From: Kudoa neothunni
Taxonomy: Eukaryota > Animalia > Cnidaria
NCBI GenBank assembly: GCA_964304625.1
Contig: OZ199839.1
Location: forward strand, 8,340,560-8,404,559
Direction of reading: 5' to 3'
DNA length: 64,000 nt
Part shown: one piece after another, positions 1 to 64,000 of the stretch
How positions within the stretch are numbered: the first letter of the stretch is position 1
How the letters are laid out: each line of letters opens with the position of its first letter
The notes under the pieces: model-generated
Database searches by the model: none
What the model saw: only the letters and a program-made list of their open reading frames with translations
Told to the model about the DNA's origin: nothing
Position numbers and translations under genes: made by a program

Positions 1-1724
1 TTTTATTGTTTTCAAGAATTATAATTATTATTTTCTCTGTCTGTGTTTGGTTGTTTCTTTAATGAAAAAATACACAAACGCGCATGTGTAAACTATCGAT
101 TTGCGTGGTAAATTGCTATTCCCAAAAAACCTACATATAATGTCGAGATCTTACTGTAATAGAGCGGCCTGGAAACAGTTTAGGATTATGCGTACGCTCC
201 CAAAACTATCTTTTTTTAATACTCTAACGCAGGGATAGATTAAATGAAATTAAAATTAGATAGGGGGAATTTTTGCATTGTGGGTTTGTGTCGTAATTTT
301 GGATTTCTAAGGAATTATATTATTAAGGGTTATTAAACTCAATAAGAATCAGTCGACAAATTCTTAATATATTTTTAGGAATATGTTTTTAACAGCTATT
401 TCCAAAACTATTAAGGTGGTTAATTGATTTTCCGCAATTTTGGAAATCTTACAATATACGTCTTAGAAACATTCTAATTTTCTAAGAATCATTATAACTC
501 CCGTTGTTATAATATTTGTGAAATTTTAAATCAGCAAAACATTTTTATCCCTGTTTTTCAAAAAATAGAGGATTAACTGACTTTCCACACATTTTTTAGT
601 CTTTAATCCTATTTTTGCTCTGATGAGCATACGATAAAAATAATTTTCATTTAGTTGGATGGAAAATTTGTATAATGTTTGTATATTTTCCATCTCATTC
701 TCCTTAAACTGTTTTTAATAATCAAATTTTTTTATATTTGATAAACGTACATATTGCTTTACGATAATTCGGACTTCTGTAAATAGCGTACATATCCTAT
801 TTACAAACACCTACTGACTACTTTTCATGCTATTTCGTGTATTTACTGAAGGTATTCTACTTTGAGAGAAATACGAGAATTACAATAATGTAATAATTCT
901 AATAGATGTAGTCATAATAATAAATGTAAATGCATTCACGAGAATTATTTTTTTCTTAGTGTACATGTAACACATCCTATAGTTTAGATTGGTTCATAAA
1001 GGCCCTTATTTATATTGTATACTGGATGTAATATATTATTTAATGATATAATTTAAATAAAATGAGGGTAGAATGATGTATTTGTATAAATTTTTAGGGA
1101 CAAACTTAATTTTTTCCTGTGGCGCGCACATAAAAAAGTGCGAAAAATCGATTACCTACTGTATTAGTCTTTTTGTTTTATTCCTCGTTTATCTTTTAAT
1201 GGTGTAGATTAATAATGGAAATACTTAAAATGACTATTTCCATGGTAAATAATATTCAAGTGTCATTAGTTTAGACTATTTTTAATTATTTCTAGCCCCT
1301 AAGAGCGAAGGGATGGGCAAAAAAATTTAATTTGGAAAAATTTAAAAACTTAAAACTAAATACAGATTGTGAGTATAAGATGATGAGATGATGGTAAATT
1401 GTCGATATGAAGGCGTATGTGCCTTTTATGACCAGAATTTACCACTCCAAAAAATAACCCCTGCTACAGCTAAACAAGTATAAAACATTAAGATAACTAT
1501 GGATTTGACTTCCAATTTAGGGGGTTAATTTGAAAAAAACGTTTGAGAACCTAGCTCTAAATGATTTGGGCGTAGTACACCCCAACCTACTTTTAATGTG
1601 GGCATAAAATTTTACAACCTTCTCATAGAAAATTTAAATTTAAGCTACTTTCCTTTATTTATTTACCGTACTATATATCAAAAATTTGGCTAAAACATAT
1701 ATTCAGGTAATACTAAAAAAAATT

Positions 1725-2411
1725 CCATCCTCTAGGGGGCATAGGGTGAAAAACTCCCCAGGGGTTTTTTGGTTATATTAACTTGAAAAATTATAAATAA
1801 TTAAATGAGAAACTCCTGTAAAAGTCCGTAGAAAAAAAACATGAAAATCTGCAATTAATATCCCTCCTAATTCAATACGGCATTCTTCGTCGATCGCTCG
1901 AAAGTTTCCATTGGTATTAATTGAGGTTCTCCTATGATATGGGCGGAGAAACATCGTTTTTGTTACACATGTTAGGTTTTAACAACTAACAAAAGTTTGT
2001 TTTTAAATTGTAATGTTGAAGAATACTTCATCGGAGATTTTATTTTAATTATGCGCCAATTTGGGTTATGTAGAAAAATGGGATTATTTGAGCAAGAAAC
2101 TTGGAACATTCTGGTGGATGAATCAAGTTGAGTGTTTTCAATAAATTTTTTGACGATATCCACTCCTTTGTTGGGGAGAAAGATAATAACTTGTTGTTTA
2201 CACTACTTAACGCAAGGCCTTATCATTCGTTGAAAATAATCCACGATGATTGAGCCGAACCAGATTAAGTTTTGTAATAGATGTAAATATTCTCCAAATT
2301 CTATCGACAGAATTTACTATAAATTCTCAAGTAAATTCAAAATTAATTTTTGAGTAAATTTAAACAAAAAGAATCCCGGGTGTTTTTCACCCCAAGCCCG
2401 TTAGAGGATGG
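1725..2411. mobile_element. Non-autonomous TIR element (MITE-like, ~690 bp)
   Basis: Imperfect ~34-bp inverted repeats: CCATCCTCTAGGGGGCATAGGGTGAAAAACTCCC (1725-) versus the reverse complement of 2378-2411, CCATCCTCTAACGGGCTTGGGGTGAAAAACACCC. No clean TSD; superfamily not assigned. Confidence 0.65.
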
Positions 2412-4059
2412 ATTTTTTCGTTATTAATAGTTATTTTGAGCAGATTTTATTTAAATTATCGTGTTTTAGGAATTATATATTTTTTCTCATTTTTCATAAA
2501 GTCATTATAACAAAAATGTATGTAAATCAATTTAGTTTTCTAGAATAACATTTCAAACACATCATTATTGTTTAAAACCCCAACATATAATGTTTCAACA
2601 CCAATATGCAACTAGCGCACGCGATCGATAACTTTTATAGATCAAAATGAAACATATTTCCAGTTATCAATATTTTCTAAGTTTAAACAATGAGTCTAAA
2701 TTGTTGTTGAAGTTTAAATATTGTTTAGGCATAATATTAGTTGGTCCCTCCATAATAACGTTCAATGGTTCTTATTGTGGGTAGATTTTTATTTCTTACA
2801 ACTGATATCAAATAATGGAATATATCCAACTCGAATTAAGAAAAAGATCCTAACTTGTTAGGGAAATTAGTTTTTAGACAATTTCCGCAAAAATTGTTAT
2901 GCAATCATCATCTACTAAACTTTGAATGAATGATTTTTGCACATTGGTGAGTTTTGATCCACCGTTATAATTTTTTACTGTCTGAACAAATAACTAATTT
3001 ATTTCGTTTTAAAATTCGCCCAATCATTGATTTGAGAACATCCGCAAACTTAGCAATTTATTCATTTGTATATTTCTGAGACATTTCATAAGAAATCAAA
3101 TGGACATTAATTACCTCTGTCAACCGAATCACTCTTGTTCATATTCTTATAGGCAATGTCACATACTTTCGTAAATTTGTGTTAATTCAATTTTGATTCG
3201 GTAAGGGTGTATTTTGACCCGACGTATTACTGAGCTCGTGTAAAAATTTCTTGTTGATTTATAAATAATGTATTTTTAATTAAGATAACGTTCACAACAA
3301 GTTTATTTGATTTTAAAAGATTACTTTCATTTTGATCTTGGAATACTGTAATAGTCCGTAAAAAGTTCGTTTTTTTAGAATCAATTAAAATCACGAAGAA
3401 TATCCAGAGTACCAATACATTAAAATTTAATAAACCTAGATTAACTTAAGTCTAATCATAAATGAGTTTTTGGTTAATTTATACCTATTATCACTTGGTA
3501 GTTTTGGTCAAAATATTTTTTCACAAAACTGTATTTTAATCTTATTTGTGAACGGATCATATGTTTTATGCTATTGCCAGCTAGAATCCAATCAACGACC
3601 TGTAAGAGGTGATATTAAAGTTAATAATTTGGATTTTTTATATTTAACTAGATGTTTTTAGTCCGCTGTTAATCGTTATACACTTAACAGTCAATAGCAA
3701 AATCTGTAATGAACGATAAAATTTATCTAGATAATATTTTTTCGCTCAATTTTCACTCAATTCTGCTTAAAACTTCTCAAATAAAGAGAATTTTATATTC
3801 TTAATAAACTTTTCATCTATTAACCAAAAACCCAAATTGTGCTAGCCTCCAAAATTTATTTATATTATTTTATTATGAATAAAGTAATGTGTTTCATCAT
3901 TTTTAATAGAACAGAGAGAATAATATCAATCCAATAATGAGCTGTATTTCTGAAATAGTATTGTTTTCACAATATATTATATATTCGGTAAGTAATATTA
4001 ATTTAAGAATTGTAACACTTTGACTGGAGTCATTGTAAGGATAGAGATTACTGGAGAAG

Positions 4060-5872
4060 ATGCACAAAGTTATCACACTAATACTTTTATGCGGGATATT
4101 GGCTCCTTTTGAACTTGAGGGATGCACCGGTAAAACAACTGAAGGCTATGAAGTAATTTTTTAGTTTTATAATTTTGTATAATATTAAGTCAGCCTGGAG
4201 TCGCTATGATGTTTCACTTTGGAGAATTATACTTAGCCCTTTATATTTTCAAAATTTCCCCAACAGATAATAACCTTACTTATGAAATACTTTATACAAC
4301 AAACTGCAAATGTAACTAATATTTGTAAAAACTTTAAGTAATTTGATTCAGTGGATAAAGTTGATTCTTTAAATGAAGCGCTTATGGTTATCAAAGGATG
4401 CATTCAAAATATCGTTGAGTCTTATAGTTTTTATTGCCACTTACCTTGTGATCCAATGATTCTGTTTTTTACATTTGAAGCAAACATCTTACCAATGTAA
4501 TCTTGAAATAATACGATGGATTTTGACAATGTTTTAATATAATCTAAGATCTTGGGAGCCGGAATGGTGGGGAGGAATATTTGGTAAAGATAAATGGACA
4601 ATTAACGAACATAGAAAATTAAATCAAGTAACAATATACATGGATAGTGAAGTTGAATCATTACTATTCAATTTGTCTGCAGCTTACGATCCTGTCATTA
4701 GAGTCAGTAAATTTTTCAGATTCTTAACAAATAAAAATAACTAATTAATTATAGGATTTCAGGGATTTGGGAATGCTTTGGATTAGAAATTCAGGATTAA
4801 TTTTTGGTGTTACAAACCAAAAAGCAATACCTAATGTTAAAAATCAGTTTTTATTTTCATTCAATAAAAAACAATATGGAGTCCTGCACAAGAATTTGTT
4901 ATGCTACGGAAATAAAATTTATATTTTACTTCATTTAAAGCTAATTATGGTAAAATGTCCGTTCTATTATTGTGATAATTTAGTGTTTCTAGAAAAACAA
5001 CTACGTTACCACATCGCCTCTGGTTGATCCTTGTGCTTTGTTATATAATACAAGATTTTATATCAAATATTCTTACTCTCACTATTGCTTTAAAAATGGA
5101 TATATTGAAAAAAAGTTTAGTAATAAATATCAGATTTTATCGAGATTTGATTTGATGGAATGCTCCAAGTTGTTACTCGGAACGTTAACAGACCCCAATT
5201 TATGCCCAGAGAATGATTGTTTCACCAAAGATGACGAAGCTGCTCTGAGGAATACTTTTGTTAAATCCATCAATAATAATCAAAAATATTCCTTTATAGT
5301 ATTATTTTAGTGTCGAATTTTACATTTTCAGTCTCCGGTAGATATTACATGAGTTTGGTTCAATGTTAACTCAACAGCTGCATACAGTGGACACCTTGGT
5401 TGAACTAGTATCACAAAACTGTGATCCAACAAAGCAAAAGAAAATGGTATTTTTATCATTATTGTTATTTAAAAAAATATTATGAGAAAACATCAGAGTA
5501 TTTTAAAAAATAAATTCTGCCGATTTCTTGCCTACACATACTTTATTGTTGGTCATTGTGGCGGCCAAAAAGAATTCGTGTTTATGTTTTCCCCATTTGA
5601 AAAAGAAATGTTATCAGCAATTCCGCTACTCGATATACGATTAAATTACCTTCATTTAAATATGTTGTACAGACAAACATTTTATTTCCTCTCACCTGAT
5701 GTAACTTTTTATATTTTTGATCAACCTACGTCATGATTGATACATATCCATGTAGTTTTCTTCATACATAACTACAGCATTACCACAAATGTCGGTCTAC
5801 ATAAAAATTGATGAAAGAGGTAAGACTAGACTACGTAAATATATTTATTTGTTTAAATCCATTTTTGGTTAA
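4060..5872 (+). CDS. Secreted GDA1/CD39 (NTPDase)-fold protein with degenerate apyrase motifs, copy 1 (intact, 9 exons, 478 aa)
   Basis: Exons 4060-4152, 4194-4311, 4352-4496, 4549-4702, 4755-4949, 4993-5298, 5342-5446, 5497-5700 and 5756-5872 splice in frame via GT-AG introns. N-terminus MHKVITLILLCGILAPF is signal-peptide-like. Colinear CD39-like blocks: YGVLHKNLLCYG (cf. YNVYTHSFLCYG), LVDPC (cf. LRDPC), ECSKLL..CPENDCF (cf. QCHQSI..CPYSQCAF), KFCRFLAYTYFIV (cf. EYCFSGTYILSLL). Gene structure is well supported; family call is by eye. Confidence 0.75.
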
Positions 5873-8604
5873 ATTGCTATTTTAAACACTTTTTTAATGC
5901 CACGATATCATTAACCCTTTGTTCACTGTAGTGGAAGAACGATAATTTCGCTTAACAAACGTTACACATAATCGATTAGAAGTTAGAAAATAAAAAAATC
6001 CAAAAAGTAAACGTTAAGTTAAACTTAAACAATAAGATCAATTATATTTCACCAATCAACGCAGAGATAACCGGGGTCAACCGTATGCGTAACCAATTCG
6101 GTGAGTTGTTGTTTGTTTCATTATTTGTGAAAAAAATAATTGGGTATCAAATACTTTATTTACTATCATTCGAAACGGATTCAATATAATTTTTTCCGTC
6201 TGATAACCCAATTATAAGATAGATTGTAAGAGATTATATAGTTAACGCTTATTGAAATTTTCTATTGATTTACTTCTTAATTTACTTATTCGGATACTTT
6301 TTTGATAGTCATAAGTATACTTTATATAAATATAAAAAATTAAGAGAAAGTGCTATCGCTATCATAAAAAACGACCGAGATACCTGAAGTGATTTGATCC
6401 CATGGGAACACACATGAGTTTTTGAACACGTTCCTTCGAAGGTTAATACAATCACAATGGTAACATCAATTTTTTTGCATGCACAATAATCTTGACGTCA
6501 ACTTTTTATTTTCAAAACTATTCTATATTTAAAATATTTTACTTTAAATTGTTGAAATAGAAATACAACAGACTGAGTTTTAGTATATACATTTTTTTCT
6601 TAAAATAAATACATTATATAACTATCGTAAAAGCCCCGCTTCCCTTAGGCTTCCTTGCCCGGCCAAGGCCATATGGAGTTCAATGTAAATTAAGAGTATT
6701 TAAATAAATAGTACAAAGATTACCCAATTAACGGATGATTTATTTAACTAATTGGACGTATGAACCTTATTTAATATTTTTAAAACCGAATAAACACTAC
6801 TGAACGTTTATATTTCCTATTTAATGCTCCTAAAATATCGATTTTCCCCTTGTTGTTTGCAGTAACCTCTAAATCATAACACACAAAATAAGACAAATCT
6901 TGTAAACATCAATAAATGAATTTTATATTAATATTTGACCACATAACCTAATATTACCTTCCTTATTTGATCTGATTCAATTACTAAATTACTTCTCAAT
7001 AATTTTAAATTAAAATAAACACTATGGTACGTCTAAAATTAATTTTTTAAAATTGCCATGAAATGATCCATATGTTATCATAAATCCTCAACTCATACCA
7101 ATCATATCACGTAAGAATGTTTTTAGTCATGTTGTAGGCTGCAAATATTTTAAAATTATTTACATGTTTTTCTCGGTTAAAATAAAATTTTATCTTTCCA
7201 TATGCGTGCTCAAATGGAGTGATTTGACTCTCTATAAAGAATAAAAATTGCGTACACACACACGAACCCTTTAGCTTTATATGTATAGTAGTTAGGTAGA
7301 TAATGAACACACAAAATGCAAATGGCAACAAATATCATTGAGAAAAGAAGAGGTATGTTTACGTGTCAACCGCTCTATCTGAATATATCAATTATACATT
7401 AAAAATATGAAAATCTATAATATAATTGATCAATCCACGAATTTATTGCATAAATACATTTTTAACCTATAAAATAGAGCAAATAAAAATAACTAGTACG
7501 CGTATGCGCCGAAGATGTTTTGTTTGTAATAAAATTGGATATGTGAATTGCATTTATTATTATTTTCTATATTTGTTGACATAGATTATTAGTGTTATCA
7601 TCATGTTGTCTAAATAGTTGGTTCCTACATATTAAATCAAGGATCGACTAGAACAATCGCATTTTACCTTTACATCAATTTTATAAAAAATTTTTGTTTT
7701 TAACCTATCCATTTGGTAAATCTAGAAGATTGGGAAGAAATATTTTTCTGTTCCTATTTATTTTAAATAAACAATCACGATTAAGAAAATAAGGACACTA
7801 GTCAGATAGTTGGCAACTAATTTATGGAAGGCAAGAAAATGATTTCTCTCGAATTTCAATTCATACACAGCACCAAATTTTTGAACCTTTAAAAGAGTTT
7901 CAACAAAGTTAAATAGTAAATACATCGAAATAGCTAAATCCACTATAATGAATATAGTTTAGTCAAATATGTACTTTATTTACGCTAAACGATGAGTTTC
8001 TAATCCATCGTAAATGAACTCTCATCTAATTTATAACTCTTATTTTTAAGTAGGTTTGGTATACAATTTTTCCCCATGAAACTATATTGTAATTTGTTAT
8101 TTGTAAACTTAACATACGTTTGCGTTAGTGTCATCTTGAATCCAGACGATGACCTATTACTGCTGACATAAAAAATTAATAATATATAATCTTCGATGTT
8201 TGGATAGATTTTATTTTATTTAGTTGCTAAATTTATTTACGCTTAACAATCAATAAAAAACTATAGAAATTAACCACTTTTATCTAGATATTAGCTCGTT
8301 CGATTTTCAATTGATTCTACTTGAAACTTCTTAGATAAAGGAAATGTTATCTTCTTAATAAACTTTTCACCAATTCGCCAAAAATTGGAATTGGGCCAAC
8401 CACCAAAATTTATTTATATTTTTTTTACAATAATGCAAAATACTTGTTTCACTATTTTTAATAGACCAGATAGTTTAATATCAATATAATAATGTATCAT
8501 AACTCTAATATAATATTGTTTACAAGAAATATTTTATAAGTAGTGTTAATGACTAAATTTATAATACTCTGGTTAAAATTTGTATGAATAGACCATAACA
8601 AAAT

Positions 8605-11600
8605 ATGCACACAGTTATCACAATATTATTACTATTGGGAATATTGGCCCCTTTTGAACTTGGGGGATGCACCGATAAATCAACTGAAGGCTATGAAGTA
8701 ATTTGTTAGTTTTATAATTTTGTATAATATTAAGTCAGACTGGAATCGCTATGATGTTTTATTATGGAGATTTGTACCTTTCCCTTTATATTTTCAAAAA
8801 ATTCCCCAAGGATAATAGCCTTTCTTATAAAATAATTTTTACAACAAAATGCACATGTAACTAATATTTGTGGAATTTTTAAATGATTTTAGGCTGCGGC
8901 CATTGCGATGGATCCGTTTAATCCCTATGCCGGAGCTGACTAATGTAACGGATGGGAATATCTACTAAAATAACGTTCGTATAAAAACGTTAATTTCATA
9001 AATACATATATTAATAAACGAGCTATAAATAAATAAATAAATTTTCAAAGAAAAATAAACCAATTGACTTTTCACCTATAAATTGGCCAAATATACAAAC
9101 AATGATTAATATTTTTCTTCAATATATTACTACTTAGGTTAATATATATGAGTGGTCTTCAAATCTTGTTGTGTTTAGTTTATACAACAAGAAATAGTGA
9201 TATAAATGATAAGTTAATTTAGAATAGGTGAGCTTGTGTTAATTTGGTTTGTTTGCAACAGTGATTGTAAATAAACTGTTTTGCGATACGAGTTCAATTA
9301 AAATAACTATTTTATATTTCATTTGTGATTTTAATTTTTATAATGGATCTTATCGATAAATAAGCCCATTTTTCGTTTTAATATTAATATCAACTATACG
9401 TAATATGACCACTTAATTTATTTCGAAAAAGATATTTCCCTTCTGTGAATATACACAGAATAATTCAACATCTAATAATAACGGTAAATATGGTCACAAT
9501 GCGAAACTTCAAGAAATATAAGAAGACAAATTTAAACCTGTCCAAATCGCTTATAAAATGCATGTCTACACAAACTAACATACGTCAACGTCTGCAGAAT
9601 ATTGCGAAGAATCTATCCTTAACTCAGTAATTGCTATTAAAAGACTTGAAATTATATTAGAGACAATAATGTCTATAAATAGAAAATTATTAAACATTGT
9701 TTTAAAATATTAATTTAAAATGATGTGACTAACTTTAAGTACAAGGTGAAATCAACGAGAATAACTCGAAATACGACAATCAGGTATAAAATACCGATCT
9801 AAACGAAAAAAGAGATGGTATAATTATAAGTATAAGTTTCTCAAATAAATATTAGGTATCAAACTTTAAACGAATGAAAAGAAAGATGTGAATGAGATTT
9901 CTGAAGCATCCCCAACCAAGTTATCTAATAATCGCTCATCTTAAGATTGGTATAATATGCAAAGTGACCAACAGATAGATGAATGCAAAACCGACGATAA
10001 TGTCTGTTAGGTCTCCGCAAATAAGATACCAGTGAAAACAAACCAATGTGCACAAAACAAAACTAATGCTCGCAATGGATGACAAGCATACCAATGTCAA
10101 AAGTTAAATAATCATATTTAACTTAATATTAATCTTATATAGATTTAATATTTTCCCCCAAAATAAAAACAATAGGACAACCCAATGGTTCTAATCTAAC
10201 AATCATTAAATTACTTAAAAAGTAAAGATGAACAATTTAAACTCATATTAAATATACAAACAATAAAATATTCTATGAAATATATATATCCATTATGAAA
10301 TAACTCCCTTTTCATTTTTACTAGAACAGAAAACAAGTTGAAAATCTCAATTATTTCATCTTAAAAATAGTTATATCCACTTTTATAATAAAATTAATTA
10401 AGAAATATTATCGCTTGTTTTTAACTACATTTGATCAAGGCAATATCATAGAATTGATAAAAACAAAATGAAACACATTAGACCAGTGATTCCCAATGGG
10501 GGGGGGGTTCGAAAATTTAATCAAGAATACATAAAATAGCTCCCGAAAAACAGCAGAAATCTCATTAGTTATATATTTATATTATTTATTATTTGTTGTT
10601 TTGTGATTGAAAAAATAGAAAATTAATACGTGGAATTTTTTCTTGGCTTTTTAAAAATATATATACTGAATTCTTAACACAATTCTCATATTAATTGATA
10701 AGGGTTTGATAGACCCATAAGTGTGTCTAAAAGAGTTCGAAAACGCCCCAAAATTTGGGAACCACTCAACTAGGGGTATTTTTAGCATGAACGCTAACTC
10801 TCTTAATAAGATCAACGTTCCTTGTAATTTCTTATAAAAATTACAATATTTATATAAAGGTTTCTTAAAATACAATTTAAAGATAAATTCCTGACGAAAG
10901 CTTCGGTTTAATTTATGCATAATTAATTAATTTACATGTAGAAAGTCAACTGATTTATTTTCGTTAAAGGATTTATTTATTAATAATTCACTTATTGTTA
11001 TATATATTTATGAGATTGAAATTTTAATACGAACGTTATTCTAGTAGATATTCCCATCCGTTACATTAGTCATCCCCGGCATAGGGAGTAAACTGATTCG
11101 TTGCAATAGTCCAGTGCCATGATTTTATATAGTGGTTAAAGTTGATTCTTTAAATGATGCGATGTTGGTTATAAAAGGGTGCATTAAATATATCGTTGAG
11201 GCCAATAGTTCCTACTGTCGTTTAATTTTTGAACCAATGATTCTGTTCTTTGGATTTGAAATTAACGTTTTACCAATGTAATCTCGCAATTGTAGGGTAG
11301 GTAATGATGTAGTTTTTTACATAATTTAAGGTCTTGGAAGCAAAAATGGTGGACGGAAATTTTTTTTCATGGTAAATGGATAATTGATAAAAATAGAAAA
11401 ATTAAACCAAGTCGCAATATACATGGACAAACAAGTTGAATCACTATTGTTCAGTTTGTCTGCAGCTTACGATCATATCGATGGAGTTAATAATTTTTTT
11501 CAGATTCTTACCGTTTAAAATTAATTAATAAATTATAGGATTTTAAGGATTTGGGAATGCTTTGGATCAGGAACTTTGGATTGATTTTTGGTGTTGCAGT

Positions 11601-12637
11601 CTCAAATGCCGATGTCGAATGTTAAAAATCAATTTTTTTTTTCATTCAATAAAAAAAAATATGGAGTTATACATAGAAATTTGTTATGCTACGGAAATAT
11701 CCAAATTAATGTTTTACTTCATTTAAAGCTGATAATAGTAATATGTTCGTTCTGCTTTTTCGATAAATTAAATGTTTCTAGAAAAATAACTTCGTTAACA
11801 CATCGCCTCTGGTTGATCCTTGTGCTTTGTTATATAAGCCAAGATTTTACATTAATTATTCCTATTCACATTATTGCTTAAAAAATAGATACAATGAGGA
11901 CAAATTCACAAGATAAATATCCAATTTTATCCAGGTTTGATTTGGTGGAATGCTCAAAGTTGTTACACGAAACGTTAACAGACTCTAATTTATGCTCGGA
12001 GAATGATTGCTTCACCCAAGGAAGATGAAACTGCTCTAAGAAATGCATTTTCCGAATCTACCAATGATAATATTAAAAATCCCTTTATAGTATTAATTTT
12101 ATGGCCAAATTTTCAATTTTCACTCTCCAGTAGGTATTGCATGAGTTTGGTTCAATGTTAACTCGAAAAGCGTATACGTTGAATAGTTTGGTTAAACTAA
12201 TATCGCAAAAGTGTGATCCAAAAAATCAAAAGAAAATGGTATTTTTATGATTATTTAACAATATATTATCAGATAACATTAGAATCTACTAAAAAATCAA
12301 TTTTGCCGTTTTCTTGCCTACACATACTCTATTATTGATCATTATGGTGGACAAAAATTTTTTATGTTTATATTTTCCTCAGTTGAAAATAAAATGTTAT
12401 CAGCAATCCCATTATTCGACCTACGATTAAATCACCTTCATTTAAATATGATATACAGAGAAAAAATATTATTTCCTCTCATCTGATGTACCATTTCATA
12501 TTCTTTACGAACTATGTCATGCTCCATACATATCCATTTAGTTTTCTTCACACATAACCACAGCCTTACCAGAAATATGGATCTACGTAAAAAGTGAGGA
12601 AATAGTCAAAACTAAACTACGTATATTTATTTTTTAA
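8605..12637 (+). CDS. CD39/NTPDase-fold gene, copy 2 (paralogue; five +1 homopolymer frameshifts; intron 2 expanded by a Mutator-like insertion)
   Basis: Same 9-exon structure and splice sites as 4060-5872, with clearly diverged sequence. I found no nonsense substitutions; the only lesions are single extra bases at ~11401, ~11610, ~11911, ~12016 and ~12466. Could be a pseudogene or an intact gene with assembly errors. Confidence 0.7.
8892..11118. mobile_element. Non-autonomous Mutator-like (MULE) element, 2227 bp
   Basis: Perfect 9-bp TSD ATGATTTTA (8883-8891 and 11119-11127). TIRs of ~140 bp start GGC and share the core TGACTAATGTAACGGATGGGAATATCTACTA. The element is absent from the matching intron of copy 1. 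Confidence 0.9.
10484..10767. mobile_element. hAT (Charlie-like) MITE nested in the MULE
   Basis: Ends CAGTGATTCCCAA ... TTGGGAACCACTC. Flanks contain TAG at the hAT-typical position, but the TSD is degenerate. Confidence 0.55.
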
Positions 12638-15623
12638 CTCCATTTTTGTTTAAATCGTCAATATAACCTCTCTTTTAATATGACGATATCTTCAATTAAA
12701 CAATAATTTTTAATATTGAATAAAATAGGACGTGTATTAATTATATAAAATCTAACTAACACATAATCTATGATCTGATAAACTTTGAAGTTAAAAATGG
12801 ATTAACAATTCATATTCTACCTATGAATCAATTTTCATATGGAATTTTTTCCCCTTACTAACTTAATAATGATAGGTATCATAAATAATTTTTAGGTAAT
12901 AAATCTCGGTTCGTGTTAATTCACTATAAATGCACATATCACATATGTTAAGGAGGAGTTTATAACTACTAATAAAATGGTCTAAACTACAAAATCATGA
13001 CATCTTTATAATTATTCATGATAATAATTACTAATCGACCTTATTAGGATGTAAACATTGTTTTAAATACTAAATGAAATAGTATTAATTCTCCACGGTA
13101 CACTTGATAGTTGTTGATTTGGATTTACCAAATAAAATTCAAAAATCACTAAATCAACCATAAACAAAATAAAAGATTATATTATTAATTTAAGAAAATT
13201 TGTTAGATTTTAATTAATTATTTATTATCGTCTACAGCTCAGCTTTTGGAGTATTTTGTTTTAATAGGTATCTTTGGACTATTAGAAAAAATACTCTAAT
13301 ACTTCGAATTAAACCATAGTTATAGTTAAAATAAAAATTAAGTTAATCTTTTAACAAACTTGGATGCATTACATCCCAAATAGACTATAATCCCTATATA
13401 AAAATTTTGCACTTTCTTTTAAAATAATTGACATTTTCGTTATTCTCCAAAATAAATAATATATACCAATATTAAAAGTTTGAAAAAAAATAATCATGAG
13501 TAGGTGGTGAACAAAAAATTTATCATCAAACGAACTTTAAGATAAAAATAATCTTTGATTTTGTTGTAATCGTTGTATTCAAAAAATTTCTACGAAGTGA
13601 CTCTGAGAGTAAAAACATATTTTTTCGATGGTTTTTTATAGAAAAATGGTAATTATTACAATAAGTAATTTTAAATAATTTGACTTAATTATCGTAGGAA
13701 ATAATTTGTGGAATATAGATAAATAGTAACCGTTGTCACGATGGCTGTAGACGCTCAAAACGCGGATTAACGTTTCTTAACCCCCTTTTATTCCGAAATT
13801 TTTTGTTTGCACTCTGAAAATAATATATTACATATAAATTGTTAGTTATAAAGAATTAAAAAGTTAAAATGTCATAAAATTTTGTATCAGTTAGTATCAT
13901 TAAATTGCTAGAATAAATGATAATAAAATAAAAATCTTATTCGTATGTGTCATAAACATGTAAATTTTGACAACATCTATGAAATGCATTGCAAACATAT
14001 TTTGAATCATATCTGTAAACAACGGATTAATACGATCAATGTGCTCATATCGAACAATTGCAACATAAATGAACGTCAAATTTGGTGTCAATTTCTCATG
14101 TTCGAAACTATTCGGTATCAAAATCTTTAATTTTAAACTTGTAAAAAAATATAATTAGATAGAATCTTAGCATAAATATTTTATCTTGGAGTAGATTTAT
14201 TATATAATTATAAATAATGCCAATAATAATTTGTTTGATTATAATATTTTTGGATCGATTTAAACCGTCAATTTTTATTAGGGAGGTTGGATGTTTATTA
14301 TTTAAAATAAATTTTTTCCGAATCCTGCAAGTTAAAGTTACCTAAAAAAACCAAACCTTATGCAGAAACATATTGCACTACTGAAACATCGTTCAATGAT
14401 AGAATCGTTAAAACATGCCTCTACTGGCCCCTTTTGTTATTTATATATAGATCGTAAAAATAAAGAATAAAGATTTATCTTGTTACAGCTGTAGTGGTGT
14501 ATGATGGATTACTATTTTAACTAATAGATAGTTACATAAGACCTAGAAGTTTTTCCAAAAAATATTGTCCTACAGCATGTTCACTTTCTAGTGCTAAAAC
14601 TTTTGTTGATAAGCACTTTCTTACATTTGTTGTAAAAAAATATTTTGGCAACGGCCCATCTTTCCGACAATTTTTATGGATTTTTTAAACTTACCGCTGT
14701 CTTCAATTGCAGTAAAAAATTTGTAGAGAGATTAGGCGTGTTTTTTCATGGGAGATAATATTTCCTTCGAAAGAAATAATCTCTATGGTACCATAATTAT
14801 ATTAAAATGGTGAAATTAATTATAATTTTATTGCATTCTGTGTAATGTTAACTTGTGTTTTTTGCATCATAGGTGTGTTTGTGTAGATCTGTGTATAATC
14901 TCTTTATACGTAAAAGTGTCGAAAAACTACATTTATTTAAAATCGTCGAGAATTCCGTGTCCTAATTACATATAACAATAATTCTTCTATAACTTTTTCT
15001 AATTAATTTCCTAACTTTTTAAATAAATGATAATAATCCAAGAGGGCTCGTATGTAATGTAATGTAATGAGTCGGAGAATGGAGTCTCATTATGTGGCAT
15101 CCCTGTTTTACGTACGAGACATATTTTTTATTTTTATTTGTTTGGATAACTAAGAGTATTTTCTATATTATAAATGATAATTAAAACGTTAAAACATGGT
15201 TTAGTCTAAAATGGCGATTACAAATAGACCCTATTGCACTATGTATATTCTATTATATTTCCAATAAAATAAAATCCAGAAATTTTTCCCACATTATTGG
15301 GCTGGCTGTGTACATTTTCGCCTAAATTTTCATTGTTCTACAAAATCAATTTATCATTTAAAATTACTGTCATTATATAGTTTATAATATTTTTAAATTT
15401 TTAAAATCTAAAATGGATAAATAATTGACTGTTCTAAAAAATAATTCTTATTTTACAAATAGCCTTTTTAACGTCTTCAGTCACGGATTATCTAGAGCAA
15501 TACACGAAAACTTCAGGTAAATTCTCAACTGAGATTTTTGTTATAAAAATTTTACAATCTCTATAATCTATCTATTATAGAAAACTTTGTTTTCTTCGTC
15601 AACGGAACTGTCCGAACGATTAT

Positions 15624-16007
15624 ATGGAAAGTTCAGAAACTTTTTCGGATACTTATTTCTCATCAACATCAACATCAATATCAATATCAATATCAACATC
15701 AACATCAACATCAATATCAACATCAACATCAACATCAATATCAACATCAACATCACACATCAATATCAACATCAACATCAACATCAATATCAATTTTGAT
15801 ACCTCAAAGAGTTGGGAAATTGTTACAACTGCTTATGCTCCATTAAAATTTATCAATCCCACGCAAAAGATTTCCCCCAAAAATGATGGCAAAGTCATAA
15901 CCTGCGTTTTGTTAGGTGTTTTCATCCTAATGTTGTTGTTTGTCGTAATAATGTGGAGGAACTGCTTCTGCTGCAGGAGATGCTATAATACAGTTATATT
16001 AACATAA
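15624..16007 (+). CDS. Possible 3' exon of a small mucin-like type-I membrane protein
   Basis: Ser/Thr-rich repeat, then hydrophobic VITCVLLGVFILMLLFVVIMW and a Cys-rich tail RNCFCCRRC. A candidate intron lies at 15517-15580. No convincing start or signal exon found. Confidence 0.4.
   Translation: MESSETFSDTYFSSTSTSISISISTSTSTSISTSTSTSISTSTSHININININININFDTSKSWEIVTTAYAPLKFINPTQKISPKNDGKVITCVLLGVFILMLLFVVIMWRNCFCCRRCYNTVILT
15661..15793. repeat. Hexamer microsatellite (CATCAA/TATCAA)n
   Basis: About 22 units, with a one-base slip (CATCACACATC) near 15755. Confidence 0.95.
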
Positions 16008-16829
16008 AGAAGCCGAACTTTGAATTCCTGTCTACACTGAATTACTCATTTTTATGGCACCTAATTATCTGTTAGTTTGATTATTGGCAATATTTTATTT
16101 CTATTTGTATAGCTTTTCTGCATCTATTTGATATTCATAAAAACTGTCTTTAAATTGACTTACAATATGTGGAATTTGGATCAATCATTAAACTTTTCAA
16201 CTCAAATGATGCAACATTACGTTACGCTATTTGTATTAACTTATTTCAAATAAAAAATCAATATATAATGAAAAATATTTGTCGATATTTTCATTGAATT
16301 TAAACTGTTATAGTAGATTCTCAATGTGGCGTAACTCATTGGAACCAACGAAAGAATATTCATTACATTGCTTAACGCATGCGTGAGCGAGATGATAACG
16401 ATTCGAAACCCTATTTAAACAATTTCTTTTTATTTAAATCGTTAAATTTATTTTAGATTACTTGAATTGCAAGTATGAATATGAATGTGATTACTTTTAC
16501 ATCAATCAAATAAAATTTTTGTTCAATTCTCATTTCGACATTTTAATAAAAATGTTGGAGATATATAAATAATAAACTTCAAATTAGATGACTGATTTTA
16601 TAATATATCCTTATTGAATTTCAAATGTAAAGGGACCCAATTTAAAAGATTTACACGATAAGGTGAATGCGTGCTAATTTAAATTTTTTCATTATAAAAA
16701 TGTTAAAAAATAAATACAGCAAAGCAACCAAAATTTTTTATGTAAATCTAAAGAGAAAATAATTCTCATAATTAACCAAAGCTGTAAAAAATGTCTTTGG
16801 TTGTAAGAAGCCGCGCGCAATAAATTCAA

Positions 16830-17482
16830 ATGTCATTCCTTAAACCTTTACGTAACATAGAATACGGTAGCAAATATGATTTGGTAGTGGGGTTATGTGA
16901 ATGAGGTGAGGGCGAGCAAAAATGTTATTTCGGGTTACAGCCAACTCGATGGTATTACACAATTTGTATAAAGTGTACCAAAATAAAAAATCATACATTT
17001 TGGGCTCACTACGAACCGGACAGTCGAATTAAAACGGGTGCCATTGTTTTGGTTAAACGAAAACCAAAAGAATACACTAATTATGCCCAGCGATTTTTCG
17101 TCGATGGTCTCATTGACGACTATAATGACTGGGTTGAAAATCGATTGATCGCGGATAGCAACCAAGATCTTGCAAAAATAACCGATCAGCAAAAAATTTC
17201 CTGTCCGATTCTATTTCCCTCCACCCCATCATGGCTGAAAACACAGTCTGTCGATATACGTCCCGAATTTTATAAAGTAACCAGGAACATATGGAATATG
17301 GATGTCTAACGCATTTTTCTATTTGTAGAATAATCAGGTGGACTTTTTCCTTTAAAGATATTGGAAGAAACAATCGACGAGATTAGTCAAAACTATAGTC
17401 CCTCCTGTGTTTTCCAAAGAAACCTCAATCACTGTGGATAACACGTCGTTGTCGACTTCTAATGAAAAATTTTAGATGTTGA
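16830..17482 (+). CDS. MRPS17: Mitochondrial ribosomal protein uS17m-like, frameshifted in this assembly
   Basis: Removing one base at each of ~16890, ~16930 and ~16981 gives MSFLKPLRNIEYGSKYDLVVGYVNEVRASKNVIRVTANSMVLHNLYKVYQIKNHTFWAHYEPDSRIKTGAIVLVKRKPKEYTNYAQRFFVDGLI. This follows the uS17 pattern (VVG.V...K.V.V...H..Y......AH......G..V......F.V..I). Intron ~17277-17328; the 3' end is uncertain. Confidence 0.65.
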
Positions 17483-17653
17483 ATTATTTTGTATTTATTA
17501 CTTCTATTTTTTTAAATCATCAGTTTGTTTTTAATTTATACAATATTTAAATTTTCACGATTTAAAATTATATTTTATACAATTGCAGTCAACATTCGTT
17601 ATCGTAATATGCGCACCTGTATAAAAGCAAAAAAAATACAATTAAACTATCTC

Positions 17654-18203
17654 TCAGAGCCTGGACAATATGGCGTAGTGTTGGGTCGAGATCGCATACC
17701 CTGAAGTTGCAAGTTCGAAGCCTAGTCCAGGCGTTCTTATACTCCTAATCCGAAATTAATTAGGAAGACTGTTATAATCTGATTTAATCGAAAGGATCTA
17801 CGATTTAGCGTGCCCTTGCTTAGTTACAGCTGGGAGGGGAACCTGACGGAGGGGTAGAACTCGAGCGCTCATGAACGCGCAGGGGTACAGGGAACGAAAT
17901 ACAACCCCGTAGAAGTTAGGAGGTGGAGTAGCAGGGAGTTTCCGTAGAGCCGACACCCGCATTCAGACAACTTTCCCAGACTAATTCTGGGTTAGTCCAG
18001 AGTGTATTGTTGGGGTGGTGGTTGCTCCGAAACGGGGGATGTTCAGTGGGTTAAAATTACTCACTACCGCATAAACACTAACTCGCCTTAATCTTAATAT
18101 GACGCTGCGGTGCCTACACCTACAACATGAATGGAGAAGGCCTAACCAGCCCGAACTTCCCAATCTAACAAGTTGCGTCAGGGGTTTGACCTTGTAAACA
18201 AAA
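17654..18203 (+). mobile_element. tRNA-derived SINE-like element, GC-rich and structured
   Basis: Head 17659-17732 has an 8-bp closing stem GCCTGGAC/GTCCAGGC, an A box TGGCGTAGTG and a B box GTTCGAAGCC. The 3' end is A-rich. A 14-bp TSD AATT(A/G)AACTATCTC lies at 17640-17653 and 18204-18217. Confidence 0.85.
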
Positions 18204-18605
18204 AATTGAACTATCTCCTTTTGAAATAATCAATTATTACGTTGTTTTGTCATTATATATATAATAATGTCTGAAATTATGTTCATAAACAAGCTTCGAT
18301 TCTCTGTCTGACGGATTTGCGTAGTAAATAGCTTGGGTGGGATTTTGGATAAGGAATTTTTGGGTTTTCCAACATATAAACAATACTTTTTTTAAGTATT
18401 GTTTTTAATATTTTGGCTCAACCAGGGTTATCTGGTGTTTGATATACCATTCCACTTTCTGGTTTAATTTCAATATTTAAATGCTCGCTTGTTATCTCAT
18501 TGCCCTTAAATGAGATAACTATATTGTTCTTCAAATTCACCTTTATCATTACAGCTAATTTCATTGGTGTACTCAAATTCTCATCCTCCGTTTAACCCTC
18601 TAGTG

Positions 18606-18785
18606 CAGCGCTTCCCAACTAAAACTGGACTCGCATCCCCATTTTTTGACAAAACGAAATTTGTACCCCTTGCATTCGATAAGGTGTAACTGACTTAAAA
18701 TTTATCAAAAATTATTTTCCAATTTTATCAGATCTCGCACCACCTGAGACCAAAGTTCGCATCCCCTAAGGTGCAGGCACCCCTG
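18606..18785 (+). mobile_element. hAT-type MITE, 3'-truncated copy of the family at 26343-26537
   Basis: Starts CAGCGCTTCCCAAC after the target CTCTAGTG. Colinear, high-identity match to 26343-26523. Confidence 0.85.
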
Positions 18786-20075
18786 ATCTTGAGTAAGAAG
18801 GGCTGCAACCATATACTGTGCAGCATCGCTCGTAGGTAATGGTACGGAGTGAATACACATGTACGTAGAATCGATGCATTACGCAAGATAGATGTTTTTC
18901 ATATTTACGATAATTAAAATTATTAAAAAAAAAATTAATTTAGTTTAGTTTAGTTAAAACCTTAAAATAACATCTTTTATGTCACTATGTCACTGAACCA
19001 ATTGTAATAAAATATAAGTTAAGTACTACGAACGAGCACATTACGTACGAGCGACGCTCCACTGTATTTGAAAGACTTAATAATGCGCCTACTTGTGCCT
19101 AAATCGAAAACCATATTTTTCCTATAAATATCTATAATTTTGTAGAAAACGCATAATAAAATTTGTTGTTGGTGTGGAATTTGTGTGGAGAATAACTTAA
19201 ATCTCAACTAACGAAATCATGAAATCATGTGACCATATGAATTATTTAAATGATTATACCTATTTGCATCTTTAGTTCCATTTTTTGACTTTCATAGATT
19301 CGATAAAAACAATAAGTAGATATAATTTTTGCTTTACGACGTTATTAATTTTAAATGATGATTATGATTATTGTCTTTATATTTTTGGATTCTGTAATAA
19401 GAATTTGTCTTTAATTGTTATTAGAAAATTAAAATATATTTAAATCCGAAGAATAATTTTTTTTCTTCTTCTTATTATATAAGTTTAGCAATATAATTCC
19501 TGATTCTAATTTCTAGAGAGTAAGTTTTCTTACTCCTAAGTTATTGTAATTTTCAAGTGTTTATACAATAAAATCCTTTTCCTTTTTACTTAGATAATTT
19601 ATTTTATCTTGATGTTTCTTATATTTAGAAGCATAAATATTGATTCAAGGTCTACACATGTCTTTAAAACGATCCAGGGGGATTTTTGCGGTTAAACCCA
19701 TTTTTAGCCAAATAGATTTTTCAAATTTAGAAAACTAAATTAAAAATTTTCAATTATATTTTATAGACTTAATTTATTTTTATCATCTTATGTCAAAATA
19801 TTTTGTAGGTTATAAAACAAATCTTAAATGACAGCAGTAAACTAAGAAACTGACTAAGTGGGCCAAAAATATATCGTCACTTAAAATATTTATACATATT
19901 ATTTTTTTAATATTTATAGATAAATATTTCTCTGATTTTTTTATTTTAATGATTTGACAGAAATAAGTTAATACCGAAAGCGGATTTCTTATGTAATGCA
20001 TATAATTCATAGAAAATAATAATTGAGCTGACTTGAATAGACCGATAATTTTCGTTAAGGATTATTTCAATTAAA

Positions 20076-22976
20076 ATGAAGGATGTTTTATACTCTACGG
20101 GAATATTTTTTACCTTTATTTGTAAAATTTTCAATTTTTGAAAGTTTTTAACCTAAATTAGTGAAAGTTGTACTGCTCGAGACAACACAAACACCAAACT
20201 CTCTCACCTATAAATTGATGAAAGATGGTAATGACATGAAAGTTCATTTAATGCTGAGTGGAGGCGTATACGTCTCGACTAATCACTGCTATATAAAAAA
20301 ATCAAACGATGATAATAATGATTTTACAGATATCGATTCTTGCCCAAATTCTAGCCAAAGTAGCACATCTGGCCAATGTGTCGTCCTTTGCAACAAAGAG
20401 GATAACAAATTTACTTACGATAAATTTTCACCAAGAACCAAGTATGTCGGAGTTTATTTCTCAAATGATGCTGGGGCAGCTGTTGCAAAAACTACAGACG
20501 CGACAGTTTTTGGTTTTGACATACGTAATTGTTTTGTACGTAAGTTTTTTTATCAAATCTTATAGCTCTACTCGTGAATCCACAAGTCACCATAACAACA
20601 AATCAACAAAAATTAAAATTAAGCACAAAAACATGTAAAAAAGTTGCATGTCCAATTTATTATAAGGATGTCCAATATGTTGACGGAGCGGGCGGATCTA
20701 CTTGTGTTGATGATAACACAAATAATGAAGTAGAATTTAATTTAATGATACCATATTATGAAATGAAATGCGAAAGTTATCCAAGTTTCTTTTATAAGCT
20801 GCAAAATCAGTACACGTTATTAAAAACAGACGTTTATATACCACAGTACTATGTGAAATTTAATCATGCAGAAAAAAATAAATACCTACTTAAATTCACA
20901 AATAAATTTCCTTTCGAAATTTGTCGATTTGGTATAAAATTAGAATCAACTACAATTTCAGCAGAAAGTGTCAATGATTATACTTCAAATTGTGGAGGAA
21001 CAGGCAAAGAATGTTATGCACCTTGTGATAATGTAGAACTCAATTTCGTGAAATCTACATCAGTTGTAGAAATATTGATACAATCAAGACATTTTCCTCT
21101 AAGAAAGATAGGGGACAAGTATTATGGATACACACAAAAGAAATTTGGTAATTATAGTAATTATAATTTAATAACATTTTTTAGTTGTTAGTGAAACTAT
21201 TGGTGCAACTGGTGCCTCCGAATTATTATCGGCTCACTCTGCTACTGGTGTTACATTAAATGTTAAATTATTTAATCCGGATAATAAACCAAAATTTACG
21301 TCTTGTACTATAAGTTATTACGCTGCGGACAAACCCTTCCTGAACCTGCTGTCGCTAATACTAGGGCGAAATGTGCAACTGTAGATCAGGATTGCCTTAC
21401 AACTTGTGCTGGAACCTTAACAATATCCCAACTTGACGGAGGAAAACCTTATATTCTTGAAATTGTAGCCGCGGCGGACGGTTCTAACAATGATGTCCCT
21501 GCTAATTTTAAAGAGCATATATTCTTTAGAACAAGTATGCTTAATAAAGTTGATAAAATTTATAAGATATTTAGGTAATGCTGTCGGATCAACATTCCCC
21601 GATGTAACACCCACAATGAAGGATACCTCACTCTCCATCCAAGCACTGACTGATTCAGGAGCCATTTCTAAAACTGATGTTACCTGCGCGTATTACCTTA
21701 GTCCCCGCGGAAAGGATGTATATGTTTGTGCAATGTGTGTGGGCAGTTATCCTTGCAGAGGATATTGTAAGGAACCTCAACATATTGTGGGCCTAACTCC
21801 AGGAACAGAGTATGACCTCAAGGTTGTTGCGCACGAAAAGTATGGATTCAAAGTTCATCAAATTGCAACCGGTATTAAGTTGTTTAAATAAATTTAAATA
21901 ATTAAATTCTAAGGAATGTCAACACTCACACTTGAGCATCAATTTTTGGACAAGGGTTTCAAAGTAATGGGCTCGTTGACTTCTCCCTATCCTGGTGCTG
22001 TGTGTCAATACAAAGTAATGGTAAAGAAGGGCGAAACTTTTAATAAGTTGTACGAGTGCCCAACGCCAACTTCAACTGGAAGCACTGGAAAATCTGTTCT
22101 CAAATCAGCACTTTCCAAAATTGGAGTAGCTAGATCAGCAGACAAACAATCAGCTGGCAGAAAGGTCGCAGCTATTGATGTTAAAATCCCACCTTGCCAA
22201 ACATTACCCTTATGCAGTAGTATCATATTTAATGAAGGATACGAAGCAGAAAAAGAATATCGGGTTTTAGTGACCGCTGTAGGCAGGTCTGATGAAACCT
22301 CAATAAATATACCTAAAAGTAAATTTTCTCACAAAAATACATAAAAGAAAAGAATTATTTATATTATTAAATCTTATCTATTGATGTTATATTGAGTTTT
22401 ATTCTAGACCCACTTCCTACAGCTTCGAGCGATCCTAAAAAACAAATAATGGTGGTGATCACACGCGATAAAAAAACCTTAAATGTCAAAACCACTTTGC
22501 CCCAAGGTTTGGATGAAAATTCTTTATGCAAGTGGAAATTATCAAACTCTGAAGATTCAGCCAATCCAATTGTTAAAAAATGCATGGTTGTTGGTGAAGG
22601 TTGTACAAAGTTTCCTCCTTGCAAAGAATTCGCCATTGATGGAGTTGAAGACATTAACAATTATCACTTAGCTGTATTCCTTAGTGTAGATGCCAGTATC
22701 CTTGGAATTGGTGAAATTAACAGAGGTAAAAATTCAGTGTTTCGTTGAATTATAATAACAATAAAGTATTATAGGTGAAACATCAAACAAATCAGTGTAA
22801 GTTGAAATACGTGAGTATTATTTCTGTATTATTTTTAGATCTAAAAATACAATGTATTGAAACATGGAATTATTGTTTTAATTTTGAAATTTAGAGTTAT
22901 TGCGGTTGTAGTCCCAGTTGCTATCGTTGTCATTGGAATGGGAATTTATTTTGGATACTTAAAAAATCGGAATTAA
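20076..22976 (+). CDS. Type-I membrane protein with ~7 Cys-containing fibronectin type III-like domains (~800 aa; one frameshift at ~21333)
   Basis: The signal exon MKDVLYSTGIFFTFI splices to the ORFs at 20161-22748 through short GT-AG introns. FN3 tyrosine-corner motifs: GLTPGTEYDLKVVA, QLDGGKPYILEIVA, GYEAEKEYRVLVTA, KFSPRTKYVG. Terminal TM VIAVVVPVAIVVIGMGIYFGYL, tail KNRN, stop at 22974-22976. Confidence 0.8.
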
Positions 22977-25900
22977 CTACTCTTTAATATAAAAAATATC
23001 GTTTATATCAATCATAATTATTATATTTTTTAGTTGGTAAATTTATTTCCCTATTATCTTATAATCTCTGAAAATGTGTTTTTGTATACTTATTAAATTA
23101 AAATCGAAGTTTTATAAACCAAACAAGTTTAATTTACAAAACTTATAATGATTATCTATTTATCAAGTTACGCATATATTTTTCAGACTAGAAATATAAG
23201 ATAATGATGTATTTTCATAATTCTAACCTAAAATTATGGTGGAATATTTACAGTTATCCTCAAAAGTGGATTGAATATTTTAGTTAATAAGAAAAATATT
23301 ATTCAAACAAATAATTTCTAGAGAAAGATATATTTATTTGGCGATGCTTAGTAGAATATTAATGCACACCTTGGACGAAAATTTAAAATAAAAGAAAATT
23401 AATCGGAATTTTCTTAATATTTAATCTCATGTCGATTTTTAACGCCCTAAATAACTCAACTTCCATTTAAATATGATATATTGTTTGGAGTTAATGAAGA
23501 TTTCTTTAATTATTGTAAAAATGGAGTGTAATAATTCTTAATCAAGGCCTGAATGTATATGTCTATTTGTGTCGATCTAAAATATCATAAAAACATTGAT
23601 ATCACGTGCTTTTAAATATATTATATTTTACGTTAAACAAATGAGAAAAAGTTTAGTAATAAAATAGAAAAATATCACTTTGGCTAATTTCTTAATAGGA
23701 AATTATACTTTAATTTATATCCACTAACGGCACCAATATAAAGGATTTATTGTATTGCTTCTTTTTAAATTATAATATTTGTGAATTAAAATAATCGAAC
23801 AAACATACATACATCTAAATTCATGTATCTGTCATAAAAATTTATTCAGAGCTTAATTATTATTAATTATTCATTTCATTCTGAATCATTATAAACGATT
23901 AAATTAATTATTTCATTTTAATGTTAATGTTAATGTTCATTAAATTATATTTTATTTCCAATGAAATCAATAGAGTAGAACTCCATGTAAACGAATATGT
24001 GGGACGTAGCATTTTTCTAATATTGAAATTTTTTTAGAATATACTTCAAATTATAGTGAATTTTTAAAAATCGTTTAGATAGCGTGATTTTTGGATAAAC
24101 GATATTAGGATAAAGGATTTTGATTATCTATGTTAATTTTATTTAAAATGCTATTTTTAAATAATATATTTTATAATTATTACACAAAAATATTTTTTGT
24201 TCTTTTTTAAATGTAATCAAACATTGATTACTTACAAAATTTAGGAAAAATATTAGAATAATAAAACGACATGAGTTTTATTTAATAAAATAAATTAAAT
24301 AAAAAGACAGACCATATATTCCGTATTTTGAAAAAATAAAAAAATAGGATTATTTAATTTTAAATTTGATTCCGTAACCTCATTACACTTAGTTTATCGA
24401 CGTCATTAGGAACGTCCCACGTTGGTTACCTAAATACACAAATAAATGTTGTAGGGTTTATATCGATATATTGTGATAACCAATTATTGATAATAGACCA
24501 TACAAAATTACAATCCCACATAAGTCGGTAGGTAATTAAATGGATATAAATGAATGCAAAGCGAAAACTGGTTTAAATTGTTTTTATATTTAGTATTAGA
24601 TGAGTCTCGTATCCATTCCATTATCAAGAATTATTGCTCTAAAATATACAAAAAAGACGACCTTCAAACGAACGTGAGGTCTGATAGGACCCAGAATATT
24701 TTCTTAATACAATAAGGCCTCGATAGCGCGTACTAAATGGGACCTGAGCTTTTATTGCCCAACAGGCAATCACAGCTTCAAACTAAGTGTGCTAGCTCTA
24801 TAAGAATAAATTATTTATTTTTCAACGAAAAAATGATCCATTTGGTTGTATTATTTAATAAAGAATGTGAAAGACATCGCTCCAACAATATAATAGGTTT
24901 TAATCTTTCTTTCGCGAACTTTTGATTAAGAGTTTAAGCTATCAAAACGATAGCTGAGAACACCAAAACACATTTTTGATCGTTATTTTTAAAATGGAAA
25001 TCATGAATTCCTTTAAAAAAGTGGATCCCTTTAATTCATCATTGATATTACGTGGAAATTTTTTTCCTTTGAATTAACCAGCCTATAATTCGACGAAAGT
25101 CCTTCGTGATTGTTTAATTCCGTTTTAATTCTACTGATTCTTCGTTGCATCTGTTCGTTGAGTGTAATGTTCGAAAAAAAGATAGGCCTTGTCTAGATTT
25201 AATATGTTTTATTTTCTATATCTACTTATTACCTCATAAAATTCGTTTACCTAATCACAAATAACGTCATCATCAGCGCTACCTGCTTCTCCGTGGAGAG
25301 TGAATTATTAAAAAAAACGAATCTTAAATTTTCAAGCCAACATTTGTTTCAACTGAAACCAGTGATTTAAAAATCATTAGCAAAAAGTTTTACCAATGAT
25401 GTGATCATAAACTCTAAAATATTATTTTTCGTGTTCTGACACTATCCAGTCACACAACTCAATTTCAAGTCGAAAATATGTTGCATTTGTAACCCCTTTA
25501 CTTTTTAAAGCCACAATGGAGTTCATAATGTCAAAATTTTATCATAATTTAAATAACACTCACAATAAAAGAATATATTATATCCTATGGTGCTTCAGGG
25601 TCATTTATTGACATTTAAGATTGGTTTAATTGAATTATAACGTTGAATAATTCCAAGTTTTTATCAAAATTTCTTTCGTCTCTCATAATGCTGAACGTTC
25701 CAATGTGTAATTTAGTGGATTAATCAGATTAAAATTTGTAGTAACTACTGTTCAATAACAAGACATTGAATTTTACGAAAACTGCATCAAATAAATGTTA
25801 TTTCATATGTTTGTGTATAACGTTAAATTAAAATACCATATACATCGAAAATTTTATATTGTTGAGTACATAAAATTAATAAAAATGCCAACCACCCCAT

Positions 25901-25987
25901 ATCGAACCTCGTAAAATCGATATCTTACTTTATATGAGTTAACCTATATAAAACAATATTACTTTAAAATATACTAACTATTTTTAA

Positions 25988-27300
25988 CCTTCCAAGCATG
26001 TGTGGGGTCTATTGGACCCCAACGCAAATGTCTGAATCATCTACAGATCATCTGTAATTCAAAATAGGTTAAAAACCAATATTATTCCTCCAAAAAGCAA
26101 TATATTTTCATAATATCTTTTAAAAAATAATGAGGAAATTTTTTCCAGCGTAAAGTAACAATTACTTACACCGCGTTGTTGTTGGGGTCAAATGGACCCA
26201 CGCTTTTCTTTTATAAAATAAAAGTACAAATTATTTTACAAAAATGTTTAAATTTTGGGAGAATTCTATCGAGTAAATATTAAATAAATAACTGAATGCG
26301 ACGCAAGTAATGCTCACCTGCATTCGCGATGTCGCTATAAGCCAGCGCTTCCCAACCAAGACTGGACTCATTCCCCATTTTTTGACAAAACGAAATTCGC
26401 ACCCCCTTGTATACGATAAGATGTAACTGACTTAAAATATGTAAAAAAATTATTTTCAATTTTGATCGGATCTTGCAACACCTGAGACCAAAGTTCGCAC
26501 TCCCTAAGGTGCGGGCACCCCCAGTTGGGAACCCATGCTCTAATGGTTTTGGGCTCAATTTTATTAATGCTATATTTTTCAATACAGTAAACCAATATGT
26601 AATAGATTCTAGTTATTCTTCTAATAAAATTTTGTCGAGAAATGATTATAAAGTTTTAATTTTTATTTTATCTTGTAATAGTCTTTGATTAAAAATATTT
26701 AAAAGAATGTAAACTATTTCCAACTTAAATATAATAAAATTCCTACGGGTAGTTTTTGTAGAAAGTAAGGAAATATTCGATAAATTAATCTAAACGCATG
26801 CGCAGAATGTAGAAAAATGTGTGATTCTAAAGATTTTATTGACGAATTTTATTTATTAGGAAATGAACATCAAATTATTGACGAAAATGTCTTCTTATCG
26901 ATGTTTCTTTCTTGAAAATTGTTGGAAAAAATTGATCATAGAGACCTTACGTTAAAAACTAGATACCACCAGGCCTCCAATCATCATCTAAAAGGGCCCC
27001 CCGTGGCAGTATTTTTGTATTCCATGAAAAGTATATATTGGTGTCTTATGTTCCCAATGAATCAAAATGCGTGATTTGCTTAAAGAAATCGTTGAACAAT
27101 TATACAAAACATTGTTGACAACAAATTCCACAAACAAAGCAATGGGAACAGGTTTCAGCATTGTTTATGCACCCCAACAAGAACCTTTTGTTAATGTAAA
27201 GCGAGAAACACGTTCTACAATGAGAGGAAAAATGGTAAAAAATCTCCTAAATGGTGCCAATATTGTTATAAATTTTATTGTCCATCGGCGCCAAAGCCCC
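25988..27300 (+). mobile_element. Degenerate piggyBac remnant
   Basis: A TTAA-CC end at 25984-25989 with GGGGTC...GGACCC subterminal repeats. Transposase fragments SIFVFHEKYILVSYVPNESKCVI (cf. the piggyBac SYVPK..V.LLS motif) and a C-terminal KWCQYCYKFYC lie at ~26900-27285. Boundaries are approximate. Confidence 0.6.
26343..26537 (+). mobile_element. hAT-type MITE (~195 bp)
   Basis: TIRs CAGCGCTTCCCAAC / GTTGGGAACCCATG, a degenerate 8-bp TSD (CTATAAGC/CTCTAATG), and a second copy at 18606. Confidence 0.85.
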
Positions 27301-29608
27301 CCTTCGCGAAGGTTTCCTTGTGCAGACAAAAGACTTTTTGATTTTTAAGTAAAGAGCGCTAATGCCCAACTTTGTTTGTTACTGTGTGATGGAAGATTTT
27401 AAGTTGTAGTTTTATTTCTGAATAGAGAAATTCTACGATTAAATTAATTTAATTAGCACGTTCAACATTGTAAATTTTATTTTTCTATTCTAACTGATAC
27501 ATTTTAAGGCTTGTCATGATTTTTACAATGTGATGATTTAGATATATGAAATTATGCGCGCGCATACCACCAAAATATAAATAGAGGTGTTGAGGGAAGT
27601 TAATGAGTATTTTTAAGTTTATTTTACAAATTATAGGCCAAAAATATAATGACCTTAATTTTATGAACAATTTAATCAACGATTAAAGTTCATTTATTTA
27701 CTAAACAAAATCATTAAATAATTTAAATAGGAATTTCAGTTTTTTTTCAAAATTTTACGATAAAAATTAATCCTTCTAATTATAGAATTTATTATTAGTC
27801 TACAAACGATAAAAAAAATAAAATCGACCTAGGATGTTTCAAAAATAAAAATATTAATTATTACTCCTTTTTTTCAATTTTATAAAGGACCTTAATCAAT
27901 GATATTTTAATAATCTGTGAGTGGTTACATACGTATTCATTATTTTAACTTAATTTACCCATTTTTAATGAATGCAATCTTTGTTTTTTAACAAAAATAC
28001 GATTAAATCTAAAATGTAAAGATGTTTTTGGTTTGAAAAATTGCAGTAATGCTTAAATATTTAAATATGAACTGGTTCTCTCGAAGGAGTGCATCCTTTT
28101 AAAAATAAATATACTTTTGAATGCCCTAAAAAATTTCATTGTAACGAACTATTCTTAGATTAACGAAAACTTTGTGAAAATATCGGTTAGATCGAGTAGA
28201 CCAATAATTTCTTATTAACTTACATAACACGTATTGAGATTGAGAGGGGGTTGTATTTTGTGCAAAAGTAATCGTGAATATAAATTCTTAAACTACGTAT
28301 AGAATGCTTTGTCGCATATTTTCATGCAATTTTTGTATCATATTGAATTAATTGTAACGAGAGGAAAATTATATATTGATCTGAATATTAATCGATATAT
28401 TTGATAAAAAGAAATTTTCATTAGAGAAGTTATTACAAAAATTATATTATTTGAAAACTCTACACACATGCTACATCGTTTTTAGGATGCGTATAGAGAC
28501 CGAAATTATTCCAACATGACAAAAACTTATAATCTCAAATTATGTGTTTTATTTAAAATGATCATAAAATTTTTCGCCTAACTATATCGATAACGCTTGA
28601 AAAATGAAAATGCATCCTGAATAATTCGGTTGTGCTTCAAATTTTAAGGTAAAAGCAACAACTCTTGTAAATGTGACGTTAATATTTAAATTGCCTTAAA
28701 ATTATTCCAAACGACATACATAATATTTTTAACACATTCTATAAAATAATTAAAAGATTCTCTTTGTATATAATGAGTGAGAGTTTATATTAATTTACTA
28801 CCACTCCGAAGTAAACCAATATCAATATTATCCAGGTACTTTTAATGTGCTTATTGACGTAGGCAACCAGAAAATTGCTTACTTCTGATAACGATATTTA
28901 TTGTGTAAGCAATTATAAGTGAATTGGCGATTAGTTGTAATAGTATCATCCTTCTAAATGTATACTAAAAGTTGTATTTAAAAAAAGTTTCTCCATGGCA
29001 CATGCGTACTACTGCAAACACACAGACCAAGGATTTTATATATGGATAGACTTATCTTTTCTTACACTACATTTGTTGGCATATCTTCAAATTATAAATC
29101 ATTTGCATTATAAACTGCCGCAAATATTCCACTAAACAATATGCTAATTGGTCAAAATATGACCTAATTTTTTAAATTTGTACAATTTCGCATGCGCAAA
29201 GTTAAGTTTATGCGTAATTATTTTAATCTCTCTTTTGATTACGCGCGACCCTTAAGTCACTGTGTATGTGAGGAGTAGTCGACTAGACCACTTAAAACCA
29301 ACGCGATATTAAACGAGAACGTTTACCCTAATCCACCGCCAATGTATTATCAGTATTAATTGTGGAGTAAACAATTTTTGATAGTTCACATGATTCGAAT
29401 ATTTTTGTTAATCAATGAATATTACAACCTATGTATTGATAATCCTTTTGTTTAATTGAGATAGATAAAAAATTAAATGAGGTGAAATCATCATGTATTG
29501 TCAATTATTCCATATTTCACTATATTTCTCTGAAATAATATTAGCAATCATATCTAATATATTTGAACGGGTGTTATTTCTGAGTGTTGTTATTTACAAC
29601 CTGCAGAA

Positions 29609-29938
29609 TTAAGTGAATAAGTAAGTAAGTAAGTAAGTAAATAATTAAATAAATAATTAAGTAAGTAAGCAAATAAGTAAGCAAATAAATAATTAAATAA
29701 ATAATTAAGTAAGTAAGCAAATAAGTAAGCAAATAAATAATTAAATAAATAATTAAGTAAGTAAGCAAATAAATAAATAAGTAAATAATTAAGTAAGTAA
29801 GCAAATAAATAAATAAGTAAGTAAGTAAGTAAGTAAGTAAATAAATAAATAAATAATTAAGTAAGTAAATAAATAAATAAGTAAGTAAGTAAGTAAGTAA
29901 GTAAATAAATAAATAATTAAGTAAGTAAGTAATTAAGT
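29609..29938. repeat. Compound tetranucleotide microsatellite (TAAG/TAAA/TAAT/CAAA)n with a higher-order repeat
   Basis: Directly visible. A 48-bp unit TAATTAAATAAATAATTAAGTAAGTAAGCAAATAAGTAAGCAAATAAA recurs in 29640-29770. Confidence 0.95.
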
Positions 29939-30113
29939 AGGGTTACTAAAAAATACAAGCCAATTCAATAAACAGCAAGTCGTAACGTATCGTAACAGGT
30001 TGTATTAATCATTGGTGCTTGCGAATGACACCTATCCAATTGGCGAAAAACAACAATAATCCATATATAAATTAGATGATCGATTAAATTGTTTTATCGA
30101 TTACTACTCACAT

Positions 30114-33100
30114 CATGCTGACGCTGACGCTGTTCAGCTCACATGAAAAACAATCGAATATCGCACCCCCGAAAAGCAGTTAATAAAAATTAAATAAATC
30201 TCGAATTAGATTAAGTAGCTCACGCATGCCATTAAATATAATTAACTCTATTTTAACAAGATTAAAACCGAACTAATTTCCTACAGAACTCCTTGAAATT
30301 CATACAGTAACCACACACACGGATAAAATAGCATTTTCAAATCTTCATTAGCAGATAGGTTTCTAGAATATTTTGGAACCGGCCGTCGATAAGATTTTTG
30401 TTGAGAATTTTATAGTGTGTTCCACATGAAAAGTACACAAAATTCTGCTTTAATTTAGTCGTTGTAAATAATTTTCCGAATATTACGAATAGAATTGATA
30501 AGACCATTCAAATTCCTTAATGAAAGAAGCATCGATCTGACATACGATGGTTTCAAGTTCACAATCGAAAGCTCTAAACACATTCGATCAGTTTATCTGG
30601 AGTAATAATCAATTGTTTTCAGTTAGAGATTTAAATTCTAACCCATCATCAACATCAACTTGTAGATTGTTGTATCGTTTGAAAAATTCTTCCCTCCACA
30701 AACAACACGAAAGTATTCAAACATTTTATAGAGTAACCAATTTTCCAATGTGTACATCGTATAAAATTGATTTCAGAAACTGGAAAATATGTGGATCAAC
30801 TGGAGGGAGTTTAGAAAATATGAGATTTCATTCGATATCATGCTGGATTTTACCGAAAGATACATTTGTGATAAAGCATACGATATGTATTTATCTAGTA
30901 GCTGAACGGCTGATTTTATCAATTATTATATCTGTGGTGAGTTTGAATATTGTGACTGTGATTTTAGGTTGTTTGACAACCTGACCAGTGAACATATCGA
31001 TACTGATATTAAAACCATGCGTTTCCTGCAGATTCTGAAAGAAGAAGACCGACTTCGTCATTTGATACCCTCTTCATTTTGTTTCGAGGAGGATCCCGCT
31101 CTTCGCGAGCAGCTCCTTAACTCGTTGATTATTTTACGGCGTGCACTCTTATGCAGAATACCCTCTTGGAAGGTTGATGGAATAGTGGTATTTTCCAAAC
31201 AACTGTTGAGTATGTAATACTTTTATTTGGATGGCAATTACGCGCCAACTATACGGTTCACGTATGGCTGAAAATAGGCGCATTCGTGTGATTGTGCGCA
31301 TGCGTTATTGGACTATTTGTGCGCATTTTTATCAGATTCCTTATAAGAATTCCAATTTTGATTAACTAAAATTAAAAATTTAAATGTTGAACATATGGGG
31401 AGCAATTTTCTTGTATATTCCAAAAATGATTTGAATCAGCCTTCAGCTATCACTATTGAGATAATTAACTATTGAGATAATGAACTATTTCGAACGTTGT
31501 CTTATTTAAATGCTAGATGGAAGGATTTAATAGATACAGCCGATCTTAATTAATATTCATATTTGGAGTTTAGAAATATTAAATTAAATTTATGAATTGT
31601 TCGCGGATTACTCAACTCAATATATTTAAATACGAGTAGATATTTCGATCCATTTAATCCTCAACATTTCTCCTTATCGCAATTTTATTGTCATATTTAT
31701 GAAATTAATGGGTCATCGAACTCTCTTAATCCGGATCAATGCTCGGCAATTTGCGGTTACCGATGTTTAAATTATGTAATCAAATCAAATAATCCAATAA
31801 AAGATATGTAAAATATAGAAATTATTGATGTGTACTGTTTTATTTATCTTCAGAAATAGCATAGTCATGAATGTTTTGTTTATATGTCTTTAAAGGATGA
31901 CACTGTCGGTTGATATAATTATGATTTTAAAAGCCATCGATGCCCCCCCCCCCCCAACATGTTCATTTATAATCTCCATAACTCCCACTTAAAATCTACC
32001 GATATAGTCTATTTTTAGTGAGTTATATGGTAGGCAACTGATAATATGCACCAAACTGCGTGCGCACATGTTATTATTTTTTGTTTTCTTGATTTTTCAG
32101 AATGAGTATTCCATCTTTTATTTAATTAGAATAATAAAAAACATTATTAAGATTATTTGGCCGAAAAATAATTCACAATTTTTGTTTTATTCAATTTTAT
32201 TCATAAAATATTTGTATCTTTTTACACTTGGATAAAATTTATTGAGTAATTAATTCTAAAAAATTCTAAATAATATTTTTTATATTTTGATACCTTTAGT
32301 TATGTGCATCCATAGCATTATTTATTCGATAACTAATATTGTCTCGAAATAAAATTTATTTTATTTTCATAAAATGAAATGATCATTTTTTGATAGATAT
32401 CTAAAAAAACCTTTTCTACTCTTTCAAAGATTGAATTGATAAATTGATAGAGTTAAACTTGTTCTTATTTCCAATAAAAACAATTTAATCTACGTGGATC
32501 GGCCCAAAAAAGCGTATTAGTATCATTGGTTGGTCACGTGATGCAATAGATTGATTTCCCGGTTTAATTAAAAAATATTATAAAACTTTTCACCCAATAT
32601 AAACTTTGAATACGCCATATCGACTATAGTGCTTATTATCGATTGCCTACTGTACAATGTACAATGTATATTAAGTTTTTTGGTTACAGCCGATAATTAA
32701 TATTTATGCAATGTGGGGGTGTAGTGAATTCATTCCTATTAATCTGCGCAAACTGGATATTTATTGCAAAGTTACTGAACCAGGTTGTATTGTGTAATTG
32801 AGAAAATTGAAAAAAATCGAATATACAATATATTAACGACACAGTGCGACCTAAATGCATGATATTGATATTGCAAAAAACAGATATCTAAATAATTCAT
32901 CTCAACTATTTAAAGTTCACTCTGTTTATTTTTCGTGGGGACTTTGTTAGGTTGATCCCACTCCAAATTAACCTGTTTAATTTTAATCTAGCCGGGGTTA
33001 TATTTTATTCCACTTTTTGTTCTTAGAACTACCTAAAGAGGATTGGATGTTTACATTTTTAATAACAAATAGTTTTTCCGATACATTTGGATTTGGTGCC

Positions 33101-34745
33101 ATGTTGATAGCATTTGAAATCAACACAAAGTGATGTAATTTAAATGTAACGAACAATACGTCTATATTTAATGTAAATTATTTGATTGATTAATTAATTA
33201 ATTCAATAAATAAATAAATAAATAAAGATTTATTCTATTAATATATTTGTAGCTGATTATTATGCTCAACTTTCAAATACTTAAAAATGTATTAAATAAA
33301 TATATTTTTTTTTCAAATTAATCCTATTTTAATACTTTTCACCAATATTTTTGTATTATTCAAGACTTGCGTAATTATTTGACGCAAACCAATTACACCT
33401 CTATAATACACACATCAAACTCTGAACACAGTAATAGTTATTCGTTGCTATGAGTTCAGTCAAAACAGGTGAAAATATTTCGAATTAACATTTATTTAAT
33501 TATTCATATAATTAATTACTATAGTTTAACCCTTTGAACCCCAATGTTGTCAAATGGCAATATTTTGATTACATTTTTTATATCTATCTTGAATGTAATA
33601 ATATAGTTGATTTGATTTTATACAAGTGGATTATAAAAATTTGTATGTTTTATATCAAGAGCAATACATATAAATATCTAACTCCACGACAAATATAAAA
33701 TAGGATAAAGTATCCAGCCATTGAACTTAGAATTTCGAGGTTTCAATAGAATTAAAAATATACACATATACTATTGAATATGTTTATTCTAAAAATGAAT
33801 CTTAGAATAAAATATGATTCCATATGTACACTATAGATATATATTAATTCTTGTCGTCATTTGACACCATGTGTGTATTATTTAATTTTTTTTAATGAGT
33901 GATTAAATTTTTGGATATTTATATAAAATTATACATAATTAGAAAAAATTTTGTTCAGTCACTGAATTAAATTCGGGGTTCAAAGGATTAACGTTAACTG
34001 GTCGCCGATAATAATAATTAAAATTTCAACCAATTATCTAAATATAAAAAAATCAAATTAGTCTAATTTTTAAATGAACAATATAATTAAGATTGTAGTA
34101 TTAAATTATGAATCATTTAATTTAATTGTTTACAGGTATCATTGAAGAATCGCAATCCAATGATCATTCCCGCCATGCGAGTGCTGATGATTTTATTCCA
34201 CTTCTTATTTACGCGATATGTCTTTCCAATCCATCACTCATTCACTCAAATATCGAGTAACTATGTTTATTCCAAATAGATTTACTCACTTTCTACGACA
34301 TTATAACACATAAAATATTTAGATTTGTGAATAAATTTTGTAATCCATCAAAGCTATCAAGCGGAGAATGCGCCTACTACTATACCAGTTTTGTACGTGC
34401 TTCAGTTATTGCTATTGTTATTAAGCATACCCTATGTTAATTTAATGAGCTGACCCTCACTAGTTAGCTTAGTTAAAGTTATAACTTTTAACTTATAACA
34501 CACCCTCCCATTGCTCTACCATTGTAATAATGTGATTGTATTTCTAGTGTGCTGCCGTCTCATTCATTGATAACATAAAAGCTGAACATCTCAGCGTCGA
34601 TAACGAAACCTTCCTCCAAATACGACTACGTTCGATACCAGAATGGCATCGCAATTATCGAGCGAATCAATTTAGAGTTAAACAAGTGCGCAACTACAAA
34701 CATGAAATCAGCAAACGAATAAAAAAATCTTCAAAACATTGTTAG
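30114..34745 (+). CDS. RABGEF1: VPS9-domain Rab5 guanine nucleotide exchange factor (Rabex-5-like); 5' exons unresolved
   Basis: Spliced motifs ESIQTFYR, MLDFTERYI, RIPSWKVDGI, HASADDFIPLLIYAICLSNPSLIHSNIEFVNKFCNPSKLSSGECAYYYTSFCAAVSFIDNI match the Rabex-5 helical bundle plus VPS9 domain. One ~2.9-kb intron (~31210-34135). The start codon is tentative. Confidence 0.8.
31390..31790 (+). pseudogene. Possible relic of an adenain-type cysteine protease (Polinton/Maverick-like) inside the VPS9 intron
   Basis: Broken-frame fragments NTSRYFDPF and QCSAICGYRCLNYV resemble the adenain YFD(S/P)F and Q...S..CG..CL motifs. Heavily decayed. Confidence 0.35.
33530..33987. mobile_element. piggyBac-type MITE in the VPS9 intron
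   Basis: TTAA TSDs at 33526-33529 and 33988-33991. TIR CCCTTTGAACCCC / GGGGTTCAAAGGA. Subterminal inverted TGTCAAATG / CATTTGACA. Confidence 0.85.
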
Positions 34746-34810
34746 AGTTTCAAATATTTAGTCATAGTTGACGTTGCCACAGTTGGTGTTTATATTAAGC
34801 TTGTTTGTTA

Positions 34811-34822
34811 TGCGCAGGCGCA
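34811..34822. promoter_or_regulatory. NRF-1-like site TGCGCAGGCGCA upstream of eIF2-beta
   Basis: Matches the TGCGCA(T/G)GCGCA consensus and lies ~30 bp before the ATG in an AT-rich background. Confidence 0.55.
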
Positions 34823-34851
34823 GACATAGATTTGGGAAATTGCAACCAGCC

Positions 34852-35904
34852 ATGACTGACGATGGCCAAAAGGTGTATGATATGGCACCAATGAAGCACT
34901 GCCTAGATGGATTCGATGTAATGACCAGTTACACTTGTACAGGCATAATTTAATCGTGTAGGAGCGTCCACCAACATTCTTAGAGAAAAATGATAAATTC
35001 AAAGATGAATTTGATCTCGATTTCAGCAATAGAAAGAAGAAAAAGAGATCCAAGGTAAGATAAAATAACAGAGATATATTGTCGTCTAATAATCTCATAA
35101 TTCAGCATAACGATGAGGGAAAACGAAAAAGTATCGTATTAATTATGTTGAAATTATTTGGTGATGAGCATGATGGGTGTGTGTGTGTGTAGATTTGAAT
35201 AATGGAACGATTGATTGGCCTGGTTATCCTTATGTGGACGTATGTTGTGTGGCTGGTTGTGTGGTGTTTTGAGTGGGGTGTGTTAGTTATTGGCAAGAGT
35301 GTTTGAAACTCTTGTTGAGAAAAATCCCAGTATCGCTGAGGGTAACAAAAAGATGTACGCGCTTAAACCACCTCTCATCGCAAGGGTTGGTACCAAAAAA
35401 ACTGCCATTGTCAATTTCGATGAAGTGTGCAAAAGTGTCAGAAGACCAAATCAAAATGTGTGTGCGTATTTGTTATCCGAGCTGGGAACAATGTAAAGTT
35501 AGGTTGTATGAGTGCTGATTTTTAGTTCTTTTAGTGGATCCATCGATTCCAGTACTCATCTCATCATCAAAGGAAGATTCCTTCAAAAACAAGTCGAAAG
35601 TATTCTCAAAAAATATTGCAGTAATTATATTTCCACTGCACAGTTCACAGTCACATACATTTTTTTACAGAGGAATATGTTGTGTGTCATTCGTGTAAGA
35701 GCTTCAACACCGAACTTGTGAAAGAGTCACGTCTATTGTTTTTGGTTTGCAATGCGTGCAATTCAAAATGTTCCGTACAAAGTATCAAAACTGGTTTCCA
35801 GGTATGTTACGCTTTTTGATTGTGACTGTGCCATTTTTATGTTATTTCTCTAATCTGTTCCATATTAGGCTGTAACATCAAAACGAAAGGCGATGCGTGT
35901 CTAA
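34852..35904 (+). CDS. EIF2S2: Translation initiation factor eIF2 subunit beta (8 exons)
   Basis: Splices in frame to DLDFSNRKKKKR...YVDLLARVF...LKPPLIARVGTKKTAIVNF...YLLSELGT.GSID...LIIKGRF...KEYVVCHSCKSFNT...LVCNACNSKCSVQSIKTGFQAVTSKR, including the C2-C2 zinc finger. Confidence 0.96.
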
Positions 35905-37664
35905 AATTATTCCATTGTAGCATTTGATAGATCTATCCTTAGTCATTTTTGAATATGATTTTTTATTTTTTTTTTGCACGGTCGCGTGACTTAAACATAA
36001 GTATGTCAAAAGTGGAGACTTTACTATTTGTAAATTAAATAACAATCTTCGGAGTTAGAAGCGTGAGACATTTCTGTTTTTACCAAATAATTTGCTCCCA
36101 ATGATGTAATGTTATGTTGTCGGCTGAACTATCTAGATTCTAGATTAGATTGTTGCACTCTGCAATCTATGCTGGATTTAATTTTCTATGTAAAAAAATA
36201 AAATCCAATAATTTGGTTTTTACTCTTAATTTAAATTGATAATTCTACATTCGTAAGAAATTATGAGAAAATCATCGCCAGTGAATAAGGATTCTATTCA
36301 AAACTTGTCAGAAGGGAGTGGGATTGGCTAAAATGTTTAAAATTGTTATTTTTTATTCTGTTGCTATAGAATCTAATATATTTTAATGTATTTGACAATT
36401 ATTTGTTTTATACATGTCGCATTTGTTCATATGCATATAACACTTATTCTAGGGTTTTATTACATTTTTTATGTTAAATAAATTTCAATCAGCGTGAAAT
36501 AATTAGAGTATTACTTTTTAACCGTATTAATTGTGATCATGAGATTTCGAAAGCTTAGTCGCTAAAGAGGTTAAATTGCTGGGGTCAAAAATGATCCCTA
36601 CCGTTCCTGCTGGAATTTTTCCGAGCATCGTCTTTTAAGGGTTAAATTAAGCAGAGGTTATTTTCATGATAAATTTTAATATTAAAAGGCATAAACGCTT
36701 GCGCAAAAACAATTTTTTAACCCGGCAACTCTCATTTATAAATTGGACACGGATTGAATTTTTTAGAATCTGATATCAGGGGTCGGAACAAATTAATTTC
36801 AATTAATTTTAATTAATACACTATGAGGAAAATTCTTTTTTATTCGAATTGTTTTCATTTTTAAATCTATTCATCTGTGTAATAAATTTTGCGACATCAT
36901 TTCTTAAATGATTTATAATTTTCAGATTTGTTTAGTCTGTAATCTACATCCATTTGTCGAAACTCTCCAAATGATCTTTTATTAATAAACGATTTTTCTC
37001 TCGATCATAACGTAAATATCTTTTTCTTTTTATATTTTATTTTGGCCAGATAATGTATATTTGTATATAATGCCAAATTCACACATTTGATGTATTTCTG
37101 TTTATTCTTATTATTATATTACGATAGTGTGATGATGCTATGTCTCATTTATTATTTTTCTGCGGTTTTAACTCGATTTTATATTTAATTTTCCTATAAT
37201 AAACAATAATGTAAGACGAAATCAATTGTAACATTGATTAATTAAGATTGAGCATAATAAAATTAATTGATAAACCTATTTATTCTTATAACAAAACTAA
37301 AAATGATTAATGACTTTTTTCAAGCGTTTTCAATTAAATAATTGATATTATTAAGGTTTCTATCCAATCTAGCACATTGCATTATTTTATTAGTTTAATG
37401 TTTGGATTCATAAAATAATATTTTATTTGTTTTTAGGGAAAAATATTTCTAATTTTATAGAGAAAATTATGATTATAAAGAAACTATAGTAATAATAAGT
37501 TTTATTTCAATTTTTAATCTTAAAAACTGATAGATTCAATAAATAAAATCTAGCTTCAATTATTTTTAGTAGATTGGGTTTGATCATTTTTAATATAAAA
37601 CACTCATGTATTAAACAGTTTATCGATTAAATATATTTTTAAAAGATTGGGATGGATTTGGTTT

Positions 37665-37729
37665 TGATTACAAAGATTAACAACTGGTATGAAAACATAC
37701 CAATTGTTAAATTTTTTTAATTGCAATCA
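37665..37729. other. Foldback hairpin
   Basis: TTAACAACTGGTATG-AAAA-CATACCAATTGTTAA (14 of 15 bp paired), extended by TGATTACAA/TTGCAATCA. Confidence 0.6.
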
Positions 37730-38159
37730 TTGAATGTGGCAGAGTAAAATTAAACTTATTTGATTGCAAGATAAATAATTGATTTTCATCAATAACAATC
37801 AATTATTCCTAACCCTATTCTGATATATTTAATTATTTCTAATTCATAACAAATAATTTAGGAGAACAAAATAAGTAAATATGGTCAAAACTATCGACAC
37901 TTGAACGTTGTTTATCGTAAGAAACAATAGTGAGTTACTTGCAATTACAAAGACGTCGATACATACTATGAAATTGAATTAATTTGTTGATAGTTTTTTA
38001 CAATTATCTAAACATTAGAAACTAAGTTATTTGAATATAGGTTATATTCCACCAAGAACTTAGTAACTATTTTCAGGCCACATTAAAGAACAAAAAACGT
38101 TACCTTTTCAATACGTATACGAGCAGGATGAGATTCAAGTTAAGACCCTTTGGAATTAC

Positions 38160-38310
38160 GTGGTCGACCCAAAAAATGCGATACTAATCTCATTTGATTT
38201 TCAAATTAAAAACATTTTAGATCATTTTTTAGTTTATGATTTATACCACTGCAATATTTTATTAGGCTATGGTTGGCTATATAGGTTTTATCCAAAGTTT
38301 ACCTATGTGC
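38160..38310 (+). pseudogene. Possible LTR-retrotransposon aspartic protease fragment
   Basis: FLVYDLYHCNILLGYGWL resembles the retropepsin C-terminal F.V......ILG.DWL motif. No DSG motif, LTRs or RT recognised. Confidence 0.35.
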
Positions 38311-39993
38311 TGATCAGTAACAGTAACAGTAACAGTGTTACGGCACCACCGTATTTTAAGCTATTGCTTCTGAGCACGAATCCCGCCAAGCCAAGCTGCA
38401 TTATGATAAAAAATTTAGATTTAACAGTCAGATTTTTGTAAACCATCGTCCTATTATTTTGAGATGGAGTCAAAATTTAATTTTATAAACATTGTCATCT
38501 GATATTTAAAAAAGAATAAATACTATTTCCCTGTTGGTCATCAATGAATGGCGTAGTAGGCAGGTCGGGGGCATAATGTTAACCATCATTTTTAAATTTA
38601 GTTTATATATATGTTATAGTGTTACCATTATTTTTAACGATTTAATATGAAATTGGTAGTTTTTAGGCCATCTTATAGAAAATTGTTTGGGAAAATTATT
38701 CTCAATACAAGGTAGATATGATACGTCTAAATAATCCTAGGTGTGGGATTTTAACTTACTTACCAATAATGTAATTTTGGAGTTTTTAAGATTGAAATCA
38801 ATATAAAAATATTTTTTGTTGCCTTTCTTGTTAATAACAATAATAATAATTTGTAAGTAGGCATTGTAAAGATGAAATATCCTTATTTTTAGGTTTAAGA
38901 CGTCAATAGCTTCCCCTTATAATACTAATACGGGTGCGTTAGGCCTGACCCCAATCCGGAGTTTAATTAGTTATTTTGTAACTTTAGATAAACATTAAAT
39001 AAGTAAAGATATTTTTTAATGTCTATGTTTGATAAATTTAAAATTACATATAAAAATATTTGTTTCTACACCTGAGGACTTCAAAAGTCGAATTCTGGAC
39101 CCTTGATTCATTTCATTCATGTGCTATTGTTGTCTTTATAATAAAATAGAATTAAAGAAAAGCTTTTACGAAACATTAAAATTTCAAATTATTCTTTTTA
39201 TGATATGTGGAGCTTGTTCACGTATAAACCTTCCAGTAGTTGATTATGGAGTTAGTTTGAAGAACAAATATTTGAAATCATATATTTTCTGATTATCAAC
39301 TATTTTTATAGTTAATGTGTTAGAATTGCTAAAATATTCTAAGACATTTTATAATGACGATCTTTTGATAGATAGACAATTAAGTTTGGGTAAAATGATA
39401 TTTTGACCCAAACTATTAATAGCACAAGTCCAAGAGAAATTCATTCTTATAAGAAATATACAACTTAATATGTATACCTAGAGTTAAAACGAGATATTAT
39501 AAATATGATTGTAACATCACAAGTTAAGGAGAATAACTAAACCATCTGTGAATCGTTAAATCTTATCAAAAAACGTAATTTGAGATATTTTAGAAATTGA
39601 CTGCAAGTGACCTGAGTCAATAAGTCACTCTCTGTTGAAAAAAAATATTTCAGCCAATAAATAATTGTTTTAAAGAAATTGAAAAATAAACACAGAGCAA
39701 GGGCGACTCTAAGATTGCAAAATACACAAGTTATTTTTTTTACTACAATTACGTTTTGAAAGAAGAATTTTGTCGAAATAATTCAGCATTGCATTCGAGG
39801 TAGAAATTTACTTAAAAGCTAAAATATTGACATATCACGTGTAACATAAGAATTATATATTTTTATGGACATTAAAGCCAAAAGAAACTATCAAACATAT
39901 GGAATCAACAAAAGTTATATATCGAAAAAATAAAATATAGAGATTTTTTTTAGAATTGAGAGAAATAATTAAATTTCAGTTGGAAAAGTCAAT

Positions 39994-40681
39994 TCAAAAG
40001 AACTCGACCGGAAGGTCAAAACACAAAAGATCCATATAGCCGGCAACTCGTAGTTGCACTTTCAGTACTCTTATTCCCTATGGAGAAGTGTAAATGATGA
40101 AGGTGCTAATTCAAAATATACTTTGAAGGGAAATCGACGAACACTTACAATCATCTTGATCACAACTTCCTTTATCCCTTCCACAACAACAGGGCATTTT
40201 TTTAGATCATCGCATTCAGAGTTGAGAACCACTAAGGGCATTCCAATGGTGGTGGTGAATAGTTTAATTGAAGCGAAAATTGCCGTAATATTTGTTATTG
40301 GATATGTGTTTCCAATATCTGGGCCGATTCGATGACTAACAATGACTTTAATTCGTACCAGCTTATCAGAATTCTGATTGATAGGAATGGGATAACTATC
40401 CATCCAGCCGTAAACTTTTACAGCATCCAGTAATATGTAACCTAAATTTTATTAGATGGGTTGTGGTCGAGACTGAATGTATTTTAGCTTCTAGAATATT
40501 AGTAGCTACTAGTTCTAGAGTATTTTCCAGCTTTTCCCTTATGACATGTCTTTATTTCTCGCCCATATCTGAAGTACCCATAAAATCCATCAAAATCGAT
40601 CCTGTCTATTTCTTCCTTACAGTAGTTGATTACAGAAAAGGAAGCTAGCAATAGTGCAAACGAGGTCAGTCTTATTATCAT
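39994..40681 (-). CDS. NPC2-like ML (lipid-binding) domain protein, secreted, 191 aa, 3 exons
   Basis: Exons 40681-40510, 40441-40122 and 40077-39994 splice in frame. Signal peptide MIIRLTSFALLLASFSV. ML hallmarks IKTC, AVKVYG, ECDDLKKCPVV, VRRFP and terminal LLCFDLPVEFF. Confidence 0.75.
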
Positions 40682-42497
40682 TATTTTACCGCTCCCAGTG
40701 AACTTTCAACGTTACTGTTGATAATTCTAACGCTGTTGTTAATTACCGTAGCTTGTAATTGTGGCGCTATCAGGTGTTAACATTAATTGACCCTGTTTGC
40801 ATAGATATTTTTATATATCAATCAAAAACATTGTTTTTATGAAAAGTTTATCTTATTAATAGCGAACTAATTTGTTCCTCTTTATATACGCCAAGGGAAA
40901 CCCTCCACCGCTTTCTACTGTTGAAATGTATTTTTTCGTGTTAAAAAACAAATGATTAAGAAAAATGTAATTATTTAAAAATTTTTGTTTTTAATTTCGG
41001 TTTTATCGACCACTGACAACAATAATTACAAATAGTACAATTTTATTGTAATTTATTTTTTTAGAAACTCTTTTACAGTTATAGGGTTATTGTTTCAATC
41101 TTTCAATAATCCCACCCATAAAGCTCACGAGGATTGCCACCTCATGATAATCTTAAATACTTTACACCTCATTTTATCTTATATGACTAGAATAGGAGTT
41201 CGTCAAAAATCATTATTTTATGCTTAATAGCTTTAATTTTTATACCCTCAGTAATCTTTTATCCTCCATTTATTACATTCTATAGATCAAATCCTTTCTT
41301 AATGTATAGAGATTGTTGATATAAATATTACGTCGGTCAGATTTTGAAACATTAGCCTGCAATGTAACAAACATATTCGAAGTAATTTTTTAAACAATCC
41401 ACTTTACTGTTGTGATTAGTTCTAAACGATTAGGTTAATTGAATAGAAAATATTTTAAGATATAATATAATTTCTCTATTGTTTAATAACTAATAAACTT
41501 GAGGTTATTTTAGTGTATATAGAGGTAGGTATTATCCCTCCCAATTCTCTCATTGTTGATCTTAATAAATTTTTGCATGCATTACCTCACCCGGTTAAAA
41601 TAAATCTATTTTATTCATTATTTTTATATTTTAGCCTATTGTGAGTTATATTTTGTTGATACAAGTGCGAAATGCCAACAGCAATCTAGTAACACATGGT
41701 GTTTAATTTTCAATCATATTAGAAGTGGATTATATCGTATGAAAATCGTTCCCTAACATGGCTGTGAATTGGATAATTGAATTTTACTGTGATGAACGGA
41801 CCCACTTAACTGGGGATGCGGAAATCACTTTTAATGAAACCTGTATCTTCCGTATATCAGTAAAGAAAACGAGAATTTATAAAGTTGATTCTGCGTTTTA
41901 AGTTTTGTGTTATTTGAGACGACCATGATATAAATTTATTATTTTCGATTTCTCCATGCAGAATTTATTACTGTAATTAAATTGTTTATTCGAAATCATT
42001 GACAATGATTTTTTCCTGGTAACCTAATTTATTAGATATTAAATAGGTTGAATAAAAACAAGGTTTATACGATTATGGTTTTCATAAAATTAAACTCTAA
42101 AATAGTAGAATCTTCTACTATCTACTATCTACTATCTACTATACCAGGGGTGACCAGACTTGTCTAGATCGGGAAGCAACCTTAAGGTTATCCAAATTTT
42201 CAAGAGCCACAAAACATTAAAATCATTTATATTACTCTTCTTTATTAAAACTAACATTTTTGGAAAATTTCTGGCCAATATTAAGATAAAATGTTGTAGA
42301 ATCATGAACATAGGTTTTTTAATTTTTTCTTATTCAATGAATCGCTGAAAAACTTGCACATAATTTTTATAGGTATAATTTAAGATGGTTTTTCGAAAAA
42401 AGTAAATTTGTAGTTAATAATCAGGGAAACTTTTTCTCTATGAAAAAGGTCGCAGAAATAATAAAATATTTTCCACATTTAACTCTTAACTCTTTAA

Positions 42498-44482
42498 CTC
42501 TCTAACGATTTTTAGGGTGTAATATACCTCAGATTTTTTTTCACTCATCATAAACCGTTATATCATGTGCTCTATTTTAAAAAAGGTTAGAAGACTTCTA
42601 TCGAGTAGATTTATACTAATTTAATGTTAAAGTACGAAAATTTAGGTTCCACATGCTCCGTTTTTATAATATCGACCGGTTCTGAAGACTCTATAGTAAT
42701 GAAAAACATTCATCTGGTAATGAATTGGATGATTATGTTTTTGGATCTTCTAAAAATTCGGATGATTCTATTGAATCACTGAAAAGTAAGAATGACATTG
42801 AGTAGAATTTAAATAAGCCCTCAAAATCGAGAACTTCGATTGAGAATGTATGAATGGTCGCACAGGACCAACGGCTTACTGCCATCGAACGATTAAGTGT
42901 ATGTCGGATATTTTTTTATTTTCTTTGACTAGAATATTTGTCATGAAATAATAAAAAATTCCAAATTATTTTGAAAAACATTATAATGAACATTGGTCGG
43001 ATATTGACGAGGTCGAATTCAACGTCTACCTAGGGATTCTGATCTTAATGACTATCCATAAAGATAGACAGGATCCCATTTTTGAACTGTTTAGTGCAGC
43101 TGAAGGAAGGTAAATGTATTTTCAGCTTTTTTCTCAACAAAGATTTAAACAGGTGTCAAGGCGTTGCATTTCGACGATGTTAGGTTAATACTCGAGAGGA
43201 GCTGACGACAAATTTTGTCCCATGCGAGATTTGTGGTCAATATGGATTTATGAACTGCCCAAGTGTTTTGTCCCCGTTTTTCCCCCAATCAGGACGTAAC
43301 TGTTGATGAACAGTTGGTAGTGTTTAGAGGAAGATATCCTTTCAAACAGGATTTATCTCTAAAATCAGTCAAATATGGGTTAAAATTTTTCATCCTGGTA
43401 GATTCGGTTCAAACATACTTATTGAATATTTCGCCTTATCTTGGATAAAATGTATCAGAAACCTCACAAAACTGTAGTGTAGGTGAAAGTATTATACTTA
43501 CTCTTTCGTCTCAATTTTGATTCTGGACGAAATGTTGTTGACGACAACTTTTTTTCTTCTCTCCAATTGGCGTCTAAATTACCGTAAAAAAAGCTTACCT
43601 ACTTAGGGACCATTCGCCATAATAAAAGAGAACTGCCTCCATGAGTTTATGTGTTTTTCTAGCAAAAGACAGACCATTACGTATTTCCACGTTTGTTTGT
43701 TATTTTTAGAAAAATATATTGACATCTTATGTGAATAAAAAAGGGTGGTCAGTAATTATTTTATCAACTGGCGCAACGAACAGCAGCAGCACGGTGGTTG
43801 AAACATATCATGCGACATCAGAGGTGATTATGTGCTACAACAAAACTAAAGGTTGTATTGACACCGTTGGCCACATGTTAGCTTCAGTTTCTGTTCGTAG
43901 GCTTAATATAAGGGGACTCATGGATGTCATCTACAATATGGCAGACCTCTAATTGATTAACGCCTTTTCTATATATAAAAACATATACAATGACAGGACT
44001 AAGCTTCGGCGTAATTTTTTGAGAGAATTTGCGGCGGACCTCTATAAACCATTATTAAAAAGAAGTAAGCACTCAAAAAGACCTAAAATATCTCGTAAAA
44101 ATAATGCGCTATCGCATAACATAATACCGAATCCAAAACGGTACCAATTGTGTCATCGACAGAGTGTCAAAAAAAACAAATTCAGTTTGTTTGACTTGCA
44201 AACGTTTTTATTGTAGCGAATATTCGTCAAAAAATGCTGTGATTGTTATACAAGTCACTGCAATTATAGACGTTAACCTTATTGAGTATATGGCAGTTAA
44301 TGTATCACTTGATTTTATTTTTTCTTGCGCGAAAAGTCCGAGTTTAGCAATATCTCATCTATCGGATTAAAAAGGTTTATTTGGTATAATTCTTTTCTAA
44401 ATTAATATAACTTAATAAAGAGTGGACTGTATTACGCCCCAAAAATCGTTGGTAGGTGTATGTGTTTGGGATCATTAGAGGG
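42498..44482 (+). mobile_element. piggyBac transposon with degenerate transposase
   Basis: TTAA TSDs (42494-42497, 44483-44486) and TIR CTCTCTAACGAT / ATCATTAGAGGG. Motifs VTVDEQLVVFRGR.PFKQ, KYGLKF, DDNFFSS, YNKTKGCID and a C-terminal Cys-rich domain. Many stops and frameshifts. Confidence 0.92.
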
Positions 44483-45220
44483 TTAAATTCAATATACAGA
44501 AAATATGTTTTAAAATTAAGCATAATTTATAGTATTGTTGATTTTTATTTAAAGCGTATCAGCACAACAACGATTTTTAAATTACTCTACCGAAAACGAA
44601 TAAAATCAAAGTTTGTTTTTATTTATGTGTTTATTTGTTGATTGAGTATTTATACAATCATAGCAACTTTAGATAATATATATATATATATATATAAATA
44701 CATAATGACCGCATAATTTTGTATTATCTATTAATATGGGGTTATGGATGGGATTCCGTAATTTACATAGTAAATTGAGTCGGTTTAAAATTTAATCAGT
44801 AAAACAACTGTTTCTTTACTACTAAATTCTGTTTAAATAGTTTTCGAATTATTGTAATCTCATTTGGAGTCTGCCATTCCAATTTTTGCTTCCCTAGGAA
44901 ACAAAAATTGATCCAAAAACTTCTGTTTTATTATTTAAAGATTTTTAAATAATTTCCAAACAAATATCCTACATAGACATTCGTTATTTTTCATTCATTT
45001 TTTTACACTTTCCGTATTCATAAAAATACAAAGATCAATAATTTACAAGGATGATTAAATTTTTTATTTCTAAATCCACCACTTAATACCCAAATCAAAT
45101 TTTTAAGAAACAAATAAAGTTTTATATTATTTAATAGACAAATAATTTACACAAATAGAGAAAATATCGAAAAAAGGTAATTTAGAGAGACCACTGCGCA
45201 CGCAAATAAAATAACAAAAA

Positions 45221-46226
45221 ATGGACCACCTTGTTTCTACGTTAGTTGGCAAGGATGTTCTCAACAGCAATAGTTTCATACTCCCAAATATTGAGAATGT
45301 AATTTTCTCCTTCTGTGAGTACACACAACTGTAAAAATTTTATTTAGCCTCATGAATTCGTGGATAAAGTTTGTCCAAACAATGGAATCCACATTAGAAT
45401 GAACAAAGGTACCACTACACTAGCATTCAAATATGCTGAAGGTGTGGTAGTGGCAGTAGATTCGAGAGCGACAGCTGGAGCTTATATTGGTATGAGTTGG
45501 ACTACAAATTGTAATTGTAGGTGTAATCGTGTTTTGTTTTTAGCCTCTCAAACCGTACAGAAAGTTATTGAAATAAACTCTTTTCTTCTTGGTACGATGG
45601 CTGGAGGTGCTGCTGATTGTGCCTTTTGGGAGAGGGTTCTATCTAGAAGATGCAGGTAATCTCGATTAGATTTATGACGTCAACAACCACCTCAATTTCT
45701 AAATTACTAAACAACCAAATTACACAAAACTAACTCAATTATTTAGAATGTATGAACTGCAGGAAGGTGAACGAATAAGTGTGGCTGCTGCCAGCAAAAT
45801 TCTAAGCAACCTGGTGGGTGCATATCGCGGAATGGGCCTAAGTATGGGTACTATGATCTGTGGTTGGGATCACAAAGGGCCTGGATTGTATTATGTGGAT
45901 TCGAGTGGGGTTCGACTCACAAGCAAAGCATTTTGCGTCGGTTCTGGTTCCACTTACGCTTATGGTGTGCTGGATTCGGGATACGATTGGAATTTGTCTA
46001 AAGATGATGCTATTGAACTGGGTAGAAGATCGATCTTTCAGGCCACATTTAGAGATTCGATGTCTGGTGGTAGTGTGCTTGGTAACTTATTGGTTGATTT
46101 TTTAGTACATTTTAACTGTTGTTATCCTATTTAGTGTATCATATCGATAAGGATGGTTGGCAACGTATCGGGAAGTTCGACACGGCAGAATTGTACTACC
46201 ACTACAATCCTATTTCTCAAAACTAA
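45221..46226 (+). CDS. PSMB5: 20S proteasome subunit beta type-5 (5 exons)
   Basis: KG|TTTLAFKY...[45 protein letters not shown]...ISVAAASK.L...[14 protein letters not shown]...[11 protein letters not shown]...[10 protein letters not shown]; all introns GT-AG and in frame. Confidence 0.97.
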
Positions 46227-46731
46227 ATTTTGATTATAATGCTTGCTCCGCCTACTTATTGTGTTGTTAGTTAGTGGAGTGAATTTATTTGTTTATTCGG
46301 AGAACTAAGACTGCCACGCATAAATTTAATAATTTTATTCAACTAAAATAATGAAGTGCTTTATACTTGTTCCCTTAATTATCTATAAAAGATGAGATCC
46401 ATCGATTCCTGTTTGTTCGCATTTGTTCGCATGGTGGTTGGGTTTTTATAAATACATAACGCGATATCCCAGCTTTTGCTAGGTAATAATTGATTGGGAT
46501 TTTGGCTATTTTCAGTGTAGTTTAATTAAGTTTAAAAATATGTCTATATGGGGTCGAAAACTGTATAACCATATCGGTCTTACATTTGATGTGTAAAAAT
46601 TATATTTGTATTCTAAATTATGAGATGTCATAAAAATTGAATTTGTTTTTTGTATTATGAATAATTCTAGTTTAGTCAAACTCTATTTAGATAACCCATT
46701 AGAAACTAAACAAAATCATTAAGTAAGTTAA

Positions 46732-49407
46732 CCCTCGAATACCTGAGAAAAAAAATTACACGAATATCTGAACAGGACCATAGAGGTCCTGTGCTATTTT
46801 CTTCCAATATAGTTGGAATCATAACACATAACCTATAGATCTAAAGTCATCGACCTTTGCCTTTCTATTGTGTGGCATTTTGTCTTAAAAAATTAATATT
46901 AATATATTTGTGGGAACTATTCATTAATGCGTGCCCCACCAATAACGATATACCATGGGTAAATTCAAATTAAAAATAATACAAATTCTTATAATATACA
47001 TTGAATGATAATTAAACATTTTATTTTCTAAAACTAAAATATTCTATATTCTCATTGATTACTATTCTATATACATTATAGAATTCTTGTATTGATCGAA
47101 ATTCGCTGCCAGAAATGGGTTGTTAATTAAAAACACTTTTTTTGAAAGAAAACTTTATAAATATTTATAAATTCCACTTGGAAACCTTTTAATTAGACTT
47201 AAATCAAAATAACTTAAACTCTCTATTTTACCAAATTATCCCATCAAACGTCAATTTACTTGTATAAAAATCATCGTATTTACAAAATATTCAATATATA
47301 AGATTTTTTTATATATAGAAAAATAAAAATATAAACGTCTAATAAAAGAATAAAATTTTTTTAATTATATAATGAATATGTTTTAGTTGCAATGGCATGT
47401 ATCACATTCTACAATATTGGTTCGGTAGCTTCCACAAACATACTGTTGGCATTTTGTACAAGATATTATACTTTTTTTCTTTTTAACCACAGAACAAATA
47501 AGACACAAACCTTTTCCTGAAAAATATGTTTTTTTAGTCTGGATTGATTTGGCAGTATCGTCATCTCCAAGTAACTCTTCGGCAAGCATTTTCAAGAATT
47601 TTCTTCTTGATTGCTTTTTATTAGCTTGATGGAATCGAAGATTTCTATTAATGCACTAAAAATAAACATTGTAAGCGGCTATATCAATTATATTGAAAAT
47701 AATTGTTATCGGCCAAAGGCGAGTAGCTCGCTTGGTGGAATAGCAACGGATAATACGGTCTAAACTCTAAAGTATCGACGCCACCTTTGGTTGAATTGTA
47801 ATACATTACAATTTCAGGCTTTTTGGTCTACTTGCTTATCTCGACGCTTTGATGTTGAGAGCTTAAAAGAACTACTGATTTGTTTTTCTTCCGGTGGAAC
47901 TTCACCGGAGTAAATTTGTCCTGAAAAAGAAATTTTATTTCATATTCAGTACATTTCGGTGACCGGAATTCGGGACCAAGAAATTTTTTATTTTTTCTTA
48001 CTGTTCCAACAATAGTAGTCTTATTTGAAATAAGGCACCTTGCAAACGATAAAGTGGTAAAAAATTATCTGTAGTTACATTTCGACCTTTGTTTAAGTAT
48101 GGTTGCATTAGATCTTTCACTACATTTTCGCCTTGGTTATTTTCACCCATTCCATTTTCCTTGCAATGTATATTTTTGGATTGTAGTGATACGCATTTGT
48201 TGCATCATACAACGCCAAGATTTTGATTCCAAACCTACCAGGCTTTGATGGAATAAACATTTTGGAGGGACATCGTCGTTTAAATGTTACTAGCTGCTCA
48301 TCATCAATCAACTGAGAGGATAGGTTGTAACTTTTCCTACATGTCTTTATGAAGCCGTCAAAAATATATCTAATTGAAGCTAATTTGTCATCGCGATTTC
48401 TACTGTGTCTATTATCAAATCTAATAGACGTAGTAATTTCTTCGAAGCGATTTCTGGATATCTTTTTTATTGTGGATGATAGACTGTATTTTTCTCTCCG
48501 AAACCATCTAATATTCTCGTACTTCCTTTTCATCACTCCAATAAGTATGACCGCACCCAAATAAATGTTGAGTTCGTCCAAATAAATTTACTTTATGGTG
48601 TATTTGTCTAATTTGATGAACATATTTATGCAATATACGATCTTATCAAGTATAAATGAAGTCAAGAAATTATTACATGCTCCCATTGGAGTCCGCTCAA
48701 AAAGTCTTGCTTCTTTTGACAATTCTGGTTTTTTCTTGTATATATTTTCCGGTGTTACTCTCCATTCAATTTTTGTTAGAGTTCTGTACCACTTTTCTCT
48801 ATCTTTTGACACAACACAGGAGATTTCTGAAGCATCTTCGATACTTTCTTCGCTGTCATAAACATCACGATCATCTTCATTATTGATCGGTTCATTTATG
48901 GTTTCATCTAAATCTTCAGATTCTCTTTCTTCGAATAATACGTCAACAAAATTTTTATCTTCAACTTTGAGGAAATAAATTTCTCTATCGGAACTCATTT
49001 TAGACGTTTTCTAGAACATTGGACGTGCATCATAAATTTCATTTATACGTTTTAATGTTCTTAATTTAAATTATAATTTGTTATAAAATACTCATTTATA
49101 TACAGAATCTGTTATAAAACCTTATTTCTAGAATTCAGTAATTTTAATAATGTTTCAAAGGTTGATTAGCTCATTAGTTTCAGGTGAACCATTGTGGTCC
49201 TACTTAGATATTTACGTAACTTTTTTTGTTTTTTCATTTATGCACAAAGTTACTAAGTCTAAAAATCTAATATTTTAACATTTTATTTAGTAAGATTACA
49301 CAATAACATAATCATAATTAGAAATTAATAACTTTCAAAACTGATAAGATATTAAGGGGTTTTTTGCTAGTGGACCACAATGGTTGTCCAATCCAGGTAT
49401 TCGAGGG
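46732..49407 (-). mobile_element. piggyBac transposon, full-length, with pseudogenised transposase (~48998-47383)
   Basis: TTAA TSDs and a perfect 14-bp TIR CCCTCGAATACCTG / CAGGTATTCGAGGG. Motifs SRNRFEEI..IRFDN, DEQLVTFKRRC...IPSKPGRFGIK, RNVTTDNFFT, YNSTKGGVDT and a C-terminal Cys-rich domain. Confidence 0.95.
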
Positions 49408-49865
49408 TTAAATATGTGATCATTATCAGCTCTAACAGATGTTTACCATTTTTGTCAAAGTTTATTTCACATTTTATTTATATTTCGTGTAGAAACTTAT
49501 TCAAAACTTTGATTTTTACGCACAATATAAATACCTTATTATGTCACATCGTTTATAAAACATGCTTTAATTGTTGATCTTATTTTAATTAAACTTTAAC
49601 TTCAGTTCATCAATATCAAGCGAATTTTTAAATCTTGAATCCGTTCGATACCTGTATGATTTTCTTCTCCTCCATACGCACTTACGAAGGAATAATTAAA
49701 ATTGATACATGAATTTCGATTAAAAAACGTTTTTTCTATATCACATCGTGAAGCGGCAGGTAGCAAATAATCTTTTTGCCTATTTAAAGAGTTTTTTAAT
49801 GGTTCGCATATAATAAAAATCTCTAAGAAATTTTGTTAGTAGCTTCATTAGGTGTTCTCGATATA

Positions 49866-51727
49866 TAGTCGAGATTGGATATTGCGTTATTCCAAAATTT
49901 AGACAATATTCTTTTTAGAGAGACCTAGTTTTTTGGTTAAGTTATGATTTATCATTTTGTAAACATCGTTAACCTTAAAAAATAAAAAAAATGTTTATTT
50001 ATATATAGAGTTTCGTTATTGCGTGGTATTAGTGGCCTATCTATTTTAAAATAATAGTGTTTTCTTCATTATGTCCGATATAAACGTAATAGTTAAGAGA
50101 AAAAAGAAATCAATGATTTTAATAATTAGATAAAAATGTTGAAAGTTGTCGAAAAAATGACAAATTCTAGGTTAAAATTGAGTGATGTGGTGAACTAAGT
50201 TGAATATTAATATATTGACATGTTAAAGGCAATTTAAAAATTGATAGAATTATTTAACAAAGATAAATTCAAAAATACGGATATTGTAACTAAATGGAAT
50301 GTATATTTTTTTGGAAAATTAAAGATATAGATGATGAGCTGTATGATTTGCTCGTTAAACAATGGTCGAATGATAATGTTCTGCTGAGATATGTTATTGT
50401 CAAAATTGGTTTATATAATGCAAATAAAAAAGAAATTCCCAATTTAAAGTATAGTTAAGGGTGGTTATCAGATTCCACGTCAAAATTTGAGATAGTTTTC
50501 AAAATATTTCATGATGAGACTGCGAATACAGATATTCCATCTATTGACTCATGGACCGTTGAAAACATTAATTTGGTTAAGACATATAATCCCAAGGACG
50601 TTATAAACATTGATGAAACATCTTTTCATTTATGAGCAGTTACAAAACGTTTGTTATATTTTAAAGGATAAAGTCGGAATATAAGGCGAAAAATTTCAAA
50701 TGAAGAGTGAATGCTTTATGGTCACTTTTTTCAATAGTGGTAAACTCCCGCTAGTATTAATTGGTAAATTTCGAAATTCTGGGTGTTCTAACTGATTTAA
50801 ACATCTATCGCGTGAATATTATTCAAAAAACACGCGGATTATGTGTAATAGATTTATAAACATATGTAGAAAGTTTAACCAAAGAATTATAGATGAGAAC
50901 AGAAAAGTTTTTATATTGTTGGATCAATATCCTCTTCATCCTAAAAATACATCTAAAACTTTACAATCTTAATTTATGCATCACCAAATGCATTAAATAG
51001 ATACTGGAATACAATGACCAAGCAAATGGTTTTATGTGATGATTCTATCCTCAAGAAATGCACGTTACTGAACTCAATCTTGTCATTAACTAAATTATGT
51101 CAAAGCATTACGTTTGAAATTATTAATAATTGTTTGGATAATTAAAAATATTTGATTCTATTAAATAAAACTGCAATAATAAAGTTATAAGCAGTTTATA
51201 GACCAAGGAGATTTAAGAAAGATATTCCAAATCAGAAACAGTTCCCAAAATAAAATTTTATGTATACCGAATTAATTTAATTTAAATAAAGTCGAAGATT
51301 ATGAATAGATTTTCGACGATGATAATGCGGAAACATGTGAGGGTCAAAATCAAGCGGACTTATTGTCCACAAATTGTCAATCTGATGTTATAGAACCAAT
51401 CATTAAAGAAGTCAAATTTTATTTAAACAAATAAAAAATGTAGTTAAAATTTTAAATAAATTTTTGATTCAAGAAGATCTATTTGGGTTGTTTGATTTAT
51501 ATCCCATAAATGACAGAATTTAAAAAATATCATAGGAAGGGTACGACACACAAAAATCACAAAATTTATGACAAAATTTAATAAAGCTTGTTTGTAGGAA
51601 TAGTTATCAAATGTATGCGAAAGAAAATCGTATTTTACAGTTTTATAGTGGGACTCGCAAGCATAAAATTGGATGTCGCGTGGGTTTTGGGATCAGCAAA
51701 AATCCTCGCAATGTGCGGTCTCGACTG
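49866..51727 (+). mobile_element. pogo/Tigger-type DNA transposon, degenerate
   Basis: TA TSDs and TIR (T/C)AGTCGAGA....A.ATTGCG. DDE fragments YNPKDVINIDETS, KLPLVLIGKFRN and NRKVFILLDQYPLHP. Confidence 0.85.
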
Positions 51728-52399
51728 TACTCAATATCGGGATAAACCAATCGAATTTAAATAACAGAATTCTTTTTTCATTGAATTTAAAAGTATACGA
51801 TTAATCTAAACTTTATTAGGGTTCATCGCGGCCACAAAAACGCTCATTGAGGGCGGGGGTTTCTGCTCCCCTGCACTAGACAAAAAACAACTTTTATGTC
51901 GAATGTAAACAATTTTAATCTTATAATGACTTTTAATCGTGTTTTTGAGATTGTTTCCAAGCAAAAGATGCCATCATACTGATCGTATTTTTGAGAGGCC
52001 CATTTTTAAATGTTCTAATAATTACATTGAACCCTCTTATCAGGGTATTCAACGTGGGATTACGAACTTGAGACATTATACATTGCTCGACGGAACATTT
52101 ATGCTCTTTTGACCCCGTTATGAATATAATAACACTAGAATGTGATTGATTAAAACGAGAACTAAAATGTTGATTGAAAATTTCATTTGAATTAGATTTA
52201 AGCTGGATACTTTCAAGTGTTCGTGTGTAAGAGTTCCAACATTAAATTGGAGATTTTGGACTGTTAATTAATTTTGTTCGAAATACTTCAAAATAGGGCC
52301 ATATTAATGTTTCCAACGTTAGAAAAGTTTTTTAAATTTGTCAACTTCGTCTTTAACATAATTTAGTTGAACTAATCCTAAAAATGTAAAAAATCTTAT

Positions 52400-53270
52400 A
52401 AAAAGCATAAATTCAACATTGTCTTGGTATTATCATGAAAAAACAAGTTTCTGTATTTTTCTATATATCGCATTGTCCAAAATGAAACATGCAAAAGTAT
52501 ATATTTGATATTGATGCCTTTATAAAAGCATTAAAAGAACCTACCTCAAAGTTGAGCACTATATTTTAAGGGAATTCCATAAAATCTTGATTTTTGGTAA
52601 TCTCAAACACCTTATCCTATGTTTTTTCATATTTGTTGGGCATCAAAACATATCTTAGAGTAAAGACTCTTCCAAAAATTTTACCATGAATGGTGTAAAG
52701 TTGGTGGAACTCTCTTGATGTAACTTGAAGATTCCATCAGCCATCCTGCAAAGAGAATTATTCAGATGGGACAAATTATTCTTTATTCCGAATATAATTA
52801 TTCTAATTTCGTCGGTAGATCCGGAATTATATATACAGAAATTGTCGCCCCGTAATGTTGTTAAGAAACTACAAAGGTTTCATTAGAGATTTATCGAATT
52901 CTCTTCTTTTTCCGTATATTTTGGATATTCATATATAATTTTTTTACCACAAGCAGGTCGTTGATATTTTGATTCTTTGAAGCGATACTATATTATAAAT
53001 CTTGCTGATGCAGTATGAAACCACTCTCGGCCAATTTTTCGTATTTTTGTCCTTGAAAAAAATATGAGAATTTTGTTGATTATCGGATATAATATGGTTA
53101 TGAAGACTAATGTCTTAAATATTATGAATTTCAGAGGACTTGGTTCTCAATTTTCTACGCCCATTTCCAATATGGATACATACGTATCGAACAATATTGT
53201 ATGTAAAAGTAATTATCAAAATAAAATAAAAATCATCTTTCTTTTTTTTCAAGAAAGTAAAGTTTTGTTT
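52400..53270 (-). pseudogene. MULE transposase remnant (FLYWCH-like N-terminus plus MULE catalytic domain)
   Basis: Minus-strand fragments FDNYFY...YWKW, TTLRGDNFCIYNSGSTDEIRIIIFG..NL..L......ADGIFK, FHQLYTIHG, NFEVGSFNAF and FHFGQ. Multiple stops; termini not found. Confidence 0.8.
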
Positions 53271-53821
53271 CCGTTATCGCTCATTTTTCAAAACGTTTCC
53301 ATATATCTCGGGCACAAATTTCTCTGTATAATCACACCCCTTATAATCAATAAATATAGAGTTTTAGGCAATCAGTTAAAAAATGCATAATTATTTAATA
53401 AAATTTTGACTTAATTACGTTGAAAACTGCAAATATTGTATTTCTATTAAAATACTATCTACTTACGATGAAATACTCATTTTAACATTCAAAACTTTTG
53501 CATAAAATTAAACTCTAATACTAGCAATACTCACGATCACGAGAGAATCAATGTTAAATTAAGCCACGTCTTATATATGTAGATATGTAGATATATATAT
53601 ATGGTATATATATAAATGGACCAATATTATTTACAAAGATCATAAAAGATACATAAATTAATTGAGAAAAACAAAATAATAGGTCTTTCAAAACAATAAA
53701 TTATTACATATTTTTTATTTATTTGCGAGCAGAAAAAACAAATTTGATAAAAATGAAATAGATAACGTAACAAATGAACTAATAATTTTTTATTTTTATA
53801 GAAAATAAATTAAATTGTGAT

Positions 53822-55519
53822 TCAATTATACCTTCCGGATGAATGCTTAGATTTTATGATCCAACGTATCACCCCTTGCAACAATCAGTATAAAAGCAAC
53901 AATAGAAATGATAACCACGGGATAAAATAATCCTGGATTCGTAATGGTAGTCTCGGAGTAGTTTAGATCAATATCGATATCATTTTTTTTTGTTTTTGTC
54001 TTTATCTTTTTTCTTGGAATCTTTATCCTTTTTTTTTAGGAGGCTTTGGTGCGGTATTTCGCCCTCCTAACATATTTGAAGTAGATGTTATAAGGGGAGG
54101 CTTTTTTGCCTTCAGAGATTCTGATGGGTGATCTATTTTTTGTCAAGTAGTTTTTTATAGTAGAGAGGATTATTGTCCCTTGGGCCAAACTTTTTATGAT
54201 TTATTTGTACAAGAGAATCATCAAAGACGTCAGTGTCTATTTCACTAGATGAGGAAACCACCAAGGTGTCCCATAGTTTTTGGATCATCCATTTTACGAT
54301 TTGTAGGGGTTTCCTTTGCTTCTTCGATTTCAGTTTCTCCAGAACTTTGGAAAACATGGGGATGGATCAATTTTTTAAAATGGTGTTGTGTTCTCTCCAA
54401 GAATCTTTTAATATTTTTCACTGGCTGAGATAGTATTCTATTTTGTTTTACAGGATGTGACTTTGATATGATCGACGATTCCATCAATCCTTCAGATTGT
54501 TTTTCGTTTCCGCTTTCAAAACTACTATCTGAAGCATTTTTCGGCACTACACTTTGTAATTTGACTACTCTTTTATCTGAATTTTTCTTTGAATTCAATT
54601 TCGATAGAAGTGATTTCAAATAGGGCATTGCCGATGTTATGTAGGGATGTTTGGCAACGATCTCGTTCAGAATATTTCTATATTCTTCGACAAGAGGAGA
54701 AATATTTGGGTCCAGAGCGGGAATAGTTTTGAATTGGCTGCATTTCTCTCTAACATTTGAAACAACGATGTTTATCTTTGTCCAATCGTCCTCCAATATC
54801 TTTCTCAAATTGGCCGAACTATTAATCCGTTGGTAGTTACTTAGAATTTGTTTTGCTGACCCATTGCAAACTTTTAAGGAGAAAACTACTGAATTTATAT
54901 GCGATTTGATTCGCTTTTGGTAGAAATTGGCTTGTTGTGTTTGTTTGTCAATGAATGTGTAATCATTTATTCGTTCTTCCTTTAGTTGGTTGAAATTTTT
55001 AACTGTATCTTGAACAGCTTTAACTTTTTTTGTCATTTCCTCGATATGTGAGTAATATTTACCAAGTATCTTTTTCGCTAAGACACTCAGTTCTGAGCCG
55101 GAAACCTTGGATAAATATTGAAATATTTGGACAATTGCTTCGAATTCAGGTTCAGATTTTTTGTAATTTTCCCAGCGCTTGTCTAAGATGTCGATAACAT
55201 TTTTGATTTGGACGAAATCACAGAAGTAGTTTTCCAGTTTGTTTAGGTTATATTTTTCCAAATGGTAATTATGAAATGGGGCGTTTGTATTTTTCTCGCA
55301 TTTCTCACTGTGCATGAGTTTCAATTCAAAATCACTAATGAGGTTGTCATATTCTTCGGAAAATATCTTCAAATATGTGTGTTTGTTATCGGCCCATATT
55401 ACTGCCTTATCTAAAAGTTTTTGAAAAAAATTGGAGTACTAAACAAAATTGTAGTAGGTTAGAGTGTGATTACCAACTGCCAGGGTAGCCAAGAGAAATA
55501 ATGTTGTTATGCTAATCAT
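53822..55519 (-). CDS. Lineage-specific type-I membrane protein with a helical/coiled-coil ectodomain (3' part frameshifted at homopolymers)
   Basis: The signal exon MISITTLFLLATLAV (55519-55474) splices at ~55410 into the 375-aa ORF. The frame-corrected continuation gives a K/D-rich stalk, TM GLFYPVVIISIVAFILIVAGVI and tail RWIIKSKHSSGRYN, with the stop at 53822. No family recognised. Confidence 0.65.
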
Positions 55520-58479
55520 ACTGTTTTCTTAATTATTCTTTATTTATTTATTTCTAGTCTTGGTTTTGTTTTTACTTAGCTCTAATAGCATTGATTGAAT
55601 ATAAACAAACAAATCATAATTCTTGAATTTAATTCTAATCACGATTATATTTTATAATAACTGACGTTTGTATTATTTATATTTTAAATAAATTAAATAT
55701 ATTTTAAAATTTAATTTTTATAAGGATATAATTTTATAAAATGAATTAATGTGATAATCATTTTAAGGTTATATTCCGAATATTTAATGGTATTTGGAAA
55801 ATTGATTATTTTGTTGTCTTACATTTAAAAAAATTGAAATCGTTGTTGAAACATCACTTTTATGATTTTATTTGAAACCAATCGATTAATAGTTCATTAA
55901 TTTCTCTATTAATTGTCGACAAATTGTGTTATTTAGATTTTATTATTTATCCACCTAGATCGGATTATTGTCGAACCCGTGAAATAAATTTATTGTTATA
56001 TTTATTTGCTTTAACTCAAAGGAAATAAAGATGAACGAAATATTAAAAAATTTATTTATTGTTTGTATAGTAACGTTTAATGCCTTATAAATTGATTTAG
56101 TTTTTAATTCATTCATCTAGATTATATTAACTGCATACTAGTTTTTGGGATTTCAACTACATAAACAATGGGTGAAAATATTTAAGTAAGGAGATTATTT
56201 ATGTTTTTTAGTTGGAATCATACAACCAGTTGGCTAATCTCATCCTAATGTTTTATTTATTGTTTTAAAATTGTTACAAAAATAAAAGTTTCCAGCTACT
56301 TACGACGATTAAACTTATTATTTATTTCAGAAAAATCTAATAGAATACCTAAAACAACGGTACGAAGATTGATTTTACTTATAATTTAATAATGAGAAAT
56401 ATAAAAATTCAAGTTTAAATGTATAAACATATATTCATTAATTAATATATTTGTAAGAAATGTTTTTTATGATTTATAAATTTTGAATTGATGTTTTTGT
56501 CACATACATTATTAAAGAAATATTTAAGTCATAATAATTACCTGAACGCAGTTCGACAGGTTTCTTATGGAATAAATGGCTTAGGATTAATAAAATAGTT
56601 AATTAACCATAGGCAAAAATTGTATCGATAAATCTATCTCCCTCTAATTACATAGGCTACACGGCGAAAATTAAATCAGAATTATAGTGACAACTCAAAT
56701 TTTAACCTCCTAAAATCAAGCAGAAGATAAAAATTAAAAAAAAAATATTATATGTAAATGAAAGAAGATCAACCGAAAGAAAACTCTGGAGATGTAGATT
56801 AAGAAGCTATAAAGACGACTAAAAATAAATGATTCGGATGATATAACGTTTTTACAAGTGTCCGGAGTTCATTAATTAATTGTCTTCAACAGAGATTGCA
56901 AATGTTAAATTTGATTACTATTTTAAGAATATTAACCCTTCAGCACATTATTCTATCCATTGAGTTTTTATGTTGACTACACTATGCAAGTATGTAACTT
57001 ATAACCTGAAAATAAAAAAAAATAAAAAAATTTTCAGAATACGCTCAAAAAAGGGGGTATATTGCAATATTCAATATTTAAACTCCGTGAAAATTAGGTA
57101 AATACATTAAGAGGTGAAAAATTTTGCTTTTATGACAGGGGCTTAAATTATCATCAACACATTGTAATTTGTAAGAGATTTTACTAATCAACATATAAAT
57201 AATTCCAACGCGGTAGTAACTTATTGAAATTTTTCTGTCATTCTTTATATTTTTTAAAATTCTTCATTCCTGTTGGAAGAATTTTTGATAAATATTTTGT
57301 GGTTTTTGTTTCAATGAGAAAGAAATCTAATAATACATCATTGAAAACGTTGTTCAACTGAATAAATATAAAACTTACATCAAATATTATTATTTATTTT
57401 GAATAGTCATCTTTTCGTGCTTTTAAAAAAGCGAAAAACTTCAAGTATCTATTTTTACGTTTTATTTAGACAAGTTTAAGTTTATACGGGTCAAGTTATA
57501 AACCGTTATTATTGTTAGTTATCTACGGTAATAATGTTGAGAATCGACTATAATTCAAATCTATCGTCTTAATATCGTACGTTCTAACAAAAAATATTCT
57601 CGAAAAATACGGAAAATTAAGAATAGAGTCTATCAACATCATCAAAATATCATTAAGATTCTTCCTCGCGTGCTTTAAAAAATATTTCCTATATGGTATA
57701 TGATGATAAATATCCTATATCGTCATGTAATTAAAAAAAAAACTTCGAAACTTATATTTAACATCTAACAATATTAAAAAATTTCAAAACCGTTTTGATG
57801 CATTGTTCGAGCAATCACATTCGGGAGTGAGTGATTTTGTGTAGAAACTACAAAAACGTACAGAGCATAAATTAAGAAGAAATAGAATTTTTTAAGGCTA
57901 TTCCATTAGATATTTACACAACAATTAAAACTAAAATATAAAAAAGATAAGGATGGTTGGGAAAAATATTCGCTCTATTATGGACTATTCTAATTTAAAA
58001 CTATAGCCAAGTTGTATAATTTTATTGCTGTCAATAACCGACCAGCGTTCCAAATCTGTTTAAGAGCTTTTCCCTCCGTCCCTTCAATAAATGATAAAGA
58101 TGAATTGCTATTTCTAATCAGTACTAGTAAAGTTTCCTTATTTTAAACTCGATCCTTACAACACATAAAGGAGCTTAATAGCAATGTAAACGAAGTAAAA
58201 TAAAAATAGTTCCTTTTTTATAATATAAATGCGTAAACAAAATTACTCCTTAATCTTTTAATGCCTGACTTTTTATTTATCCTTAAAAAATATCTTTTAA
58301 TATTATGTATTTCTCTAATCCTAAATAAAATAAAATTTCAGAGAGCTAATATTTTTAAGTATTATGATACTCATACAAACAATTTTTACCTTTTACAAGG
58401 CAGCAAGGAGCGTCACATTTCATGCATATTATTTGAGTGTTCATTCCACAATTCCTACATCTACCTGGAGTAGACACCA

Positions 58480-60528
58480 CTTCTTAGAAATTGGATAAAC
58501 TATTATATCTAATATTAGCGGATAAAAGAGTATTTCTTTTGATTTTTGATATAGTAGACCCCATTACGTTTTGTGAATTAGAATCATTAACCGGACGACC
58601 AGGTTTTTGAGTTTGTATTAACGTTTGTTTTTTATACAACAATGATTTACAGGTTTTAATATGTTAACGAAAGCAAATAGAAAACTTTACTCTTGTTAAC
58701 ATTATTCTTGGAATTTTGTCTACGATACAATAGTCACGAATTAGTGATCGCGGTGTTAATACCCCCTAAAAACATCCTCCTGTGAAATTTTTTACATTTG
58801 TGATTTAATCTATATAATGACCTCAACATCACCCATATTTTTGCTGTATTCCGATACATCAGCTGGTCACTCGACTTTAACGCGTTATTTGCCGCCGGTC
58901 ATATCTATTCACAATTGTTAGAGGTTCACTACAAGAATGAATGGATGATAAAATCATGATGGAGCTATCATACCATTGAGTTAATATTAGTGCATCATTA
59001 AAGCTTTAAACAACATTAAATGAATCACGTCCTTTTTTCATTAAATTTTTTTTACTGAATAAAGTGCACCCTTAAATATTATTATTTCTAATAATCCCTA
59101 CATAATGTATTCCTCTGTTTTTCAATGAAGTTGCATTTGGAATGATGTGAACCACTTGTCAAAATTCGACAGATACATGCTATTCTTTAGAAGTAGTTCA
59201 CACAATTTTATTACAAAATTTCCGTTGTATAACAAACCTCAGCTTTCTTATTTCGTATACAAGGGGCGATTTTCCATCATAAAAATGAAAATCCCGTAGT
59301 ATCCCACCTATTCCACCTATTCCACATCGAGCAAAAACTTTTATTCCCCATTTGGTGGATTTACTTGATATATACTGTTTTACCCAGCACTTACCACTTA
59401 CACCACTTACCCTTAAAGGGAATAATTTGAATGTCGAGTTAATTTACGCTGTCTGGAGTGATTTTAAAAAATGCTTGCTTCAAATGCTCCAAAAAGGTCT
59501 GATTTTGACAAACCGGTCAAAATTTTGGGACGACCGTTCGTTGGTTGCATTATGAATATTATCAAAATGTAAAAATTGTGGCAGTTACTCAAGTCTATCT
59601 CTGGAAAGTACATCCGAAATAGGGGAATAATTGAAACGTTTGGATCAAAAGCATCGATAACGAGGCATCCGTACGATCACCCTTAAAATTATGATTCCTA
59701 AATAAGTTTTAATTTCTAAATTGTTTGTCTTGAAATTCGGATTATTTTGTGTGACGTATCGATTTGATTCGGTTACAATTAATTCAATCAAATCATCATC
59801 AACAAATTGATTGAAATAATCAATAGGATGAATTAAATAATCTAACTTTTCAAATTTATCGTGTATACCGCATAATCTCTCTGGTAAATTTGAAATGATA
59901 TCTTGTTTTTTCTACTTATGGTGTTTGTCAATTTCAGTATCTGAATTATCGGATGATGAATATTCGTTGGCATCTGAGAATTCATTCATTATTGATGATG
60001 TAAATGTTGTATTTGCTTCAGAAAATGTATCTAATGAGGATATATCGGCACCAGGCGGAACTATAATTTCCTAAGATCTTTTTCCAATTTTATCCTTCTA
60101 GTTACGAATATCGTGATCCATTGCGATTGGCCAAAAATAGATCTACGAGTTCCTGTTGTTCAGTATAATGCCAAGAATTATAATCGTATTATTTCAGATA
60201 TTAATAAGTTTCTTAAAATTTAAACAGGTAAATATAGTTAACAACAAAATATAGTAATTGTAAAAATTTTGAATCCAGAAAATAATATACTTTGGTTGTT
60301 CAATTAATACATTACTTTAAGGACGAACGTGGTATGGAGAATTGAATATTGTTAATGCAATTTACTACACAAAATTTCTTAATAAAAATATAATATTAAC
60401 GATTTTTAAACGTTTGTTATAGTTGAAATTAAATGTCTGTATCAAATTCGAATCAATAGTTAAATGTTCATTTAAGATGACGAAGAATATGTTAATGTTG
60501 AGTATACCGCACAGCAGGTATGAAAGGG
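58480..60528 (-). mobile_element. piggyBac (PGBD3-like) transposase remnant
   Basis: Minus-strand fragments MPRYRCF, LSRDR, HFDN, FDRFVKIRPFLEHL, QIIPFKGK, KWGIKVFARCG and FDKWFTS. An end AAAGGG-TTAA lies at 60523-60532; the other end is uncertain (possibly 56936). Confidence 0.8.
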
Positions 60529-62693
60529 TTAACGGCTAACCGCTAATCATTCGGGATTGGCGCGTCTATCCTTAATTTTTGTAAAACTTGATATATTTTG
60601 TGCAATTTCTCCACTTGATTAACCAACCAGCTGTATTATGTAGTTCAATGTTTAATACATTTTTGAAAAAGTAGACGAAATTCTTGCGAAAATGCTCAAA
60701 ATAACTTGTTTAACAACAAAATTATATAAAAACATTAATTCAAAAAATTTTGAACCTTTGTTATATTATTCCCGCATCACATTGAAAATGTATGATTTTA
60801 AACATCAAAACTTAATTTTTCTACTTCAACTTTCAATTTTCAATTTTATTATGAAAAATTCATCACAACTAGATAAATTATGGAAATTTTGATCCATCGT
60901 CTAGTTTCGTACGGTTATCCGGCCCCTGGTAAAATTAATACATTTATATACAGTTCAACCTCGGGATTTGACAATAATCCGCCCCAGAAGATTTTTCGAA
61001 CTTTGAAAAATTCGTTCCTATGCAAAGTATTGAAAATTAGTTTAATCCGTTAACGCTCATGAAATAAATGGTTATTTTTTCTTATTTATTAAAAAATATG
61101 CATACCTTGTGTTTATACAATACAAAATATAAAAATGAAGTATTAATTATTAAGTATAATAATAAGGAAATATTGGATAAATATTTTTTGGTTGTCATAC
61201 ACTAGACAATAGACTACAAAGTTTCTCCTTCGATGCCAGTCGCACAATTTGATTGATCGAATGTTCTTCTAGAATTTCTTTTCTTCACTGATTTGGCTCC
61301 AACTTGATTTGTTCTGACTACCCTTTCTACATGCGTTCGAATTCAAAATTTTTGGTCGAACTGTATTTATTTGAATGTTTGATATTGTTTACATTTGTTG
61401 GTTAGTTAGTTGAAAGGCTCTTTTCTAGGTTGCTCCAACTTATCTTAGCGAGAAAAAATGCATTCGCCCCACCATTTAATCCATAAAGTGTCAGAACATA
61501 AACAATCAGCACGATAGAACATTTACTACAACGCTGAATCAGATCTCCCATTGAGCTCCGCAGGATAAGACAAAAGAAGTTTCGCTATTTTAATTCGAAT
61601 TGCAATTGACCTTAAAACTCCACCATCTCATTTGGTTAATAGCTTAGTAGTCGAATGAATAGCCCCAGTTACATTTTCAATAAAACACATTGGAAAACGG
61701 CAGCAAAAAATCCACTACCGTTCCTAATCGCACCTTCAGAAGAATAACAGTCAATGCAGATAACGCAAATCTATATATAATAAACGTCCAGAACAAAAAT
61801 CGCCTCTTCTAAAAAATAAGAGGATCCGATTATCGGTCTATTAGCTCTCGTTGTTTATTTGTGAGGAAAGCTTACAACGTTTAATCTCCTTAAACTCAAA
61901 TATATGAGTATGAGAGTGAGAGTGAGAATGAGAATGAGATTGAGAATAGTCGAGAACAAAAATGATCACTGAAGCTCAATGGCGGTTAAAAGTGACAAAC
62001 CTGGGATAATTAATTTAAGTAAATGCTGTGATGCACTGTAACCGAATGAACTACATCTCTCGATCAAAAAATAAATCTCTCTAATCGTAAAATAACTAGC
62101 ACAGATGGTCACTCCTAACAGTTAACTATTTGCAATTAATATATTTATTGAGAAAGTTTGATCAATTAATTAAACAATCGATTCATCGAAAATACTCCAA
62201 CTACTACTACTACTACTACTATCATCTACACTCAATAATTCGTCCCAACGAACAACTCCTCTACAACCGATACCACTCATAGAGATGGCATTAGGGTTGG
62301 TGGAGTGTGATAGGATTTATGAGTCATCTCCGAACTAAAAATATGTAAATATAAATGATAAGCAGATCAGATATAGATAGAACATGATTGTGCCAGATGG
62401 TCGGGTAACCTAAGGACAATCTAGTCGATTTAATAACTCGGTGAAATGCTCCAACAAACTCACACCCCACACATATCAATTAACTCTCAGGGTGAACAGA
62501 GTTGATGTCTGTAGTTGTACAAACAGACGTTATAATATAGAAAAACATGCGTGTAATTAAGGGATTAAACCATTGGAAACCACACCCGAAGGTTTAATCA
62601 GCAAATAGTGAGATTACGAGAGGATTCCGTGGTAGTACGCAGACGATACAGCAGCATTTGGTATCAAATTTGTCCAAATATATCTTGTTCATA

Positions 62694-63815
<1,122 letters not shown>

Positions 63816-64000
63816 TAATTTTACGTTTAATCAGCAACAATAACACAAAGTCAATCTATTACTGCCACCACTACCAACCACACACACACACACACTTTTA
63901 TTTTCCACTCAAATGTTTGTCTATCTAATTACTTTGTGAATTTGATTCGTCATTATTCGTCGTCTCTGTTGGTGAACAACTTCATCAACTATTTTAATTT

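Follow-up and report, generated by a model that had tools for sequence, protein, structure and literature searches.

The cell-surface NTPDases of the GDA1/CD39 family (CD39/ENTPD1, ENTPD2, 3 and 8; Pfam PF01150; structures 3ZX0/3ZX3 and 3CJ1/3CJA) have a transmembrane segment (TM) at both ends, and the glutamate of their ACR3 motif is the general base. The GDA1/CD39 ectodomain can also be used as a ligand-binding module: the legume lectin-nucleotide phosphohydrolase (LNP), an apyrase, binds Nod factors as well, with its apyrase motifs and activity kept. In parasites, expanded families of dead enzymes occur on the surface or in the secretome, such as the inactive trans-sialidase-like proteins of trypanosomes, the ROP pseudokinases of Toxoplasma and the SERA pseudoproteases of Plasmodium. 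In every productive NTPDase complex, the aspartates of the two DXG loops, ACR1 and ACR4, hold the metal cofactor (PMC12489842).

We analysed a stretch of 64,000 nucleotides from the myxozoan Kudoa neothunni, a parasite of fish muscle, referred to as the window, in which two tandem copies of a gene lie on the + strand (Table 1). Judged from its sequence, with a probability that we put at roughly 0.75, copy 1 encodes a secreted, disulfide-braced descendant of a cell-surface-type NTPDase that would no longer be able to hydrolyse nucleotides; LNP, by comparison, is still active. The likeness to the cell-surface enzymes lies in a colinear profile match from ACR1 to the last helix, in a 'Y.VY..S.LCYG' stretch, in the Pro-Cys and later cysteines, and in an extracellular or secretory topology, predicted for copy 1. 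The differences are that the ACR1, ACR2 and ACR4 residues of the family are replaced and its ACR5 is unalignable, that its exons, taken one by one, fall below the Pfam threshold, and that instead of two TMs most paralogues have a single C-terminal one after a repeat stalk, and copy 1 none.

Table 1. Features of the two copies, with positions in the window.
Feature	Position	Strand	Remarks
Copy 1, 9-exon gene	4060-5872	+	1437 nt, 478 codons, no internal stop
Copy 1 exon 1	4060-4152	+	31 codons from the start codon, ending in phase 0; hydrophobic N-terminus resembling a signal
Copy 1 exon 2	4194-4311	+	ACR1 position; DAGSSG replaced by M-F-H-F-G-E (residues 37-42)
Copy 1 exon 3	4352-4496	+	invariant Cys87; ACR2 position, ATAGMR replaced by T-F-E-A-N-I
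Copy 1 exon 4	4549-4702	+	W..W motif; ACR3 position, Glu155 kept
Copy 1 exon 5	4755-4949	+	LCYG motif; ACR4 position, with W179 in place of Asp and R181-N182 in place of GG; profile matches NTPDase1/2 in PDB
Copy 1 exon 6	4993-5298	+	Cys-rich: DPC (C249), C267, C292, C306/C311 pair
Copy 1 exon 7	5342-5446	+	contains C364
Copy 1 exon 8	5497-5700	+	'N..CF' helix (C380), family-invariant D-x-R motif
Copy 1 exon 9 and stop codon	5756-5872	+	no stalk, no TM
Copy 2, pseudogene	8605-12653	+	exons projected; 16/16 splice dinucleotides kept
Copy 2 projected exons 1-5	8605-8697, 8739-8856, 11133-11277, 11331-11485, 11539-11737	+	
Copy 2 projected exons 6-9	11782-12089, 12134-12238, 12283-12487, 12542-12653	+	
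TIR transposon in copy 2 intron 2, 2.2 kb	8890-11121		155-nt inverted termini 8902-9056 / 10953-11107

The eight introns of copy 1 measure 40-55 nt, all bounded by GT..AG, and a random frame of 478 codons would stay open with a probability of about 1e-18 at this composition. Intron positions and phases (0,1,2,0,0,0,0) recur in paralogues L007-L012; the same pattern is found in L014, L024 and L025 except for an ambiguous second intron, whose phase 1 was assigned by analogy. Exon 9 also contains a GTAAGA donor, in phase 1, from about position 5820, that seems to be unused. The genome amounts to 40.26 Mb in 4 contigs, with about 29% GC and introns of ~45 nt; the published assembly has 40.2 Mb in three chromosomes and the mitochondrion, 30.4% GC and a median intron of 49 bp, and almost no parasite transcript reads are reported with it (PMC12239612).

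Throughout this genome the family has at least 55 members, of which copies 1 and 2 form one small branch, and most of them end in a Ser/Thr-rich or acid-rich repeat stalk followed by one TM helix. In copy 1 the sole hydrophobic segment is the N-terminus (Kyte-Doolittle 1.9 over residues 4-22); a C-terminal TM is missing, and the 2.5 kb downstream contain no stalk or TM exon. Paralogue L009 likewise seems to be without an anchor within its own locus.

The duplicated unit, at 3800-5909, corresponds to segments 8354-8889 and 11122-12690 with about 79% DNA identity. Copy 2 carries five +1 frameshifts, in exon 4 (11397), exon 5 (11602), exon 6 (11909 and 12015) and exon 8 (12460), together with a 3-nt insertion at 11700 and a 5-nt deletion near 12632 in exon 9. 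As assembled, it is a recent tandem duplicate and a decaying pseudogene. An earlier note on this DNA had described two 9-exon paralogues of ~480 amino acids, both maintained by selection: this holds for copy 1, which splices exactly into 478 amino acids and has the signal-like N-terminus and missing anchor ascribed to it, and fails for copy 2, with its frameshifts, its 5-nt deletion and its transposon, so that copy 1 alone is intact. The count of family members and the comparison of substitution rates between the copies, both proposed in that note, could be obtained: the latter yields a dS of 0.42 and a dN/dS of 0.40. Differences between the copies at codon positions 1/2/3 number 89/62/115, fewest at the second position and most at the third, which, together with the dN/dS, indicates constraint over most of the divergence of the copies.

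A competing explanation would make copy 1, too, a silent relic: a partial duplicate without an anchor, deprived of its stalk and TM exon and unexpressed, whose frame is open merely because the duplication is young. Copy 1 does lack the stalk and TM of most paralogues, the strong donor in exon 9 resembles a vestige of splicing to a downstream exon that has disappeared, and identity between the copies is equal in exons (81.4%) and introns (80.5%). However, at a dS of 0.42, the 1437 nt of copy 1 are free of frameshifts and stops and none of its splice sites is damaged, while in the same time copy 2 gained a transposon and six indels that disable it; the pattern of substitutions argues for constraint, and the apparent lack of an anchor is shared with L009. 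We consider that copy 1 is unlikely to be such a relic.

The Pfam GDA1_CD39 model PF01150 has no match at E<=10 in single exons of copy 1, L014 and L024, and a six-frame scan of the genome with the same model detects only the canonical NTPDase L001 (119 bits) and, weakly, L003. The profile of exon 5, compared with 177,635 PDB sequences, has as its top five matches rat NTPDase1/2, with E-values of 0.03-0.17 and a span from ACR4 to LCYG; a profile of 27 members finds the identical five NTPDase1/2 matches and nothing more, and the profiles of exons 2, 3, 4, 6 and 8 find no NTPDase among PDB sequences.

In a comparison of exon profiles with a profile of 45 eukaryotic NTPDases, hhalign assigns P-values of 3.4e-4 to exon 5 (columns 249-304), 1.2e-3 to exon 6 (316-360), 0.059 to exon 8 (433-448) and 0.21 to exon 2 (109-121); these four matches are colinear, and the Fisher combination over six exons yields 1.7e-5. 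Spliced members of subfamily A, aligned with 105 eukaryotic NTPDases, reach a local P of 1.1e-8 (probability 95.6%), and subfamilies A and C together a local P of 2e-9 and a global P of 2.6e-11 (probability 97.5%, 406 columns), these strongest statistics being dependent on paralogue splice models made in this analysis. Subfamily C by itself is weak (P 9e-4 to 0.14). Reversed alignments, used as controls, have P-values of 0.3-0.65, and column-shuffled ones score 12-13 (SD 1.5-1.8) against the observed 73-79. At the level of sequence profiles, the predicted protein of copy 1 is thus shown to be homologous to NTPDases across nearly its whole length.

One could still object that the family is an orphan Cys-rich ectodomain, not derived from NTPDases, whose likeness to CD39 arose by chance or convergence. 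PF01150 does not match its exons, four to five exon profiles come back empty from PDB, Atlas feature searches are blank, and an AF2 model of exon 6 alone (pLDDT 63.7) has no significant structural match, NTPDase1 appearing at rank 12 with an E-value of 6. Set against this are profile-profile P-values of 1e-8 to 3e-11, for alignments of as many as 406 colinear columns and with controls that stay clean, PDB matches of the exon-5 profile that are NTPDases exclusively, and the coincidence of the near-invariant NTPDase Pro-Cys, three further cysteines and the L.YG glycine with family-invariant residues. An origin outside the NTPDases is therefore very improbable.

The residue-level profile alignment tells which parts of the enzyme were kept. 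In copy 1, D-A-G-S-S-G of ACR1 corresponds to M37-F38-H39-F40-G41-E42, followed by Y44 at the position of the arginine, and the ACR1 aspartate is absent from all ten modelled members in the residue table. ATAGMR of ACR2 corresponds to T111-F112-E113-A114-N115-I116; its glycine and arginine are gone in 10/10 modelled members and its threonine is kept by three subfamily-C members only. For ACR4, D-x-G-G-(A/G)-S-x-Q becomes W179, I180, R181, N182, S183, G184, an unlabelled column and I186; none of the ten modelled members keeps its glycine pair, and just three, those of subfamily C, keep the first glycine. The glutamate of ACR3 is E155, present in 7/7 subfamily-A members, with its flanking glycines lost. 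Finally, the global profile alignment leaves the W and G columns of ACR5 unaligned; the family-invariant D-x-R of exon 8 lies nearby and is, with W..W in exon 4, one of two new invariant motifs.

In the scaffold, by comparison, Pro-Cys, three to four further cysteines and the L.YG glycine are kept on family-invariant residues, and this among paralogues that are 15-35% identical. P248-C249, C292, C364 and C380 of copy 1 land on NTPDase columns conserved at >=83-94%. All 27 members have the cysteines of DPC and MEC; those of LCYG and HYC are both present in 12 of the 27, both absent in the other 15, and never found singly. In their spacing, the Cys pairs presumably agree with the pattern of five disulfides that is reported for ENTPD3. 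The earlier note had proposed GDA1/CD39 descent with colinearity, preserved structural cysteines, and phosphate-binding residues that are lost from ACR1, ACR2 and ACR4 while the ACR3 glutamate is retained, all of which the alignments corroborate; its readings of ACR1, ACR3 and ACR4 agree with ours, its FTFE for ACR2 was one residue off the true T111-I116, and the profile search it advised came to nothing with PF01150, applied exon by exon, and succeeded with hhalign.

That the protein is an atypical active enzyme, binding or hydrolysing nucleotides through a rewired site, could be argued from the ACR3 glutamate of subfamily A and from the invariant W..W and D-x-R, but is hardly tenable, since all ten modelled members have lost the aspartate of ACR1, the glycine and arginine of ACR2 and the glycine pair of ACR4, the ACR4 aspartate is W179 in copy 1, and it is through these loops that NTPDases make their conserved contacts with phosphate and metal (PMC12489842). 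Homology to an enzyme, loss of the catalytic residues, and constraint on a frame that is open, spliceable and evolving at the dN/dS given above together point to copy 1 as a predicted pseudoenzyme.

The same genome has an intact member of the superfamily, L001 (G000:C2:7278507-7279569), with DAGSTGSR, ATAGMR, G..EG, ELGGAS and W..G in place. The shared superfamily and genome are its likeness to the copy 1 family; a single exon of L001 covers ACR2 to ACR4, which are distributed across three exons in the family, and L001 has LGYG where the family has LCYG. No relatives of the family were found among 1.84 billion public proteins, and the literature yielded no description of a dead NTPDase family, nor of any apyrase expansion in Myxozoa; by these searches the family is lineage-restricted and so far undescribed.

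If copy 1 is a catalytically inactive NTPDase descendant, its two-lobed fold may be retained as a scaffold, and the former active-site cleft, or the surface, may bind some ligand instead of catalysing. With a cleft used in this way, family members would be surface receptors, adhesins or coat proteins of the parasite, and copy 1, without stalk and anchor, a released soluble version. The likeness to the dead-enzyme families of trypanosomes, Toxoplasma and Plasmodium would lie in the loss of catalytic residues, the expansion in one lineage and the export or surface display; fold and phylum differ, and binding or regulatory roles are documented there but putative in the Kudoa family. It is tempting to go further and conjecture, as a speculation that is rather unlikely in its entirety, that the family is a surface coat made from an inactivated ecto-apyrase. 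Kudoa plasmodia grow in muscle fibres, with their surface exposed to millimolar host ATP, and an active ecto-NTPDase on it would exhaust the cell that houses them. Catalytic activity would have been selected against, and the fold retained as a platform for binding and expanded into many copies with repeat stalks that vary; copy 1 and other members without an anchor would be released into the host fibre as soluble effectors or decoys.

Myxozoan genomes hold many unexplained lineage-specific genes, and the surface molecules of these cnidarian parasites are barely known. Here an orphan family of considerable size, with at least 55 genes or about 1% of ~5,300 predicted genes, can be tied through sequence comparison to a known fold whose enzyme chemistry appears to have been erased. 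Modelling can now start from a fold, mutagenesis from defined residues and localisation from candidate antigens. The window adds a snapshot of gene birth and death, a decaying tandem duplicate with a transposon inside, and an anchorless member that may be secreted. Should the fold be confirmed, GDA1/CD39 could be added to the list of enzyme families known to spawn pseudoenzymes.

The nine exons of copy 1, the intact gene of the tandem pair, splice by script into 1437 nt, or 478 codons with one stop at the end; its eight introns of 40-55 nt are short and bounded by GT..AG, in a window that is AT-rich (GC 25-36%). A random frame of this length and base composition would be open with P ~1e-18. 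Residues 4-22 form the only strongly hydrophobic stretch, a signal-like N-terminus, and the C-terminus has no transmembrane (TM) segment: splice model and hydrophobicity agree exactly with the nine exons, about 480 amino acids, signal peptide and missing C-terminal TM described in the earlier note. The published genome of the species has 40.2 Mb in three chromosomes and a circular mitochondrial contig, 30.4% GC, a median intron of 49 bp and a median exon of 112 bp (PMC12239612); the assembly holds 40,260,978 bases in 4 contigs.

Coordinates of copy 1, of the lesions of its broken duplicate, copy 2, and of the inserted element with terminal inverted repeats (TIR)
Feature	Position	Strand	Remark
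Copy 1 exon 1	4060-4152	+	
Copy 1 exon 2	4194-4311	+	
Copy 1 exon 3	4352-4496	+	
Copy 1 exon 4	4549-4702	+	
Copy 1 exon 5	4755-4949	+	
Copy 1 exon 6	4993-5298	+	
Copy 1 exon 7	5342-5446	+	
Copy 1 exon 8	5497-5700	+	
Copy 1 exon 9	5756-5872	+	
Copy 2 single-base insertion	11397		exon 4
Copy 2 single-base insertion	11602		exon 5
Copy 2 3-nt insertion	11700		
Copy 2 single-base insertions	11909, 12015		exon 6
Copy 2 single-base insertion	12460		exon 8
Copy 2 5-nt deletion			exon 9
TIR element	8890-11121		~2.2 kb, within intron 2 of copy 2
Inverted termini of TIR element	8902-9056, 10953-11107		155 nt, 81% complementary

Used alone as a query, exon 6 retrieves eight scattered paralogues from the genome at 21-35% identity, and the profile built from them gives 55 matches, about 22 of which lie in one tandem array at C1:16.15-16.36 Mb (C1 and C2 are contigs, L numbers loci of this genome, G000). 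The family divides into three subfamilies: A (copy 1 with L007-L012), B (the array with L013) and C (L014, L024 and L025). The C-terminal part of most members is a tandem-repeat stalk, either Ser/Thr-rich or acidic, followed by a single TM helix and a short tail, all of which copy 1 is without. Intron positions and phases (0,1,2,0,0,0,0) are common to subfamilies A and C, the ambiguous second intron of subfamily C being assigned phase 1 by analogy with subfamily A, and profile comparison relates the two at P 1e-6 to 1e-8. A single whole-family HMM, when iterated, collapsed onto the exon 5-6 core. Among 1.84 billion representative proteins, the exon-6 profile has no true relative: its lone match, the Olduvai-domain (human NBPF-like) protein P0001, is limited to a short repeated stretch and was dropped.

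The array includes L026-L029, L031, L033-L036, L039 and L044, spaced by 5-10 kb, with stalks that differ in their tandem repeats, for example ESTQEV(D/S)ES units in L028. L024 (C2:11.90 Mb) and L025 (C1:16.99 Mb) are nearly identical but lie on separate chromosomes, which points to a duplication between chromosomes in the very recent past; L025 has an apparent stop between its D-P-R exon part and its TM part. The exon-2/exon-3 region of L010 (G000:C2:11564760-11567972), in subfamily A, is in two frames, and L010 is possibly another decaying copy.

Descent of the family from NTPDases is well supported by profile comparison. The spliced set consists of copy 1, six paralogues of subfamily A (L010 starting only at exon 4) and three of subfamily C, all paralogues being spliced in this analysis at junctions picked by frame, GT..AG and conserved phases. 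Reversed alignments yield P 0.34-0.65, and column shuffles score 12-13 (SD 1.5-1.8, maximum 15.3) versus 73-79 observed. The CD39/NTPDase relation that had been proposed by eye is thus supported, at profile-profile P 1.1e-8 to 2.6e-11 with clean controls. The eukaryotic set is needed: a bacterial NTPDase profile is much weaker (P 1.2e-3). Subfamily C (L014/L024/L025), considered as a bridge to canonical NTPDases, fails when compared alone.

Comparisons by hhalign of spliced subfamilies with 105 eukaryotic NTPDases, and of single exons (E2-E8) with 45 aligned eukaryotic NTPDases, coral ENTPD1-like included
Query	P	Probability	Columns
A, local	1.1e-8	95.6%	215
A, global	2.6e-9	95.9%	407
A+C, local	2e-9	96.2%	332
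A+C, global	2.6e-11	97.5%	406
E2	0.21		template 109-121, directly past ACR1
E3	0.29		no alignment
E4	0.22		no alignment
E5	3.4e-4		template 249-304
E6	1.2e-3		template 316-360, Pro-Cys included
E8	0.059		template 433-448, 'CF..YI..LL' helix

At the level of single exons, the suggested Pfam check came out negative: run per exon, it gives no match to GDA1_CD39 (PF01150) or any other model in the nine exons of copy 1, nor in the ten exons of L014 and L024. A six-frame scan of the genome with PF01150 finds only the canonical NTPDase at C2:7.28 Mb, whose apyrase conserved regions (ACR) are all intact, and one weak second. L003 (G000:C1:884130-887228, minus strand) is a second, divergent NTPDase-like gene, in which ACR4 is intact (VVDIGGSSLQV) and E-x-E..Y.F resembles ACR3; its match to PF01150, on the ACR1 exon, reaches no better than E 0.02.

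When a nine-member profile of exon 5 is compared with 177,635 distinct PDB sequences, the five best matches are rat NTPDase1 and NTPDase2 (E 0.03-0.17), over a span from ACR4 to 'FLCYG', and the sixth is an unrelated fatty-acid-binding protein (E 1.4); a 27-member profile returns the identical five NTPDase matches and no others. Profiles of exons 2, 3, 4, 6 and 8 find no NTPDase among PDB sequences, ESM Atlas feature searches with exons 5 and 6 give no usable match, and the AF2 model of exon 6 (27 rows) is of low confidence, with nothing significant in Foldseek. The four exons placed by hhalign, E2, E5, E6 and E8, fall in the correct order on the NTPDase profile, and Fisher's combination over the six exons gives P 1.7e-5.

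Columns at least 80% conserved in the 105 NTPDases were mapped to ten members of the family.

Apyrase conserved regions in NTPDases, copy 1 and the family
Region	Consensus	Copy 1	Family
ACR1	D-A-G-S-S-G-.-R	M37-F38-H39-F40-G41-E42-.-Y44	Asp in no member
ACR2	A-T-A-G-M-R	T-F-E-A-N-I (111-116)	Thr kept in subfamily C only
ACR3	catalytic Glu	E155	kept in 7/7 of subfamily A; N in C
ACR4	D-.-G-G-A-S-.-Q	W179-I-R181-N182-S-G-.-I186	replaced
ACR5	W and G	columns unaligned	columns unaligned

The exceptions in ACR4 are its first Gly, kept in all three subfamily-C members, and its Ser, kept in L007 and L014. The motifs read by eye in the earlier note were right overall, ACR2 being shifted by one residue. 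An 'RDLG' in exon 5 was rejected as a surviving ACR4 DXG, since the profile alignments put ACR4 four residues later. The metal cofactor of NTPDases sits on the DXG aspartates of ACR1 and ACR4, and conserved contacts to phosphate come from ACR1-5 (PMC12489842). Canonical hydrolysis by the family proteins would therefore be excluded on sequence grounds.

The scaffold differs: the glycine of L.YG, P248-C249 (Pro-Cys), C292, C364 and C380 are kept in 9-10 of the ten members, in line with the retained structural cysteines read by eye in the earlier note. In 12 of 27 members the Cys of LCYG (exon 5) and that of HYC (exon 6) occur together; the other 15 lack both, and no member has just one. The cysteines of DPC and MEC are present in all 27, and the close pair C306/C311 is largely kept or lost jointly. 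This joint presence and absence fits predicted disulfides C220-C267, C249-C292 and C306-C311, whose spacings, we presume, resemble those of ENTPD3. The members without LCYG and HYC cysteines form one clade, so their co-loss may be a single event; subfamily B has lost both.

The duplicated unit 3800-5909 corresponds to 8354-8889 plus 11122-12690, at ~79% identity. Lesions of copy 2, read from a global alignment projected onto the exons of copy 1, include five +1 insertions and the 5-nt deletion in exon 9, and the genome-wide protein search sees its exon 6 as two frames and a stop; as assembled, the pair is thus not the two intact paralogues of ~480 amino acids that had been claimed. At the reported QV of 48.5 (PMC12239612), five sequencing errors within 1.4 kb of copy 2 are very unlikely, despite ~7x HiFi coverage (PMC12239612) and the short homopolymers that hold 3 of the 5 insertions. 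Exons of the two copies are as similar as introns (81.4% and 80.5% identity). Once the frameshifting bases are disregarded, copy 2 has no in-frame stop, 16/16 intact splice dinucleotides, and differences from copy 1 by codon position of 89/62/115, with dN/dS 0.40 and dS 0.42. We read these as signs of a duplicate that would have worked through most of its history and lost its function only recently: the proposed dN/dS comparison speaks for past constraint. The element in its intron 2 is, by its inverted termini and their genome-wide recurrence as facing pairs, a TIR DNA transposon: its terminal 116 nt occur in at least 40 places on all three chromosomes, often in facing pairs spaced by 1.2-2 kb.

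A consensus-like phase 1 donor, GAG|GTAAGA, lies at 5815-5830 within exon 9 of copy 1, 17 codons ahead of the stop; it resembles an old junction with a stalk exon that has since been lost. At that site copy 2 reads GTCAAA. The 2.5 kb 3' of copy 1 contain no hydrophobic exon and no stalk/TM-type exon as in the paralogues. A different surface-protein gene has its terminal exon at 15581-16007 (+): this exon encodes a Ser/Thr stalk from a (TSTSIS)n-like microsatellite, one TM helix (VITCVLLGVFILMLLFVVIMW) and a tail rich in Cys, and a 63-nt phase 2 intron separates it from an upstream exon that ends at 15517. The idea that it serves either copy as a distant final exon was rejected, since it requires a phase 2 junction and is already preceded by an exon of its own, whereas the exon-9 donor of copy 1 is in phase 1; between 12.7 and 15.5 kb of the window, the exon-6 profile has no match to a family ectodomain. 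Copy 1 might instead be a young, silent partial duplicate, which we judge improbable. The genome paper reports nearly zero transcript reads mapping to the parasite (PMC12239612).

Full-text literature searches return neither a report of apyrase-like families in Myxozoa nor a description of a dead NTPDase family, and a term search of two myxozoan genome papers (G3 2025; the S. molnari preprint) finds no mention of apyrases. Two motifs are new and invariant in the family, W..W in exon 4 and D-x-R in exon 8, and the repeat stalks, each with one TM helix, vary greatly in length and composition. Taken together, the signal peptide, the disulfide-braced ectodomain with its erased chemistry, the new invariant motifs, and the stalks with their TM helix argue with moderate weight for a family of exported surface proteins that would serve in binding and not in catalysis, with copy 1 as their putative soluble form.
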